Positions 1-64,000 of a stretch of DNA of 64,000 bases are shown one piece after another (the stretch's first letter is position 1; each line of letters starts with the position of its first letter). The stretch spans positions 3,840,001 through 3,904,000 of the forward strand of contig OY761158.1 in assembly GCA_963664405.1 (NCBI GenBank), written 5' to 3'. The notes beneath the pieces are model-generated. The model saw only the letters and a program-made list of their open reading frames with translations, had not been told where the DNA came from and did no database searches. This DNA comes from Thermoanaerobaculia bacterium. GTDB lineage: Bacteria; Acidobacteriota; Thermoanaerobaculia; Multivoradales; Multivoraceae. Made by a program: the position numbers and the translations under genes.

Positions 1-2
1 TC

Positions 3-1721
3 ATGGACGCTCGCATCTCCGGGCGCTGGGAAGATGGGGAGGTGACCGGGGAGGCGCGCATCCAGGCCCGCGATCCTGAGCGCTGGAGCACGGAGCTGGG
101 ATTTGGCGTCCTGCTGCCGGACTACGAAACCACCGGCAGTCTCGAGGCAGCGCTGACTGGAGAGAGGTCTGCTGCCGGCGAGATCGCCGCCGAGGGGGCC
201 GTGTCGGTGAGTGGGGGGCTCGCTTCGGACGATGGCTCGAAGGTTCTCGCTGGGCTCAGCGGAGAGTACCGGGTGACCGCCACCTTCGACGGTGGCGATC
301 TCGAAGCGCGTGCCGTCGGCGAGCTCGGTGGCTTCGAGGCTCTCGTCGGTGAGCTCTACGCCGACTATCAGGAACGCTCGGTGTCGATGGACTTGAAGCT
401 CGGGTCGAGAGTCGTGGGCGGAGACCGGCTGTGGACGGCGGCCGGGGAGGCTTGGGTGCCGGAGGGTGCGGTCCGTGCTGAGGGCTCCGTGACTCGCTCA
501 GTGGACGGGGGTATCGACTACAGCTTGGCCGCGTCTGTCGAGGATCTCGGCGCTGCTCTCGGCTATCTGGTCCAGACCCCGTTCCAGGGCTCGGTCCCGC
601 AGATCGCCGACCTTCGAGCGAGTGGAAGTCTCGAGCTCACGGCGGCTGGACGCTTCGACGACGAGAGCGATCATGAGATCGAGGGTCGTCTGCGGGTGAC
701 AGAGGGCGCCGTCGAAGCACCGGGCGGAAGCTACGGGGCCGACAGGCTGGACCTCGACTTGCCCTTTCATTTGCGTTGGAAAGAGGGCGACCTCGTCGCC
801 TCGCCTGCCGAGGAGGCGCTCTTCGGCCGACTCGGTTTCGGGCGGATCCGCTTCGCCGGCCTCGAGATATCTCCGACGGCGGCGAACCTTCGCGTTCTTG
901 ATGACTCTGTCGATTTCGATCGCCACGTTTCTTTTCCCTTTCTGTCGGGAAATGTGACCCTGGAGAGCTTGTCCCTGGAAGGACTGCTTCGGCCTCAGCG
1001 AGGCCTTTCGAGCGCCGTTCGCCTGCGCGGCCTCCAGTTGGGCGATCTGTCGAAGGCGATGGGATGGTTGCCTCTCGAAGGTCAGGTGGAAGGGTACTTC
1101 CCGTCGGTCCATCTGACCCCCGAGAGCCTCGTTGTGCTCGGCGAGAGTCGAGTCGCTCTTTTCGATGGCACTGTCGTGGTCGAGAACATCTCGGGTAGCG
1201 ATTTGCTCTCGCGTTTTCCGAAATTGGGGTTCTCGGCTCGCTTCTTCGACATCGATCTCGGAGCCCTTACTCGCACCATCGAGTTCGGTGCGATCACCGG
1301 CAAGCTGCAGGGCTACGTCCGCGACGTAGAGCTATTCCGAGATGTTCCGGTGCGTTTCTCGGCCCGCTTCGAGACCGTGCCTCGGCGGGGCGAGCGACAG
1401 ACAGTCAGCGTGAAAGCGATCAGCAATCTCGCTCTCGTGAGTGGCGGGCGCCGTGTGAGCCTTTTCGATCGAGGTCTCTACAGCTTCTTCCGACGTTACC
1501 GATACCGCAGTCTCGGCGTTCAGGTCTTGCTGAACCAAGACCGCTTTCTGCTACGCGGCCTGGAGCAGCGCGCCGGGAAGGAGCTCATCTTGCGCGGCCG
1601 CTCTCCGCGCCGCCTTGACATCGTCAATGTGCGGCCGGGACGCACGGTGTACTTCCAGACAATGCTCGAGCGTCTGGGCAACCTCGATGTTCGCACCGGC
1701 GGCGAGGACGAGCGACCCTGA
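3..1721 (+). CDS. YdbH-like (AsmA-like) intermembrane lipid-transfer protein, probably 5'-truncated by the window edge
   Basis: 572-aa beta-rich, Gly-rich ORF. The C-terminus (G.L.G..P, LDIVN) resembles YdbH-type proteins, and it is followed by a YnbE/YdbL-like gene as in ydbH-ynbE-ydbL loci. Confidence 0.55.
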   Translation: MDARISGRWEDGEVTGEARIQARDPERWSTELGFGVLLPDYETTGSLEAALTGERSAAGEIAAEGAVSVSGGLASDDGSKVLAGLSGEYRVTATFDGGDLEARAVGELGGFEALVGELYADYQERSVSMDLKLGSRVVGGDRLWTAAGEAWVPEGAVRAEGSVTRSVDGGIDYSLAASVEDLGAALGYLVQTPFQGSVPQIADLRASGSLELTAAGRFDDESDHEIEGRLRVTEGAVEAPGGSYGADRLDLDLPFHLRWKEGDLVASPAEEALFGRLGFGRIRFAGLEISPTAANLRVLDDSVDFDRHVSFPFLSGNVTLESLSLEGLLRPQRGLSSAVRLRGLQLGDLSKAMGWLPLEGQVEGYFPSVHLTPESLVVLGESRVALFDGTVVVENISGSDLLSRFPKLGFSARFFDIDLGALTRTIEFGAITGKLQGYVRDVELFRDVPVRFSARFETVPRRGERQTVSVKAISNLALVSGGRRVSLFDRGLYSFFRRYRYRSLGVQVLLNQDRFLLRGLEQRAGKELILRGRSPRRLDIVNVRPGRTVYFQTMLERLGNLDVRTGGEDERP

Positions 1722-1723
1722 GG

Positions 1724-1890
1724 CTAGACCAGCGTTTCCAAAGTTCGCGCACATATCTCGGGCCCTTCTGCCCGCTGGCGTCGTTTCGCCTCCTCGACAT
1801 ATTGCCCAATATGCCTGCGTCGGCGCGCCTAGCCAGCGAACAGAATGACCTCGAGCTATTGCAGCACGAGCTTTGGAAACGCTGGTCTTG
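1724..1890. mobile_element. MITE-like element, family 2, copy 1 (167 bp)
   Basis: Left end CTAGACCAGCGTTTCCAAAG, right end CTTTGGAAACGCTGGTCTTG; AGACCAGCGTTTCCAAAG (1726-1743) is a perfect inverted repeat of 1871-1888. The same termini recur at 48779-48912. Confidence 0.85.
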
Positions 1891-1896
1891 TGGGCG

Positions 1897-1902
1897 TATA
1901 CT
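1897..1902 (+). promoter_or_regulatory. Putative sigma70 -10 box (TATACT) of a leaderless transcript
   Basis: TATACT lies 6 nt before GTG 1909, with no Shine-Dalgarno in between. Confidence 0.5.
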
Positions 1903-1908
1903 GAGCTC

Positions 1909-2535
1909 GTGAAGCGCTTGTTCCCCTACGCCCCAGCGCCCCTACTCCTGCTCGCCGCCGCGTGCGTGACGGTCAATGTCTACTTTCCCGAGGGTGAGAT
2001 CCGAGACCTGTCACGACAGATCGAAGAAGAGATCCGGCAGCAGGCAGCCGAGGAGGCCGCTGCCGAGCCCGAGGAGGGACAGTTTCCCCAGTCCTCCTCG
2101 CTCAGGTTGGGAGCGAGGCTCCGGCGGGCAGCCTTCGCCGTGGTTTCCGGGATCCCAGTGCAGGCCCAGGAAAAGGTGCCGGATCCGGGGGTCTCCAATC
2201 CGGCGATTCGCAAGATCATCGATTCCCGGGCCCAGCGCCTGGGGGCGATCAACGGCTTCAAAGCTGGCGGTGCGGTGGGGGAGAACAATAAGGCGTTGCT
2301 GGAGCTGAGAGCGCTCGACGCGGTGTCGGACCTTCGCCAGCGCGCCGAGCTACAACGCCTGGTAAAGGAGGAGAACGCCGACCGCGAGAATTTGTTCAGG
2401 GAGATCGCCGTCGCCACCGCCGTTGACCCCTCCGAGATCCCGCGAATTCGTCAGACCTACGCGGCGACTCTTCGCGAGGAGGCGAACAGGGGTGACTGGA
2501 TCCAGATGCCCGACGCCAGCTGGCGCCAGAAGTAA
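1909..2535 (+). CDS. YdbL/DUF1318 family lipoprotein with YnbE-like N-terminus
   Basis: Lipobox-like LAAAC followed by VTVNVYFP. The C-terminal GAVGENNKALLE...VKEENADR...GDWIQMPDASW pattern matches DUF1318. Start reassigned to GTG 1909. Confidence 0.75.
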   Translation: MKRLFPYAPAPLLLLAAACVTVNVYFPEGEIRDLSRQIEEEIRQQAAEEAAAEPEEGQFPQSSSLRLGARLRRAAFAVVSGIPVQAQEKVPDPGVSNPAIRKIIDSRAQRLGAINGFKAGGAVGENNKALLELRALDAVSDLRQRAELQRLVKEENADRENLFREIAVATAVDPSEIPRIRQTYAATLREEANRGDWIQMPDASWRQK

Positions 2536-2609
2536 CTCGCTGCCCGCCGGTGAGTCGGTTCGCAGCCGGCGAGATCGCTCACCGCCGCCGGCGATGTTAG
2601 CCGCCGTAG

Positions 2610-3725
2610 TTACTGCAGACGCAGTCGAACCTCTTTTTCTTGGCCGTTGCGAAGGTATTTCACCGTCACCAGATCGCCGATTTCTCTCTTCTCGAGGATC
2701 AGGGTCAGATCTCCACGTGAGAGGACGGATTGACCGTCGATGGCGGTGATGACGTCTCCGAGCCGCCAGCGGCCCTGGCGGTCCCGGCGGATCGGGCGGA
2801 GACCCGCCTCGGCTGCCCCGCCGTCGGGGTCGATTCTGTCGAATATGAGGCCTTTGATACCGTTTCGCCTCGCCAGGGCATCACTAACGGGGTAGATGCC
2901 CAGCTTCGGTCGCATGATGCGGCCGTACTCGATGAGGTCAGGCACCACCCAGTTCACGGTATCGGCTGGGATGGCGAAGCCGATTCCGGCCGAGGCACCG
3001 CTCGGGCTGTAGATCTGCGTATTGACGCCGATGAGACGTCCTTCGCTGTCGAGGAGTGGCCCGCCGGAGTTGCCGGGGTTGATGGCGGCATCGGTCTGGA
3101 TCACGTCTTCGATGCGGGTACGATCGCGATCGCGCGACTCGATCTCACGCCCCAAGGCGCTGACGACTCCGGTGGTTAGAGAGTGGTCGAGCCCGAAAGG
3201 GTTACCGATGGCGAACGCTTTCTGGCCCACCAGCAGATCGGAAGAGCTGCCGCGAGGCAACGGCTTCAGCTTTTCCTCCGGCGCGTCGATACGCAGCACC
3301 GCGAGATCTTTCTCGGCGGCAAAGCCGATGGGCTGGGCGGTCCAGGTCGTTTGGTCGGCTAGAGTTACTTGTGCCGCCTCCGCGCCCTCGATCACATGGT
3401 AGTTGGTGACGATATGGCCCTGCTCGTCCCAGATGAATCCCGAGCCGGAGCCACTGGGGACGGCGTACTCGTTCACTGTCCAGGGCTGGCGTCTGACGTC
3501 GATGGTGGTGATGAAGACCACCGAAGGGGCTGAGCGGCGGAACAACTCGACCGTGGTGAGCTCGTCGGCGTGGAGAGGACCGCGAGGCGCGATCGGAGCG
3601 AGCTCCGGCTGCGCCGCGAGCGCGATCGGAACGCTTCCCGGAGCCAGCCGTCCTTGCCATAGCAGGCCGAAGTAAAAGGCGCCGCCTATGGCTACGATGA
3701 AGAGTGAGGTTTGGGCAAGTCGCAC
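2610..3725 (-). CDS. HtrA/DegP-family trypsin-like serine protease with one PDZ domain
   Basis: GSGSGF, TNYHV (His), DLAVL (Asp), IQTDAAINPGNSGGPL (Ser), C-terminal PDZ and an N-terminal TM segment. Start reassigned to GTG 3725. Confidence 0.93.
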   Translation of the reverse strand: MRLAQTSLFIVAIGGAFYFGLLWQGRLAPGSVPIALAAQPELAPIAPRGPLHADELTTVELFRRSAPSVVFITTIDVRRQPWTVNEYAVPSGSGSGFIWDEQGHIVTNYHVIEGAEAAQVTLADQTTWTAQPIGFAAEKDLAVLRIDAPEEKLKPLPRGSSSDLLVGQKAFAIGNPFGLDHSLTTGVVSALGREIESRDRDRTRIEDVIQTDAAINPGNSGGPLLDSEGRLIGVNTQIYSPSGASAGIGFAIPADTVNWVVPDLIEYGRIMRPKLGIYPVSDALARRNGIKGLIFDRIDPDGGAAEAGLRPIRRDRQGRWRLGDVITAIDGQSVLSRGDLTLILEKREIGDLVTVKYLRNGQEKEVRLRLQ

Positions 3726-3734
3726 GTCCCAGCG

Positions 3735-3742
3735 ATTATAGT
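3735..3742. promoter_or_regulatory. Overlapping divergent -10 boxes (TATAAT on minus 3735-3740; TATAGT on plus 3737-3742)
   Basis: AT-rich ATTATAGT inside a 24-bp gap between two in-frame GTG starts. Confidence 0.55.
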
Positions 3743-3749
3743 GGCGTTC

Positions 3750-5468
3750 GTGCCGAGTTATGTGCTGCCTGATGCCAAGGCTCATTTGTCGGTTGAGGCG
3801 CTCGGGGCTTTCGAGGAGGCGATCGCCCGTTGGGATGGCCGCCGTGGCAACGAGCTCTTGTGGCAGCGCCAAGCCTCGCTGTGGACCGGCGGTAGTGAGA
3901 GTCTCCGGCTCGGTTGGCTCGAGCCTGACCGGCTTACGTCGCTCGACGAGCTCGAATCTTTCGCCACGGAGATCCGAGAGGAGCAGATCCGCTGGGTCGT
4001 GCTGTTGGGTATGGGAGGGTCCAGCCTTGGCGCCGATCTACTGGCGGAGGCGTGTAGCCCTTCCCGAGGCCCGACCCTGCTGGTTCTCGACTCTACCGAT
4101 CCGGACGAGATTCGCAGCGTCGAGGCCCGCATTGAGCTCGAGCGCACGCTCTTCGTAGTCGCAAGCAAGTCGGGAACGACCGAGGAGACCGTTTCCCTCG
4201 AGTCCTACTTCTTCGACCTTCTCGGCAAACGCATGCCGTCGTCCGATGCCGCCTCGCATTTCGTGGCCATCACCGATCCGTCGACGCCCTTATTGACACG
4301 AGCGAAAGAGAGGGGCTACCGAGGGATCTTCGTCGGGGCTGAGGATGTCGGTGGCCGCTACTCGGTGCTCTCTGTGTTCGGACTCGTTCCAGCGGCGGCA
4401 CTGGGTTGTGACTGCCGATCGCTGCTCGCTTCGGCACGAGCGGTACAGAGCGAGATCGGCGCTGATCGGTCGGCCGCGGAGAGCCCTGGCATCGGGTTGG
4501 GATTGCTCCTGGGCACACTCGCGGCTCGGGGGCACGACAAGCTGACTCTAGGGCTGCCCGACTCCCTCGAGGCGCTGGGCTGGTGGTTGGAGCAGCTGAT
4601 CGCGGAATCGACCGGTAAAGACGAAAAGGGCATCCTGCCGGTAGTAGGAGAGCCTCGGCGCGAGGTCTCGAGCTACGCCACGGATCGCGTGCTCGTCGAC
4701 TGGCGGGGCGAAGATCCATCCGCGGAAGTCGTTTCCGGTGCGACTCGAATCTCTCTTGCCGCCCCGGGGGTGGAGAACCTCGGCGCTGAGCTCTACCGCT
4801 GGCAGCTGGCTACGGCGGTGGCCGGGTCGGTTCTCGCTCTCAACCCCTTTGATCAGCCCGACGTGGATGCGAGTAAAGTGGCGACTCAGCAGCTTGTCGG
4901 CGATCGTAAGACTGTTGCCCCCGAACCTCGAGTCGTCGAAGTGTTGGCGGATGAGAACGGGCGTTGGTTCGGGGGCTCGGCCTTGGCGGGGGCGCGTGAC
5001 CGCTCTGAGGTCGTCCGCTCGTGGCTGCATCGTCTTGCACCTGGCGGCTTCTTCGCCACGCTGGCTTATCTACCCCGAGAGCCGGCCTTCGAGGATCTTC
5101 TGGTGCGGCTGCGCACCGCGGTGCACGAAGGGACCGGGGTGGTTACCACTCTCGGCTTCGGCCCTCGATATCTCCACTCGACCGGGCAGTTCCACAAGGG
5201 CGGTCCGAACTACGGCACTTTCCTGATCCTCACGCGGGAGGAGAGGGAGACGTTACCTATCCCGGGCCGAGCTCTCTCTTTCGGCCAGCTCGAAGACGCC
5301 CAGGCTCGAGGTGACGTTCAGGTCCTCCACCAGCGTGGTCGCAACGTTCTTCAGGTCCATCTTCTCGGGCGGGTAGAGGAGGCACTGGAGAGTCTGGTAC
5401 ATACCGTGGAGCTTGCGCTTCGAGAGATGGAACCGAGCTTTCCACTGGGCCGTGAACTGCCCTCCTGA
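3750..5468 (+). CDS. pgi: Glucose-6-phosphate isomerase (PGI domain of the Tal-PGI type)
   Basis: LLGMGGSSLG, VASKSGTTEET, DVGGRYSVLS, EQLIAESTGK, NPFDQPDV and GPRYLHSTGQFHKGGP motifs. Start codon uncertain (GTG 3750 or 3762). Confidence 0.88.
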   Translation: MPSYVLPDAKAHLSVEALGAFEEAIARWDGRRGNELLWQRQASLWTGGSESLRLGWLEPDRLTSLDELESFATEIREEQIRWVVLLGMGGSSLGADLLAEACSPSRGPTLLVLDSTDPDEIRSVEARIELERTLFVVASKSGTTEETVSLESYFFDLLGKRMPSSDAASHFVAITDPSTPLLTRAKERGYRGIFVGAEDVGGRYSVLSVFGLVPAAALGCDCRSLLASARAVQSEIGADRSAAESPGIGLGLLLGTLAARGHDKLTLGLPDSLEALGWWLEQLIAESTGKDEKGILPVVGEPRREVSSYATDRVLVDWRGEDPSAEVVSGATRISLAAPGVENLGAELYRWQLATAVAGSVLALNPFDQPDVDASKVATQQLVGDRKTVAPEPRVVEVLADENGRWFGGSALAGARDRSEVVRSWLHRLAPGGFFATLAYLPREPAFEDLLVRLRTAVHEGTGVVTTLGFGPRYLHSTGQFHKGGPNYGTFLILTREERETLPIPGRALSFGQLEDAQARGDVQVLHQRGRNVLQVHLLGRVEEALESLVHTVELALREMEPSFPLGRELPS

Positions 5469-5473
5469 GGTGA

Positions 5474-5493
5474 GCTGTCCGTTCGCGGACAGC
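5474..5493. terminator. GC-rich hairpin between convergent genes
   Basis: GCTGTCCG-TTCG-CGGACAGC, an 8-bp perfect stem with no U-tract. Confidence 0.5.
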
Positions 5494-5506
5494 CTCCAGC
5501 CCGCTG

Positions 5507-8005
5507 CTACGGATAGTAGCCGCGCATAGCCTTCGGCTCGAGGCCTGGGCCCTCCACTAGCACTTCGACTTCTCGGAAAGCGCGCGAGCCGTCGGTATTG
5601 GAGGACTGGTAGCCGATGAGGTAGCGCGAACGGATCTCCTCCTGGATGGTGGCGTAGATCGCGCTGAGCTCGGTGGCGTCGGAGATGAAGAAGCTACGCC
5701 CGCCGGTCTCTTCGGCAATCTGCGTCAGGCCCTTCTTAGCGGGTCCAGATCCCTTTCCTTCGATGTCGAGGCCGATTGCGTAGATCGAGACTCCGGTACG
5801 CCTAGCGTACTCGCGGGCGTCTTCGAACTCGAAGCGGCTGCTCTCGTCTTTGCCGTCGGAGAGCAGCAGCAGGACCCGCTGACCTTTGACACCGTTGAAG
5901 TAATAGAGAGCGAAGATGAGACTGTCGTAGAGCGCCGTTCCGCGCTCCGCCTTGATCGCAGCCAGCCCGGCGGCGAGGTCGCCGACATCGTTGGAGAACT
6001 TCATCGCCAGCTGCGGGTGGTCGTTGAAGGTAAAGAGAGCGGCCCGATCTTTGGGGGTGATCGTTTCCTGGAAAAAGCGGAGGGCGGCCTGCTTGGTGGC
6101 TTCGATGTGCGGTGTCATCGAAGCTGAGACATCGAGCATGATGCCGGCGTGAATCGGCAGGTTCTTGACCAGGTCGAAGCGGACGATCTGCTGTTGGACG
6201 CCGTCCTCGAAAGCGGTGAAGTCCTCTTCCTTCAGCACCAGGACCGGGCGCTTCTGTTTGTCGAGGACGGTGGTGTAGAGCTCGACGAACTCCACCTCGA
6301 CCTCTTCCAGATAGTCGGGGGCGTTGATGAAAACCAGATCCTCGGTCGAGTTGCCGTCTGGGCGATAGGCCACGGCTCGCACGTAGCCGAGACTGCCTGC
6401 TTCCGGCAGTCGGATCGCTTGAGTGAAGGGCGGTTGATAGAGGGTCGCGGCAAGGTCTTCGTTGAGATAGAACTCGACCCGCTCGACAACCGAATCTTCG
6501 GGTACTGAGACGTCGGCCGTGGCGGTGACTTCGTTGGTGTAGGTCACGCCCGGCAGAGGCTCGATCAGGCGTACTCCGAAACGATGGACACCCCCATTGA
6601 TGAGCAACTCATCGGTAGCGACCTGCTCACCCTCCGCGTTGAAAGCGACTGCACGCAGCTCGTGGGTGCTCGGTACCTCTCCGAGGTCGAACTCTACGCT
6701 CCAAGGTGGGCGCCTCTTGCGTAGTGCGGTGTGGTCGTTGAGAGAGAACACGACCTCGACGATGTCGTCACCAGTAGTGAGGGTGTCGAAGCGCACCATC
6801 CCCGATTGCATGTCTCCACGCGGCGGAATCAGCTCCAAGGTCGTCGCGTCGAAGGTCAGAGCGGCGGTTGCCGCGGCGAAGATCTCGGCGCTCTCGGCAT
6901 CGGGAGGGGGTCTGGGAGCCGACCCGTCGAGGACGGGAACCTCGATGTCTCGCTCGCTCCTGAAGAAGCTCCCGTTGGACATGTCCTCGAGCTTGAGAAC
7001 GAGTCGGTAGGACCCGGGTCGCAGCCGGCGTTGGAAGCTCATGGGGATGGTGTTGGTGCCGACGCTTTCGGCGGGGAAGTCGAATTTGTAGCGAAAGTTC
7101 TCGAACAGAGTTGTTTCTCTGAGAATCTCGCCCGAGAGAACGAAGTTGTACGAGGCTTTTCCGGCCAGTTCGGTCTTTCCCACCTTCGTCGGGTCGACCT
7201 TGACGGTGCCGTTCATCACGGTGCGGCTCTGATAGCGTTCCGGAAAGTCCAAGGCAAGCTCCGCCGGGAATACTGCCGCGCCTTCCGGAAGGTCGGTGGA
7301 ATAGGACTCGAAGGTTGCGACCCACTCCGGCGATGGCGAGACCGCCGGTTGACTCAGCCTCGCCTCCAACAGGTCCCACTCGAAAGGATTGGCGAGGAGC
7401 GCTCGCAGCACTCGGGCGACGATGTCTCCGTCTCTGCAGGCTTCGAGGTCGAACCAGAAGTTCTGGTCGACGCCGTTACTCAAGTTGTCTAAGAGCTCTC
7501 CGATGCCGTCACGGGGGCGAAAGATATAGAAGCGTCTTCCACCGTACTTCTTCACAAAAACGAGGAAGAACTCGTGGGGGATCTTCTCACTGCCGTCGTA
7601 GAACCAGACTTCCAGTGGCCAGGTATGGGCAGTGCAGACGAATTCAATACGCCCATCCGGAGCGCCGTTCATGAGCAGCATCTGCGAACGATCTTCGTTG
7701 AGGTCTCCGAACAGCTCCTGGGCGTCGGCAATGAGGTTCAGATAGCGGTCCCTGAACTCGTTGCGCGTGCTGTCGGGATAGGGGTCGCGGATGCGCCACC
7801 ACTTCTCGATGAAGGCGTCACGCTGGTAGTCCTTCTCGAGCTCCAGGAAGGCCGCTAGCTCTTCCTTGCTGATCAGAAGCTCGACGGTCTCCAGCCAAAC
7901 CTGGTAGCCGGCCGGCAGTTCTCCGATCCGCTTGTCCTTCTTGGCGGCCGCAAGTGCCGCAATCAGGACCAGAAGGATGGGTACGAGAAATCGAAGACGG
8001 CGCAT
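5507..8005 (-). CDS. Secreted GWxTD-like domain + Ig-like + acidobacterial VWA domain protein
   Basis: Signal peptide; N-terminal LLISKEE...FIEKWWRIRDPYPDSTRNEF...DR...GAPD; C-terminal MIDAS motif DVSAS...T.LYD...LLSDGKD and Y.IGY.SSN. Confidence 0.85.
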   Translation of the reverse strand: MRRLRFLVPILLVLIAALAAAKKDKRIGELPAGYQVWLETVELLISKEELAAFLELEKDYQRDAFIEKWWRIRDPYPDSTRNEFRDRYLNLIADAQELFGDLNEDRSQMLLMNGAPDGRIEFVCTAHTWPLEVWFYDGSEKIPHEFFLVFVKKYGGRRFYIFRPRDGIGELLDNLSNGVDQNFWFDLEACRDGDIVARVLRALLANPFEWDLLEARLSQPAVSPSPEWVATFESYSTDLPEGAAVFPAELALDFPERYQSRTVMNGTVKVDPTKVGKTELAGKASYNFVLSGEILRETTLFENFRYKFDFPAESVGTNTIPMSFQRRLRPGSYRLVLKLEDMSNGSFFRSERDIEVPVLDGSAPRPPPDAESAEIFAAATAALTFDATTLELIPPRGDMQSGMVRFDTLTTGDDIVEVVFSLNDHTALRKRRPPWSVEFDLGEVPSTHELRAVAFNAEGEQVATDELLINGGVHRFGVRLIEPLPGVTYTNEVTATADVSVPEDSVVERVEFYLNEDLAATLYQPPFTQAIRLPEAGSLGYVRAVAYRPDGNSTEDLVFINAPDYLEEVEVEFVELYTTVLDKQKRPVLVLKEEDFTAFEDGVQQQIVRFDLVKNLPIHAGIMLDVSASMTPHIEATKQAALRFFQETITPKDRAALFTFNDHPQLAMKFSNDVGDLAAGLAAIKAERGTALYDSLIFALYYFNGVKGQRVLLLLSDGKDESSRFEFEDAREYARRTGVSIYAIGLDIEGKGSGPAKKGLTQIAEETGGRSFFISDATELSAIYATIQEEIRSRYLIGYQSSNTDGSRAFREVEVLVEGPGLEPKAMRGYYP

Positions 8006-8158
8006 GAGGTGAAGTCACCGGCCGATGCCGGTAGAGCGATTCTCTCAACTCTACTACGTTGGCGGTGTCGAGCATGGATGGCGTCGCCCCTGTGTCGACG
8101 GCCGGGCCGCTCCAGGATTGGTCACCATTCTCGGATCGGAGGTACAATTTGGGGCTCG

Positions 8159-9310
8159 ATGGCGACCTACCTCGACAATAATGCGACCACGCCGCTCGAT
8201 CCGCGAGCTCGGGAGGCAATGCTGGAATGGCTGGGCAGGCGCCATGGCAACCCCTCGTCGGCTCACCGTTTCGGTCAGGACGCTCGTGAGGCTGTCGAAG
8301 TCGCCCGGGCAGAGGTCGCGACTCTTCTCGGTGGGCGCCCCGAAGAAGTGGTGTTCATGGGCTCCGGTACCGAGGCAAATAACGCCGTTCTTTGGAGCGC
8401 CGCCAGGCGTTACGGTTTCTCGGGCCATCTGGTGATCTCGGCTCTGGAGCATCCCTCGATTCGTGTTGTTGCCGAGGATCTTGTCGAGTTGGGGATGGAG
8501 CTCACGGTGCTGGCTCCCAGCGTTGAGGGCGTGCTCGACCCGGCGGCTGTCGGCGCTGCAATAAGGCCCGATACGCGGTTGGTCTGCCTGATGTCGGCGA
8601 ATAACGAAGTCGGTACCCTGCAGCCGGTAGCCGAGGTGGCGACTATCTGCCGCCGCCGGCGGGTGGCGCTCCACTGCGATGCCGCACAGGCTGCCGGCAA
8701 GGTCCCCACCAGCGTCGAGACTCTCGAGGCTGACACGGTGACCTTGGCGGCTCACAAGTTTCATGGGCCGCTCGGTGCCGCGGCGCTTTGGATAGGCAGC
8801 GATACGGAGTTCCGCGCCCACATCTTGGGCGGAGGTCAGGAGCGCCGCCGCCGAGCGAGCACCGAGAATGTTGCCGCCCTGGTCGGTTTCGGGGAGATCG
8901 CGATGTGGGCTGGCCGAGAGCTGGAGGAGCGCCAAGAGCACTTGCGTTCGTTGCGCGATCGCTTCGAGCAGAGCTTGGGCCAGATCGACGATGTGCGCAT
9001 CCACTGCCAGGGCAGTCCGCGGCTTCCCCATACTTCTCACGTCGCTTTCATGGGGGTCGAAGGGGAAGCCCTGACCATTCGTCTCGATCTCGCCGGCTTT
9101 GCGGTGTCCACCGGCTCCGCCTGCGCCTCGGGGGCGGTCGAGCCCAGTCCCGCCCTTCTCGCCTTGGGCCTTTCGCCGGAGGAGGCTCTGGCTTCGGTGC
9201 GGATCAGCTTCGGCATGGCCAACACCCTGGACGAGGTCGAGCCCTTTGTCGCGGCTCTGAGCCAGGAGGTCGGTGCCTTGCGTCGACTTGCCCCCTCGTT
9301 GGAGACTTGA
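8159..9310 (+). CDS. iscS: Cysteine desulfurase (IscS/NifS class I)
   Basis: YLDNNATTP, GTEANN, LEHPS, NNEVGTLQP, AHKFHGP (PLP Lys) and STGSACASG (catalytic Cys). TACAAT at 8143-8148 supports ATG 8159. Confidence 0.93.
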   Translation: MATYLDNNATTPLDPRAREAMLEWLGRRHGNPSSAHRFGQDAREAVEVARAEVATLLGGRPEEVVFMGSGTEANNAVLWSAARRYGFSGHLVISALEHPSIRVVAEDLVELGMELTVLAPSVEGVLDPAAVGAAIRPDTRLVCLMSANNEVGTLQPVAEVATICRRRRVALHCDAAQAAGKVPTSVETLEADTVTLAAHKFHGPLGAAALWIGSDTEFRAHILGGGQERRRRASTENVAALVGFGEIAMWAGRELEERQEHLRSLRDRFEQSLGQIDDVRIHCQGSPRLPHTSHVAFMGVEGEALTIRLDLAGFAVSTGSACASGAVEPSPALLALGLSPEEALASVRISFGMANTLDEVEPFVAALSQEVGALRRLAPSLET

Positions 9311-9313
9311 CCG

Positions 9314-10441
9314 ATGATCGCAGTGGCGATGAGTGGTGGTCTCGATTCGTCGTTGGTGGCGGCGATGCTGGCCGATTCCGACGAAGAGCTGGTTGGGCTC
9401 TCGATGTTGCTCTGGGACCAGTCGACCGTGAGTCGCAACGGCCGCTGCTGCGGCTCTCTGGATCTAGGTGATGCGAGGCGAGTGGCGCAGCAGATCGGTA
9501 TTCCCCACTATACGGTCCGTCTCGAAGAGGAGTTCAACCGCCATGTGGTGACTCCTTTCGTTCAGGATTACGCCGCGGGTCGGACCCCGAGCCCCTGTAT
9601 TCGCTGCAATACTTGGATCAAGTTCGACGTGTTTCTGCAACGTGCTGTCGAGCTGGGAGCCGACCGCATCGCGACAGGTCACTATGCTCGTATTCGCCAG
9701 GGTGAGAATGGGCTCGAGCTCCATCGTGCAGCGGATGAGACCAAGGACCAGAGTTACTTTCTTTTCGAGCTGACTCAACAACAGCTCGCCAGATCGATCT
9801 TCCCCCTCGGGGAGATGCGCAAGTCGGAGGCTCGAGCGGAGGCGCGCCGTCGAGAGCTGGTGGTCGCGGAGAAGGGCGAGAGCATGGACATCTGCTTTGT
9901 CTCCGGCAGCGTCAAGGAGTTCGTCGAAGAGCACTCAGCCGAGCTCGACACGATGGCCCCGAGCGCCGTGATCGACCGTGACGGCCGGCGGCTGGGAAGT
10001 GCTGGACCTTACTACTCCTATACGGTGGGCCAGCGCAAAGGCCTGGGAATCGCGGCATCGGAGCGCCTTTACGTGCTCGAGGTTCAACCGCGCGAGAACC
10101 GCTTGGTCGTGGGGCCTCAGGAGGAGCTATTCGAGAGTGGGTTCTACGGCGAGCGGCTGAGCTGGATCGGCGGTGAGCCTGGCGGAGAGGTCGAAGCGGA
10201 GGTGCGGATCCGCTCGCGAGATGCCGGCGTGCGATGTCGACTGAGGCCTCTATCCGGTAGCCGTGTCGAGGTTGAGCTCGCAGAGCCCCAGGCCGCGGTG
10301 TCGCCCGGGCAGGCGGCTGTCTTCTACTCCGGCACGCAGGTCTTGGGCGGCTGTTGGATCTCAGCGCCCGAGCCCGCGCCAATGACGATGACGAACTCGC
10401 CTTTCAGAGAGTCTCGCCGCGCGAGCGTCTCTCGGAGCTGA
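9314..10441 (+). CDS. mnmA: tRNA 2-thiouridine(34) synthase
   Basis: AMSGGLDSS PP-loop, TPSPCIRCN, IATGHYA, KDQSYFL, ESMDICF, TVGQRKGLG and PGQAAVFY motifs. Confidence 0.96.
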   Translation: MIAVAMSGGLDSSLVAAMLADSDEELVGLSMLLWDQSTVSRNGRCCGSLDLGDARRVAQQIGIPHYTVRLEEEFNRHVVTPFVQDYAAGRTPSPCIRCNTWIKFDVFLQRAVELGADRIATGHYARIRQGENGLELHRAADETKDQSYFLFELTQQQLARSIFPLGEMRKSEARAEARRRELVVAEKGESMDICFVSGSVKEFVEEHSAELDTMAPSAVIDRDGRRLGSAGPYYSYTVGQRKGLGIAASERLYVLEVQPRENRLVVGPQEELFESGFYGERLSWIGGEPGGEVEAEVRIRSRDAGVRCRLRPLSGSRVEVELAEPQAAVSPGQAAVFYSGTQVLGGCWISAPEPAPMTMTNSPFRESRRASVSRS

Positions 10442-11061
10442 GAGAGATCTCCGCGGAGTATCTCTTCGTGCATCTTGGTGAGCTCGCGCGCGACCGCCGC
10501 GGGCCGATCTCCAAAGACGGCGGTGGCATCTTCGAGACCGGCCAATAGCCGGTGGGGCGACTCGAAGAGGACGAGAGTGTGCTCCAAGTGCGCATAGCGC
10601 TCGAAGAAACGTCGTCTTCGGCCCGAGCGCGGAGGCGGGAAGCCGAGGAAGGTGAAAGGGTAAGGAGGGAGTGCGGACGCCACCAGGGCGGCGAGGAGTG
10701 CCGACGGTCCGGGTACGGGCTCGACTCGAATCCCCCGGGCTGCGGCCTCGCGTACGATCACGAAGCCGGGATCCGAGACCAGCGGCGTCCCAGCATCGCT
10801 GACGATGGCCACGCCCTGGCCACTCTCGAGATGTCTCAGTAACGGCTCGGTGCGGGATCGCTCGTTGTGGTCGTGGAGCGAGAGCAGCTTGCTCTTGACC
10901 CCAATTCCCGCCAGTAGGCGGCCCGTGCGTCGGGTATCTTCGCAGGCGACCAGCTCGACCGACTCGAGCACCTCTCGAGCTCGTGGTGAAAGGTCGCCGA
11001 GGTTTCCGATCGGGGTCGAGATCAGATAGAGAGTGCCCCCGACCGCGTTCTGAGTCGTCAC
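10324..11061 (-). CDS. rsmI: 16S rRNA (cytidine1402-2'-O)-methyltransferase
   Basis: LYLISTPIGNLGDLSPRA, ACEDTR, VSDAGTPLVSDPG, FESPHRL, ARELTKMHEE and KGEFVIVI motifs. Confidence 0.96.
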   Translation of the reverse strand: MTTQNAVGGTLYLISTPIGNLGDLSPRAREVLESVELVACEDTRRTGRLLAGIGVKSKLLSLHDHNERSRTEPLLRHLESGQGVAIVSDAGTPLVSDPGFVIVREAAARGIRVEPVPGPSALLAALVASALPPYPFTFLGFPPPRSGRRRRFFERYAHLEHTLVLFESPHRLLAGLEDATAVFGDRPAAVARELTKMHEEILRGDLSQLRETLARRDSLKGEFVIVIGAGSGAEIQQPPKTCVPE

Positions 11062-11065
11062 ACGA

Positions 11066-13309
11066 TCACCGACCGATCTGGGTGTAGATCTCGCGATATT
11101 GGCTTTGCGCCTTGAGTACTCGCTCGAGGTAGGCCCGTGTCTCCCCGAAGCTGACCTTGGTGAAGAACTCTTCCGGCTCGCTCGAGTAACAGTGGCTCCG
11201 CCACAGCATGGCCTGCGCTTCTCCGGCGTTGTAGGCGGCCACCATTGTCGGGGTGACGCCTTTGAAGCGGCTCTCCAGCTCCGCCAGGTAGGCGCCTCCT
11301 AGCTCGATCGAGATCTGCGGGTCGTTCAGATCCTCTTCGTCGAGGGGTCCCATCGCGTGTTTGGCCGCAAGACGCTGTGCTGTGGGCATGATGAACTGGC
11401 CGAGGCCCCGTGCCGAGGCGGGAGAAACCGCTTCGGGGTCGAAGCGGCTCTCTTCGCGGAAGATGGCGAGAAGCAGGGAGGGGTCGACGTCGTGGACGCG
11501 AGTGGCGGCGAGGATCTCCTCCTCGAAGGGAAAGGGGTAAAGAACAGCGCGCAGTTGGTGGGGAAGTAGAGCGTCAGGCAGATCTTTAGCGATTCGCTTG
11601 TGCAGGATCTCGGCGATGTAGAGGGCCCGTCGCGTACTCCCTTCTTGGGCGAGCTCGCAACTGGCGGTCAGGGCTAATGCTGGCCTGCTAACCGGGAAAT
11701 GGCGGAGAACCACTCGATTTCCCTCAGTCCACAGTCCCAGTGCCAGGAGCTTTTCCTCGGGGTCGGCGAGCTCTCGCTCCCAGATCGGCCAATCCTGGCT
11801 GGCGAGCGGGGCGAGACTGAGGAAGGTACTGTTTGACCGACTCTTGGAGAGGCGCTGGATGAGCCGATCCTTTGCTGCTTGGCCAGCCGGGTGTGAGTTA
11901 CCGAGGGCGCGCCAAGCCGCGGCGAGCTCTCGAGTGCGACTGGACTGGGCCAGATTGGAGGCGATCTCGATCGTTTGATTTCTCAGCGGAGCGAGACTGC
12001 GAAGACGCTGCTGGGCGGCCAGCGAAAGCGGGTGGTAAGGGTCGAGTCCGAGCGCCTCGAGGTAGTGAGCGACCGCGGTCTTGGTATCGGAAGCGAGCTC
12101 GGCGAGGCGGCCCCGCCAGTAGATCACTTCGATAGAGCCTCGCCCGAGGCTCTGCTCGCTCTGGCTGAGCCAAGCGTCGGCGCGATCTCGGCGTCGGCGC
12201 ACAATGTCGGAGCTGGCGAGGAAGAGCCGCGCGCGGCCGTTCTCTTGTCGCCAGGCGCGTTGGGTGGGTAGGAGGTCGATCAGCTCTTGCGCTGCGGCCT
12301 CCTTACCTGTTCGCCAGTCGAGCCGTAGTGCCGAGATCAGACCGGCCGACGCGAAGCGGCCACTTGTGTCTGCCAGGTAGGCACGTCGGTAAGTAGCTGA
12401 AGCTCGAGTCCAGTCGCCCATCAACTCAAAGCTTCGGCCTTGTTGATATAGAGCCCGAGCTTTCTCCTCCGGCTTGCGAGCCCGCTCCGCAAGCTCGCCA
12501 AAGGCCTTCGAAGCCTCGACGAGTCGGCCACTCCAAAACCATGATCTTGCTAGTCGGTAGTAGGTCTCGATGTCTTCGCGTCGCTCCAGCTGTTGTGGAA
12601 GGCTCTCCGTCGCGGCTCCGAGGTAGTGGGCAGCGAGGTCGAAGTTGCGGAAGTGATGGTGGGTAGAGCCAAGGATCGCGGAGGCTTCGGGATCGAGATT
12701 CTGCACAAATCGTAGTGACAGCCGGTCTACGGCGAGCCGAGCCGAGATGTCGGTCTGGTCTTCCTTGACCAGGGCGAAGAGCTCGGTATCGACTTCCACC
12801 GCCCCACCTTCGAGACGGCAGACGATCTGTGCCACGCTCAATCTTCTGCGAGTTTCGCCGGGAAGGTGCTGCACGGAAATCTGCTCGAGCACTCTGCAGT
12901 CGCCGCCGAGCTCTAAGCTTTGGGTTAGAAGTCGCTCTCCAGGCTGTATGAGCACTCGAGGCACGGGCCCGCTCAGAAACGAGACAAGGAGGCCGGCGGC
13001 GAGCTCGGGGTGCCCGAGGCGAATCTGGCTCTCGGCGACACGAAGGACGGCGAAGGGAGCCAGAGGTGGGTTGGAGCGCATCACGCCGACGTAGGCCGCG
13101 ATGGCCTCGCGCGGCTTGCCGAGGTCTTCCAGCAGGTGACCTTCGAGATAGTCGATGCCAAGATCTCTGGCCGTTTTCGGATCCTCCGAGAGGAGGTTTC
13201 CAGCGAGCTCGAGGGCTTGTTGGCTCTGACTCTGGCCTTGGAGCTCGACTAGCTCGATGCGAGGATCCTTAACGGCTAGAAGGACGAGTAGGAGTGGCAG
13301 CAGTGTCAT
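11066..13309 (-). CDS. Lytic transglycosylase (TPR superhelix + C-terminal SLT domain)
   Basis: AIFREESRFDPEAVSPASARGLGQFIMPTA, AAYNAG and FGETRAYLERV motifs; helical N-terminus and signal peptide. Confidence 0.9.
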   Translation of the reverse strand: MTLLPLLLVLLAVKDPRIELVELQGQSQSQQALELAGNLLSEDPKTARDLGIDYLEGHLLEDLGKPREAIAAYVGVMRSNPPLAPFAVLRVAESQIRLGHPELAAGLLVSFLSGPVPRVLIQPGERLLTQSLELGGDCRVLEQISVQHLPGETRRRLSVAQIVCRLEGGAVEVDTELFALVKEDQTDISARLAVDRLSLRFVQNLDPEASAILGSTHHHFRNFDLAAHYLGAATESLPQQLERREDIETYYRLARSWFWSGRLVEASKAFGELAERARKPEEKARALYQQGRSFELMGDWTRASATYRRAYLADTSGRFASAGLISALRLDWRTGKEAAAQELIDLLPTQRAWRQENGRARLFLASSDIVRRRRDRADAWLSQSEQSLGRGSIEVIYWRGRLAELASDTKTAVAHYLEALGLDPYHPLSLAAQQRLRSLAPLRNQTIEIASNLAQSSRTRELAAAWRALGNSHPAGQAAKDRLIQRLSKSRSNSTFLSLAPLASQDWPIWERELADPEEKLLALGLWTEGNRVVLRHFPVSRPALALTASCELAQEGSTRRALYIAEILHKRIAKDLPDALLPHQLRAVLYPFPFEEEILAATRVHDVDPSLLLAIFREESRFDPEAVSPASARGLGQFIMPTAQRLAAKHAMGPLDEEDLNDPQISIELGGAYLAELESRFKGVTPTMVAAYNAGEAQAMLWRSHCYSSEPEEFFTKVSFGETRAYLERVLKAQSQYREIYTQIGR

Positions 13310-14568
13310 GGCGGACCGGAGACGCGCTCTACGCGTGCACCCAGATCCTGCAATTTCAGTTCCATCTTTTCGTAGCCGCGGTCGAGGTGGTAGATGCGAT
13401 CGATGATCGACTCGCCCTTGGCGACCAGACCGGCCAGCACCAGACAGGCCGACGCTCTTAGATCGGTCGCCATGACATGGGCCCCAGAGAGTGTGCTGGG
13501 ACCGGAAACGCGGGCGAAACTCCCATCGAGCGCGATGTTGGCGCCCATTCGGGCCAACTCTGGGACGTGCTGAAAGCGATTCTCGAAGACTGTTTCGCAG
13601 ATGGTGGCGTGGCCCGCGGCCTGGGTCATCATGGCGAGGTACTGGGCCTGCAGATCGGTAGGGAAGCCCGGATGGGGGGCGGTGACCATGTCGCGCGGGA
13701 GCAGCTCGCCTTCTCGCTTGACCCGAATAGACTGCCCGCTGCCTTCGACATCGACGCCGGCCTCTTCTAGCTTTTCGAGAAGGGGCCGCAGCGTTTCGGC
13801 ATCGATGCCCTCGATAGTGACGTCCCCGCCGCTCATTGCCGCGGCGATGAGGTAGGTGCCTGCCTCGATTCGATCCGCGACGATGTGATGCTCGGCGCCA
13901 TGAAGGCGGTTGCTGCCTTCGATGCGGATAGCGTCTTCGCCTGCGCCTTCGATTTTGGCACCCATGGCGACGAGCAAAAGTGCCAAATCGACCACTTCTG
14001 GCTCACGGGCGCAATTTTCGAGCACGGTTTCCCCTCGAGCGAGGGCGGCCGCCATCATCAGGTTCTCGGTGCCGCCAACCGTCGGCTGGGAAAAGCGAAA
14101 GCGGGTCCCGACCAGCTGCGAAGCGGTTGCCTCTACATAACCCTCACGGAGCTCCACGGTAGCGCCCAGAGCCTCGAGGCCGGCGAGATGCTGGTCGATG
14201 GGGCGCACCCCGATTGCGCAGCCTCCCGGTAGCGAGACCCGGGCTCGTCCGCGCCGAGCGAGAAGCGGGCCGAGAACCAGCACACTGGCTCGCATCGTCT
14301 TCACCAACTCGTACGGTGCTTCGCTGGGAGCCGTCGTTGACGAAGGGGTGAGCTCGATCGCGTCGCCCCGGGAGTCGCTGAGCACACCGTCGTGGGCGAG
14401 AAGGCGTCGCATGGTGCGGATGTCGGCCACCTGGGGCGCGCCATGCAGAATCAGAGCATCGTCGGTAAGCAGACTGGCAGCGAGAGCCGGAAGGGCCGCG
14501 TTTTTTGCCCCGCTCGCGCGGATTTTCCCCTGCAGGCGTGTGGGGCCGAGGATGCGGAAGCGATCCAT
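13306..14568 (-). CDS. murA: UDP-N-acetylglucosamine 1-carboxyvinyltransferase
   Basis: GAKNAALP, MRASVLVLGPLL, LPGGCAIGVRPIDQH, HPGFPTDLQAQ, FENRF, TDLRASA and YHLDRGY motifs. Confidence 0.98.
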   Translation of the reverse strand: MDRFRILGPTRLQGKIRASGAKNAALPALAASLLTDDALILHGAPQVADIRTMRRLLAHDGVLSDSRGDAIELTPSSTTAPSEAPYELVKTMRASVLVLGPLLARRGRARVSLPGGCAIGVRPIDQHLAGLEALGATVELREGYVEATASQLVGTRFRFSQPTVGGTENLMMAAALARGETVLENCAREPEVVDLALLLVAMGAKIEGAGEDAIRIEGSNRLHGAEHHIVADRIEAGTYLIAAAMSGGDVTIEGIDAETLRPLLEKLEEAGVDVEGSGQSIRVKREGELLPRDMVTAPHPGFPTDLQAQYLAMMTQAAGHATICETVFENRFQHVPELARMGANIALDGSFARVSGPSTLSGAHVMATDLRASACLVLAGLVAKGESIIDRIYHLDRGYEKMELKLQDLGARVERVSGPP

Positions 14569-14582
14569 CTCGAGGTGCGACG

Positions 14583-15422
14583 CTAGGCAGTTCGAAGAAC
14601 GAGCACTCGTTGGTGGCCGGCGTAGTCGAAGATGCGCTCCACCAGATGAAGATCATACTGTGCCGCCAGCTCGACGGTGGCTTGCGCCTGACCCGCTCCG
14701 ACCTCTAGGAAGAAGAGTGCCCCCGATGCGAAGAGGCTCGCCTGCGCAAAGAGCCCTCGGTAGTAGCGCAGACCGCCCTCTGCGGCAAAGAGAGCGGTCG
14801 GCGGCTCCCAATCCCGCACTTCCGGAGACAGGTCGACGGCTTCTCTCTGGTCGATGTAGGGAAGGTTTGCGACGACGACTTCGGCCGGTGTCGGGCCGAG
14901 ACTATCGAGAAGAGTCGAAGCGTAGAAGGTCACTCTTGCCCCCAGGCGGTCCCGGTTCTCAGCAGCCAAGGCGAGCGCGGCGATCGAGATGTCGTTGGCG
15001 CAGATCCGGGAGCTCGGCGATTCCAGAGCGAGAGTAATGGCGATACATCCTGAGCCTGTACCGACGTCGAGAATTGTGGCTCCGCTCGCCGGCAGGCGGT
15101 CGAGAACCGCTGTTACAAGGTGCTCGGTCTCCGGGCGTGGCACCAGAACCCGGCGGTCGACCATGAACGGTCGCCCGTAGAACTCCTTCTCTCCAAGGAG
15201 GTAGGCCACCGGCTCGGCTCGTAGACGACGGTCGACGAGAGAGCGGAAGTGCTCCTCTTCGTCTGCGCTCAGTTCTCGGTCGGGGTTGGCCAGCAACTGC
15301 GCTTCCGAGATCCCGCAGCAGTGGGAGAGAAGGAGTCGCGCTTCGCGACGGGAAGGTTGGAAGGACGCGCTCCCGAGCTCGCTTCGGGCATAGCGGAGAA
15401 GCTCCTCCACTTTACGGCCCAC
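14583..15422 (-). CDS. prmC: Release factor glutamine methyltransferase
   Basis: EPVAYLLGEKEFYG, VLVPRPETE, LDVGTGSGCIA and ANLPY motifs; downstream of prfA. Confidence 0.96.
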   Translation of the reverse strand: MGRKVEELLRYARSELGSASFQPSRREARLLLSHCCGISEAQLLANPDRELSADEEEHFRSLVDRRLRAEPVAYLLGEKEFYGRPFMVDRRVLVPRPETEHLVTAVLDRLPASGATILDVGTGSGCIAITLALESPSSRICANDISIAALALAAENRDRLGARVTFYASTLLDSLGPTPAEVVVANLPYIDQREAVDLSPEVRDWEPPTALFAAEGGLRYYRGLFAQASLFASGALFFLEVGAGQAQATVELAAQYDLHLVERIFDYAGHQRVLVLRTA

Positions 15423-15454
15423 TGCCGTTCAAGCAGCGCTCGAGACGGTGGCCA

Positions 15455-16519
15455 TCATTGACCTGCGGTCTGGAAGTGCTTGGCCAGTGGGTCGATGAGT
15501 GGGTCGAGGTCGCCCTCGAGCACGTTGCCGAGTTGGTGCACCGTGAGGCCGATGCGGTGGTCGGTGACCCGGCTCTGAGGGAAGTTGTAGGTGCGGATCT
15601 TCTCCGACCGATCCCCGCTCCCGACCATTTTTCGTCGCTGTTCGGTCTCGGCCGATTGCGCCCTCTCGCGCTCGATCTCGAGCAGGCGCGCCTTGAGCAC
15701 ACGTAGGGCTTTGGCTTTGTTCTTGATCTGGCTGCGCTCATCCTGGCAGGTCACGACCAACCCGGTGGGCTCGTGAGTGAGCCTCACCGCCGAGTAGGTT
15801 GTGTTGACTCCCTGACCGCCGGGGCCGGAGGCGCAGTAGCGGTCGATACGCAGATCTTTCTCGTCGATCTGGACCTCGACGTCGTCGGCTTCGGGCAGTA
15901 CCGCCACAGTGACCGCGGAGGTGTGGATTCGCCCTGAGGCCTCGGTCTCGGGAACTCTCTGCACGCGGTGTACGCCGCCTTCGTACTTGAGCCGTTTATA
16001 GGCACCTTTGCCTTCGACGATGGCGGAGATCTCTTTGAGGCCTTTCACTCCGGACTCCGAGAGATCGAGGATCTCGATCCTCCAACTTTGAGCCTCCGCG
16101 AAGCGCGAGTACATACGAAAGAGCTCGGCGGCGAACAGCGTTGCTTCGTCGCCGCCTGTGCCGGCGCGAATCTCGAGTACCACGTTGCGCTCGTCGTTGG
16201 GGTCCTTGGGCGTCAGCTCGCGCTGCAAACGCTCTTCGAGGTCGACGGCGTCACTTTCGAGCTGGTCCAACTCGTTTTTGGCGAGGTCATATAGCTCGTC
16301 GTCTTTCGCCAGCTCTTCGAGCATTTCTCGAGTGCTGTCGCGCTCCTCGCGAGTCTTCTTGTAGCGCTGATAGAGCTCGACCGTCAGCCGAATATCCGCA
16401 AGCTCCTTCCCGGTGTCTCGGAATAGATTGTGGTCCGCGAGCACGGCTGGGTCGGCCAGCTTGTTGCTCAGCTCGGCATGCTTCGCCTCGATCTCCTGTA
16501 GGTGCTCGATCATGGTCAT
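15455..16519 (-). CDS. prfA: Peptide chain release factor 1
   Basis: EIRAGTGGDEA, GVHRVQRVPETE (PxT), GPGGQGVN (GGQ) and RTYNFPQSRVTDHRI motifs. Confidence 0.98.
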   Translation of the reverse strand: MTMIEHLQEIEAKHAELSNKLADPAVLADHNLFRDTGKELADIRLTVELYQRYKKTREERDSTREMLEELAKDDELYDLAKNELDQLESDAVDLEERLQRELTPKDPNDERNVVLEIRAGTGGDEATLFAAELFRMYSRFAEAQSWRIEILDLSESGVKGLKEISAIVEGKGAYKRLKYEGGVHRVQRVPETEASGRIHTSAVTVAVLPEADDVEVQIDEKDLRIDRYCASGPGGQGVNTTYSAVRLTHEPTGLVVTCQDERSQIKNKAKALRVLKARLLEIERERAQSAETEQRRKMVGSGDRSEKIRTYNFPQSRVTDHRIGLTVHQLGNVLEGDLDPLIDPLAKHFQTAGQ

Positions 16520-17895
16520 GATGCCAGGCTCTCCGGAGAGATATTCAGTCTCTTCATCATCTCATGCAGAGTGGTCGGCTTCACGTTGAGTAGGGCTGCC
16601 GCCTTCTTTTGCACTCCTCCAGACGCCCGCAAGGCCTTGACGATGAGCTGACGCTCATAGGTGGCTACCGCTTCTTTCAGAGAGAGACCGCTGGTAGGAA
16701 GAGAAGCGAGGGGTGCGCTGAGCTCAGCCGGCTGGCGGACGGTGGCGGGCAAGAGCTCGACCCCGAGGATTCTCCCTGTCGAGAGCACGACGGCGCGCTC
16801 TACTGCGTTTTCGAGCTCGCGAACATTTCCGGGCCAGCGGTAGTCCATCAGTAGCTGCATCGCGTTTGGAGAGATATCGGCGATGGGTTTTTTATTTTCC
16901 GTAGCGTACCTGGCGAGAAACGAGTGGGCCAAGAGAGGGATATCTTCGGCGCGTTTGCGCAGCGGAGGGAGGTTGATGGTGATGACGTTGAGCCGGTAGT
17001 AGAGATCTTCTCGAAAGGCGCCGTTCGCCACTAGTTTTTCGAGGTTCGCGTTGGTGGCCGCGATGATTCGCACCTCTGCTGTGAGCACCTCGACTCCGCC
17101 GAGACGCATGAACTCTTTCTCCTGGATGACGCGCAGGAGCTTCGCCTGGGTCTCGAGCGGAATGTTGCCGATTTCGTCGAAGAAGATGGATCCGCCGTGG
17201 GCAAGCTCGAAGAGGCCCTTCTTGTTGGAGATCGCACCGGTAAAAGAGCCCTTGACGTGACCGAAGAGATTGCTTTCGAGAAGGTCGGCGGGCATCGACC
17301 CTGAGTTCACGGTGACGAAGGGTCCATCTCTGCGTTTCGAGTTGTGATGGATCGCCTTGGCGACGAGCTCTTTGCCGGTGCCGCTCTCCCCCAACACCAA
17401 GATGTTGCTCCTCGATGGCGCCGCGAGTCGGATCAGATCGAAGACCTGCTGAATGACCTTGCTCTTGCCGATAATGCGCTCGAAGCCGAAGCGGCCGTGT
17501 AGCTGCTCCTTGAGCGATCGGTTCTCCTCCTCGAGTTGACGCCGCTCCAGCCCCTTCTGGATGATGAGGCTTACTTCGACGTTCTTGAAGGGCTTCGGGA
17601 TGTAGTGGAAGGCACCCAGTTTCATCGCGTCGATCGCTCCCTCGATCGAGGAGAATGCGGTGATGAGCACTACAACCTGATCCGGATCGCGTGCTTTGAT
17701 CTGGGTGAGGACCTCCATTCCCGACATCCCAGGCAGCATCAGATCGAGGAAGATCAGGTGAACATCCTCTTGGCTGAGAATCGTCAGCGCCTCCTCGCCG
17801 GTGCGGGCGACGAGGGGCTCGTGACCCTCTTCTCGCACCAGGCTTGCCAGGACGTCCTGGAGGACCTCTTCGTCGTCGACGATGAGAATGTTCAT
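16516..17895 (-). CDS. Sigma54-dependent response regulator (NtrC family)
   Basis: Receiver (ILIVDDE, LDLMLP), AAA+ ([30 protein letters not shown]) and Fis-type HTH. ATG 17895 overlaps the kinase stop codon. Confidence 0.95.
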
Positions 17896-20684
17896 GCCTG
17901 GCTCTGCACTCGTCGAAGCTTGACGCGGAAGCGGCACCCTTCCGCCACCTCGCCGTTCTCGAGTTGGAGCTCACCGCCGTGCCGTCGGATGATCTCATGA
18001 CTGATCGACAGCCCCAGCCCGCTTCCGCCACTGCTCTGTTTGGTCGAGAAGAAGGGCTCGAAGATGCGCTCCCGTTCAGCGCTGGCGATCCCCGGACCGG
18101 AATCTCTGACGATAACGTTGACAAAGTCGTCGTCTTCTTCGATGTCGACCCTGAGCCGCCCCCCTTCGCCCTTCATCGCTTCAATGGCATTCAGAAAGAG
18201 GTTGGTGAACACTTGCTGAAGCTGGTCGTCGGAGCCTGCTACCACTGAGGCGGCCTCTGGCGCGCGGAGCTCGGCCTCGACCCTGTTTGTTTGCATCTGT
18301 TCCTGGACCAGCTCCAGAGACTCCTCGATCAGCTCGTGCAGATCCACTGGCTCCAAGTCGATCTCTTGATCGCGCGCCAGGCTGAGTAGGCTATTGACGA
18401 TGCGCGAGGCGCGGAAGCTCTGGCGCTCTACCTTGCGGAGCAAGGAATAGCGGGGATCGTCAGGGTCGGTGTCCTGGATCAACATCTGGGCGTAGCTCGA
18501 GATGCCTGTGATCGGCGTATTGACCTCGTGAGCGATGCCCGCGGCCATGACCCCTAGAGCGGCCAGGCGGTCCTTCTCTTTGAGCGCGAGCTCCATGGCG
18601 ACGCGTTCCGTGATGTCATTGGCGACGAGCACGCTGAGGTCGGAGGCCGGTGAGCCGGAGAAGGCCGCGACGCTGATCTGCAGCGAGCGCACCTTTCCCT
18701 GCTCATCCTCGATAGAGAGGTCGACCAGTCCGTCGCTGGGTCGCGGCACTGTAGTGAGCGGCAGGATCTCGAGCAGCTTCTTTCGCCGTAGGGCCCCGGT
18801 TTCGGCGCCGCACAGAGCCGCGAAGGCTATGTTCGCCGAGACTACTCGCCCCATCCCATCGAGTACGGCGATTCCGGCGGGAGAGGCTTCGATGATTCCC
18901 TCGTTGTACTGCTTGAGCCGCCGGACCTCTCTTAGCTGGTTTTGTAATCGGTCGAGAAGATGTGCATTCTCGATGGCGAGCGAGGCCTGGTTCATGAACT
19001 GTCTGACCAGGTCGAGGTCGTCACTCGACAGCGGCACGTCGCCGAAGCGGTGGCTGCACACCAGGGCGCCGACACGCCGGCCGCGGACCGAAAGCGGAAA
19101 GGCGTAGCGGTAACCCTGCATGAAGAGGCGTTGAGCCGGCGATGCGATTGCGTCGGGAAGAGCAACTCCACTCAACTGGCGGTATTCGTCTTGCCAGAAG
19201 CCGGTGTCGAGGAAGTCGGGCAGGATCTCCCCGAGATCCGGCTGTTCTTGGCGAAGGGGAACGAGATGCTCTTCTTCGCTGACCAGCAAGTTTGCGCGCT
19301 CCAGGCTAAGCGCTTCTTCGAGACGCAACAAGAGCTTGTTGGAGAGGCTGGCGAGATCGCGGTCGTGGAGAAGCTCGCGGCCGAGATGGGCGAGAGTTCT
19401 TCGTTTCGCGAAGCTATGGCGATACTGCACCCGTTCGAGAGTGGAGCTGATGCCCTGACGAGCGGGGACGAGCAGGCCGCCCATGACCAGTACAGCGGCG
19501 AGAGAGAGGATGTTGCGTGTGAGGCCCTCGCTTGCGGGTATGCCGCGCTGCACCAGGATCTCTAGGAAAGTGAAGCCGAGGAGCCCGAAGAGCAAGGTCA
19601 AGGTGTAGGTTGCGACATCGCGGGCGATGACCGAGATGTCCCATAGTCGATAGCGGAGAATGGCGTAGGCGAAGGTCAGTGGCACCATCGCCAGTGGTAG
19701 AACGGCCAGAATCTCGAGCGCGGGCGGGCCGTGGAGGCCTAAGGACCAGGGGATCAGGTACAGCACCAGGAATGGCAGATAGCCACCTGCCATGCCAATG
19801 GCGATCCACGCCAGCTGTCGCTTACCCTCGGCCTCCTCTCCCCAATGCAGTCGACCCAAGAGCAGGCCTCCGGCGGCGAACGCAAAGACCACGAAAAGGA
19901 AGAGCTCGACTCGATCCAGTTGCTGGATGATGGTGGCGATCTCGCGGCCTCGAGGAGAGCCGAAGAGCCACTGGCCTCGATTGAAGATGAGGTCGCTCTG
20001 CAGAGCGATCAGGATCGCGGACGGGAGGTATAGAAAAGGTACCAAGCGGGCCACTCGATGCCTGGATGCGAGCTCTTTGGGAAAGGTGATGAAGAAATGA
20101 AGGGTGAGAGCCGGAAGCACGAGCCGCACCGCCTCTTCGAGTACATAGAGTGCTCGTCCAGTGCTATCGACCAGCAGCTGATTCGCCGGTGTTGAGACCA
20201 GGACGTAGAAGCTGGTCGAGACCAGGCACCAAAAGTAGAAGACCAGACTCTGCCGGCGCTCTTCCTTCAGAATGGTGTAGAGGCCGATAAACAGATAGAT
20301 GCCGCCGATCACCGCCTGGATCAGATAGGAGTAGTCGATCTCCAGGGGTGGACGGACATAGCCGAGCGTGAGGGCCTCGTCTCCGCGCATGACCACCACT
20401 TCGGTGCTCGGTTGCGCTCGTAATGTCTCGAGCGCCTGCTGTAACCCTGAAACGGTGTTGCCACCGATGAGGAGAACGCGGTCACCCCGGCGGAGCTGGG
20501 GATGCAAAGCGGGATCAGCGGTTGCGACTAGTAACTGCTCGGCGGGGGCTTCACGTAGGATCAGCCCCGCTGTCTGAAAAGTCGCCAGCTTGCGCTTAAA
20601 GCTGACACCGGCGGTCAGAAGAGTGGCTGCCGCAAGGGCTATAGCCAGCGAGAGGGTTGCTTTGCGACGAAAAGTGGGAGTCAT
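17892..20684 (-). CDS. Membrane sensor histidine kinase (PDZ-like, multi-TM, GAF, PAS, HisKA, HATPase)
   Basis: AHEVNTP H-box, NLFLNA N-box, DSGPGI, FEPFFSTK and GSGLGLSIS; several TM helices; GAF- and PAS-like segments. Confidence 0.92.
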   Translation of the reverse strand: MTPTFRRKATLSLAIALAAATLLTAGVSFKRKLATFQTAGLILREAPAEQLLVATADPALHPQLRRGDRVLLIGGNTVSGLQQALETLRAQPSTEVVVMRGDEALTLGYVRPPLEIDYSYLIQAVIGGIYLFIGLYTILKEERRQSLVFYFWCLVSTSFYVLVSTPANQLLVDSTGRALYVLEEAVRLVLPALTLHFFITFPKELASRHRVARLVPFLYLPSAILIALQSDLIFNRGQWLFGSPRGREIATIIQQLDRVELFLFVVFAFAAGGLLLGRLHWGEEAEGKRQLAWIAIGMAGGYLPFLVLYLIPWSLGLHGPPALEILAVLPLAMVPLTFAYAILRYRLWDISVIARDVATYTLTLLFGLLGFTFLEILVQRGIPASEGLTRNILSLAAVLVMGGLLVPARQGISSTLERVQYRHSFAKRRTLAHLGRELLHDRDLASLSNKLLLRLEEALSLERANLLVSEEEHLVPLRQEQPDLGEILPDFLDTGFWQDEYRQLSGVALPDAIASPAQRLFMQGYRYAFPLSVRGRRVGALVCSHRFGDVPLSSDDLDLVRQFMNQASLAIENAHLLDRLQNQLREVRRLKQYNEGIIEASPAGIAVLDGMGRVVSANIAFAALCGAETGALRRKKLLEILPLTTVPRPSDGLVDLSIEDEQGKVRSLQISVAAFSGSPASDLSVLVANDITERVAMELALKEKDRLAALGVMAAGIAHEVNTPITGISSYAQMLIQDTDPDDPRYSLLRKVERQSFRASRIVNSLLSLARDQEIDLEPVDLHELIEESLELVQEQMQTNRVEAELRAPEAASVVAGSDDQLQQVFTNLFLNAIEAMKGEGGRLRVDIEEDDDFVNVIVRDSGPGIASAERERIFEPFFSTKQSSGGSGLGLSISHEIIRRHGGELQLENGEVAEGCRFRVKLRRVQSQA

Positions 20685-20720
20685 GATCAAAAGGCCCCTA
20701 CATCGGCCACTAGAGGTCAA

Positions 20721-20736
20721 AGCAGGTTTCGTGCCA
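20721..20736 (-). promoter_or_regulatory. Sigma54 -24/-12 promoter
   Basis: Minus strand reads TGGCACGAAACCTGCT (consensus TGGCACG-N4-TTGCW), ending 36 nt before the kinase ATG. Confidence 0.75.
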
Positions 20737-20796
20737 GCGTGACGGTTTCTTGAATGGGCCGGAGATATCTCTGAAGACGAGAGTTAGGTCGAACTG

Positions 20797-20829
20797 TTCA
20801 TATTTTTGGATGTTGTCCAAAAATATGGA
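20797..20829. promoter_or_regulatory. AT-rich inverted repeat, candidate enhancer-binding (UAS) sites
   Basis: CATATTTTTGGA-TGTTG-TCCAAAAATATG, a perfect 12-bp inverted repeat 60-90 bp upstream of the sigma54 promoter. Confidence 0.55.
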
Positions 20830-20998
20830 TCCAATGAATAGTGCGTGTGACGCCGGCTCGAGTGCACTCGGAGCCACCTGGAACGGTCCAGACTCCGAAA
20901 GAGGCGTGTCCGGCCAGGGTAGAAGCTACGAACCAGGGCCGAGGTCGCGGGGAGCGACTGTTAGGCTCGAGCGCGCCCTCGGGAGACCGACGCCGCTG

Positions 20999-22864
20999 CT
21001 AGAAGCGAACTGCGATGCCGCCGGCCACGCGGCGGTGCAGATCGTTCTCTTGACTATCAAGAGCGTAAGGCACCGCCCCGCGGCTGAGCTCTATGTTGAG
21101 AAGAAGGGCCCAATCGCTCGCCATTGGCATGAAGAAACCGAGGTCCTGCGTCACTTTGACCTGTAGCTTGTCGACTTCGAGGTCATTTACCTCGAGTCCA
21201 CCGGCGACTGTCGGAGTCAGATGTTGCTCCACACGATGGACTGCCAGAAACAAAGCGGTCTCGGTGCGCTGGAACTTGGTGTCCAGCGAGGTCACCATAT
21301 ATCGAACTTTGTTCTCGTATGAGGTGTGGTTGTCGGTGCGGAAGATGCCTCCGCCTCCCGAGCCCACGTTGGATTCCAGAGTGGCAAGGATTCCACGTGA
21401 GAGCCTGCGAGTGAGAGCTACCTGTAGCTCCGGTAACTGGTCACCGCGGACCAGATAGACACTCTCGATCTGATCGAAGAAGTCCTCGGTGAAGAAGACG
21501 CGAAGAGTATCTCCGATTTCTCTATGGGCGGCTGCCACCTTGAAGACTTCGTCCTTACCGAGCTGACGAGTGAGGCCGACTCGATAGTAATGCTGCTCGG
21601 TGGAGGTGTTGTTTTCGAGATTGCGATAGTGGGCAAGAGAGAAGTTCGGTAGCTTCGGCTCCTCGGAGCTAATACGCTGCCGCACGACCGTCTCAGCCTG
21701 CCACTCTTGGCCAAGGTTCATCACCAAGCCTGCGTGTGGGCTCATCGAGACGCTGCCGTCGAGAAGCGTGGAGAAGAGCCCATACTCGACGAGCAGAGCC
21801 GGGCTCAGCTGGGTGGATGCGATGCCGTAAGCGTTGACTTGCTGGCGTGCGGCGCCCGGTAGCAGGTTGCCGATCTCGGTGTCGGCGATTAGTTCCTGAT
21901 AGCTGACTCCGGTGCGCACGGCCATGCTCTCGCCGATCTCTTGGCTGTAGGAGCCGTCGACCAGCAGAGTGCGCGATGCCAGCGGAACACCCACCGGGCT
22001 CACCATACTCTGAGTGTTGAAGCCACGCTCTTCGATGTACTGGGCAGATACGGCCGAATGCGCTCGCGCACCATGATCCTGCGACCACAGGAATTGATAG
22101 CGATCCATATCGACAGGGCTGCTGTGAAGATAGCTCGAGTCGAGCGAGTGACTGACGGTGTTGAGCTGTATCGATGCGCTGCCCGCTCCTCGCATGCTCA
22201 GCGCTAGTGCGTCAGTCCGGCCGGACGCCCGTCCCTCGGCGGCAGCCGTGAGAGCCTCGGGACGCATTTCGTCAAAGCGCCCGTCTACGCTCAAGCGCAT
22301 GCCTCCGACCTGGCTCTCTACTCCAATGCGGCCATGAGTGACTTGAGACGGACCCGCGTTGGCGTACTTTCTGGTGCCGGCTGTCAGCTCGGTCTCAACC
22401 GAGAATTCGGGCTCGACGACGCCATGGTCTTCGAATGCGGCACCCTCTGCGACTCGGATCTCCCTGAGCACGTCACCGGGGATCTTGCTGCGGATGGACC
22501 AGAAATCGTCTTCCTGGTCGAAGGATGCGTCGGTCTCTTCGCTGAGTCGGAATTCGAGGAAGTCACTGGCCGACTCTGTGGCCCGCGTGAAGAGGACGAT
22601 GGCGGGAACGAAGCCCACCTTGTGGGCAATGACCTTGTACACGCCGGCCGGCAGCGTGCGAAAGAGAAAACGACCGTCACGACTAGTACTGACGCGCGTC
22701 AGGCTGACGTCGTGCGTGCGGTAGGCATAGACCGCCGCGTGCTCCAGCGGGCCCTGGCCGTGCCGGACAACGCCCGACAAACCGGACGCGAGCTCGTGGT
22801 CGGTGGCTGCCGATACCGGCAGTCCTCCCAGGAGTACAACTATTAGAAGAGCAACAAAGCGCAT
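20999..22864 (-). CDS. Carboxypeptidase-regulatory-like domain + outer-membrane beta-barrel protein
   Basis: Signal peptide, G.V...T..DG.F.F..LPAG.Y.V.A...GF domain, amphipathic strands and terminal Phe (GIAVRF). TATAAT on minus at 22888-22893. Confidence 0.7.
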   Translation of the reverse strand: MRFVALLIVVLLGGLPVSAATDHELASGLSGVVRHGQGPLEHAAVYAYRTHDVSLTRVSTSRDGRFLFRTLPAGVYKVIAHKVGFVPAIVLFTRATESASDFLEFRLSEETDASFDQEDDFWSIRSKIPGDVLREIRVAEGAAFEDHGVVEPEFSVETELTAGTRKYANAGPSQVTHGRIGVESQVGGMRLSVDGRFDEMRPEALTAAAEGRASGRTDALALSMRGAGSASIQLNTVSHSLDSSYLHSSPVDMDRYQFLWSQDHGARAHSAVSAQYIEERGFNTQSMVSPVGVPLASRTLLVDGSYSQEIGESMAVRTGVSYQELIADTEIGNLLPGAARQQVNAYGIASTQLSPALLVEYGLFSTLLDGSVSMSPHAGLVMNLGQEWQAETVVRQRISSEEPKLPNFSLAHYRNLENNTSTEQHYYRVGLTRQLGKDEVFKVAAAHREIGDTLRVFFTEDFFDQIESVYLVRGDQLPELQVALTRRLSRGILATLESNVGSGGGGIFRTDNHTSYENKVRYMVTSLDTKFQRTETALFLAVHRVEQHLTPTVAGGLEVNDLEVDKLQVKVTQDLGFFMPMASDWALLLNIELSRGAVPYALDSQENDLHRRVAGGIAVRF

Positions 22865-22985
22865 CGGTTCACCGAAAGCGTCAGGTGATTATACCGGGGT
22901 CTGACATCACCATCAAATCGAGATATGTCTCTGTTTCCAATACGGCGCTGAAGAGTCCAGGGTTTTCTGCTGGTCGTCTTAGGTC

Positions 22986-23714
22986 TCACTCGCGTCTGTT
23001 CGGCGTCAGCGCCGAGACAGCTGCAGTGATCAGGTCGGCTCCGGCGCTCTTGAGGGTACGACTTGCTGCGTCGAGAGTGGCGCCGGTCGTCGCTACATCA
23101 TCAATCAACAGCACGCGTGCCCCTTGAATTTCCACCCCTCTGCGACAGCGAAAGATGTCTTCAACGTTGGAGCGACGCTCTCTAGCGCCCAGCGTTGTCT
23201 GCGGAGCCGAGGAAGCGGATCGAATCAGCAGCCTGCGGTAGGGCAGCCCGAGCCGCCGGGCGAGGGGCTTGGCGATGAGCTGGGCCTGGTTGTAACCGCG
23301 CTCGAGTCGCCTTCGCCAGTGGAGTGGCACTGCCGTCACAACGTCATGCTCGGTCTCGAGGCCGGGAAGGTCCGCTGCCATCCCGCGCGCCAGGTCGTCG
23401 GCGAGGAACTCGAGACGATGGTACTTGAGGCCACGAATGACTTCGTCGAAGGGAGGCTCGTAGCTCCACTCCGCATGGAGGCCGTCAAAGGCGGGCGGGG
23501 CGAGCCTGCACGCGGCGCAGAGCCAGGCGCCCGGCCTCGTCGAGGCGACCGCGCCACAGAGAGGGCACCGCTCTCGCCGTGGCCGTTTCAGCTTCGCTCG
23601 GCAGGCTCTACAGAGGCACAGTGCCGGGTCTCGTCGAGAGAGGGGCTTCTCGCAACCGAGGCACCAGGCGGGGAGCAGAAAGTGAACCAGATGGTCTAGG
23701 ACGCTGGGGCGCAT
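22986..23714 (-). CDS. comF: ComF family protein (double zinc ribbon + phosphoribosyltransferase)
   Basis: Four CxxC pairs, VPLHWRR...RGYNQAQ and VLLIDDVATTGATL. Start reassigned to ATG 23714. Confidence 0.88.
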   Translation of the reverse strand: MRPSVLDHLVHFLLPAWCLGCEKPLSRRDPALCLCRACRAKLKRPRRERCPLCGAVASTRPGAWLCAACRLAPPAFDGLHAEWSYEPPFDEVIRGLKYHRLEFLADDLARGMAADLPGLETEHDVVTAVPLHWRRRLERGYNQAQLIAKPLARRLGLPYRRLLIRSASSAPQTTLGARERRSNVEDIFRCRRGVEIQGARVLLIDDVATTGATLDAASRTLKSAGADLITAAVSALTPNRRE

Positions 23715-23828
23715 TCGTGCGTAAGATTCGTAGGACCGCTCCATATGTGTGCGAGCCTTCTTCTGCTCGAAGAAGACGTCTTTCTCTGGGGTAGACTTGC
23801 GCCGGCTTCGGAGCCAGGAGAAAAAAAC

Positions 23829-24368
23829 GTGCGACACAGGCTACCTTTTTATGTCTTTCTGCTTCTTGTTGCTCTAGCGGCCACGGCATCCGCTCAGCCC
23901 TCCAAATCGTTTCGAGCCAGTGCCTTTGTCGGCCTTGGCGGCGGGTTGGATTCGGAGCCGGACAGCGGGGTCGACAACTCTTCCTTTCAACTGGGCTTTT
24001 CCTGGATCGTCGAGCCCGGCGTCCTGGTTGGAGTTCGCTACGGAGAGCTTGGCCTCGACGGCACCGATTTTGTTGGGGATCGAGTCGACTCCGATCTTTC
24101 CTACCTGACAGTTGCCGGTGAGTACCTTTTCAACGATGGCTACTATCAATCGGGCGTCTACATCGGGCTCGGCTTTTACGATCTCGAAACTTCTCGTGGA
24201 CCCTTTGCCGGCTCCGACAGCTCTGTGGGATTGGCGGTAGGCGTGACCGGCGACTTCGAGATCAATCGGCGCTTCTCGGTCCTGCTCGAGTTCTCCGCTC
24301 ACTACGCTGAGCTCGAGCCGACGAGCCTGTTCGCCATGGGCCACGTCGGCGTTGGGTACCACTTTTAG
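23829..24368 (+). CDS. Small outer-membrane beta-barrel (OmpA/OmpW-like) protein
   Basis: AGGAG Shine-Dalgarno before GTG 23829, signal peptide ending ATASA, alternating beta strands and C-terminal VGVGYHF. Confidence 0.8.
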   Translation: MRHRLPFYVFLLLVALAATASAQPSKSFRASAFVGLGGGLDSEPDSGVDNSSFQLGFSWIVEPGVLVGVRYGELGLDGTDFVGDRVDSDLSYLTVAGEYLFNDGYYQSGVYIGLGFYDLETSRGPFAGSDSSVGLAVGVTGDFEINRRFSVLLEFSAHYAELEPTSLFAMGHVGVGYHF

Positions 24369-24433
24369 GCTTGGTGTGTGCTGAGTACGACGTGAGCCGC
24401 ATCGACTGCCTGAAGCCAAGAGAAGGAGATTCC

Positions 24434-24880
24434 ATGTCACACTTTCTGCGCACCATGGCAGGCTTGCTCCTGGTGCTGGTATTTGCGTTTCTGGGCCCGG
24501 GAAGTATCGCTGAGGAGCCCTCTGCGGGCGCCGTTGGAGAAGTCATTACCACTAAGAGCGGTCTTCAATACGTCGACCTCGTGATCGGAGAGGGCCCGGA
24601 AGTAAGGCGGGGAGACACGGTCCGCGTGCACTACATCGGCAGGCTGGATGACGGCACGGTTTTCGATTCGAGCCGGCCCCGAGGCCAGCCCTTTGCCTTT
24701 CCGGTCGGGCGAGGCAAGGTGATCCGTGGTTGGGACGAAGGTGTGGTCGGCATGCAGATCGGCGGCAAGCGGAAGCTGGTCATCCCATCAAAGCTGGCCT
24801 ACGGCAAGAGTGGCTTTGGTAATGTCATTCCCCCCAACTCCACCCTCACCTTCGAGATCGAGCTGCTCGGTTTGAGCTAG
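24434..24880 (+). CDS. FKBP-type peptidyl-prolyl isomerase
   Basis: SGLQY.D...G.G, VHYIG.L.DG..FDSS, VIRGWDEG, LAYG and IPPNSTLTFEIEL motifs; AAGGAG Shine-Dalgarno. Confidence 0.95.
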   Translation: MSHFLRTMAGLLLVLVFAFLGPGSIAEEPSAGAVGEVITTKSGLQYVDLVIGEGPEVRRGDTVRVHYIGRLDDGTVFDSSRPRGQPFAFPVGRGKVIRGWDEGVVGMQIGGKRKLVIPSKLAYGKSGFGNVIPPNSTLTFEIELLGLS

Positions 24881-24892
24881 CCGCGGCGGGAA

Positions 24893-25183
24893 GGCCGACG
24901 GCGATTTCGGGTGGATGCGCTCGCGTGTCGGCGGTACCCTTGCCTCCAAGAGGGCAACGTCGAGATCTTTATCAAGATGGTCGATGCCTGCTCTAGCGGT
25001 TTCAACTCATTCTGGGTGTTTGCGGCCGGGGCCACCAATGCCGAGACAGTGATTCTGATCCGGTACACCTGGACCGATCAGGTGTACCGGATCGACAACC
25101 CCAGAGGTGTCGATGTCTTCTTTGCGCCGGATACCCAGGCGTTCAAGACCTGCGATGCTGTGCAGCCGCTGCCGCCGGTGTAA
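24893..25183 (+). pseudogene. Remnant of a Cys-containing extracellular repeat domain common in Thermoanaerobaculia-like proteins
   Basis: NVEIFIKMVDAC...FWVFAAGATN...Y.I.NP.G...DTQAFKTC, preceded in frame by RFRV. No signal peptide or RBS. The family resemblance is from memory only. Confidence 0.5.
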
Positions 25184-26147
25184 TGAGATCCCGCACTTTG
25201 GCTTCGATCCATCGGTATGTCTCAGCTAGCCCGGAGCGCAGTGACCGGGTGGGCCGCCAGCCCAACTGTTCGTGGATGAGGCGATTGTCCGAGCTTCTAC
25301 CGCGGACCCCGAGGGGCCCGGGTATGTGGTCGAGACGGATCGTCTTTTCCGCGATCGATGCGATCGAGAGCGCGAGCTCATTGATCGTGACCTTTTCCGA
25401 GGAGCCGATATTGACCGGCCCGGCAAAATCCGAGCGCATCAATCGGACCGTACCTTCGAGTGCCTCCTCGACATAGAGGAACGATCGCGTCTGGAGGCCG
25501 TCTCCGAAGATCTCGATGCTGTCGCCTTCGGTCGCCTCCGCTACTTTGCGGCAGAGGGCCGCCGGTGCCTTCTCTCGACCTCCGGTCCACGTTCCTTCGG
25601 GTCCGAAGACGTTGTGGTAGCGAGCGACGCGCGCCTCTAATCCGTGATTGCGAGCGAAGGCGAAATAGAGGCGCTCTGAGAAAAGCTTCTCCCAACCGTA
25701 TTCGCTGTCAGGCGCTGCCGGATAGGCCGAGGCTTCGTCGGTTCTGGGGTCATCCGGATCGAGTTGGTTGTGCTCCGGGTAAACGCAGGCGGAAGAGGCG
25801 TAGAAAATCCGTCCCACGTTGCCCGACCTGCGAGCGGCGTCGAGAACGTTGAGGTTGATGAGGGCCGAGTTGTGGAGAATGTCGGCGTCGTTTTCTCCGG
25901 TGAAAATGAACTCGGCGCCGCCCATGTCGGCGGCCAGTTGGTAGACCTCGTCAAAATTCCGGTCGAGCGCCTCCAGCGCTGTGCTTGGGTCTCGCAGGTC
26001 GGCGACAACAAAGTCCTCCGCGGCAGACGGCGAGAAATCGGGTTGCTTCAGGTCGACGCCGCGCACCCAAAAGCCTTCGCCGGCAAGCCTCTTCACCAGA
26101 TGGCTGCCGATGAAGCCACCAGCCCCAAAAACGAGCGCTCTTTTCAT
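25143..26147 (-). CDS. NAD-dependent epimerase/dehydratase (GDP-mannose 3,5-epimerase-like)
   Basis: GAGGFIGSH, QLAADMGG, SSACVYP, YGWEK (YxxxK), REKAPAALCRK and GVRGRSSDN motifs. Confidence 0.9.
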   Translation of the reverse strand: MKRALVFGAGGFIGSHLVKRLAGEGFWVRGVDLKQPDFSPSAAEDFVVADLRDPSTALEALDRNFDEVYQLAADMGGAEFIFTGENDADILHNSALINLNVLDAARRSGNVGRIFYASSACVYPEHNQLDPDDPRTDEASAYPAAPDSEYGWEKLFSERLYFAFARNHGLEARVARYHNVFGPEGTWTGGREKAPAALCRKVAEATEGDSIEIFGDGLQTRSFLYVEEALEGTVRLMRSDFAGPVNIGSSEKVTINELALSIASIAEKTIRLDHIPGPLGVRGRSSDNRLIHEQLGWRPTRSLRSGLAETYRWIEAKVRDLITPAAAAAQHRRS

Positions 26148-26217
26148 CGTGCTTCTCCTTGCCCCCGTAGCTCCTCGTGTCCGGCTCGAGCCTCCTTGGG
26201 CGACGCCCCACCCCCGC

Positions 26218-26248
26218 GGAAATGATAGCCATCATTTCCGGAGGCTAG
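26218..26248. repeat. Partial copy (hairpin end) of CTAG-bounded repeat family 1
   Basis: GGAAATGAT-AGCC-ATCATTTCC-GGAGGCTAG matches 60686-60716 and the reverse complement of 39701-39731. Confidence 0.85.
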
Positions 26249-26250
26249 CG

Positions 26251-29760
<3,510 letters not shown>

Positions 29761-30187
29761 GTTTGTTGTGTTGGGCTGCCATCGCTTCTTAGCCTGGCCT
29801 GCAGTTCTCGCGCCGCGGCGCGTAAAGTGGGGGCAAAAGGCTGCCCCGCAATCTGACTCTTGTGTCTTCCCCGAGCTCGGAAGGCCGAAGTGCCTGCGCG
29901 CGGAGACGACACAGGGCCCCCCGTCATGAGAGTCGAGTAGAGCACTTGGCTCGGCGACCCGGCTCCAGCGGAAAACCAACCGCGTGCTGAAGATAACACG
30001 TTAGCTTGCATTTCCGTAGGCTAGATCCAGTCGGAGTCTCCGAACGCGTAGTGGAATCGGAGGTTCCGCCGGCCGAGGAGCGCGTATGAATCGTCAGGAA
30101 GGTAGCCGGGCCGTGATGTCAGTAGCACTCTTGAGCGGGTGTCTACAAAGCCCCGACCGAGGAGGGTGCGCTGCCGCTGCCCGCCCT

Positions 30188-30202
30188 AGGTGCCAGCCAC
30201 CT
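30188..30202. repeat. REP-like hairpin upstream of the HUH transposase
   Basis: AGGTG-CCAGC-CACCT, with CTAG overlapping its start; related units occur at 31924-32032. Confidence 0.5.
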
Positions 30203-30271
30203 CGGAAACGGAAGGAGGTAGCTCAGGGAAGTGTGCAAGGAGATCGCTCGAGAACTCGTCTATAAGAAGAG

Positions 30272-31237
30272 ATGGGACGTGATCTCAGGCACATTCCGCA
30301 GGATCTTCTCGCTTCTTCGGGCCCTCTCGGCCCCTTGATCGAAGTGACGACACGAACCATGCAGGGGCGTCTTCTGCTTCGACCCTCGCCTGCGCTCAGA
30401 GAGATCATCATTGGCATCCTCGCCCGTTCTGCCCGGATGTATAAGGTGTCGGTGGTTGGCTTCGTTTATCTGTCAAACCACTTTCATCTCCTGCTCCGAA
30501 CCCGCGATGTGAGGGAGCTGTCGGCTTTCATGTGTTTTGTCAACGGGAATGTGGCCCGGGAGGCGGCGCGGTTGCATGGCTGGCCTGAGAAGTTTTGGTC
30601 ACGACGCTTCACTGCGATCTTGATCAGTAACGAGGAGGACAAACAACTTGAGAAGCTCCGTTATCTCTTCGCACAGGGCTCCAAGGAGGGTCTGGTTCAG
30701 CACCCCGAGGAATGGCCTGGCGCGAGCTCCGTCCAGGCGCAGATGAGAGGGGAGGGTCTTTCGGGAGTCTGGTTCGATAGGACCGCCGAGGGTGACGCTC
30801 GACGATGCGGACGGAAGCCGAGCAAGTACGAGTTTGCGTCACGGGAGACGTTGAAGCTCTCCCCCCCGCCCGTTTGGGACGGCATTGAGCCGAAGGAGGC
30901 CTGTCGAAGGGTTTGCGAGATGGTCTGCGAGGTCGTAGCCGAGACTAGCGCCGCTCTTCGAGAGCGGGGTGATAGACCTCTGGGGGTTCAAAGGATTCTG
31001 CGCCAGCATCCCCACTCGAGACCGATAGCTCTGAAGCGATCACCCGCGCCCCGTTTCCATGCCTCTAGCTGGGACGTCCGCAAGCGGCTAGAGGAAGCCT
31101 ACAAAGCCTTCCTTGTCGCCTACCGGCAGGCAGCGGCTCAGCTTCGGAGTGGCGAGCTGGGGGTCGAGTTTCCAGCGCAGTGTTTCCCTCCAGCCCTTCC
31201 TTCCGTCAGGGGTCCGACCCTCATCTCAGCTTCCTAG
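30272..31237 (+). CDS. HUH Y1 transposase, REP-associated tyrosine transposase (RAYT)-like
   Basis: VTTRT, LSNHFHLL (HUH), FWSRRF and LRYLFAQGSKEGLV...EEWPGASS (catalytic Tyr region). No tnpB partner and no long TIRs. Confidence 0.85.
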   Translation: MGRDLRHIPQDLLASSGPLGPLIEVTTRTMQGRLLLRPSPALREIIIGILARSARMYKVSVVGFVYLSNHFHLLLRTRDVRELSAFMCFVNGNVAREAARLHGWPEKFWSRRFTAILISNEEDKQLEKLRYLFAQGSKEGLVQHPEEWPGASSVQAQMRGEGLSGVWFDRTAEGDARRCGRKPSKYEFASRETLKLSPPPVWDGIEPKEACRRVCEMVCEVVAETSAALRERGDRPLGVQRILRQHPHSRPIALKRSPAPRFHASSWDVRKRLEEAYKAFLVAYRQAAAQLRSGELGVEFPAQCFPPALPSVRGPTLISAS

Positions 31238-31297
31238 TTCCGAGTCGAAGGAACGACAAGGGGATGTGGGAGGCTCAGCTCCATTCGAAGGCGATCC

Positions 31298-31813
31298 TTA
31301 CTCAGACACCGTGATGCTTACCATGCGGATCGGGCTGGCGGGCCGATCGCTGCCATCGGTGGGCGTGGATTCGATCTTCTGGACCACGTCCGCTCCCGCG
31401 GTGACCTTGCCGAAGACCGGGTGCTTGGATGGGCCCGGTGAGAACCAGTCGAGGTGAGCGTTGTGGACAGTGTTGACAAAGAATTGAGAACCACCACTGT
31501 TCGGTTGGCCGGTGTTCGCCATCGATAGCGTAAACGGTTCGTTGGAGATCTGGTGCTCGGCCGGGTGCTCATCGGCAATGGTACCGCCCGGGGGGCCGCC
31601 CGTGCCGGCGCGCGGACTGCGGGGGTCGCTGCTGAAGGGGCAGCCGAACTGCAGCATGAATCCGTTGATCACTCGGTGAAAGTGAAGCCCGTCGTAGAAG
31701 CCCGATTTGGCCAGCTCGACGAAGTTAGCGGCGGTAATTGGCATCTGGTCGGCGTAGATCTCGGCCTCGAAGGTGCCCAAAGACGTCTCGAAAGTGGCTG
31801 TTGGATTTGACAT
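31298..31813 (-). CDS. Cyclophilin-type peptidyl-prolyl isomerase
   Basis: [39 protein letters not shown] and HPVFGKV motifs. Confidence 0.96.
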
Positions 31814-31923
31814 TTCTCTCCCCGGAAAAAGCGCTGGCGCTGCGTTGGCAGCAACCTCAGTTGCTCGAAACTACGACGCCATCGGCCCGGGCACAACCCC
31901 CAAATGAGGCGAACGATTCAAGG

Positions 31924-32032
31924 AAGGTGGCTGATGCCGCCGCCCGATGCTGGTTCGAAGTGGATGGCACCTCGTGTTATCGATTCGCTGAGGTACTTCG
32001 TGGGACTCTATGCGAAGTACCTGGCACTTTGC
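31924..32032. repeat. Cluster of degenerate REP-like hairpins
   Basis: AAGGTGGCTGATGCC (31924), AAGTGGATGGCACCT (31958) and AAGTACCTGGCACTT (32015) resemble AGGTGGCTGGCACCT (reverse complement of 30188-30202). There is also a 10-bp inverted repeat at 31991-32000/32013-32022. Confidence 0.5.
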
Positions 32033-32053
32033 AGAGCAGCGATCACTCATTGC

Positions 32054-35000
32054 TCACTGCCTACCTGTTTTGATGTAGAGCACCGGAACGATGACCAGGT
32101 TCAGTAGGGTTGAGGACGCGAGTCCTCCGAGGATGACTTGGGCCATGGGGCTCTGGATCTCGTTGCCGGGAGCGCCTGCCGCCAGGACCAAAGGAACAAG
32201 GGCCAATGCCGCGGTGAGGGCCGTCATCAAGATCGGGGCCATGCGTTCCTCGGAGCCGCGCTGCACTGCTTCTTCGAGGGAGGTGCCGTTGGCCCTAAGT
32301 CGCTGGTAGTTGTTGACAAGCAATACACCATTGCGTGCTGCGATGCCAAATAGGGCGACGAAGCCGACCATCGTTGCTACTGAAAGGACTCCGTCGCTCA
32401 GAGCGATCGCGAGTACGCCACCGATGAGGGCCAAGGGCAGGTTGACCAGCACAATCAGGGCGTCTCGGTGGGAGCCGAATTCTAGGTAGAGGAGGCTGTA
32501 CATGCCAGCGAGTAGCAACAGGGAGAGCAAAGCGAGGTTGCGAGTGCTCCGCACCGCCTCTTCGAATTGGCCACTGAAGGTCACGAAGTAGCCCTGCGGC
32601 AGGTCGACTTTGTTCTCGACCGCAGCCCTAGCGCGAGCTACAGCCCCGGCGAGATCGACTCCCGTCACGTTTGCGGTGAGCATCGCGACTCGTTGCACGT
32701 TCTCGCGACGGATCAGTGAGGGTCCGAGGGTTTTCCGGACGTCAGCAACACGGTCGAGGTGCACGATGTCGCCCGTCGGCAAGGACACCGGCAGCCTGGC
32801 GATGCGCTCCGGCGACGTACGCAGCTCGGGCGGAAGCCGCACGATGACTCTCGAGGTCAGCCCCCCCTCGAGGATCTCCCCGACATGCACGCCCTGGAAC
32901 AGCGCTTCGACCGAAGTCGCTAGCTCGGCGGGCGATAGCCCGCTCTGACCCATCGCTGCTCGATCGAAGTCGATGAGCAATTGCGGAACAACAGCCTGCT
33001 CTTGGTTGGACAGGTCTACGATCTCGGGAATCGAGCCAAGCACCTGCTCGATGCTCGAGGCGATATTTCTTAGAACCGCGAGGTCGGGGCCAAAGATCTT
33101 CACCGCGAGATTGGTTCTGGAGCCGGAGATCATGTGATCGATGCGGTGACTGATCGGCTGGCCGAAGGTGACCGTGGCGCCCGGCACTGTCGCCACTGCT
33201 TGCCGCATCTCCGCTATCAGCTCCTCCTTGTCGCGGCCGTGCTCCAACGGGCCAAGGACCACCTCCATCTCTGAGGCATTGACTCCTTGCACGTGCTCGT
33301 CCTTCTCCGCGCGTCCTGTGCGACGGCTGGTCGAGACGACCTCGGGGAACGCGAGCAGGCTCTCCTCGACCAGCTGTCCCGCACGGTCACTGTCGGCCAA
33401 GGGGATGCCGGGTGGACTGACGATCGAGATCGTGAGCGAGCCCTCGTTGAACGCGGGTAGAAAGCTGCGGCCAAGACCCGGCAGCAGAGCCGCTGAGGAC
33501 GCCAGGCCCGCTAGGGCCAGAATCGCGACCGGCCGCGGGTGGGCGAGGCTCCACCCGAGAACCGGCCGGTAGACGTTGCGACAGCCTCGAAGCAGCCACG
33601 ACTCACGCCTCTTCGCCAGCCCCGGAGCGTCGAGCATCAGCGAGCACAGCGCCGGGGTGATCGTCAGCGCGACGAAGAGTGAGGAGGCCACGGCCGCAAC
33701 AAAGGCGAATCCGAGAGGTCGAAGAAGCCGCCCCTCGAGACCGGGCAAGAAGAAGATCGGGACGAAGACCAGGATTACCAACAGCGTTGCGAAAAAGATC
33801 GGGCTCACGATCTCCGAGGTCGCATCGGCGACCACTTCGATCAGCGGCCGTTGGTCCGGTCCACCGGCACGCTCTTCTTTGAGTCTGCGGAAGATGTTTT
33901 CGACCGCGATGATGGCGTCGTCGACGAGAAGGCCAATGGCGATGGTCAGACCGCCCAGTGTCATCGTATTGATGGTCATGCCGAGCAGCGAGATGACAGT
34001 GACTCCGGCGACGAGTGAAAGTGGGATCGCCAAGGCGGAGATGAGAGTGGTGCGAACACTGCCGAGAAAAAGGGCGAGAACCAAGACGACCAAGAATGCC
34101 CCGTCGCGTAGCGCCCGCGTGACGTTGTCGATTGCGACTTCGATGAAGTCGGCCTGCCGAAAGTTCTCTTTCTCGAGCACTACTCCATCAGGTAGCGAGG
34201 CCTCGAGCCGTTCGATGACTCCGTCGATCTTTCGAGTGAGCTCGAGAGTGTTGGCGCTTGGCTGCTTCTGCACCGACAGAATGATTGCCGGTCGAGCGCG
34301 GTAGGAAGCGGTTCCCCTCGAGGGCTCGGCCCCCCAAGCGACGTCGGCTATGGCGCCGACGCGCAACGGCACACCGTCGACGGACCTCACGACAGCGCTG
34401 GCGACGTCCTCTGCGGTTCTGGCGCGCCCGAGGCCCCGTACCAAGTACTCCTGGCCTCCCTCGACATGGAAGCCCGCGACCGGGCTGCGACTCGCCCTCG
34501 AAACGGCATCGATGAGCTCCTGGAGCGGCACTCGGTACTGAGCCAGCGAAGCCGGACGGGCCGTCACTTGCAGCTGCCGCACCTCGCCGCCGATGGGCAC
34601 AACCTGCGAGATGCCGGGGATCGCCAGTAGGTTGCGGCGCACTACCGTGTCGGCCAATCGCCTGAGCTCCATAGCCGAGACGCCGTCGCCAGTCATCGCG
34701 ATGAAAGTGATCTCTCCCATGATCGACGAGACAGGGCCGAGCTCGGGCGGCTGGACCTGGGTGGGGAGCTCGACCCCTTGCAAGCGCTCGGTCACGATCT
34801 GCCGGGCCTGGTAGATGTCGGTACCCCAGTCGAACTCCGCCCAGGTGACCGAGAGTCCGTCGGCTGAGACTGAGCGCAGGCGCCGAACTCCAGGCGAGCC
34901 ATTGACTGCCGATTCGATGGGGAAGGTAACCAGCAGCTCGACCTCCTGGGGCGCCATCCCCGGCGCCTCGGTAATGACCGTGACTGTCGGCGCAGATAGA

Positions 35001-35128
35001 TTGGGGAAGATGTCCAGAGGCAGACTGGCGATCCAGATACCGCCGACAATGAGCAGGACTGCGGCCGCCGCCGTGACCAGACCACGGTGACGAATCGAGG
35101 AACGGATCAGATGATCGAGTGGGCCCAT
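32054..35128 (-). CDS. CusA/CzcA-family heavy-metal RND efflux permease
   Basis: LPLDIFPNL, APQEVELLVTFPIE, LGGLTIAIGLLVDDAIIAVEN, EGRLLRPL and RMAPILMTA motifs; 1024 aa. Confidence 0.95.
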   Translation of the reverse strand: MGPLDHLIRSSIRHRGLVTAAAAVLLIVGGIWIASLPLDIFPNLSAPTVTVITEAPGMAPQEVELLVTFPIESAVNGSPGVRRLRSVSADGLSVTWAEFDWGTDIYQARQIVTERLQGVELPTQVQPPELGPVSSIMGEITFIAMTGDGVSAMELRRLADTVVRRNLLAIPGISQVVPIGGEVRQLQVTARPASLAQYRVPLQELIDAVSRASRSPVAGFHVEGGQEYLVRGLGRARTAEDVASAVVRSVDGVPLRVGAIADVAWGAEPSRGTASYRARPAIILSVQKQPSANTLELTRKIDGVIERLEASLPDGVVLEKENFRQADFIEVAIDNVTRALRDGAFLVVLVLALFLGSVRTTLISALAIPLSLVAGVTVISLLGMTINTMTLGGLTIAIGLLVDDAIIAVENIFRRLKEERAGGPDQRPLIEVVADATSEIVSPIFFATLLVILVFVPIFFLPGLEGRLLRPLGFAFVAAVASSLFVALTITPALCSLMLDAPGLAKRRESWLLRGCRNVYRPVLGWSLAHPRPVAILALAGLASSAALLPGLGRSFLPAFNEGSLTISIVSPPGIPLADSDRAGQLVEESLLAFPEVVSTSRRTGRAEKDEHVQGVNASEMEVVLGPLEHGRDKEELIAEMRQAVATVPGATVTFGQPISHRIDHMISGSRTNLAVKIFGPDLAVLRNIASSIEQVLGSIPEIVDLSNQEQAVVPQLLIDFDRAAMGQSGLSPAELATSVEALFQGVHVGEILEGGLTSRVIVRLPPELRTSPERIARLPVSLPTGDIVHLDRVADVRKTLGPSLIRRENVQRVAMLTANVTGVDLAGAVARARAAVENKVDLPQGYFVTFSGQFEEAVRSTRNLALLSLLLLAGMYSLLYLEFGSHRDALIVLVNLPLALIGGVLAIALSDGVLSVATMVGFVALFGIAARNGVLLVNNYQRLRANGTSLEEAVQRGSEERMAPILMTALTAALALVPLVLAAGAPGNEIQSPMAQVILGGLASSTLLNLVIVPVLYIKTGRQ

Positions 35129-35129
35129 A

Positions 35130-36689
35130 TCAGTGAACGTGGCCCTGGGGCTCTCCTGTCGCCAACAGCGACGAGCGCCGGATCGCCTGACCTCCTCGCG
35201 TCACCAGGCGCTGGCCGATCGCCAGACCCTCGACAATGGCCCATTTGCCCTGCCGTGCTGTGACGTTCACCGGCTGGCGCGCGAAGCTCTCTCCGCCGAG
35301 CTGGAGATAGGCGATCATGACGCCGCCGTCGTCGACCACTGCCGTAGCGGGTACGACGATCCCCTCGGCATCTTCTTTGAGTAGGACCTGCGCTGTCGCC
35401 GAAGTCCCCAAGATCAGATCCTCAGACGGAGGTACCTCGAGTAGGACCTTGACCGTACCGGTTCTCGCGTCGACCTCCGGCGCAATCGCAACGAGACGAG
35501 ATCCGTTCTCCACTCGCAGAGACGCCCCCTCGGGGAAGTTGACGACTACCCCCCTAATGCCCTTGCTCACCCGTCTCGCCGCCTCCGGAGAGACGTCGAT
35601 CTCGAGCCAGACAGAGTCGGTTCGTACCAGTCTCGCTAGAGCAGCCCCCGCCGCTACCACCTCGCCCGGAGACGCGTGGACGACCGAGATCTCGCCGCCA
35701 AAGGGGGCTGTTACCGTTGTCGCACCCGCGCTGCCGCCCTCTCGGGCGGAGTGAGCCGCCTCCAGGTCTCGTTCGGCGGCGGCGAGACGCCCGGCGATCC
35801 GGTTGACACGGTTCTCCGCTTCTTCGATCTCGCTCTGGCTTGTCGCCTCGACTTCCAAGAGGCCCGCGAGTCTTAAGAGGCGCGCCTCGGCGACGGCCAA
35901 CTCGGCTTCGTGGGAATCGCGTTCCGCTTCGAGCGTGGCAAGGCTCCGTTCTGGAGCGATGCGTGGCACCATGCGAAAGAGTGCAGCCCCGCGAACGACC
36001 CGCCGACCGGCGTGAGGCCAGAGCCCGGGTAGTAACACCGCGTCCACCGGTGCAGTAATCGTCGCAGCCCCACCTGCCGGCGGTCGTACGCGTGCCACGC
36101 CCTCGACAGACTGGGGCAGGCTCCCGCTCGCCACCCACTCAGTGCCGAAAGAACCGCGCCATTGCTGCTCCTTGAGAAAGGAGAGAGGCTCGCCGTTGCC
36201 AATGGAGCCAGCCGGAGGTGGCGCTTCGGCGACGGCTCCTGGCGCGTTCGCCGTCCCCACGCGTACGCGCCCGCCTTTGATTTCTTCTCGACCTCCGGGC
36301 GAGGCGACGAGGAAGGCGAGATCGTATTCACCAGGCGCCTGGGGAGTGATTTCGACGTTGAAGATGCCCGCGCGGACGGGCTCATCGGCACGAAAGCGTT
36401 CCTCGCCCGCCCCGGAGCGCAGGATGATCTCCACACTGCCCTCGGCCATCGGAACAAAGCCTTCTAGCACCGTTATGTGGGTGTGAGCCAGAGAGCTCCG
36501 GCCGGCGACCAGAGATTCGACCTCCGGGAAAACCTCGTAGCGCTCTCCCCAGGCCGTAACCGACCAGCTCTCGCGCTCCACCGATTCCGCCTCCTCTATC
36601 ACCTCGGGCACACACCCCGCCAGGAGCACAAGGATCGTGAGCGCGAAGGTCGCGCTTGTCGTGTCATCATCTTTTCTTCTCATGCTCAC
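35130..36689 (-). CDS. RND efflux membrane-fusion (periplasmic adaptor) lipoprotein
   Basis: LLAGC lipobox, biotinyl-lipoyl-like VTAPFGG...PGEVV, coiled coil and C-terminal GHVH. Start may be ATG 36683. Confidence 0.9.
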   Translation of the reverse strand: MSMRRKDDDTTSATFALTILVLLAGCVPEVIEEAESVERESWSVTAWGERYEVFPEVESLVAGRSSLAHTHITVLEGFVPMAEGSVEIILRSGAGEERFRADEPVRAGIFNVEITPQAPGEYDLAFLVASPGGREEIKGGRVRVGTANAPGAVAEAPPPAGSIGNGEPLSFLKEQQWRGSFGTEWVASGSLPQSVEGVARVRPPAGGAATITAPVDAVLLPGLWPHAGRRVVRGAALFRMVPRIAPERSLATLEAERDSHEAELAVAEARLLRLAGLLEVEATSQSEIEEAENRVNRIAGRLAAAERDLEAAHSAREGGSAGATTVTAPFGGEISVVHASPGEVVAAGAALARLVRTDSVWLEIDVSPEAARRVSKGIRGVVVNFPEGASLRVENGSRLVAIAPEVDARTGTVKVLLEVPPSEDLILGTSATAQVLLKEDAEGIVVPATAVVDDGGVMIAYLQLGGESFARQPVNVTARQGKWAIVEGLAIGQRLVTRGGQAIRRSSLLATGEPQGHVH

Positions 36690-36720
36690 TCTCCCCCAGG
36701 CGGCTCGTGCGCGGTTCTCT

Positions 36721-37911
36721 TCATTCGAGATCCAGTGGCCGTCCCTCGAATCTCTCCAGTCGTCGATGAGCCTCGAGTGCCGCAGCGTGCACTCGCAGTG
36801 TCGTCATTTCGGCGGCGAGAACTGAGCGCAGAGTGTCCAGGAGGTCGGTCAAGCTCGCCTCCCCGGCCTGAAAGGCAGCTGCCTCTGCACTCAGGATCTG
36901 CCGGTTGCCCGTGTTTGCTCCGCGGGCGGCCGCGGTAGCCTCGGCCAGTCGCTGATAGGACGCCCTGGCGCCCTCCCTCCCGGCGCCGATGGTTCGCCGC
37001 GCGGCTTCTAGCCTCGCGGTTGCGGCTTCGATACGGGCCTCGGCCAGTGCTCGCTCGGCTCTGTTGCGGTCGGCCAGAGGTAGTTGCCACGAAAGGCCAA
37101 GAATGGGACCGTCGAGAGACTCAGGGCCGGCGTCCACCTGCTGCCAGCCGGCGATCAGCTCCGGAAGCTCGATATAGCGGCCTTCGGCCTCCTGAGTGAG
37201 CTTGGCGGCCTCCAGCTCTTGCTCGAGCTCTGTCACAGTCGGGTGCTCGTCCCCGGCGCCTACCGGGTTGGGCGGCAACCGCGAAAGAGATGGCCGACTC
37301 CTCCTACTCATCGAGGGATTCCAGCCCCTCGCCCTCGCGGCTGCATAAATCGAGTCGCTCTCGAGAATCGCGTGCTGCGCCAGCAGCTCCGCTGCGGCAA
37401 GAGCCAAGCGGTCTGCAGCTAGGCCCGAGGTCTCACCATGCTCGGCTCGGCGTCGCTCCCGGGTCGCGAGCTCGCCTACAGTGCGAGCGTGATCGCCGAC
37501 TCGCGACGCGAGCTCGGTCGCCACCGCCCAATCTGCGTAGACCTCTCTCATCTCCAGTCGAAGAACTATCCGGTCGAACGCCAGTCGCGCCTGGGCGGCG
37601 GCTAGCCCCCGCTGTCCTGATGCGACCGCCGCTCGCCGAGAGGGGCGGGGCAACTGCCATGTGAGAGTCAGGTCGATCTGGTCAGTCGGTCCCGAGGGGT
37701 CCTCGTGGGTTGCTTCGAGGCGAGGGTTTGCCAGAGTCCCTCGACGTCTCAGCTCGGCCTCGGCCACGGCGATGCCCTCCGCTCGCGCCAGGAGGGCGGG
37801 GTGATCTTCCTGTAAAGCCGAAAGGAATTCGGCCTCCGTAACCGTGGGCGACGATTGGCCCGCGCACGCGGCGGCAGTCGCCGCCACCACGGCAAACGCG
37901 AAGCGATGCAT
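36721..37911 (-). CDS. TolC-family outer-membrane efflux protein
   Basis: Lipoprotein-like signal (AAAC), HPALLA...NPRL, GLSWQLPL..RN and G..SL.DLLD repeats; AAGGAG Shine-Dalgarno before ATG 37911. Confidence 0.85.
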   Translation of the reverse strand: MHRFAFAVVAATAAACAGQSSPTVTEAEFLSALQEDHPALLARAEGIAVAEAELRRRGTLANPRLEATHEDPSGPTDQIDLTLTWQLPRPSRRAAVASGQRGLAAAQARLAFDRIVLRLEMREVYADWAVATELASRVGDHARTVGELATRERRRAEHGETSGLAADRLALAAAELLAQHAILESDSIYAAARARGWNPSMSRRSRPSLSRLPPNPVGAGDEHPTVTELEQELEAAKLTQEAEGRYIELPELIAGWQQVDAGPESLDGPILGLSWQLPLADRNRAERALAEARIEAATARLEAARRTIGAGREGARASYQRLAEATAAARGANTGNRQILSAEAAAFQAGEASLTDLLDTLRSVLAAEMTTLRVHAAALEAHRRLERFEGRPLDLE

Positions 37912-38083
37912 GTTGGCTCTCCTTCCCAGCCCACGGAAGCGATCGCTGTCACTTCCTTCGGCTGGAGAACATGGTGCCGAGGACGGCATGTTCGAACCTA
38001 CAGAAGCGATCGCGATCTCTTCCGTAGATCCCTCGTCTGAGTTAGCGCCCTACGCCGAAAAGGTAGGGTTTCTCAGCCGAGGC

Positions 38084-38455
38084 TCAAAGCCGCAGAGAGC
38101 AGTGGCTGTAGAAGAGCTGTTGAGGCGGCCCAGCCCGAGAGTCGAGCGCGTTCAGAGCGTCCGCTTGTTTGACTTCCCCTCTCGACAGGGTTTCCATCTG
38201 CGCTTCCCCGGCGACTGCCTTCAGAATCGGAGTCGCCTCGGGGATGGGAGCCGAGTGCTGGTGGTCCGGAACGACCTCCGAGTGTCGGTGGCCGTGAGCG
38301 GCCGCAAAGACATCAGCGCGGGGGTGGTGGCTCGTGTCTTCGTGATGATGATCGAGGGCGACGTGAAGCGAAAGGGCCATCGCGTTCGCCGCCGGCACTG
38401 CCCACAAGGCGAGGACCAAAGGAGCCCCAAGTCGCGATAAGAAGGTCCTTTGCAC
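38084..38455 (-). CDS. His-rich leader protein of the metal-efflux operon (CzcI/CruR/CutF-like architecture)
   Basis: N-terminal hydrophobic segment, His clusters HHHEDTSHH/HGHRH/HQH and a C-terminal RAGPP followed by 12 residues. Start uncertain (GTG 38455). Confidence 0.65.
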   Translation of the reverse strand: MQRTFLSRLGAPLVLALWAVPAANAMALSLHVALDHHHEDTSHHPRADVFAAAHGHRHSEVVPDHQHSAPIPEATPILKAVAGEAQMETLSRGEVKQADALNALDSRAGPPQQLFYSHCSLRL

Positions 38456-38574
38456 GCACCCATGTTCCCAGATAGGTATGTTCGCGTCAAAAGAAGACGG
38501 CCCGGTCGTCCTGCTAGGATTCGAGGCCCGAAAGCCCCACGGGCTCCCGAGAACCAACTCTACGAGGTCTTTCA

Positions 38575-39213
38575 ATGTCGAAACGAGCCAGCTTCCGGTC
38601 GGCGATCGCGGTCGCCTTAGTGCTTCTCGCGTCGCTCAGCTTTGCCGAGGTCGGTAAGAACACCGCCGTCCTGAATCCGAACCTCGCTTCCGAGGCGGAG
38701 CTCACGGCGCTCGATGGCGTTGACGCTTCAACCGCGCAAGCCATTATCGACGGCCGTCCTTTCCTCGATATCACCGAGCTCGAGGAGTTGCTCGCCGGGC
38801 GCCTCTCGGACGAGGTGCGCACAGAGCTCTATCAAGCGGTCTTCGTTCCCCTCGATCTGAATCGGGCTTCGAACGAATCGATCCTTCTGGTGCCGGGGGT
38901 GGGGCGGCGCATGGCGCACGAGTTCGACGAGTACCGCCCCTACGAGGGGATGGCGCGCTTTCGCCGAGAGATCGGCAAGTACGTCGATGAAGACGAGGTC
39001 GCCCGCCTCGAGCAATACGTCTTTGTTCCGATCAACCTCAACACCGCCTCGGAAGAGGACATCAAGACCATCCCTGGGGTCGGCAAGAGGATGACTCACG
39101 AATTCCTCGAGTACCGCCCCTATCGTAGCCTGGAGCAGTTCAGGCGCGAGATCGGCAAGTACGTCGATGAAGACGAGCTTGCTCGATTGGAACGCTTCGT
39201 CACCCTCGACTAG
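38575..39213 (+). CDS. Secreted helix-hairpin-helix repeat protein (ComEA-like)
   Basis: Signal peptide and three (L/I)N.AS..EL..(L/I).GVG/GVD units. The last two are a 60-aa tandem duplication with identical DNA at 38968-38997 and 39148-39177. Confidence 0.8.
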   Translation: MSKRASFRSAIAVALVLLASLSFAEVGKNTAVLNPNLASEAELTALDGVDASTAQAIIDGRPFLDITELEELLAGRLSDEVRTELYQAVFVPLDLNRASNESILLVPGVGRRMAHEFDEYRPYEGMARFRREIGKYVDEDEVARLEQYVFVPINLNTASEEDIKTIPGVGKRMTHEFLEYRPYRSLEQFRREIGKYVDEDELARLERFVTLD

Positions 39214-39221
39214 CGGCGGCG

Positions 39222-39617
39222 ATGCGACGCTTGCTGCGGATCATTCTGCTGATCGGAATGCTCGGGACCCTGGCTGAGCTCGTTCTGCTGGAGCATACCG
39301 AGGGCTACTGGCAGCGCCTTCCGCTGGTCCTGTTGATCTTGGGCCAGGCCGCGATCGTTCTCGAGGCGATGAGTGCCCGCCGTTGGCCTCGGCGGGCTCT
39401 GCAGGGTCTGATGGCGGCTTTTCTGGTCGGCGGAACGATCGGCCTCTACCAGCACTACCAGGTGAATCTGGAGTTCGAGCGCGAGATGTATTCCTCTCGG
39501 GCCGGGCTCGAGCTGGTCTGGGAGTCCCTCAAAGGCGCGACGCCCGCCCTCGCACCGGCTGCAATGATCTACCTGGGCCTACTCGGACTGCTCTACTGCC
39601 GAGCGCAGGCAGACTAG
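39222..39617 (+). CDS. Hypothetical 4-TM membrane protein
   Basis: 131 aa with four hydrophobic helices and ELVLLEH and P.LAP motifs; 8 nt downstream of the HhH gene. Confidence 0.75.
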   Translation: MRRLLRIILLIGMLGTLAELVLLEHTEGYWQRLPLVLLILGQAAIVLEAMSARRWPRRALQGLMAAFLVGGTIGLYQHYQVNLEFEREMYSSRAGLELVWESLKGATPALAPAAMIYLGLLGLLYCRAQAD

Positions 39618-39704
39618 CCCCAGAAAACGCGCCTTCGGCCCGTTTTCCGGCCCATCCCCGCCTGAGAACTACTCGCCTGTCCGAATTCTCGGACACACTC
39701 CTAG
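39614..39704. repeat. Repeat family 1, short divergent unit A0
   Basis: CTAG-CCCCAGAAAACG..CGTTTTCC ... TGTCCGA-ATTC-TCGGACA-CACTC-CTAG. It has the same two end types as unit A1 and shares the CTAG at 39701-39704. Confidence 0.7.
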
Positions 39705-39846
39705 CCTCCAGAAATGATTGCTATCATTTCCTCCGCTGGGCGCGCCCCGGCTAGTTGCCCTTTGGCGCCGAGGACGGCGCACTCAGGCGTTGCTTCCTAT
39801 TCGCTCCGGGAAACGGCGCTGGCCGAATACTCGGACACGCTCCTAG
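39701..39846. repeat. Repeat family 1, intact 146-bp unit A1 (empty IS1111 target)
   Basis: Aligns end to end with the reverse complement of 59108-59119 + 60596-60716, apart from scattered substitutions and a 14-nt indel. Confidence 0.92.
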
Positions 39847-40871
39847 CGGCGAGTGAAGAGCTCTTCGCAGCCTGTACCTTCGAGCACCCGGTCGGCACCG
39901 GCGCGATCCTCCGCCGAGAGCGCTCCGTAGGCCTGGCGAAGGGCGAGCAGACACTTGCCTTGATAGGGGAAGGGCTGCTGGACCCAGGGCTCGCCGTCGA
40001 TCGTGCACTCGACCCGCTCTGCGCCTTGTTCGAGGGTGTCGGCGTTGGCCAGGAGGAAGGGGACATAAGTCCGTCCGACCTCGACCAGAAGAGGGCCCAG
40101 TGTCTCGGCAACCTCGTTGCGCGAAAGCCAATCCCCAGCGCCGGGCTCCAGGCCGGAGAGGTCTTCCACCACGTCGACCCAGGCGATCACCCGCGGCGCC
40201 AACTCCAACGCCAAGGCGGCCGGTGTCGGGTCGAAGATCGCAAGTTGGGTGAGCTGGCCGTAAATGCCGAAGTCCGAGGCGCCAGGGCGCCCGCCCATGA
40301 GGAAGCGGTGGCCGGTGAGGTGGCGGTCGAGAAGGCCCAGGCAGCGAGCGTAGCTCGCCTCGATCACCGGCGAGGTGGTCGGGTTCGAGCCCGCAACCCA
40401 GAGCCTACCGACCTGGCGGTCGCGAGCCCATCGCGCGACCTCGGCGATCTCTTCTTCGGTCGCATCGATCCGCGCCCATCGCGGAAGGATGGCGACCGTC
40501 TTTTTGATGTCCGCTTCGTGAGTCCAGCGGTAGTGGAAGGTTGCCTTGTTGAGCCACTCGTCGGCGTAGTCCTCGAGGATGGCGTCGACCAGCGCGATCA
40601 CCGGATCCGGGGGGATCACACCGCGCCCCTCGCGCTCGGTCTCGAAGCGGCGGATCAACGGCGTCGAGTCGACGACGGCCTGAAGGCACCCCGCGGTGTC
40701 TGGCAGATAGAAAGTGGGCAGGAGTGCGACCTTCGGTTGTGGCAGGTCGTGGTCCTCCGGCGAGCCTTGCACGACCATCCGATAGGGGATCAGCCGGTAA
40801 CGCAGGAACGCCCGCATTTTGCGGGTGTAGGGCGATCCTGGGACACCGAGAAAGCTAATGGCCTCCGTCAC
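39843..40871 (-). CDS. Glutathione S-transferase family protein
   Basis: GSPYTRKMRAFLRY, LLP, DSTPLI, EDYADEW and FLMGGRPGASDF motifs. Start reassigned to GTG 40871. Confidence 0.85.
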   Translation of the reverse strand: MTEAISFLGVPGSPYTRKMRAFLRYRLIPYRMVVQGSPEDHDLPQPKVALLPTFYLPDTAGCLQAVVDSTPLIRRFETEREGRGVIPPDPVIALVDAILEDYADEWLNKATFHYRWTHEADIKKTVAILPRWARIDATEEEIAEVARWARDRQVGRLWVAGSNPTTSPVIEASYARCLGLLDRHLTGHRFLMGGRPGASDFGIYGQLTQLAIFDPTPAALALELAPRVIAWVDVVEDLSGLEPGAGDWLSRNEVAETLGPLLVEVGRTYVPFLLANADTLEQGAERVECTIDGEPWVQQPFPYQGKCLLALRQAYGALSAEDRAGADRVLEGTGCEELFTRR

Positions 40872-40878
40872 TTCGGGC

Positions 40879-41646
40879 TCACGCGACCAGGGCTCCGCCG
40901 TCGACGACCAGGGTTGTGCCGGTGCAGTAGGACGACGCGCTGGACGCCAGATAAACCGCGGCCCCGGCGATATCTTCGGGCTGGCCCCAGCGCCCAACAG
41001 GCATGTACTCCCGCCAATGCTGTCTCTTCTCCTCGGTGTCGAGGACCGCCTGCGAGAAGCGGGTCTCGACAACCCCGGGGGCGATCGCGTTGACCCGGAT
41101 TCCCTTGGGCCCGAGCTCACGGGCGAAGTTCTTGGTTACACTGATCACACCGGCCTTGGTCATGGCGTAGGTCGTCTCCAGTGCTTGCGGCCGCAGACCC
41201 CCGATCGAGGTGATATTGATGATCGAGCCGCCGCCGGACTTCTCGATCAGCGGCGCCGCCTGCTGGATCATGAGCATGTAACCGCGTAGGTTGACTTCGA
41301 TGGTCTTGTCGAAGGCCCGCATCGGAGTTCCCATGGCCTCGCCGAAGTAGGGGTTTGTGGCGGCGTTGTTGACGTGAATGTCGAGGCGACCCAGCTCAAC
41401 CTGGACCCGCTCGAAAAGAGCCCGGATCTGATCTTCCTTGCCACCGTGGCAGGCGATTGCGAGGGCGCGTCCGCCGCTCGACTCGATCGAACGGGCCACC
41501 GCATCGAGGGCGTCCTGGTTGCGGGAGGAGAGGACCACGGTCGCGCCGCGCTCGGCGAACGCGCGGGCAATCGCCTCGCCGATACCTCGACTCGCTCCGT
41601 TGATGGTCGCCACCAGGCCCTCGAGGCCGAAGTCGATTACTGGCAT
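40879..41646 (-). CDS. SDR family oxidoreductase
   Basis: GASRGIG, VNNAA, YAMTK (YxxxK), IRVNAIAPG and VDGG motifs; GGAGG Shine-Dalgarno. Confidence 0.95.
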   Translation of the reverse strand: MPVIDFGLEGLVATINGASRGIGEAIARAFAERGATVVLSSRNQDALDAVARSIESSGGRALAIACHGGKEDQIRALFERVQVELGRLDIHVNNAATNPYFGEAMGTPMRAFDKTIEVNLRGYMLMIQQAAPLIEKSGGGSIINITSIGGLRPQALETTYAMTKAGVISVTKNFARELGPKGIRVNAIAPGVVETRFSQAVLDTEEKRQHWREYMPVGRWGQPEDIAGAAVYLASSASSYCTGTTLVVDGGALVA

Positions 41647-41679
41647 TTGCCTCCCTCTTTTTCTGAGCCTGTAGGATAG

Positions 41680-41695
41680 TAGACCGGTCCGTCTA
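41680..41695. promoter_or_regulatory. Palindromic operator-like site in a divergent promoter
   Basis: TAGAC-CGGTCC-GTCTA, next to a minus-strand TATCCT (-10-like, 41673-41678) and the palindrome CTAATATTAG (41693-41702). Confidence 0.45.
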
Positions 41696-41737
41696 ATATT
41701 AGCGTAGACCTGGAACGACTCAGGAGGGTCGCCTACG

Positions 41738-44548
41738 ATGAGATCTCCATCTGGGTGGAGGGGGCGAGCTGTCGTGTTGGCGGCCGCCGTGGTCTTCGGT
41801 TCCGCTTTGCTAGGCCCGGTGTGGAATCAGGAGACGGAGCCACCGCTACTGTCGAGCGAGCATGCGCCCGGCCCCAAAGAGTGGGTGGCACCTCGGACGG
41901 GGGAGCGTGAGGGGCTGGAGCCCGCGGCATTGCTCGAGGCTCGAAGGAATCCTGGGTCTGCCGCGGGCGTCAACTCGCCGGGGCGGGTGAGGACCGACGC
42001 GCCGGCCTGGTTCGAGCTCAATCACATCGATCCGAATATGCCGGAGTGGGCGGCCTATACGCTGGTGCCGCGGGACCCCGGGCCGATCCCGGCGCCGGAT
42101 TCTCGTTTCCACGACGTGGTGCGGATGGGCGAGGACTTCCGCGCCGACGACTACCCGGCCATCGTTACCAACCCAGACAATAGCGACGACGTGTGGATGA
42201 TCTGGGTGAGCTACTCGGGCCGACGCGACGAGCTTCGGCTGGCACGTCGTGACCCTGAGTTCGGTGTCTGGGGCCCGTGGAATCCCGTCCCCGGCGTGAC
42301 CGGCGACGTGTGGCGGCCGTCGCTCGCCTTCGATGCGAAGGGCAGATTGTGGATCATCTGGGCCCAGCAGCGACTCTTCGATGCCGCCTTCGATCTCTAC
42401 GCCCGCTGGTTCGACGGCGAGCGCTGGGGCCGAGTGGAGCGATTGACCACGGCTCCCGAAGGAGACTTCAATCACCAGGTGGCACGGGGCGACGACGGCA
42501 GGCTCCATCTGGTTTGGCAGGGATTTCGTGAGGGCCAATCGGACATCTTCTACCTCAGCTACGACGGCGAGTCATGGTCGCGCGAGCTGCGCCTCTCCGA
42601 CTCTGATGCCAACGACTGGGCACCCGCGGTCGCCACCAACTCGAAAGGCGAGGCCTTCGTTGTCTGGGACAGCTACGACCGGGGCGATTACGACGTCATC
42701 GGCAAGATCGTGCGCGACGGTGTGCCGGGGGGCCTGGTGACGGTGGCGGCCACCGACTTTTTCGAGGCACGAGCGACGGTCGCGGTCGATCGAGCCGATC
42801 GAGTGTGGATCGCCTACGAGGTCGGTGACAAAGGCTGGGGCAAGGACACCGGTCTCCTGATCGACCCGCAGCGCCAACCCGGGTCGATGCTCAACGACGA
42901 GCGCACGGTCCAGGTTCGGGTGTTCAGCCAGCCGGATCACTCGTGGAGCGCGGCCGTGCCCGAGCTCGGCACCCTCTTCCCGGAGCGGAGCACTCTTCCC
43001 TATACCGACACCAAGAACCCCTCGCTCCACGCGCCACATCTCGCAGTCGACGGTGACGGGCGGGTGAGCCTCGTCCTCCGAGCGCTCGAGAGCCCCGGTG
43101 GGCGGGTGCAGTACTGGCAGCCTTACATCACGACCATGACCGACCGGGGCTGGAATGATCCGGTTCGTCTGCCGTTTGGGCGCGGAAGGATGTCGATGAG
43201 CGTCGACGCCGTCCCTTCGACGGACGGAGGGCTCTGGCTGGTCTGGTCGCAGGACAACTGGCCCACTTTCGCGACCATGATCACCTTCCCCGAGGAGACG
43301 GTAGTGGAGAACGTCTATGCTGGACGCTTCGAGCCCGCCACCCGACCCGGCTTTCTCACCGGAGAACCGGTTCCACCGCCCTTTCCCGACCGTTCTCCCG
43401 GCCATCAGGATGAGGCCGGCGACGTGGCGCGCCTGCGTGGCTGGCGGACCCGAGTCGACGGCGAGGAGCTCCAGATCCTGCGCGGCGACACCCATCGCCA
43501 CACCGAGCTCTCATTGGATTCGCGCGGCACCCCGGACGGATCTGTCTTCGATTTCTACCGCTACATGCTCGACGCTGCCGCTATGGACTTCGGTCTCATC
43601 AGCGATCATCAGTACGGAGCCGAGCGCGAGTACTGGTGGTGGCTAGAGGAGAAGCTCGCCGACATGTTCCACTCTCCCGAGCGCTACATCGCGATGTTCG
43701 GTTACGAGCGCTCGATCAACTATCCGATGGGGCATCGCAACATCATCCACTCCAAGCGTGGCTGGGGCCCCGTCCCCTTCTACGGCAAGACCAGTTACTC
43801 CGGCACCGAGTACCCGAACATCCGCTACCACAACGGCATCGGGACGGTGCAGGACGACGACACCCGGATGCTCTACGAAGAGGTGCGTGCGAGCGGCGGC
43901 ATCACCATTCCGCACACCTCGGCCACCACCATGGGCACCGACTGGCGCGACAACGACCCCGAGATCGAGCCGCTGGTCGAGATCTTCCAGGGCGACCGTC
44001 ACAGCTACGAGAAGCCGGGAGCGCCACTGTCGGATCTCGCCGAGACCCCCCAGCAGGCGCTGACCGCTCCCGCTGCAGCCGGCTTTGTCTCCAACGCCTT
44101 GGCGAAGGGCTACAAGCTCGGCTTCATCGCCAGCTCCGATCACCTCTCGACCCATCTCTCCTACGCCATGGTTTGGGCGCCGGAACGCTCCCGCGAGGCG
44201 GTGCTCGACGCGATGCGAGCGCGGCGGACTTACGCCGCGACCGACAACATCGTGCTGGAGTTCTGGGTCGGCAAGCACTTCATGGGCGATGAGTTTGTGG
44301 CCGGCGCTGAGGGAGTGCCCGAGATTCGAGTCAAGGCCGTCGGTACAGGTCCCTTCCTGCAGGCGGACATCCTCCGCAACAGCGATACGATCCACTCCAG
44401 CTCTCCCGGTGAAGCGAGCGTCGAGATCCGCTATCGCGACCTCGAGCCAGGGCCGGGTACCAACTATTACTACGCACGGGTGATTCAGGAAGACGGACAG
44501 ACGGCCTGGAGCTCACCGATCTGGGTCGAGGTGGCACCGGCCCGCTGA
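41738..44548 (+). CDS. Large secreted protein: beta-propeller repeats + PHP-like (DUF3604-type) metallohydrolase domain
   Basis: N-terminal signal/TM; repeated P.(L/V)..D..G..W..W blades; GDTHRHT, ISDH, GHRN, IPHT, SSDH and AWSSPIWV motifs. Confidence 0.75.
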   Translation: MRSPSGWRGRAVVLAAAVVFGSALLGPVWNQETEPPLLSSEHAPGPKEWVAPRTGEREGLEPAALLEARRNPGSAAGVNSPGRVRTDAPAWFELNHIDPNMPEWAAYTLVPRDPGPIPAPDSRFHDVVRMGEDFRADDYPAIVTNPDNSDDVWMIWVSYSGRRDELRLARRDPEFGVWGPWNPVPGVTGDVWRPSLAFDAKGRLWIIWAQQRLFDAAFDLYARWFDGERWGRVERLTTAPEGDFNHQVARGDDGRLHLVWQGFREGQSDIFYLSYDGESWSRELRLSDSDANDWAPAVATNSKGEAFVVWDSYDRGDYDVIGKIVRDGVPGGLVTVAATDFFEARATVAVDRADRVWIAYEVGDKGWGKDTGLLIDPQRQPGSMLNDERTVQVRVFSQPDHSWSAAVPELGTLFPERSTLPYTDTKNPSLHAPHLAVDGDGRVSLVLRALESPGGRVQYWQPYITTMTDRGWNDPVRLPFGRGRMSMSVDAVPSTDGGLWLVWSQDNWPTFATMITFPEETVVENVYAGRFEPATRPGFLTGEPVPPPFPDRSPGHQDEAGDVARLRGWRTRVDGEELQILRGDTHRHTELSLDSRGTPDGSVFDFYRYMLDAAAMDFGLISDHQYGAEREYWWWLEEKLADMFHSPERYIAMFGYERSINYPMGHRNIIHSKRGWGPVPFYGKTSYSGTEYPNIRYHNGIGTVQDDDTRMLYEEVRASGGITIPHTSATTMGTDWRDNDPEIEPLVEIFQGDRHSYEKPGAPLSDLAETPQQALTAPAAAGFVSNALAKGYKLGFIASSDHLSTHLSYAMVWAPERSREAVLDAMRARRTYAATDNIVLEFWVGKHFMGDEFVAGAEGVPEIRVKAVGTGPFLQADILRNSDTIHSSSPGEASVEIRYRDLEPGPGTNYYYARVIQEDGQTAWSSPIWVEVAPAR

Positions 44549-44629
44549 GCGTGGCTCTGCCACTTTCGTCAGTAGAATGCTTGGACAGTCTGTTTGGAGA
44601 ACCCGATCCCGCTCGAGAAAGGAGCGAAC

Positions 44630-45355
44630 ATGAGATCACTCGGATTCGGTCTGGTCGTCGCCTTGATCCTCGCCAACACAGTGGCCCTCTCAGCGCAGAC
44701 GGATGTGGACATCGTCGGTGCCGACGGCGTCAAGCTCAGGGCTACCTATTCCTCGCCAGGTAAGGCCGGCCCCGGTATGTTGCTGATCCATCAATGCAAC
44801 ATGGACCGCAGCTCTTGGAGCGCGCTCACCAAGAAGTTGGTGGGAGCGGGTGTGCACGTGCTCGCAATGGACCTTCGCGGTTTCGGTGAAAGCCCAGGCG
44901 AAAAGCTGGGTTCGGGTGGGACTTTCCAGAACTTGATGAAGGTGTCTCCCGGCGACGTCGACGCGGCTCTGGCTTTTCTGCTCGACCAGAAAGGCGTCGA
45001 CAGCGCCAGTATTGGCGCAGGTGGCGCCAGCTGTGGAGCGATGCTCACTGCCGATTTGGCGAGCCGCAACGAGTCCGTGAAGACGCTGATGCTGCTCTCG
45101 GGTCCGCCCAGCGCCGCCGCCGTCGCGCACATGGCGGCGAGCTCCGAGCTGGCTGTCTTCGCGGCCGCTACCAGCGGTGACACAGTCACTCCGGGTGTCG
45201 GGGAAAAACTCAGCGCCGCGGTCGAGGGCTCGAAGAACGAGAGCTCGACGGCAATGATCTTCGAAGGCAGCGAGCACGGGCTGCCGATGTTCGCCAAGAA
45301 CCCAGCGCTCGGCCCTGAGCTTTTCGCCTGGCTCACCGGCCGGCTGCAGCAGTAG
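44630..45355 (+). CDS. Secreted alpha/beta hydrolase
   Basis: Signal peptide, DLRGFGES, GASCG nucleophile elbow and terminal EHG; TAGAAT at 44573-44578 and an AGGAG Shine-Dalgarno. Confidence 0.85.
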   Translation: MRSLGFGLVVALILANTVALSAQTDVDIVGADGVKLRATYSSPGKAGPGMLLIHQCNMDRSSWSALTKKLVGAGVHVLAMDLRGFGESPGEKLGSGGTFQNLMKVSPGDVDAALAFLLDQKGVDSASIGAGGASCGAMLTADLASRNESVKTLMLLSGPPSAAAVAHMAASSELAVFAAATSGDTVTPGVGEKLSAAVEGSKNESSTAMIFEGSEHGLPMFAKNPALGPELFAWLTGRLQQ

Positions 45356-47115
45356 TGACTATCGGGGAGCTGCTCGAGCGAAGGGCGCTCGATCCGGAGT
45401 TCTCAGAGCGTCCGTTTCTGCTCTTCGAGGACGAGGTCTATACCTGGCAGGAGACCTGGGATAGGTCGGTTCTCTATGCCAACGCCATCCGGCGTTGGTG
45501 CGCGCGTCCCGACATGCCTCCACACGTCGGAGTTCTCACCGACAATCGTCCGGAGTTCGTGTTCGCCCTTCTAGGCTGTGCCCTGGCGGGAGCCGTGCTT
45601 GTCGCGCTCAACACGGTCTACCGCGGACAGACTCTGGCGCGCGCCATCACTCACTGCGATTGCCAGGTGCTGCTGATCGAGGAGGGCTTGGCCGACGAGA
45701 TCGAGAGCGTCCGCGACGACCTGGGGATGCTCGGCGATCGCATCTTCACCTTTTCGGCCTTGAGGGACGAGGGCGCCGTAGCCCAGCTACCGCCTGGCAT
45801 GGGGCGCTTGGACCGGCACCTGGAGGAGCTGCGCGAGCACGGTGGGGAGGCCGTGACTCGCAAGCCGGAGATCGAGGTCAGCCCGGACGATCCCTGGGCG
45901 ATCATCTTCACCTCGGGCTCCACCGGCGCTCCCAAGGCCATCGTCAACAGCCATCGCAAGGTGATGTCGGCGAGCTCGGAGCCGGTCGGCCCGGTGGCGT
46001 TGAGCGATCAAGATGTCTTCTATGCGGCGATGCCGCTCTTCCACTCCAACTCGCTAGGGCTGGGACTCATGCCCGCGCTCGTGCTTGGCGGCAAGCTTGC
46101 CATCGCGAGACGCTTCAGTGCCCGCGGCTTCCTACCGGACCTGCGACGCTACGGAGCTACCTGCTTCAACTACGTGGGCAAACCCTTCGCCTACATCCTG
46201 GCCACCGAAGAAGGTCCCAACGACGCTGAGAACCCACTGCGGGTGGCGGTGGGAGCGGGGGCGAGCGCGCGCCAGCAAGATGAGTTCAAGCGCCGCTTCG
46301 GCGTCGATGAGGTGGTGGAGACCTTCGGCTCGACCGAGTCGGGCGCCAGCACCGTTCGTCTTCAGGACGATCCGCGCGGGAGTGTCGGCGCCATGCCGCC
46401 CCATGTACGGATCCTGAACCCGAGTGACGAAGAGTGCGCACCTGCGGAGGTGGACGCGAGTGGCGCACTCCTCAACTACGAGGAGGCGGTAGGGGAGATC
46501 GTCAACATCGACGGCCCCGGCCTCTTCGAGAGCTACTACAAGAACCTAGAGGCCAGCGCTGCCAAGACCCGCGGTGGTAAGTTTCGCAGCGGAGACCTCG
46601 GCTACTGCCGCGTGCACGATCGCGATGGAGAGCCGACCCGCTTTCTCTATTACGTCGGGCGCACCGACGACTGGATCCGCAAGGATGGCGAGAACTTCGT
46701 CGCCGAGCCGATCGAGGAGATCCTGATGCGCCACCCGGACATCGAGGTCTGCTCGGTCTACGGAGTTCCCTGCGCTCAGGGCGACGACCATGTGATGGCC
46801 GCGCTCGTTCTACGGGGTGGAGCCCACCTCGATCCTGCCGCGTTCTACCGGTTCCTGGAGAGCCAGCCCGACTTCTCGCCGAAGTGGATGCCCGACTACC
46901 TCCGCCTGGCGACCTCGCTGCCCCAGACTCAGACCCTGAAGATCGTCCGCGGCGCTCTTCAGCGCGAGGGCTTCGATCTCGCTCGAGTTGAGGACTCGCT
47001 CTACTGGCGGGAGCGTGGCGAGGTCGCCTGGAAGCCCTTCACTGCGACCGATTTCAACAGGGTGCGAGACGACTTCGGGCGAGCGGGGCGAGCGGAGGTC
47101 TTGTCACGATCCTGA
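45355..47115 (+). CDS. AMP-binding acyl-CoA synthetase (FadD17/FACL-like)
   Basis: IIFTSGSTGAPK, MPLFHSN, NYVGKP, FGSTE, SGDLG and GRTDDWIRKDGEN motifs. Confidence 0.92.
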   Translation: MTIGELLERRALDPEFSERPFLLFEDEVYTWQETWDRSVLYANAIRRWCARPDMPPHVGVLTDNRPEFVFALLGCALAGAVLVALNTVYRGQTLARAITHCDCQVLLIEEGLADEIESVRDDLGMLGDRIFTFSALRDEGAVAQLPPGMGRLDRHLEELREHGGEAVTRKPEIEVSPDDPWAIIFTSGSTGAPKAIVNSHRKVMSASSEPVGPVALSDQDVFYAAMPLFHSNSLGLGLMPALVLGGKLAIARRFSARGFLPDLRRYGATCFNYVGKPFAYILATEEGPNDAENPLRVAVGAGASARQQDEFKRRFGVDEVVETFGSTESGASTVRLQDDPRGSVGAMPPHVRILNPSDEECAPAEVDASGALLNYEEAVGEIVNIDGPGLFESYYKNLEASAAKTRGGKFRSGDLGYCRVHDRDGEPTRFLYYVGRTDDWIRKDGENFVAEPIEEILMRHPDIEVCSVYGVPCAQGDDHVMAALVLRGGAHLDPAAFYRFLESQPDFSPKWMPDYLRLATSLPQTQTLKIVRGALQREGFDLARVEDSLYWRERGEVAWKPFTATDFNRVRDDFGRAGRAEVLSRS

Positions 47116-47159
47116 AGCGGACAAAGACGGCGGGTAACGCCTCGTCCCTTGCGCTTTCC

Positions 47160-48764
47160 TTGGCCATCTCTTTGATGGCGGGTGACCGGCAGCCGGTTCA
47201 CGCTCAGATCCTGACCAGCTTTCTCGACGCTGCGACCTCGCCGGTTCGCTACAGCGAAGCAAAGGCGAAGCCCGAGATCGAGTGCCGCCGGCTCCTTTCG
47301 CTTACCAGCTTCGACTTTGCCGTCATCTCGGCCCGCGAGATGACTGGGCACGACACCGTCGGTGCCCATTGCCGCGTTGTCGGCCACATCGCGCCCCAGA
47401 TCCGATTCCAGGTGAATTTGCCGACGGCCTGGAACGAGCGCCTTTACATGATCGGCAACGGCGGTTTTGCTGGTGCTCATCCGGATAGCTCTGCCTTCTT
47501 GCGCTGGCAAGAGCGCGGGGTCGCCAACGGCTTCATCTCGGTGTACATGGATACCGGTCACGACGCCTCGGTCGAGCCTGGCAGTAGCTTCGCCGACGGC
47601 AACCTTTCAAAGGAGGTCGACTTCGGCTTCCGCTCCCTCAAGGTCACGGCCGATGTTGCCAAGTTGATTGCGGAGCGCTACTACGGGCGGCCTCCGCGGC
47701 GCTCCTACTTCGACGGCTGCTCGACAGGCGGTCGCCAGGCCTTCGTCATCGCCCAGCGTTTCCCCGATGCCTTCGACGGTATCGTCGCGGGGGCGCCACC
47801 CTTCGACGCCACCGGCTTCTTTCTGTTGAGTCACCACGCAGTCAGCGCGCTCGAGAAGATCGAGATGACGCGGGAGCGACTTGCTGTCCTCGGCGAAGCC
47901 GTCTATCGCGAGTGCGATGGGGTCGACGGGCTCACAGACGGCGTTATCGAGGATCCCCGGCGTTGCCCCTTCGACCCGGTTGAAGACCTGCCGGCGTGCG
48001 AGCGGGACGCTCCCGGCAAGAGTTGCTTTACGCGCTCCCAGCGCGAGGCGCTAGCCGACCTCTACGGCCCGCTGCGCGCTGGAGGTAGCGAGCTTCACCC
48101 AGGAGTTCCGTTCGGCGCCGAGCCCCTCGGTCAGCCGCCGGCAGGCAGTTCGCCGACCGGCCTGGTGTCGGGCTGGGAGCCGCGCCTGTGGGCTCCTACA
48201 CCGGCGACTGGGGCAGACACGCGCACTTTGCTCGAGCAGCGGGTCGATGACTGGATCACATTCCTCGCGTTCGAGGACGACGATGCCGAGCGCACCTGGC
48301 GAGATTTCGATCTCGACCGTGATCTTGATCGAGTCGGCCTCTCCACCGCTATCCTGAGCGCACTCGACACCGACCTCGCTCCACTTGCAGAGGCTGGCGG
48401 CAGGCTGATCGTTTATCACGGGTGGGCCGACGCTGGACCCAGTCCACAGCGTACGGCGGAGTACTTCGAAGCGCTGCAGGAGGAGATGGGGATGACGGCG
48501 GCTCACGGTACCGCTCGCTTGTTCATGGTGCCAGGCATGTTTCACTGCTCCGGCGGAGTGAACGTGGACCGCATCGACGCGATGACGGCTTTGATCAACT
48601 GGGTGGAGGAAGGAGTGGCTCCCTCCGAGCTCCTCGCGCGGCGTGAGGAGGGCGGCAAAGTGGTCCGTGCAAGACCGATCTGTGCCTATCCTCAGGTGGC
48701 CCGTTACACGGGAGAGGGGAGCACCGAGGAGGCCGCTAACTTTCGTTGTGTGAGTCGCGAATGA
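47160..48764 (+). CDS. Tannase/feruloyl esterase family hydrolase
   Basis: GNGGFAG, DTGH, GCSTGGRQ, YHGWAD, PGMFHCSGG and RPICAYP motifs. Start uncertain. Confidence 0.93.
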   Translation: MAISLMAGDRQPVHAQILTSFLDAATSPVRYSEAKAKPEIECRRLLSLTSFDFAVISAREMTGHDTVGAHCRVVGHIAPQIRFQVNLPTAWNERLYMIGNGGFAGAHPDSSAFLRWQERGVANGFISVYMDTGHDASVEPGSSFADGNLSKEVDFGFRSLKVTADVAKLIAERYYGRPPRRSYFDGCSTGGRQAFVIAQRFPDAFDGIVAGAPPFDATGFFLLSHHAVSALEKIEMTRERLAVLGEAVYRECDGVDGLTDGVIEDPRRCPFDPVEDLPACERDAPGKSCFTRSQREALADLYGPLRAGGSELHPGVPFGAEPLGQPPAGSSPTGLVSGWEPRLWAPTPATGADTRTLLEQRVDDWITFLAFEDDDAERTWRDFDLDRDLDRVGLSTAILSALDTDLAPLAEAGGRLIVYHGWADAGPSPQRTAEYFEALQEEMGMTAAHGTARLFMVPGMFHCSGGVNVDRIDAMTALINWVEEGVAPSELLARREEGGKVVRARPICAYPQVARYTGEGSTEEAANFRCVSRE

Positions 48765-48778
48765 AGAAGGATCGCAGA

Positions 48779-48912
48779 CTAGACCAGCGTTTCCAAAGTA
48801 ACGATCCAGGTGCAGCGACGGTCAAATCTCCGATGTCGCCTCTCCGAACAGGGCCACCAGCCGTCATCTCGGCCCCTACCGTTGTAGCGAGACTTAGGAA
48901 ACGCTGGTCTAG
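48779..48912. mobile_element. MITE-like element, family 2, copy 2 (134 bp)
   Basis: CTAGACCAGCGTTTCCAAAGT ... ACTTAGGAAACGCTGGTCTAG, a 21-bp TIR with one mismatch. The interior does not resemble copy 1. Confidence 0.88.
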
Positions 48913-49913
48913 TGCTGCCACTTCCGCCGCAACGTGCTGGATGGCGACTCTCCGAAGCACTCTCTATAGGCGGTTGAGAACTCGCCAAAGTGCCAGAAGC
49001 CCCAGTCCAGTGCCACATTCGTCACCGTCGTCGAACCTCGGGTGGCAGTCTCCAGGGCGCGTCGCGCTTGGTGAAGTCGGACCCGCTTCACGAAGCTCAT
49101 CGGCGATATCCCCAGCGCCGCGTGAAAGGCCGTCTGAAGGGTTCTCTCGCTCACTCGGGCGGCCTCGCACAGATCAGCCACGTAGAGGCGTTGATTGGGA
49201 TCGGCAAGAGCACGTTTCTCGGCGAGTCGAACGATTCGGCTATAGCGCCCCCGCGTCGCGTCGCTGCGGGAGGGCTCGGGCGCCTCAGCCGTGGACAGCG
49301 CCTCCAGTAGTGCCTCGATGACTTCGACTTCAGCAGATTCTCTCAGATCAGGGCGTTCGTCGAAGAGCTGCGGGCGACGCTCGGCGACCACCGAGAGGCG
49401 GTGGCACAGCTCATAGAGCGATCGATTACCTGGCACGTTTACGCGCATTCGTGCCATTCCGGAAGGAACTGCGAAGTTTCGCACGCGACGACGACGACGG
49501 AGTTGTTCGAGGAGCCGTGCCGGCGGGAGCATGATCATCACGCTCCGATAGCCTCGCTCGACGACGACCTCGCTCACTGATCCCGGTGCCCCGACAACCA
49601 ACTCGTCCGGCCGCATGGCGATTCCGTTCAACCGCCCTCGAGCTTTCGGCGCCACCACCTGGAACCCCACCAGGCCCGCGGCCACCGTGGTGCGGGAGCG
49701 GAGTCGCGCCTTGACTCGGTGAACGACGACAAGGCAATTCGCAAGTCTTATCGCGACCCGACGCGCCCGGAAGGGAGCGGCATCCAGGTGGATGACCTCT
49801 TGGTAGACTGCCTCGAAGCCTTCACTGGATTTGGTGGGTACCTTGACATCGAAGACGGTCACCGCCGCCGCTTCTGGCTCGGTGGCAAGATTGCTGAGTG
49901 GCTTCACAGACAT
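48909..49913 (-). CDS. AraC-family transcriptional regulator (EutR-like)
   Basis: LCEAARVSERTLQTAF...GISP..F...RL and VTNVALDWGFWHFGEFS..YR..FGESPS; divergent from the sulfatase gene. Confidence 0.92.
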   Translation of the reverse strand: MSVKPLSNLATEPEAAAVTVFDVKVPTKSSEGFEAVYQEVIHLDAAPFRARRVAIRLANCLVVVHRVKARLRSRTTVAAGLVGFQVVAPKARGRLNGIAMRPDELVVGAPGSVSEVVVERGYRSVMIMLPPARLLEQLRRRRRVRNFAVPSGMARMRVNVPGNRSLYELCHRLSVVAERRPQLFDERPDLRESAEVEVIEALLEALSTAEAPEPSRSDATRGRYSRIVRLAEKRALADPNQRLYVADLCEAARVSERTLQTAFHAALGISPMSFVKRVRLHQARRALETATRGSTTVTNVALDWGFWHFGEFSTAYRECFGESPSSTLRRKWQH

Positions 49914-50010
49914 CGAGATTATCGCGGAATTCCGATAGCTTGCACTTCGGCAGCTGCCTAAGATGAGCCATCTTACTTACTCTCGAGTAAGGGGCGCAGG
50001 GGGGGGAATT

Positions 50011-51813
50011 GTGAACAGTGAGTCGTCGATCCACCGGCACACGATCGTAGTTTTGATAGCCATCGCGCTGGCGACCACCGCGATGGCACAAGAGGATGCA
50101 CGACCGAATATCGTCATCCTCCTTGCCGACGACATGGGATTTGCGGACCTCGGGTCTTTCGGTGGCGAGATCGCCACTCCGAATATCGACGCCCTGGCCA
50201 CCGCCGGCGTTCGCTTCACCAACTTCTATACCCACGCCAGCTGCTCGCCCACCAGGTCGCTGCTGCTGTCCGGAGTCGACACCCACCTCAACGGCCTCGG
50301 CAACATGAGCGAGTGGACTGCCCCCAACCAGCGGGGCGTGCCGGGCTACGAGGGATACCTCAACGATCGGGTCGCGACCCTACCCCAGCTCCTCCGCGGG
50401 GCCGGTTACCACACCTACATGACCGGCAAGTGGCATATGGGAAAGGCGCCGGACAAGATCCCCGCCGCGCGCGGCTTCGAGCGAGACTTCTCACTCCTGG
50501 ACGGCGGCGGAAACTACTGGGACATGACCAACGTCGTCGCCGCCTCGCCTAGGCTGGTCTTTACCGAGGACGGAAGCTACTTGAAGAGTCTTCCGCCGGA
50601 CTACTACGCGACCAGAACTTATACCGACAAGATGATCGAGTACATCGAATCGAATCGAGAGGACGGAAAACCGTTCTTCGCCTACGTTGCCCACCAGGCA
50701 CCTCACGACCCCTACCATCTGCCTCGCGAGTGGCGAAAGCGCCACGTTGGCGAGTACGACAAGGCCTGGGACGCGGTACGTCAAGAGCGGCTTGCCCGGC
50801 AGATCGAGCTCGGCATCGTTCCCGAGGGAACCGAGCTGTCGGAACGGATGTGGTTCGTTCCTGACCCTACGGTCCTTGCACCAGCGTCACGGGCCACTCT
50901 CGGCATGAAGATGGAGCTTTACGCCGGGATGGTAGAGAACATGGATTTTCACATAGGGCGTTTGATCGAATACTTGAAGCAGATCAACGAGTACGACAAC
51001 ACGATTTTCATCGTCTTCGGCGACAACGGCGCCGAGGGGACCGACCTCTTCGCGATGATCGCCGGTAGTCCCGGGACGTTGAACTACCTCTGGGCAGCCG
51101 TCAATTGGTCGCAGACCCATCCCAACTCCTGGGGTGATCCCGGCTCGTTCGTCGGCTATGGACCGATGTGGGCACAGGTATCGATGACTCCCTTCAGCCA
51201 ATACAAAGGTTGGCTTGCCGAGGGAGGCATCCGCAATGCCCTCATCGTCAGCGGTCCGGTGAGCCGGAGATCGGCAGGGAGTATCAACCACAGCTTCCTG
51301 CATGTGGCCGACATCATGCCGACCCTGCTGGAGGTCGCTGCCGTCGACTATCCCGAAGCGCTGAATGGCCAGGCCTTACCACCCCTGATCGGGAAGTCCT
51401 GGGTTCCGCTGCTGTCGGGCGAGACCGAGTCTCCGAGGACCGACGAAGACTGGATGGCATGGGAGCTATTCGGCAACCGTGCCCTGCGTCAGGGAAGCTG
51501 GAAGCTACGCTGGCAGTCGAGGCCTTTCGGCAAGGGAGACTGGGAGCTCTTCGATCTCGCGAAGGATGTAGCGGAGCGTCACGATCTCGCTCGAGAGCGG
51601 CCCGAAAAACTAGCGGAAATGACCGGGCTGTGGGAGGAGTACGCCGCCACCAACAACGTGATACTGCCCAGCCGCTCGGTGTACGAAGACCTGCAAAACA
51701 CCCTCCCGACGCGCTTTCCGCAAGTGCCGGGCTACCCACCGCTGATTTACAAAGGCCAGTTCGTCCCGCCACCGGAGATGATGGCCGAGCCAAAAGAAGG
51801 GAGCCACCCTTGA
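50011..51813 (+). CDS. Arylsulfatase (Cys-type formylglycine sulfatase)
   Basis: RPNIVILLADD, CSPTRSLLLSG (CxPxR), GKWHMG, APHDP and GDNG motifs; signal peptide. Confidence 0.95.
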   Translation: MNSESSIHRHTIVVLIAIALATTAMAQEDARPNIVILLADDMGFADLGSFGGEIATPNIDALATAGVRFTNFYTHASCSPTRSLLLSGVDTHLNGLGNMSEWTAPNQRGVPGYEGYLNDRVATLPQLLRGAGYHTYMTGKWHMGKAPDKIPAARGFERDFSLLDGGGNYWDMTNVVAASPRLVFTEDGSYLKSLPPDYYATRTYTDKMIEYIESNREDGKPFFAYVAHQAPHDPYHLPREWRKRHVGEYDKAWDAVRQERLARQIELGIVPEGTELSERMWFVPDPTVLAPASRATLGMKMELYAGMVENMDFHIGRLIEYLKQINEYDNTIFIVFGDNGAEGTDLFAMIAGSPGTLNYLWAAVNWSQTHPNSWGDPGSFVGYGPMWAQVSMTPFSQYKGWLAEGGIRNALIVSGPVSRRSAGSINHSFLHVADIMPTLLEVAAVDYPEALNGQALPPLIGKSWVPLLSGETESPRTDEDWMAWELFGNRALRQGSWKLRWQSRPFGKGDWELFDLAKDVAERHDLARERPEKLAEMTGLWEEYAATNNVILPSRSVYEDLQNTLPTRFPQVPGYPPLIYKGQFVPPPEMMAEPKEGSHP

Positions 51814-52787
51814 AGCACGCTCTGTCGCCTTCTCGTCTCGCTAGCGGCTTCGCGTTCGTGCTCTGTCTTGTCCCGATGCTGGCCTCCGCGCAGGTCCCGC
51901 CCCGCTTTTACTGGAAGACACTTTCCGGCGCCAACGCTTTCCCGCTCATCTATCTGTCCGTGAGCGGCAACAGTAATCCTTTTGACCCGGCTCACGTGGT
52001 GAGCGACATCGAGTTCGAGGCCGAGGTCTTCATGGTCGGCTACGCCAAGGTGTTTACTCTTTTTGACCGCTCCGCGACGGTGGCGGTGCTGGAGACCATG
52101 GGCCGCGTCACCGCAGACACGAGGCTGGGAGGGCTCGGCGCCATCGAGCAGACCACCGGTTTCGGCGATCCGCTGGTGGAGCTCGCGATCGGCTTACTCG
52201 GCCCGCCGCCGATCAAGAACATGCCCGACCTGTTGCGCTACGAGCCGGGGTTCTCGCTCGATCTCTTGGTCGACCTCGTGCTGCCGATCGGCGAGTACGA
52301 CCGGGAGGCGGCAGTGAATCTCGGTCAGAACCGATGGTACGGCCGGGTCGGTTTCCCCATCGTCTGGCAGCTCAGCCGGTGGGTGCCGGGCAAGCGGACT
52401 ACGCTCGAGCTCTTGCCCTCACTCTGGCTCTACGGCGACAACGACGACTTTCAGGGTGCCACTCTGGAGACCGATCCCATGTTCCAGGTTGAGGGGCATC
52501 TCACTCGAGATTTTGGCGAGTCTTTCTGGGCTTCACTCGATTCGACCTTGATGACCGGCGGAAAATCCACCATTCAGGGGCATGTCGGCGAATCGTTGAG
52601 TAACCTTGGGGTGGGATTCACCATGGGTTATCAGCTCTCCGAGAATCTCCAGATGACCGCCGGCTACATGGCCTCTATTGACGACAGCGCTCCGACCGAT
52701 CTACGGATGGATGTGTTCAAGGTCTCTCTCGTCTACGGATGGCACAAGATCATCGAAGGTATGGGGCGGTTAGGAAGCGCCGAGTAG
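51810..52787 (+). CDS. Outer-membrane transporter, phenol-degradation MetA-like (PF13557-type)
   Basis: TTG start overlapping the sulfatase stop, signal peptide, GFGDP, P.GEYD...NLGQNRW and beta strands. Confidence 0.8.
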   Translation: MKHALSPSRLASGFAFVLCLVPMLASAQVPPRFYWKTLSGANAFPLIYLSVSGNSNPFDPAHVVSDIEFEAEVFMVGYAKVFTLFDRSATVAVLETMGRVTADTRLGGLGAIEQTTGFGDPLVELAIGLLGPPPIKNMPDLLRYEPGFSLDLLVDLVLPIGEYDREAAVNLGQNRWYGRVGFPIVWQLSRWVPGKRTTLELLPSLWLYGDNDDFQGATLETDPMFQVEGHLTRDFGESFWASLDSTLMTGGKSTIQGHVGESLSNLGVGFTMGYQLSENLQMTAGYMASIDDSAPTDLRMDVFKVSLVYGWHKIIEGMGRLGSAE

Positions 52788-52816
52788 GGGCGGCATCGAG
52801 GGGAGGGAACAGGCTG

Positions 52817-53794
52817 ATGAAGATGGAGCAGGTCAGCGAGCGTTGCTTTGCGGTCCTCAACGAGAAGAACCGTATCTGTGATGCGAATTCCGGATTGATC
52901 AATGTCGGTGGCGGGATGGTCATCGACACGCAGTCCGACCTCGCTCATGCCCGTCAGATGATCGAGATGTTCGGGAAAGTGTGGCCCGCACTTCCGCGGC
53001 GGGTGGTCAACACCCACGAAGATGCCGACCATGTGTATGGCAATCAGCTCTTCGAGGGAGCGGAGATCATCGGGCAACGAAGCGTCCCCGAGCGCATGAA
53101 GGCGGTGGCGGAGCCAGGGGATTTCCAGAAGCTGATGCGGATGGGGACCGGCCGTCTCAGCGGACCGCTTCTGCGTCTGATTCATCCCGGTGTGGTCGCC
53201 GCGGCTTGGCAACTGCAGGAGGATTACGACTTCGCCGGCGTCGAGCTCGTTCCTCCGACCACTCTCTTCGACGATCGCATGGTGGTGAACCTCGACGATC
53301 TCGAAGTGCACCTCATCCACGTCGGCCCCTGTCATCAAGTATGCGATTCGATCGTCTGGGTGCCTGCCGAGCGAGTCCTGTTCGCGGGCGACGTGATCTT
53401 CCGTCTTTGCACGCCCATGGGCTGGGTCGGCACCTACGAGGGTTGGCTGGAGTGCCTCGATTTGATCGTCGAGCTCGACCCGTTGGTCATCGTGCCTGGG
53501 CATGGACCCGTCTCCGATGTCGAGGGCGCCAAGAGCATGAAGGCCTATCTCGAGTACGTCCGGGAGGAGTCGGGTAAGTTCTACGAAGAGCGGGTCTCGG
53601 CGAGCGATGCCGCTCGAAGGATCGATCTCGGCCCCTACGCGGACTGGATGAGCCCTGAGCGGGCGTATCTCAATATCGAGCGCGCCTATCGCGAGCTTCG
53701 GGGGGACCCCGCAGACCAGCCATGGGATCAGATGAAGGTCTTCGACGAGCTCTATGCGATCGCCAAATCGAGGGGGGTGGCCCCCGTCTTCTGA
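52817..53794 (+). CDS. MBL-fold metallo-hydrolase
   Basis: ANSG, IDTQ, NTHEDADHVYGN (HxxxDH variant), LFAGD and IVPGHG motifs. Confidence 0.9.
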   Translation: MKMEQVSERCFAVLNEKNRICDANSGLINVGGGMVIDTQSDLAHARQMIEMFGKVWPALPRRVVNTHEDADHVYGNQLFEGAEIIGQRSVPERMKAVAEPGDFQKLMRMGTGRLSGPLLRLIHPGVVAAAWQLQEDYDFAGVELVPPTTLFDDRMVVNLDDLEVHLIHVGPCHQVCDSIVWVPAERVLFAGDVIFRLCTPMGWVGTYEGWLECLDLIVELDPLVIVPGHGPVSDVEGAKSMKAYLEYVREESGKFYEERVSASDAARRIDLGPYADWMSPERAYLNIERAYRELRGDPADQPWDQMKVFDELYAIAKSRGVAPVF

Positions 53795-53868
53795 CGACGT
53801 AGTAACCTCGCTGGGTCGTTCTGAAGCGAACCCCGCCCAGTGAAGATCGTCAGGGGTCGCCGCTGACC

Positions 53869-55098
53869 ATGGTGAAAGTAGACGAGATCGAGATCCGGCC
53901 CGCTACCGCCGAAGAGATGCCGCAGCTCGGCCTTCTCGGCGGCTACGTCTACGGTGGAACCTTCGGCGATGGGCCCGACAACGTCATCAGCCAGTCCAAC
54001 CGGCCCGAGTGGACGCTCTGTGCCTTCGACGGCGATCGCATGGTGGCGAGCTGGTCCGTGCTTCCCTTCACCATGCGAGCCAACGGCAATGCGCTCGCCC
54101 TGGCCGGCGTGTCCGCGGTCGGCACCCTGCCGGAGTACCGACGCCGGGGCCTGGTGCGACGCATCAGTACGCAATCCCTGGGACAGATGCGCGAACGGGG
54201 GCAATCGGTCGCGGCGCTATGGGCGTCCCAGGCCGCGATCTATCAACGTTACGGCTACGCTCAGGCCACGATGAATCGCACCTACACCGTCGACACGGTG
54301 GACATCCGCTTTCACGACGGAGACCCCGGATCCGACCGCGTGGAGCGCCTGGACGTCACCGCAGGGTACGACTTGGCGAAGCGCGTCTACATCGACTTCG
54401 TTGCCGAGCGCATGGGTTACATACATCGCGGCAAGGCGCTGTGGCTGAATAACGCTCTCGCCTCCCGAGACCAGGACGGACCTGTCCACATCGCGGTGAG
54501 CCGCAACGTCGACGGCGAGCCTTCGGGCTATGTCGTCTATACCCTTCGAGCCGGGCGAGTCGATCATCCGGCGCGGCCCCAGGAGATCGTCATTCGTGAT
54601 CTCGCCTGGCTGTCCCTGGACGCCTATCGTTCACTATGGAGTTGGATCGCTCGCCACGATCTGGTCGGCCGCGTCCGATGGTCGAACGCTCCCATCGACG
54701 ATCCGGCGGCCGAGCTCTTCATGGAGCCGCGACTGCTCAACTCTCTGGATCGTGAAGGCCTTTGGTTTCGGATGGTGGATGTACCTCGTGCGCTCGAAGG
54801 TCGCGGCTACGACGAGGCCGGGGAGATTACGATCGAGGTCACTGAGGACCCGGTGGCGCCGTGGAATCCGGGTACCTATTGCCTCGAGACCTCCGCCGAG
54901 GGCGCGCAGGCGGCGACCACCTCTCGTTCCCCAGACATCCAGTTGTCAGTGAAGGCGCTAGCTTCGCTCTACACAGGCTTCCGATCCGCCCGCCAGTTGG
55001 CCGCCTGGGGTCTCATGGTGGGCAGCGACGAGGCCGTTCGGCGTGCCGATGTCATCTTCGCCACGCGCCACGCCGCTCACTGCCCGGACTCCTTTTAG
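53869..55098 (+). CDS. Eis-like GNAT acetyltransferase with C-terminal SCP2-like domain
   Basis: GVSAVGTLPEYRRRGL, ALWASQAAIYQRYGY, LWFRMVDVPRALEGRGY, LASLYTG and terminal CPDSF motifs. Confidence 0.92.
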   Translation: MVKVDEIEIRPATAEEMPQLGLLGGYVYGGTFGDGPDNVISQSNRPEWTLCAFDGDRMVASWSVLPFTMRANGNALALAGVSAVGTLPEYRRRGLVRRISTQSLGQMRERGQSVAALWASQAAIYQRYGYAQATMNRTYTVDTVDIRFHDGDPGSDRVERLDVTAGYDLAKRVYIDFVAERMGYIHRGKALWLNNALASRDQDGPVHIAVSRNVDGEPSGYVVYTLRAGRVDHPARPQEIVIRDLAWLSLDAYRSLWSWIARHDLVGRVRWSNAPIDDPAAELFMEPRLLNSLDREGLWFRMVDVPRALEGRGYDEAGEITIEVTEDPVAPWNPGTYCLETSAEGAQAATTSRSPDIQLSVKALASLYTGFRSARQLAAWGLMVGSDEAVRRADVIFATRHAAHCPDSF

Positions 55099-55264
55099 CC
55101 TCGACCCGCTCAGCCGAAGAGAAAACGAAGAGCGGCATAAGCGCGTGCCGTGCCGACCAGGGCGAGGATCGAGATGGCAACAGGCCCGCGCGCGTCTCGC
55201 GGGAGAGGGCGTAGCCGGGCGGCGACCGCGCCGACGATGGCAAAGGGCGGCCCTGAGCCCTCGA

Positions 55265-55280
55265 GCACGAAACTTCGTGC
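55265..55280. repeat. Palindrome GCACGAAACTTCGTGC; its first 15 nt are identical to 58322-58336
   Basis: Direct comparison of the two sites. Confidence 0.8.
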
Positions 55281-55322
55281 CCCGGGGTGCCAGGGGAGTT
55301 GGGCGCGTCCCTATTTGACGCC

Positions 55323-56762
55323 TCAGGCGCCAGGTCCTTCCGACCTGTCGGCGGGTGGACACCAGGTAAAAACTTTGAGCTTCTTCGCGAGATCGCGAAG
55401 AGCTGCGCGGATCCCTTCCTCTATGACCGGGTGATAGACCGGCATCTCCAGGATGTGATTTATGGTCAGTCCCTGCTGAACCGCCCAAGCGAGTAGGTGT
55501 GATGTGTGCTCGACTCTCGGACCGAACATCTCCGCTCCCAGAAGCCTACAGCTGGTGCGCGAGCCGTACACGTGCACGAGGCCGCGATTCTTTCCCATTA
55601 CCCGCGCTCGCCCCTGGTTGTCGTAGGAAGCAGCTCCGACTTCGATCTCCGACGAGCTGAGGTCCGCGAAGCGCTCGCCGACCAGAGCCATCTGTGGATC
55701 GGTGAAGGCGATCATCAGGCGTGTGCGACGCACCGATGCTGCCACCTCCGGCCAGCGCGCAGCATTGGCTCCGGCGATGCGGCCCTCGTCGGCGGCCTCG
55801 TGGAGTACCGCGCGATGTGCACTGACGTCCCCAGCGATGAAGATCGGAAGGTCTCCGCACTGCGTCGTTGTCGGGTCCCACGATGGCAGGCCGTTGGGGT
55901 CGAGCTGGCAGCCCGCCGTCTCCAAGCCCAGCCCAGAGAGGTTGGGACGGCGCCCAGTGGCAGCGAGAATGCAGTCGAAGCGCTCCTCGTGCTCCGCGCC
56001 CTGGGGGTCGCGGTAACGGAGAGAGAACCCGTCTCCGCTGCGCTCGGCACCCAGGAGCTCGGTCTCGAGGTGCAGGGTCAGCTCTTGGTCGAAGGTCTGG
56101 CGGGCTGCCGCACGGAGGGCCGGGTCGGTCAGTGGCCCGAGGCTCGAGCGTGGATTGAAGAGGGCGACGCGGACACCGAGCCGATGAAGAGCCTGTCCCA
56201 GCTCCAGCCCCATGGCGCCGGTGCCTACGACCGCCACCGAATCGGGCAGCTCGGTGAGCTCGAAGACGTCGTCATTGACCATAACCTCTTCGCGCACCGC
56301 ATCGAGCTCGTCAGGGACACGGGGCGAAGATCCGGTCGCAACGACTACCGATTTCGCCTCGACGCGAGTGTGGTCTCCCACTTCGAGAGTCGTGGTGCCG
56401 ACGAAGTGGGCTCGACCCCTAAGCCTATTTTGCTCCGGCAGAGCCTCGGTCGCGTCGGCGGCGAAGCCTGCGAATCGATCTCGTTCGCTTCGGACGCGGG
56501 CCATCACCGCCGCTCCGTTGATTTTCCACCCGTCTTCGGCGACGTCGATACCGAAGCGCTCCGCCTCGCGCACCTCCTGCGCCGCGTCAGCGGCGGCGAT
56601 GAGGAGCTTCGACGGCATGCAACCCACTCTGGCGCACATGGTGCCGTAGGGGCCGGATTCGATGAGGACCCAGCTCGCACCCGCAGAAGCCGCCTCGCGC
56701 TGGGCGTTGAGGCCGGCAGTACCCGCCCCGATAATGGCGACATCGACTTTGAGTACTTCCAT
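55323..56762 (-). CDS. Dihydrolipoyl dehydrogenase-like pyridine nucleotide-disulfide oxidoreductase
   Basis: IIGAGTAG, GTMCARVGCMPSK (redox disulfide), VVGTGAMGLE, FIAGD and YHPVIEE motifs. Confidence 0.9.
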   Translation of the reverse strand: MEVLKVDVAIIGAGTAGLNAQREAASAGASWVLIESGPYGTMCARVGCMPSKLLIAAADAAQEVREAERFGIDVAEDGWKINGAAVMARVRSERDRFAGFAADATEALPEQNRLRGRAHFVGTTTLEVGDHTRVEAKSVVVATGSSPRVPDELDAVREEVMVNDDVFELTELPDSVAVVGTGAMGLELGQALHRLGVRVALFNPRSSLGPLTDPALRAAARQTFDQELTLHLETELLGAERSGDGFSLRYRDPQGAEHEERFDCILAATGRRPNLSGLGLETAGCQLDPNGLPSWDPTTTQCGDLPIFIAGDVSAHRAVLHEAADEGRIAGANAARWPEVAASVRRTRLMIAFTDPQMALVGERFADLSSSEIEVGAASYDNQGRARVMGKNRGLVHVYGSRTSCRLLGAEMFGPRVEHTSHLLAWAVQQGLTINHILEMPVYHPVIEEGIRAALRDLAKKLKVFTWCPPADRSEGPGA

Positions 56763-56802
56763 GAAAATTCTCCTAGGAGATGGTCGGTCCGGCTGAGTTC
56801 GA

Positions 56803-58272
56803 TTAGCCCCGCCGGAGGCCGAGTTTCTTGATCCGCGATGCAAGAGTCGTGGGCTTGATGCCAAGGAGGTCGGCAGCGGCGCCGGAACCGTAGACCTTCC
56901 AGTCTGTTGTCTCCAGCGCCGCCAGAATGTTGTCGCGCTCTCGCCGCCTCATCTCGGCCTCAGAAAGGATACCGGGCATCGCGGGCGGGTCTGGAGTGCC
57001 CCCGTATCCTGGTCTCCAGGGCGCTGATGCGGCGGTGGTCGGCAGATCGAAGAATAGAGCTCCTTCGCGAGCTGTGATCACCGCACGCTCGAGAACATTC
57101 CGCAGCTCGCGAACATTACCCGGCCAGTCGTAGGCGCGGAGATCCTCGATATTGGCCTGGGTAAGACGCGGTTTCTCACGCCTCATCTGGGTCGCGATCG
57201 CGTCGAGGAGGTGACTGGCCAGGAGCTTCAGGTCGTCTTTGCGCTCGCGCAGTGGGGGGACCGTGATCGGGAAGACGTTGAGTCGATAGTAGAGGTCCTG
57301 GCGGAAGCGACCTCTCTCCACCTCTCCGGCGAGCTCCCGGTTGGTTGCGGCGATCACCCGCACGTCGACCTTGCGAGTGCGCTCGTCTCCAATGCGCTCG
57401 AACTGCCCCTCCTGCAGGACCCTGAGCAGCTTGCTCTGCATCTCCAGGGGTATTTCTCCCACCTCGTCTAGAAACAAGGTGCCTCCATGAGCGAGCTCGA
57501 AACGGCCGGCCCGGTCCTTGTGGGCTCCGGTGAACGAGCCTCGCACGTGACCGAAGAACTCGCTCTCGAAGAGGTCGCGTGGAATCGAGGCACAGTTGAC
57601 CTTGATGAGAGGTCGACCTTCACGACTGCCGGCGGAATGTAGGGCGCGGGCCACGAGCTCTTTCCCGCAACCGGTCTCGCCGCTGACGAGGACATTGGCG
57701 TCGGTCGGTGCGACCGTCTCGATCTCCTCGATCACCCGGCGAATCGCTGCCGAATCACCGACGATTTCTGAGAAGCCGTGATGGCGGCCGATCTCTTCTT
57801 GCAGATAGGTGTTCTCCGCCTCGAGCCTGTCTTTGATGGCTTCGAGCTCAGCGAGCGCTCGGGTCAGGTGTCCCTGGGTCTTCTTGATCTCGCTGAGATC
57901 GCGGAAGACGACCACGGCGCCTTCGAGCTCGCCGCCGCGGTGGATTGGTGTGCTGGTGTACTCGACAGGGAAGCTCGATCCGTCCCCTCGCCAGAACACC
58001 TCGTCATCGACGGTGTGCACGCGCCCATCCTTGAAGGCTTGATAGATCGGGCAGTTCTTCGCTTCGTAAGGACTGCCGTCCGGATGGCTGTGGTGAAGGA
58101 CGGCATGCATCGACTCTCCGAGCAGCTCCTCGGCTCCAACCTGGAGCATGCTTGCAGCGGCCGGGTTGACGAAGGTGGTTTTGCCCTCGGTGTCGAGACC
58201 GTAGATGCCTTCGCCCGCCGCCTCGAGGATGAGAGCCAGCCGTTCGTGTAGGTCGTCCTGAGGTTCGCTCAT
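56803..58272 (-). CDS. PAS-domain sigma54 enhancer-binding protein
   Basis: PAS (EGIYGLD..G..TFVNPAA...[13 protein letters not shown]), [24 protein letters not shown] and HTH ([14 protein letters not shown]). Confidence 0.95.
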
Positions 58273-58321
58273 TCAACCCTCCTGATTCGCTTCCTTGGCC
58301 TCGATTGGAGCCTTCGAGTGT

Positions 58322-58374
58322 GCACGAAACTTCGTGATTGGGCAACGTAATGCCGTGAGCCTCGAAACTTCGGG
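58322..58374. promoter_or_regulatory. Tandem palindromic UAS candidates for the PAS-bEBP
   Basis: CACGAAACTTCGTG (58323-58336), ACGTAATGCCGT (58345-58356) and CTCGAAACTTCGGG (58361-58374), followed by an AT-rich tract and a sigma54 promoter. Confidence 0.6.
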
Positions 58375-58445
58375 CTCTCCCGACGTCGTGCCTAGAGGTT
58401 CAGAAGTAATTCATTCATAAAGGCTTATTAGGATCCATAGAAAAC

Positions 58446-58461
58446 TGGCACAGAGGTTGCG
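58446..58461 (+). promoter_or_regulatory. Sigma54 -24/-12 promoter
   Basis: TGGCACAGAGGTTGCG, a near-consensus site divergent from the bEBP gene. Confidence 0.8.
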
Positions 58462-58473
58462 GAGGGAGTCAAC

Positions 58474-59097
58474 ATGAAGAAAACAGTGAGTAACGTAGCC
58501 TTCAGCCCCACTGTCAGGGCCACACAGGAGCGCCTCGGATCAAGGCCCACCTACGCCCGCATGGAGCAGTTGGCCGGCTGGCAGTCGGCCATCAATCCGG
58601 ACTTGGAGCGCTTCATCGCTGAGCGGGACTCGTTCTATCTAGGCACTGTGAGTGCCGACGGCCAGCCCTATGTGCAACACAGGGGCGGCCCGAAGGGCCT
58701 CCTCAAGGTGATCGACGAGCACACTCTGGCGTTCGCCGACTTCGGCGGAAACCGGCAGTACATCTCGATGGGAAACCTGGAGGACAACCCCAAGGCTTTC
58801 ATCTTTCTGATGGACTACCCGAACCGCCGCCGGATCAAGATCTGGGGCCGGGCCGAGGTGGTCGAGGACGACCAGGCTCTGCTGCGGCAGCTCGCCGATC
58901 CTGACTACAAGGCCACTCCGGAGAGGGTCTTCCGGTTTCGCGTCGAGGCCTGGGATGTGAACTGCAGGCAGCACATCACCCGTAGATTCACAGAGGAAGA
59001 TATCGGCCCTGAAATGAAGGAGTTACGAAATCGCGTCGCGCAGTTGGAAGGGGAGCTTCACGAGCTCAGAAAGAGCGCTCTCACTTCCGGTCCCTGA
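58474..59097 (+). CDS. Pyridoxamine 5'-phosphate oxidase-family FMN-binding protein
   Basis: FIAERDSFYLGTV..DGQPYVQHRGGPKG, ADFGGNRQYISMGNL, RRIKIWG and WDVNCRQHI motifs. Confidence 0.92.
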   Translation: MKKTVSNVAFSPTVRATQERLGSRPTYARMEQLAGWQSAINPDLERFIAERDSFYLGTVSADGQPYVQHRGGPKGLLKVIDEHTLAFADFGGNRQYISMGNLEDNPKAFIFLMDYPNRRRIKIWGRAEVVEDDQALLRQLADPDYKATPERVFRFRVEAWDVNCRQHITRRFTEEDIGPEMKELRNRVAQLEGELHELRKSALTSGP

Positions 59098-59219
59098 TTT
59101 TCTTGTGCTAGGAGCGTGTATCTGGACTCCAATGTCAACAGGGGTGGGTCGGTCTTCTTGTTTTTGATAGAGGTTTCCTTGGTGTGTAATCACAGGCAGT
59201 ATGGAGGTCGATGGTGAGT

Positions 59220-59400
59220 CAAGACAGCAGACGTATCTCCGGCCTGTAGTGGGCGATTATTAGCGCCGGGCCATGATGAAGAAATGCGCGTGAGGGAGCC
59301 GAATCGTCCGAAAGGGCCTCGAAGGCCAACGCTCCTATCGGCTTTTCCCCCCACGCCAGTCTGACTGGAAACCATCAGAATTCTCTACTCGCGCTGTCGG
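59220..59400 (-). ncRNA. Putative bridge RNA / seekRNA of the IS1111 element (ends approximate)
   Basis: Stem GCGUGGGGGG..AGCCGA / UCGGCU.CCCUCACGC encloses an internal loop carrying UAGGAGCGU and UCGGAC (target halves). A second loop carries UUCAUCAU and AGAUA (element ends). Confidence 0.85.
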
Positions 59401-59466
59401 AGTGTTTGTGAGTGTTCAATTTGAAGTCTTCGGGTGCGTTGGGGTCCAGAGATCGAGGCCAAGGGC

Positions 59467-60507
59467 TCAGGCCGTGACTTGCCGTGGAGGCTGCAGCTGG
59501 AAGGAGGTCTCGTGGGTCCAGACCGCCCAGACAACGCGTGCGAGCTTGTTGGCGAGGGCAACGGCGGCCCGGTTCCGTCCCCGCGAGCTCTCGACTCTGA
59601 GGGCCCACTGTTCGAGCCTACCGGCGGGTCCCTTTCTCCTCGCCCAGCTGAGCACCGACCTGGCGCCATGAATGAGGAGAGTTCGTAAGTACGCGTCCCC
59701 GCGTTTGCTGATCCTGCCGAGCCACCGCCGAGCGCCACTGGAGTGTTCCCTGGGAGTCAGTCCGAGATAGCTGGCGAGATGCCGGCCGCTTTTGAAGCGG
59801 CGAATGTCTCCGATCCAAGCGACCATGGCTGTGGCCGTGAGTACGCCTACGCCCTTGATCGTCAGGAGTCGCTTCACGGCCTCGTCCTGGCGCGCGAGGG
59901 CTTGGATCTGTGCCTCGAGCTCTTGGATCTTCGTGGTCAGCTCGTCGATGTGGTCACAGATGCTTTCGAAAAAGGGTCGCAAGACGAGCGGGATCTCGGT
60001 ATCCGGATCCGCGAGCCAGACGCGGACGCGCGGCAGGACCTGGGCGCGTCCCTGGGGCAGAAAGAGCCCGAGCTCTCGTAGGTGCCCGCGCAGAGCATTG
60101 ATGTGGGCGGTGCGATCGTCCATGAACGACGAACGGATGCGATGGAGCGTGGTCATCGTCTGCTGCTCGAGCGATTTGACCGGTACGGGTAGGATGTCCT
60201 CGTTTCGATGCGCCTCGAGCATGCCCGTGGTATCCGTTCGATCCGATTTATTGCGCAACACATAGCGCCGGGTGAAATGCGGTGGCAGCAGGATCACCTC
60301 GTGGCCGAGACTCTGAATACGCCGGCCCCAGTAGTGCGCCGAACCGCAGGCTTCCATGAGGACGGTCGCGGGCTTGATCTGCGCGAAGAACCTGAGGAAT
60401 TTCGCCCTTCGCACGCGCTGCCTCTCGGCGACCTTACCCGGCTCGTAAGACACCGCGATCTCGAAGACATCCTTGGCGATATCGACTGCGATACGTGTAC
60501 TCTTCAT
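59467..60507 (-). CDS. IS110-family DEDD transposase/recombinase (346 aa)
   Basis: AVDIAK, MEACG, KSDRTD (DEDD RuvC-like) and GLTPREHSSG (catalytic Ser), ISKRGD, ALANKLAR. Start is ATG 60507 after a GGGAG Shine-Dalgarno. Confidence 0.97.
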   Translation of the reverse strand: MKSTRIAVDIAKDVFEIAVSYEPGKVAERQRVRRAKFLRFFAQIKPATVLMEACGSAHYWGRRIQSLGHEVILLPPHFTRRYVLRNKSDRTDTTGMLEAHRNEDILPVPVKSLEQQTMTTLHRIRSSFMDDRTAHINALRGHLRELGLFLPQGRAQVLPRVRVWLADPDTEIPLVLRPFFESICDHIDELTTKIQELEAQIQALARQDEAVKRLLTIKGVGVLTATAMVAWIGDIRRFKSGRHLASYLGLTPREHSSGARRWLGRISKRGDAYLRTLLIHGARSVLSWARRKGPAGRLEQWALRVESSRGRNRAAVALANKLARVVWAVWTHETSFQLQPPRQVTA

Positions 60508-60931
60508 CGTGGACTCCCTTTCTACGATCAACGTTTGCGACTTAGGTGACCCCTGGCACATAGATGCCGAAGTCACCGGGGAGTCCATTTCATCATCCGA
60601 GTATTCGTCCTGAGCCGTTTCCGTGAGCGAATAGGAAGCAACGCCCAAGTGCGCCGTCCTCGGCGCCAAGAGACAACTAGGCGGAGGAAATGATAGCCAT
60701 CATTTCTGGAGCCTAGGTTTTTTCGGTGCCAGCCCGTTCTCCATCCCGCTTCGGGTCCTGCCGCCGCGCTGTTCGCTGCGGCGTTCATTGCAGAGAGCCG
60801 GCGCCTAGAGCCTCGGAGTGCGCTAGCAGACGAGAGCTTCCTGAAGCACCCGTTCGTTGAATTGGAGCCAGCTCAGCTCCCGGTTCGAGTAGTAGGTAGA
60901 ATGGCCGAGATTTGAGCATCGAGGTGCGAGA

Positions 60932-61498
60932 TTGAAGGTCTTGGTCATCCTCCGACACGGTAAGTCCGCCAGTTACTCGCCGACCGGAGAGGACCGTGAT
61001 CGCCCATTGCGGAAGCGAGGCAGAAGAGCCGTCGAGAGCGTTGCGCTTCGGCTTGCAGAGTCGGAGATATCCCCCGATCTCATTCTCGTTTCGCCGTCTC
61101 GGCGAACCCGCGAGACTGCCGAGACAGCGGTGGAGGCCGCAGGATGGACCTGTCCCACGGTCATCGAGGATCGCCTCTATCACGCGACTGCGGGCTCGGG
61201 GATGGCGCTCTGTCGACAACAGCCCGAGGAGGCTGGGACTGTGCTCGTATCTGCGCACGAGCCCATGTGCTCGGAGCTCATCGCCTTGCTCTGTGACCTC
61301 AGCGAAGAGCCACGCTTCCCGCCGGCGGCCTTCGCCGTGCTCGACTTCGCCGCCGAGAAGTGGAGCGAGATCGGGGTCGGTTCGGCGGCGCTCCGTCTCC
61401 TCGCAACACCCCGCGACCTGTCGAGCACCGCACCGTCCTCGTCGGTCGCCCAGTTCCCACCGTCCGGATTTGTGCCAAAGACCGATTCGGAGTCCTGA
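60932..61498 (+). CDS. SixA-like histidine phosphatase
   Basis: LVILRHGKS, DRPL..RG, SPSRRTRET and AHEP motifs; TAGAAT at 60897-60902. Confidence 0.88.
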   Translation: MKVLVILRHGKSASYSPTGEDRDRPLRKRGRRAVESVALRLAESEISPDLILVSPSRRTRETAETAVEAAGWTCPTVIEDRLYHATAGSGMALCRQQPEEAGTVLVSAHEPMCSELIALLCDLSEEPRFPPAAFAVLDFAAEKWSEIGVGSAALRLLATPRDLSSTAPSSSVAQFPPSGFVPKTDSES

Positions 61499-61547
61499 GA
61501 CTCCGTCGAGAGATACCCAGAAATACGACAAGAGGAAGGTTGATCGA

Positions 61548-62024
61548 ATGAAATTCGCACTTTCAGACATGCAGCTCACCAGCTCGGCCTTCGCCCAGGG
61601 CGGGCCGATTCCCGCACGCCATACCGGCGAGGGCGAAGACACCTCTCCGCCCTTGGAATGGAGCGACGCTCCGGATGGCGCGCGGTCCTTTGCGGTTGTC
61701 TGCCACGATCCCGACGCGCCGGTCGTATCGGCCGGTGGCTACGGTTTCGTGCATTGGGTGCTCTACAACATTCCGGCAGGGGTGACCGGCCTGGCGGAAG
61801 GCGGCGCGGACTATTCAACCGGGCCTTCGGACTTCGGTAAGCTCGGCTACGGAGGTCCTATGCCGCCGAACGGACACGGGACGCATCGCTACTTCTTTTG
61901 GGTGCTTGCGCTAGGTCGCGAGCCGGACCTCGAGCCGGGGCTTACACTGCGCCAGCTACTCGAGACGATCGAGCCGGACGTTCTCGGGATGAACCGCCTG
62001 CTGGGGACCTACGAGCGAGAGTAG
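61548..62024 (+). CDS. YbhB/YbcL family (PEBP/RKIP-like) protein
   Basis: LTSSAF..GG.IP, SPPLEW, HDPDAP, FVHWVLYNIP and YGGPMPPNGHGTHRYFF motifs. Start reassigned to ATG 61548. Confidence 0.93.
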   Translation: MKFALSDMQLTSSAFAQGGPIPARHTGEGEDTSPPLEWSDAPDGARSFAVVCHDPDAPVVSAGGYGFVHWVLYNIPAGVTGLAEGGADYSTGPSDFGKLGYGGPMPPNGHGTHRYFFWVLALGREPDLEPGLTLRQLLETIEPDVLGMNRLLGTYERE

Positions 62025-62088
62025 AAATCGTACGGCCGCTGCGTTAGCAGGGCTGCTCCTCGTCTTCTGGGTTGCCGCCCCGGCCGTC

Positions 62089-63528
62089 GTGTCTCATCTC
62101 GCCGCCGACGAGCCGCTATGGCTCGAGACGGTGGTGCTCGAGGAATTCCAGCCGGCGCAGGGCCTGGCCTTTCGCAGCCGGCTTCCGAGTGGGTCGGACT
62201 CGCGATGGAGTCCTCGCTTCACGACCGTCTTCGAGGACGGTAAGCCTCTCGAAAGGGTCAGTCGGCCGGCCGTTCAGAGAGCACCTGGCGCTTTCGCGAT
62301 CGGCAAGGTAGCGTTTTTGAGCCCCAGCGATCGATCCGATCCGAGGTCGAGCAGCCGGGTCTACGAGGCTCGTCTGCCCGGACGTATCTCGTCCGCCATT
62401 GCCACGTCTCTGGTCTTCCTGTTCTTCGGGCTGCACGTCGCGGTCGTTCTCCTCTTTCTGCCCTCCTTGCTGCGCCACCGCCCTTCGGCGCCCGCACTTC
62501 TCTTCGTCGGACTGGCCCTCGCGGGCTTCGCCATCACGCGCGGCGTCGCTGATCGGCTGCCGCTGACGGCGGGCACGGACCTCCTCGGCGAGCGCTTGGA
62601 CCGCATTCGCGACGACAAGGACGCCTTCGATGCCCTCTTTCTCGGCTCCAGCCGCGTCTACCGTCAGCTCGACCCTCGCGTGTTCGACGAGGTGTTCGCG
62701 GAGCGCGGGGAGACGATGAGATCGTTCAATCTGGGTACACCTGGCACCCGCATGTTCGAGGTTCTCGACACTGCCCGCTGGGTGCTCGCGCTGCGACCCA
62801 AGCGCCTACGTCTACTGGTGGTCGATTGCAGCAGCGATCCGATGCGCGTCGAGCGGGAGAACCTGCAGACCGCCAGAGTCATTCGTTACCACGGCGTCCG
62901 CAATACGGTCATCTTTCTTCGTGCGATTGCGGCTTCTCGTGACAGCCCCGCGGAGAAACTGGTCGAAGCGGGCCGGCATCTGTTTCCGGCGGCCTTGCAG
63001 ATTGGCAACGTAGGGCGGGGTCTCGGTTGGGTCGCTTCGGCTACCGGCGAGCGCAGCCCCTTCGTTCCGGCGCGGAATCAAGGCTACTTTTCGCTAGATG
63101 AGCAGTTCCGGCAGCCCGACCGACAACGCTACGAAGCCCTCGAGCTCAGCAAACGATACCAAGATCTGCACTCGGATCTAGAGCACTACGGCGAACTGGT
63201 GCGGCGGCTGCCCGGTCGACAAAAGAGGCGGCCGAAGCTCGACGAGCTCGAGATCGCGCTCTTTCGCACCCTCCAGGAAGAAGCCGGGAACGAGGGAGTC
63301 CGCGTTGTCTTCCTGATCGATCCTCGAGTCCTGCCGCGACACGATCTCGTAGCCGCCTTCGAGCTCGGTGCCGTCGAGAGCCTGCTGCGCTTCGACAACC
63401 CTGAGCGCTTCCCCGCTCTCTACGAACCCTCGAACCGCTTCGACATTCACCATCTGAACGAGCGCACTGCACAGATCTACACCCGCCTCGTGGCCGAGAG
63501 CCTCCTAGAGCTGGAGGAGTCGAGATGA
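62089..63528 (+). CDS. Membrane-anchored SGNH-like protein (AlgJ/DltD-like partner of MBOAT)
   Basis: TM helices, LFLGSSR, SFNLG and terminal FDIHHLN (DxxH); ATGA overlap with the MBOAT gene. The 5' end is problematic (see findings). Confidence 0.7.
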   Translation: MSHLAADEPLWLETVVLEEFQPAQGLAFRSRLPSGSDSRWSPRFTTVFEDGKPLERVSRPAVQRAPGAFAIGKVAFLSPSDRSDPRSSSRVYEARLPGRISSAIATSLVFLFFGLHVAVVLLFLPSLLRHRPSAPALLFVGLALAGFAITRGVADRLPLTAGTDLLGERLDRIRDDKDAFDALFLGSSRVYRQLDPRVFDEVFAERGETMRSFNLGTPGTRMFEVLDTARWVLALRPKRLRLLVVDCSSDPMRVERENLQTARVIRYHGVRNTVIFLRAIAASRDSPAEKLVEAGRHLFPAALQIGNVGRGLGWVASATGERSPFVPARNQGYFSLDEQFRQPDRQRYEALELSKRYQDLHSDLEHYGELVRRLPGRQKRRPKLDELEIALFRTLQEEAGNEGVRVVFLIDPRVLPRHDLVAAFELGAVESLLRFDNPERFPALYEPSNRFDIHHLNERTAQIYTRLVAESLLELEESR

Positions 63529-64000
63529 TCTTCACCGAATTTCGTTTCCTCTTTTTCTTCGTTGCCGTCTTCGTCGTCTACTGGACTCTGACCTCGCTGC
63601 CGGCCAGGAAGCTCTGGCTGCTGATCGCGAGCTACACCTTCTATGGCGCCTGGGACTGGCGCTTTCTGTCGCTGATCGTGCTCTCGACGCTGGTCGACTA
63701 CTGCGCCGGTTTGCAGATGGCGAAAGACAGACCCGCTGGAGGTCGCCGCTTCTGGCTGATCGCCAGTCTGGTCACCAACCTCGGCATGCTCGGTTTCTTC
63801 AAGTACTTCGGTTTCTTCCTCGATTCGACGGAATCGTTCCTCGACTTCCTCGGTCTGTCGCTCTCGCGGCCGAGCTTGACCGTCATTCTGCCGGTGGGCA
63901 TCAGCTTCTTCACCTTTCAGACCATGAGCTACTCGATCGACGTATACCGACGCCGACTGCAGGCGACCCGCAGCCTGCTCGATCTAGCGCTCTTCGTAGC
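63525..64000 (+). CDS. MBOAT family O-acyltransferase (AlgI/DltB-like), 3'-truncated by the window edge
   Basis: Manual translation gives MIFTEFRFLFFF...LLIASYTFYGAWDWRFL...NLGMLGFFKYF...LPVGISFFTFQTMSYSIDVYR. It is absent from the ORF track because no stop codon falls in the window. Confidence 0.95.
   Translation, partial: MIFTEFRFLFFFVAVFVVYWTLTSLPARKLWLLIASYTFYGAWDWRFLSLIVLSTLVDYCAGLQMAKDRPAGGRRFWLIASLVTNLGMLGFFKYFGFFLDSTESFLDFLGLSLSRPSLTVILPVGISFFTFQTMSYSIDVYRRRLQATRSLLDLALFV

Follow-up and report, generated by a model that had tools for sequence, protein, structure and literature searches.

Two repeat tails between convergent genes

The window, meaning the whole stretch of 64,000 nucleotides analysed here, corresponds to positions 3840001-3904000 of one 6.78-Mb contig, whose G+C content is 62.6%. 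Within it, the gap between two convergent genes (39614-39846) consists entirely of an R2 repeat followed by an R1 repeat, and the TAG stops of both genes lie in CTAG repeat ends. The features of this gap are:

39614-39617, plus strand: CTAG that opens R2; its TAG (39615-39617) is the stop of a 131-aa open frame at 39222-39617
39618-39688, plus strand: body of R2, holding the 5′ arm of a hairpin (39678-39684)
39689-39703, plus strand: TCGGACACACTCCTA, R2's tail and an empty near-cognate site, with A for G at 39697
39704-39830, plus strand: body of R1, the inverted counterpart of the R1 unit at the flank of an insertion sequence (IS), 60597-60718
39831-39845, plus strand: exact empty copy of the probable cognate site, TCGGACACGCTCCTA, the tail of R1, 0 mismatches
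39843-39845, minus strand: CTA, the TAG stop of a GST-like open frame at 39843-41120

When up to two mismatches were allowed and both strands searched, the window contained no matches to the exact sequence other than the 15-mers at 39831-39845 and 39689-39703; 0.21 would be expected by chance, and at least two occurred in 3 of 100 shuffles. Position 39697 is the sole difference between 39689-39703 and the exact 15-mer.

Both 15-mers are the conserved 3′ tails of adjacent REP/BIME-like units, R2 (ending at 39703) and R1 (ending at 39845). Units of both types open at CTAG and close in ...GAAT(A/T)C-TCGGACACGCTCCTA-G. With its tail, R2 is about 87 nt long. For R1, the copy beside the IS measures about 122 nt, and the one at 39704-39845 has 142 nt from tail to tail. 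The R1 unit at 60597-60718 aligned with the inverted segment 39700-39835 over 89 nt at 88% and over 37 nt at 95%. Across the genome, the units are arranged singly, as mosaics and in tandem arrays, and blastn returned more than 150 matches to the R1 unit, with some R1 copies 100% identical. The first seven bases of the R2 tail (39689-39695) form the 3′ arm of a 7-bp hairpin, TGTCCGA-ATTC-TCGGACA, with 39678-39684, and the R1 tail takes part in a stem of six positions, one of which does not pair. Hairpin-forming, extragenic, high in copy number and mosaic or tandem, R1 and R2 thus have the features of REP/BIME-like sequences, and are longer than the classical 20-40-nt REPs.

We also looked at proteins linked to REPs. 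The genome has 13 Y1_Tnp matches, and in the window a 321-aa open frame at 30272-31237 (plus strand) is weakly similar to REP-associated tyrosine transposases (RAYTs). It scored below the cut-offs (46.2 against 80 for NF047646, 22.4 against 23 for PF01797) and is not flanked by R1 or R2; its protein could be a mobiliser of the repeat family. Two other repeats lie in the window. A second small MITE-like family (1721-1750/1864-1888 and 48773-48808/48883-48913) has 21-31-nt terminal inverted repeats starting CTAGACCAGCGTTTCCAAAG, 113 and 74 nt apart, and its sequence is also found after a one-mismatch tail at genome position 6272405. The helix-hairpin-helix gene at 38575-39213 holds a 129-nt internal direct repeat (38893-39021 and 39073-39201, 72% identity) that resembles a duplicated HhH module; contig depth was high there in all four of the runs described below.

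A search of the whole genome for the 15-mer gave the following counts, with expectations from an independent-base model:

0 mismatches: 64 found, all empty; 0.017 expected
1 mismatch: 13 found; 0.77 expected
2 mismatches: 17 found; 16.3 expected
3 mismatches: 153 found; 212 expected

The 64 empty exact copies, against 0.017 expected, cannot be due to chance. Raw counts were clearly above expectation for the zero- and one-mismatch classes only, and since raw matches with two or three mismatches were at chance level, we counted only those in repeat context. A 66-nt profile of the tail context gave 147 nhmmer matches in the genome, among which the 15-mer was present with 0, 1, 2 or 3 mismatches in 64, 13, 9 and 8 cases, respectively (94 with at most three). 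All 64 exact and all 13 one-mismatch copies therefore lie in repeat tail context; six further nhmmer matches were left-end junctions of IS copies. The coincidence of tail and stop codon recurs: 13 of the 64 exact tails end an opposite-strand open frame of at least 150 codons, compared with 6.8% of random TAG triplets.

An insertion sequence that splits the tail

An IS, here called IS-A, occupies a further copy of the tail, 19.3-19.4 kb from the two 15-mers:

59109-59119, plus strand: TAGGAGCGTGT, the half of the occupied target that adjoins the right end
59120-60596, minus strand: IS-A, a 1477-bp IS1111-type IS, with two further near-identical copies in the genome
59124-59130, minus strand: sub-terminal inverted repeat GGAGTCC of the right end, 4 nt from the end
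59133-59138, minus strand: right-end TTGACA, which is conserved between IS-A and its relatives IS-B and IS-C
59467-60507, minus strand: transposase gene (tnp), 346 aa, matching PF01548, PF02371 and NF033542
60580-60586, minus strand: sub-terminal inverted repeat GGACTCC of the left end, 10 nt from the end
60587-60592, minus strand: TGAAAT in the left end, 17 nt from TTGACA after circle joining
60597-60718, plus strand: R1 unit on the left-end side, whose first four bases, CCGA (60597-60600), are the other half of the occupied target

The transposase matched PF01548 (E = 7.6e-11) and PF02371 (E = 2.8e-27), and scored 316.8 bits against NF033542, "IS110 family RNA-guided transposase" (cut-off 140). 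The IS1111 and IS110 groups are separated by transposase size and motif, by the downstream non-coding region and by sub-terminal repeats (PMC11187229, and the part of PMC11208160 that deals with these groups). IS-A has a transposase of 346 aa, within the 330-350 aa of the IS1111 group, and GLTPREHSSG in its translation corresponds to the GL-P----S(t)G motif. Its non-coding ends measure 89 nt 5′ and 346 nt 3′ of tnp, and its 7-bp sub-terminal repeats are at the lower limit of the 7-17 bp range for IS1111. The bridge-RNA IS110 group carries its RNA in the 5′ (left) non-coding end and has very short sub-terminal repeats or none; this arrangement was not found, in that the 89-nt 5′ end contains no match to the target and the structured RNA lies 3′ of tnp. 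By these sequence-level features, IS-A is classed in the IS1111 group of the IS110 family. TTGACA may be the -35 box of a promoter formed across the circle junction; a sigma-70 promoter scan of the IS returned 0 sites.

The three genomic copies of IS-A are 99.6-100% identical. A sister element, IS-B, is also present in three copies (1439 bp, one of them truncated), with a protein 73% identical to that of IS-A and the same ends and target. IS-C is a 54% relative in the same genome; we searched for its left end and did not locate it, so IS-C contributes only one of the two guides described below, the T guide. All six left-end junctions (three of IS-A, two of IS-B and one of a left-end fragment) read ...TCGG|ATGATGAAATGGAC, and all six right-end junctions of IS-A and IS-B read GAGTCCAGAT|ACACGCTCCTAG. 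Thus, both insertion site and orientation are fixed. Two IS-B copies sit in neighbouring tails of one array, and a unit of the R2 type also flanks IS-A copy C.

Two further junction regions are worth recording. At 5984577-5984924 of the same genome lies an isolated left-end fragment of an element like IS-A and IS-B. It includes the first 49 codons, at 75% identity, and retains its junction with a perfect half target and an R1 unit. Near 5489300, to the left of IS-B copy B1, a unit starts after TCGGCGGCTCCTAG rather than TCGGACACGCTCCTAG, a tail variant that is two bases shorter at the crossover region.

The initial annotation had read 39831-39845 as the reverse complement of a target reconstructed from the IS flanks, and hence as a natural pre-insertion allele. 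Both points hold: the 15-mer is the exact reverse complement of the joined plus-strand flanks, TAGGAGCGTGT followed by CCGA, and these flanks are the two halves of the same sequence. Comparing the empty with the occupied form placed the crossover at 39834|39835 or 39835|39836, because a single base, A39835, fits either side; its earlier placement at 39835 was right to within this one base. The same annotation had drawn attention to the presence of empty sites 20 kb from the IS. The sites are there, and their closeness means nothing, as the pair is only two of 77 such sites genome-wide (64 exact and 13 with one mismatch).

Could the 15-mers instead be footprints left by excision, or could the IS boundaries have been misplaced so that the motif belongs to the IS? 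One junction base (A) is indeed ambiguous. IS110-family elements excise precisely, which restores the target, so that "footprint" and "empty target" are one and the same sequence. Against this explanation, the 15-mer is always continuous with the repeat body and occurs 64 times against six IS copies, and the three IS-A copies part exactly at the ends given above where their flanks differ (copy C). We therefore consider it extremely unlikely, and treat the 15-mers as empty insertion sites.

The putative guide RNA region and its covariation with the flanks

The 3′ non-coding end of IS-A contains the following features:

59222-59381, minus strand: conserved structured part, like a seekRNA or bridge RNA, with a putative target-binding internal loop and a second domain
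59329-59337, minus strand: T guide UAGGAGCGU, complementary to ACGCTCCTA, the right flank at +3 to +11 (equivalent to 39837-39845)
59306-59311, minus strand: B guide UCGGAC, identical to the target at -4 to +2 (equivalent to 39831-39836)

Being identical to the target at -4 to +2, the B guide is complementary to the bottom strand, and together the 9-nt T guide and the 6-nt B guide tile the 15-mer exactly. The T guide lies 5′ of the B guide on the minus strand, downstream of tnp, which is the order seen in IS1111 seekRNAs. The earlier statement that 39689-39703 differs at one guide-paired position is correct, because A39697 (equivalent to G39839) faces C7 of the 9-nt guide at 59329-59337.

In the minimum free energy fold, an internal loop separated an outer stem from an inner GGCC...GGCC hairpin, and each side of this loop carried one of the two guides. 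A consensus fold of 17 sequences had the same architecture, with 13 of 32 pairs kept through two-sided changes, although the covariation term was small (-0.89 kcal/mol), and with the two loop segments unpaired and variable. IS-B keeps both guides despite a 27% difference in protein sequence. Scanned against Rfam (E up to 1), the segment 58900-60900 gave one chance lncRNA match and no bridge RNA or seekRNA family. The RNA from 59222-59381 is predicted to be made and used.

The second domain of the RNA contains a stretch, UUCAUCAU in IS-A, that is complementary to the left end of the IS. In two relatives, L001 and L010, this stretch seems to change together with left-end positions 7-8. It bears on the idea that R1 and R2 are MITE-like non-autonomous derivatives moved by an IS1111-type transposase, with the 15-mer as the end of the element. 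That idea would account for units that have the same tail or CTAG at either boundary, for their tandem arrays and for the R1 copies that are 100% identical. We find it very unlikely, however: the second-domain stretch matches the left end of the IS and not the R1 or R2 repeats, which have neither GGACTCC/GGAGTCC sub-terminal repeats nor any likeness to the IS ends. Moreover, the 64 tails outnumber the six IS copies, and the IS splits the tail rather than ending with it.

We propose instead that the repeat tail serves as the landing site of an IS1111-type IS within multi-copy intergenic repeats. The 3′ non-coding region of the IS would encode a structured RNA with a target-binding internal loop, in which the 9-nt guide UAGGAGCGU would pair with the top strand immediately to the right of the crossover and the 6-nt guide UCGGAC with the bottom strand across it. 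At TCGG|ACAC in the target, the DEDD transposase would then carry out recombination with the junction of the circular IS, always in the same orientation and creating no duplication. We observed the anatomy of the element, the census of tails, orientation-specific junctions, a conserved RNA structure and covariation between guides and flanks; the repeat tails are very probably the cognate target of an IS1111-type IS guided by its own 3′ RNA.

The covariation was measured among relatives from the same order, with each species represented by a single genome; 27 of 201 genomes, the present one included, matched at E ≤1e-40. Further loci came from named records, a single-protein search of which gave six, the nearest being in a Candidatus Marinacidobacterales MAG (57% identity). 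For the T guide, the score was the longest exact complement between the loop region and the element's own right flank; summed over 14 elements it reached 83, a value attained in 1 of 20000 label shuffles. For the B guide against the left flank, the sum over 11 elements was 48, attained in 4 of 20000 shuffles, with individual matches that were short (3-6 nt). The shuffles ignore relatedness; where related elements have a target in common, the cross-scores go up, and this makes it harder for the true pairings to stand out.

Read in a fixed register (+3 to +11), the 18 rows had nine Watson-Crick pairs of nine in three cases, eight in three, seven in four, six in two and five or fewer in six. The pairing register varies: a start at +1 suits L001, L002 and L009, and a start at +2 suits L013. 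The guides of L014 (4/9) and L019 (at most 3/9) match their own flanks in no register.

A metagenome scan with the right-end motif gave 20 loci, 19 of which had unrelated flanks and belong to other elements sharing the end motif. The metagenome contig L046 carries the guide UAGGAGCCU beside the right flank ACAGGCTCCTAG (match at 1713-1731 of the reverse-complemented locus). It thus has a single compensatory change in the guide, at +4, within the same target family; its tail ACAGGCTCCTAG is followed by an R2-like start (CCCC...), and three empty copies of this ACAGG tail variant are present in our genome.

These data also bear on whether it is mainly the protein that reads the REP-like hairpin TGTCCGA-ATTC-TCGGACA, with the matches in the 3′ non-coding region being incidental. 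The position of the crossover is compatible with such recognition, as it falls in the 3′ arm of the hairpin at the R2 tail and in the imperfect six-position stem at the R1 tail; L001 and L002 are likewise in a hairpin-like target, and the matches of the B guide are short. Yet covariation of guide and flank extends over elements whose targets are unrelated, as the shuffles show (1/20000 and 4/20000), and the single compensatory change in L046 argues against a reading of the hairpin mainly by the protein. In addition, IS-B keeps its guides while the rest of its non-coding region diverges, and in published experiments on IS1111 relatives the non-coding RNA was both required and reprogrammable (PMC11187229). 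Recognition mainly by the protein is thus very unlikely, and guidance by the 3′ RNA remains our preferred explanation.

Site choice and comparison with known systems

In this genome, the junctions found are in perfect tails only: five complete insertions and two half junctions lie in these, and none in the 13 one-mismatch tails. The difference in occupancy between perfect and one-mismatch tails gave Fisher p = 0.41 with five insertions and 0.29 with seven, and p = 0.08-0.18 when perfect tails were compared with all tails of one to three mismatches. As perfect tails make up 84% of the pool, the census has no power against the one-mismatch class. The count of occupied and empty copies by mismatch class that the initial annotation proposed places all junctions in perfect tails, with no significant preference over one-mismatch tails (p = 0.41).

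Relatives occupy imperfectly matched sites, with nine of the 18 rows at sites that have 6-8 of 9 Watson-Crick pairs (1-3 positions not Watson-Crick). One genome has a cluster of four copies of a relative (55% identity) in a 13-kb region (G200:C1:3283654-3296602). Of these, three occupy ACGAAT(T/G)GTTAG, with a guide that encodes A at the T/G position; the fourth was not found with this pattern, and that genome contains no empty copy of the motif. The mismatch there may stem from mutation after insertion. Because relatives use imperfect sites, the suggestion that 39689-39703 provides a natural one-mismatch control stays unproven. For IS621, part of the published account (PMC11208160) describes single mismatches as poorly tolerated, yet off-targets as typically carrying one or two. 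The G-to-A variant at 39697 may be a poorer site, and 39689-39703 is a reasonable candidate for a weaker target rather than a demonstrated negative control; 39831-39845 is probably a site usable in vivo.

We also looked for IS junctions at the two sites in four runs of Logan contigs, which break inside repeats and drop rare variants. Two of the runs, X19 and X20, hold 97% of the sampled words of the window and have long contigs that match it without difference, and so probably represent the same strain. Each has one 3711-nt contig that covers 39788-41100 uninterrupted, which means that 39835 is empty in both. At 39693, the other position named for this check, no contig bridges the site with unique sequence on both sides. 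Among the contig loose ends listed, none was an IS junction. Since the contigs break in repeats and lose rare variants, the result is silent on insertions in a subpopulation.

A further reading is that tails and IS guides are co-evolving, with the 13 one-mismatch tails, including 39689-39703, as partial escape alleles. It is suggested by the tail being a conserved module that adjoins a hairpin and doubles as a stop codon, by the guides shared between the diverged IS-A and IS-B, and by the guide of L046, which follows the ACAGG tail variant. We regard it as doubtful; if true, the system would document how an RNA-guided transposon has been retargeted in nature by single-base changes.

The comparators closest to IS-A are the IS1111 elements with a 3′ seekRNA, ISEc11, ISPa11, ISKpn4 and ISPst6 (Siddiquee et al. 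2024, PMC11187229). Like these, IS-A appears to encode a DEDD transposase in the 330-350 aa range that contains GL-P----SG, and it has sub-terminal repeats and a long downstream non-coding region. Further parallels are a pair of short guides, of which the one matching the top strand lies 5′ of the one matching the bottom strand, and insertion in a fixed orientation without duplication (PMC11187229). Diverged transposases that use one target are known there too, in ISKpn4 and ISPa25 (PMC11187229), as in IS-A and IS-B here. The host lineage and the target sequence of IS-A differ from theirs. In addition, the guides of IS-A, which is known from sequence alone, abut without overlap, whereas the seekRNA matches in PMC11187229 overlap.

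The bridge RNA of IS621 (Durrant et al. 2024, PMC11208160), as described in the part of that paper compared here, resembles the RNA region of IS-A in having an internal loop that pairs with both target strands and a second part whose sequence is complementary to an end of the element itself. IS621 also has a promoter across its joined ends, which for IS-A we only infer, and REP elements are among its natural targets (144 of 173 mapped insertions). By the same account, IS-A differs in carrying its RNA in the 3′ and not the 5′ non-coding end, in having only one ambiguous A in place of a conserved CT core dinucleotide, in its longer sub-terminal repeats, and in an end-matching stretch that lies in a more complex domain.

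Repeats of this kind are familiar targets. ISPa11, ISPpu9, ISPpu10, ISPsy8, ISRm19 and ISRm22 target REPs according to the relevant section of Tobes and Pareja 2006 (PMC1525189), and ISPpu9 is treated as a REP-targeting IS in part of a further paper (PMC12288879). As in IS-A, insertion of the elements in that section of PMC1525189 is site- and orientation-specific, into a multi-copy palindromic repeat most copies of which are empty. Unlike classical REPs, R2 and R1 are mosaic units of greater length (about 87 and 122-142 nt, respectively) with a common 15-16-nt tail ending in CTAG, and unlike the REP targets compared, this tail often coincides with a stop codon. The initial annotation had also cast the repeat family as a multi-copy intergenic "safe harbour". 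As a multi-copy landing pad it stands, but the term is overstated: this is known behaviour of the IS family and the site is not neutral DNA, as the convergent GST-like open frame has its stop codon in the last three bases of 39831-39845.

REP-like landing pads and RNA-guided target choice have thus already been published for this IS family (in the parts of PMC1525189 and PMC11208160 cited above), and IS-A with its repeat tails is an ordinary example of known behaviour. What it adds is a fully mapped natural IS1111-type RNA-guided transposon outside the usual proteobacterial models, together with its empty targets, a genome-wide census of them and a natural compensatory change in a guide. It can be used for annotation, and as a guide-target pair for working out the mismatch rules of IS1111-type recombinases.

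Follow-up and report, generated by a model that had tools for sequence, protein, structure and literature searches.

Insertion sequences (IS) of the IS1111 group are the closest described systems to the locus studied here, and for two of them, ISPa11 and ISEc11, a seekRNA has been shown by experiment (Siddiquee 2024, PMC11187229). As described in that work, the longer non-coding region of IS1111 elements sits downstream of tnp, insertion proceeds without target duplication, and the long form of the seekRNA measures 145–170 nt. The motif GL-P----S(T)G is given there as a mark of their C-terminal domain (PMC11187229). Subterminal inverted repeats in the group are 7–17 bp (usually 11–13), and the terminal extensions are reported as asymmetric, with 7 (or 6) bp on the left and 3 bp on the right. 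For many IS1111 elements, donor-binding bases are placed in a multiloop (Durrant 2024, PMC11208160). Further afield, ISPpu9 of Pseudomonas putida and its RNA Ssr9 are described as an IS110-family element lying in a REP with a small RNA downstream, and extra solo copies of the RNA are reported in the same study (PMC12288879).

We consider it very probable that positions 59120–60596 of the window (the whole 64,000-nt stretch of DNA analysed) hold a complete and probably still mobile IS1111-group element, whose recombinase would be guided by an RNA encoded downstream. The original prediction had read the locus as such a recombinase–RNA pair with a repeat as its target, and protein family, insertion site, RNA fold and co-variation of guides with flanks all support that reading. 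The element resembles ISPa11 and ISEc11, as described, in having its RNA downstream of tnp, in the order of its target matches (top-strand complement 5' of the bottom-strand match), in the lack of target duplication and in a junction promoter, which is putative here; it resembles ISPa11 also in its target, which is a host REP in that case (PMC11187229). By the same descriptions, the target matches overlap in those elements and abut here, and the left extension is 7 nt there and 8–9 nt here, with subterminal repeats of 8 bp in our element. ISPpu9, by its description, is alike in family, in its insertion into a repeat (REP sequences in that case) and in the downstream position of its RNA.

IS621 (PMC11208160; PDB 8WT6) is likewise described with a bispecific RNA made of a target region and a donor region, and with a repeat as target. 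It differs in that its RNA lies upstream, in the left end, whereas ours lies downstream; its donor loop is a simple internal loop, whereas the donor bases here flank a hairpin in a multiloop; and each of its guides reads a CT core dinucleotide that donor and target have in common, whereas only one base is shared here. The features of an IS621-type bridge RNA, a simple donor loop and a core dinucleotide read by both guides, are thus absent from our element. The original prediction had remarked on this difference in the core, which is correct as an observation and fits the features reported for IS1111.

Element anatomy and recombinase

The element is 1477 bp long and lies on the minus strand (Table 1). 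Reading the sequence, the left flank terminates in CTAGGAGCGTGT, the element opens with ATCTGGACTCC at 59120 and closes with ...TTTCATCAT at 60596, and the flank resumes with CCGAGTATTCG. The two junctions have a single base in common, T on the plus strand; limits of 59119–60595, a shift of 1 nt, would be equally possible. The element limits and restored target first proposed for the locus agree with this, every quoted coordinate being correct. The terminal extensions measure 9 nt on the left and 3 nt on the right when the shared base is counted left, or 8 and 4 nt otherwise, and their sum, set by the empty sites, is 12, versus 10 reported for the IS1111 group. The subterminal inverted repeats TGGACTCC/GGAGTCCA are 8 bp here and 12–14 bp in homologues, among which the left repeat is kept as TGGACTCC(TCCC) and GGAGTCCAGATA is kept at the right end. 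Non-coding DNA amounts to 347 nt downstream of tnp (59120–59466) versus 89 nt upstream (60508–60596).

Table 1. Features of the element and its insertion site (window coordinates).
Feature	Position	Strand	Description
Interrupted repeat head, left part	59108–59119	+	CTAGGAGCGTGT
Whole IS element	59120–60596	−	Ends common to three copies; target uninterrupted at empty sites
Right terminal extension GAT(A)	59122–59119/20	−	3–4 nt, outward of right subterminal repeat
Right subterminal inverted repeat	59123–59130	−	GGAGTCCA on minus strand
−35 hexamer TTGACA in right end	59133–59138	−	Read from sequence
Bridge/seek RNA core, 176 nt	59223–59398	−	Folds; kept across 16 aligned homologous sequences, 16 pairs changed on both sides
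Right-end donor guide	59233–59238	−	AGAUAC, same sense as AGATA + first target base C
Left-end donor guide	59273–59280	−	UUCAUCAU, pairs with ATGATGAA; also 3' strand of helix P0
Target-binding arm	59288–59356	−	Basal stem, internal loop, apical hairpin GGCCU-UCG-AGGCC; folds and alignment helices 4–6
Target guide, 3' side of loop	59306–59311	−	UCGGAC, same sense as TCGGA|C across insertion point; 6/6
Target guide, 5' side of loop	59329–59337	−	UAGGAGCGU, pairs with transposase-sense ACGCTCCTA of the right flank; 9/9
RNA 5' segment	59372–59377	−	UGAUGG; mimics left-end positions 1–6; can pair with donor guide (helix P0)
Transposase / bridge recombinase CDS	59467–60507	−	346 aa + stop
Left subterminal inverted repeat	60580–60587	−	TGGACTCC on minus strand
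Left terminal extension	60588–60596	−	8–9 nt, outward of left subterminal repeat
Interrupted type-B repeat unit, remainder	60597–60716	+	CCGAGTATTCG ... GAGCCTAG; >40 genome copies

The protein was identified from the outset as an IS1111 recombinase, and profile matches bear this out. It matches DEDD_Tnp_IS110 (PF01548, E 5.2e-11) and Transposase_20 (PF02371, E 2.2e-27), and its score of 316.8 bits exceeds the cut-off (140 bits) of the NCBIfam model NF033542, 'IS110 family RNA-guided transposase'. With a DEDD (RuvC-like) N-terminal domain and a PF02371 C-terminal domain, its length falls within the about 330–350 aa of IS1111 transposases. The C-terminal domain aligns with the structures of IS621 (E 1.5e-10), which shares the DEDD + serine recombinase architecture, and of ISCro4 (E 1.3e-9), and its GLTPREHSSG is aligned with GLTPRRYESG of IS621, in the form of the IS1111-group motif.

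Among relatives with a name, ISPa25 of the IS1111 family is the closest (49.7% aa identity, with 97% of the protein aligned); we used its annotated copy in plasmid NZ_CP137509.1 (locus L080) as reference. The ends of both elements are built in the same way (ISPa25 has TGATGGAA-TGGACTCC at its left end and GGAGTCCATATA at its right end), and both have a 3' non-coding RNA on the same scaffold (GCCGAU..., ...CGAUAGGC, GGCCCGG...). They differ in that ISPa25 targets an integron attC-type site, whereas our element targets a chromosomal repeat, and in that ISPa25 resides in a Pseudomonas plasmid and has guides of its own, UAACAAUGCC and CUUGAAC.

The guide RNA and its homologues

The RNA core is closed by helix P1 (GACAGC 59398–59393 with GCUGUC 59228–59223), in which the alignment contains a compensatory change from GACUGC/GCAGUC to GACAGC/GCUGUC. 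The stem proposed earlier between 59288–59302 and 59338–59356 forms as described in minimum free energy folds, and the guide sequences proposed with it lie on the minus strand where they had been placed, with TAGGAGCGT at 59337–59329 and TCGGAC at 59311–59306 for the target, and TTCATCAT at 59280–59273 and AGATA at 59238–59234 for the donor. Two points of that description change. A gap of two bases had been left between the left guide and the crossover; UCGGAC fills this space up to the other guide, so the two target guides abut, and jointly they cover 15 contiguous target bases. The donor sequences had been assigned to a second loop, and while the sequences are present, the structure is a multi-branch junction closed by P1 and not a simple loop. 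As in other IS1111 RNAs, the top-strand complement (UAGGAGCGU) is on the 5' side and the bottom-strand match (UCGGAC) on the 3' side. At the right-end donor guide, (G/A)AGAUACG is nearly invariant among homologues.

Chance matches are rare within the window alone: 12/2000 shuffles gave a 9-mer common to the non-coding region (347 nt) and the target (17 nt). The thermodynamic signal is weak by itself (z = −0.54 for the whole non-coding region, −1.63 for the core), and a scan of 58900–60900 with Rfam 15 (E ≤10) returned six weak, irrelevant matches and no bridge-RNA family. The RNA fold is kept in homologues from other genomes (48–73% aa identity): in an alignment of 16 sequences, 80.1% of cells pair, versus 33–45% with slid partners, 16 base pairs are changed on both sides, and the observed fold score was reached in 0/500 shuffles.

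Alignment A1 held 17 of the 21 oriented sequences, with OWN_B, L043, L044 and L053 dropped for having RNA identical to a kept row, and A2 held 16, with L049 also dropped for its degenerate 3' half. The homologues analysed exclude L056–L065 (32–40% identity), the fragmentary L034–L036, L055 and L066, and the duplicate L032.

Guides and flanks change together among homologues, a co-variation of loops and insertion sites for which the original prediction had proposed a test, and permutation tests find this on both flanks. For the right flank against the 5'-side loop in 10 guide groups, the diagonal sum was 65, whereas permutations averaged 36.8 and 0/200,000 came up to the observed value; for the left flank against the 3'-side loop in 14 groups, it was 60 versus 43.6 (16/200,000). 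The former used one locus per distinct guide, L033, L049, L050 and L051 being without a right flank and L040 and L046 left out for sharing the target of L039; the latter left out L047 and L054, which are without a left end. Exceptions occur: the guide of L054 fits the flank of L045 in a 9-nt run and its own by 4, and in L039, L040 and L046 the match between left guide and flank is just 3 nt long. The flanks and guides of one homologue (57% identity) predict CACCACGGNCTGCTAG as its empty site, and this sequence is present at ≤1 mismatch 68, 59 and one times in three host genomes, with 0–1 for the reversed control. Empty sites were also searched for L041 (genome G356) and L045 (genome G313), and none were found.

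The target guide would set the base at the crossover, and in about half of the homologue groups this base is not the element's terminal A; 11 of 13 groups show co-variation between the last flank base and the guide base that precedes the final C. RNAalifold proposed a helix, P0, between the donor guide and the 5' segment that mimics the left end, in which 91.7% of cells pair (88/96, versus 76/90 for pairing of the guide with the left end) and three pairs are doubly changed. P0 pairing is preserved by compensatory changes even at the cost of complementarity to the DNA end, and the ISPa25 RNA has a helix of the same type (UCAUGG/CCAUGA, 5' segment with donor guide). From these alignments we would tentatively suggest, as a possibility that we ourselves rate below even, that in the clade including ISPa25 the left-end copy acts as a self-masking or conformational switch that times donor engagement, and that a shared core may not be required. 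The helix between 5' segment and donor guide is perhaps new, and the supplements of Siddiquee 2024 and Durrant 2024 may already show it.

Copies and target site in the host genome

The genome holds three copies with identical ends, two of which are identical at 1477/1477 positions at unrelated loci, and the third of which differs at five positions, none of them within the RNA core. A sister IS in the same genome (72% nt identity) shares its ends, target and guides with the element. Some copies decay, as one truncated copy of the sister and a left-end fragment standing alone show. The target is a 23-nt head common to two repeat families, with 90 heads in the genome at ≤4 mismatches, 16 adjacent pairs of which are in tandem. 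The 15-mer read by both guides occurs at 64 exact, unoccupied sites genome-wide, where ~0.013 would be expected and the reversed control gives none. The restored target that the original prediction had reconstructed, TAGGAGCGTGTCCGAG, is real, being found uninterrupted within the window at 39830–39845. We looked for copies in unrelated sequence, which would have spoken against guided insertion; among the IS copies and the sister, 6/6 right and 6/6 left junctions lie in one sequence and in the same orientation. Insertion is therefore strictly site- and orientation-specific and without target duplication, as the six junction pairs and the empty sites show.

The decay of some copies, together with the short subterminal repeat (8 bp), could suggest that the element is now a fossil, its copies old, its RNA-guided machinery dead and its guide matches relics. 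We think this unlikely, given two copies that are fully identical at unrelated loci, an intact ORF with aligned KxDxxD and GLTP....SG motifs, and guides that match the target perfectly with so many empty sites left. Because of the two identical copies and the intact ORF, the element is likely active.

Type-A units of the repeat are strongly palindromic (folding z = −4.3), and insertion falls within the 5' arm of their first hairpin, as might be expected if the protein recognised the hairpin in a REP-like manner and the RNA complementarity were incidental. However, type-B units are without that hairpin yet are equally used, holding two of the three copies (copy 2 is in a type-A unit), and in homologues the guide loops change along with the flanks under a constant protein fold and RNA scaffold. 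In IS1111 members, moreover, the RNA is required and reprogrammable by experiment (Siddiquee 2024, PMC11187229), and hairpin recognition is very improbable. Least probable of all is that the copies arose by segmental duplication or by homologous recombination between these abundant and often tandem repeats, since similarity among the three loci ends 12 nt beyond one element end, and at the other runs on for ~11 nt in copy 2 (type-A) or, in copy 1, as far as the shared type-B unit reaches, the flanks beyond the repeat are unrelated, and the junctions are base-precise with exact empty sites.

As for the repeat itself, two ideas were considered and rejected. REP elements with RAYT are palindromic, and their units flank a gene for a Y1 (RAYT) transposase or are associated with one; here, 0/13 Y1_Tnp matches come within 6 kb of a repeat head, all 90 heads considered, and a REP/RAYT system is rejected on that evidence. 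The idea that the type-B repeat contains a relic of the IS circle junction fares no better, with a best ungapped match of 13–14/24 that was equalled in 1679/5000 shuffles.

Proposed mechanism and significance

In RNA-guided transposition, the reading we prefer, a DEDD/serine recombinase would be guided by an RNA (core ~176 nt) encoded immediately 3' of the recombinase gene. The 5' side of the target loop would pair with transposase-sense ACGCTCCTA and the 3' side with the opposite strand of TCGGA|C, both jointly reading 15 contiguous bases of the host repeat head, and the bases flanking the second hairpin in the multi-branch junction would pair with the two element ends. In this way the RNA would place circularised element and target next to each other, and they would recombine with no duplication of the target. 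The predicted RE–LE circle junction is ...CCAGATA|TGATGAAA..., and circularisation would join the right-end TTGACA to the left-end TG-N-TGAAAT, giving a putative junction promoter for recombinase and RNA. In the circularised form, TTGACA would stand 17 nt upstream of TGAAAT (60587–60592), with TG preceding the latter; homologues have TTGACA or TTGCGG at the equivalent right-end place, and a promoter scan of the linear element gave 0 sites.

From sequence we infer RNA production, RNA–protein binding, circle formation and the exact cleavage positions. In public runs, the depth of the IS contig is ~3x that of unique flanks, and the contig stops 12 and 11 nt outside the element. In the contigs of four public runs, no joint spans the element or links its two ends, and those of run X7 do not cover the unique flanks of the window copy.

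The mechanism is already published (Siddiquee 2024; Durrant 2024), as is REP-type targeting, and our findings leave it unchanged. With this locus, RNA-guided recombination has a natural example from beyond the well-studied Proteobacteria, and the locus is also useful for annotating an unrecognised repeat family. Because it comes with a comparison set, made up of the element, its guide RNA, dozens of empty targets, a same-programmed sister and differently programmed homologues, it is useful for defining the guide rules of IS1111-type elements, namely register, guide length and the behaviour of the crossover base, which are less worked out than for IS621.

Copies of the element and the repeat they interrupt

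The source genome, one contig (C1) of 6.78 Mb, carries three copies of the element with common ends. The window copy is identical across 1477 bp to that at C1:3695944, and the copy at C1:3365443 differs at five positions, none of them in the RNA core. All three are flanked by CTAGGAGCGTGT on one side and CCGAG(T/A)ATTCG on the other, and the rejoined flanks give the 23-nt head common to two families of repeats (type A, ~87 nt; type B, ~128 nt). The genome holds 90 such heads (at most 4 mismatches), often in tandem, with 16 adjacent pairs. The uninterrupted 15-mer read by both guides occurs 64 times, against ~0.013 expected and none for the reversed control.

A diverged relative in the same genome, the sister IS (72% nucleotide and 73% amino acid identity), accounts for two complete copies, a truncated one and an isolated left-end fragment, with ends and target as in the element and near-identical guides. 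Element and sister IS together give six right and six left junctions, all in a single target site and none in unrelated sequence, and the copies are thus confined to one target. The interrupted repeat starts 11 nt past the stop codon of the upstream gene, so the window insertion is intergenic.

Type A units are strong palindromes (z = -4.3 on either strand). In four related genomes, from the same family or order, the repeat head is absent. Y1_Tnp (IS200/RAYT-like) matches number 13 genome-wide, 12 of them above the Pfam cut-off, and all are more than 6 kb away from any repeat head. In one instance, a truncated sister IS, a type A unit and a full copy follow in series. Loci L038 and L077, in a genome of another family of the phylum (G164), carry the sister IS at 99.3-99.9% identity, accompanied by ~220 bp of type A and type B repeats; that whole genome has only three repeat heads, two adjoining the IS, which suggests that the IS moved horizontally together with neighbouring repeats, or that the assembly is chimeric.

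Features of the element, its RNA and related loci (window positions unless a contig is named)
Feature	Position	Strand	Detail
Single ORF in the region	60507-59467	minus	346 aa
Closing helix	59398-59393 with 59228-59223	minus	GACAGC/GCUGUC; closes multi-branch junction (folds)
Small hairpin		minus	in junction (folds)
Target-binding arm	59356-59288	minus	in junction (folds)
Donor hairpin	59272-59241	minus	in junction (folds)
5' segment with left-end donor guide	59377-59372 with 59274-59279	minus	UGAUGG; RNAalifold helix
TTGACA in right end	59138-59133	minus	read from sequence
Upstream gene	58474-59097	plus	PPOX-type FMN-dependent flavoprotein; weak NCBIfam match below cut-off
Tandem repeat units	39614-39846	minus	head CTAGGAGCGTGTCCGAG[A/T]ATTCG, terminus CTAG, shared between units
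Y1_Tnp match	30401-30649	plus	
Sister IS loci	C1:5487767-5489297; C1:6025684-6028381		
Sister IS, solo left end	C1:5984569-5984921		
L038/L077	G164:C5:1576868-1581444		

Transposase and guide RNA

The encoded protein carries the Pfam domains DEDD_Tnp_IS110 and Transposase_20 and scores 316.8 bits against NCBIfam NF033542, "IS110 family RNA-guided transposase" (cut-off 140). Its C-terminal half matches the solved recombinases IS621 (E 1.5e-10) and ISCro4 (E 1.3e-9), with the motif GLTPREHSSG aligned to GLTPRRYESG of IS621. Among annotated proteins of the plasmid collection, the nearest is an ISPa25-family transposase (49.7% identity); for Siddiquee et al. (PMC11187229), ISPa25 is related to, though diverged from, ISKpn4 of the IS1111 family and has the same target.

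The coordinates in the original prediction are all correct against the sequence, and the RNA features it quoted are in place, but the structured core is longer than it described, with a further helix that closes a multi-branch junction. Donor-binding bases lie within such a multiloop in many IS1111 bridge RNAs, according to Durrant et al. (PMC11208160), and the 176-nt core and 69-nt target arm are compatible with the long (145-170 nt) and short (70-100 nt) RNAs, the short ones carrying the target matches, in the sections of Siddiquee et al. on RNA size. The UCGGAC guide spans TCGGA|C, and UAGGAGCGU pairs with the following nine bases, ACGCTCCTA; the target guides therefore abut, and the two-base stop of the left guide before the crossover, as first proposed, gives way to a target read without a gap. 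Counted against the reading are modest thermodynamic z-scores, the lack of any matching family in an Rfam search, and the lack of joints in public runs (contigs only).

The 5' segment mimics the left end. Its helix with the donor guide is paired in 91.7% of cells, and three of its pairs are doubly changed; in a direct count over 16 sequences, the guide pairs with the RNA segment in 88 of 96 cells and with the DNA left end in 76 of 90, RNA-RNA pairing being the better in homologous loci L031, L041, L051 and L038. ISPa25 likewise has this helix. The helix may serve in masking or switching, or published consensus structures may already include it.

Guide loops and insertion sites among homologues

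Of 401 genomes of the phylum searched at the protein level, 32 contain relatives, the source genome among them, and a scan of genome contigs found six in 71 candidate stretches, the best named being MAGs labelled Candidatus Marinacidobacterales and Phycisphaeraceae. Across the analysed loci (48-73% amino acid identity), the 3' regions are alignable along the entire RNA. The window-defined structure is paired in 80.1% of 633 cells, compared with 33-45% when partners are slid by 1-3 columns, and 16 of 43 pairs are doubly changed. None of 500 shuffles reached the observed structure score, a count that overstates the evidence because the aligned sequences are related; the slid-partner controls give the fairer measure.

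The guide loops differ between homologues and track their own flanks. The 5'-side loop CAACUGCGU of L031 matches its right flank ACGCAGTTG in a run of 9/9, UAACAACCGU of L039 and L046 matches ACGGTTGTTA (10/10), and UAGCAGCC of L042 and L044 matches GGCTGCTA (8/8). When each distinct guide is represented by a single locus, the cognate runs for the right flank total 65, compared with 36.8 on average in permutations (reached in 0 of 200,000), and those for the left flank total 60, compared with 43.6 (16 of 200,000), so that the co-variation of loops with insertion sites holds across homologues. The joined flanks of L042-L044, a 57%-identical homologue, predict the empty site CACCACGG[A/G]CTGCTAG, found (at most one mismatch) 68 times in G309, 59 in G385 and once in G393, with 0-1 for reversed controls; this homologue, too, thus has a host repeat as its target, different from that of the element. 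The genomes with 68 and 59 sites belong to one genus.

Several loci speak against the reading. The guide UAACUUCGC of L054, a truncated copy (G264:C7), does not fit its own flank, which is similar to the L039/L040 target, but that of L045 from another genome; this may reflect recombination between elements or off-target insertion. In L039, L040 and L046, left guide and flank match over just 3 nt, and predicted empty sites of L041 and L045 were not found in G356 and G313, respectively.

Crossover and predicted circle junction

The right end (CCAGATA) and the target (TCGGA|C) of the window copy share a single base, A on the transposase strand. The right-end A is kept in homologues. Their left end is preceded by A, G or C, and in 11 of 13 groups this base equals the penultimate one of the 3'-side target guide (L048 and L051 differ; L052 is ambiguous). 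These alignments are most simply read to mean that the crossover base is part of the target and guide-read, in which case the single common base in the window would be a coincidence of the target or reflect a weak preference. The right-end guide AGAUAC(G) is a closer match to the post-insertion right junction than to the circle junction, a pattern that would resemble the handshake-guide logic described for IS621 in part of PMC13626964.

Circularisation would place TTGACA 17 nt upstream of the left-end TGAAAT, with TG one base before this -10. Homologues have TTGACA or TTGCGG at the equivalent place, and the linear element has no promoter-like sites. Joined ends create a promoter in these families, as the relevant passage of Siddiquee et al. 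states.

Overall, the observation behind the original prediction is confirmed, and its interpretation as a recombinase-RNA pair with a repeat target is supported. The kind of system, the position of the RNA in the element, the guide order and REP-type targeting are already published, and the element is a well-documented case of this kind of system.
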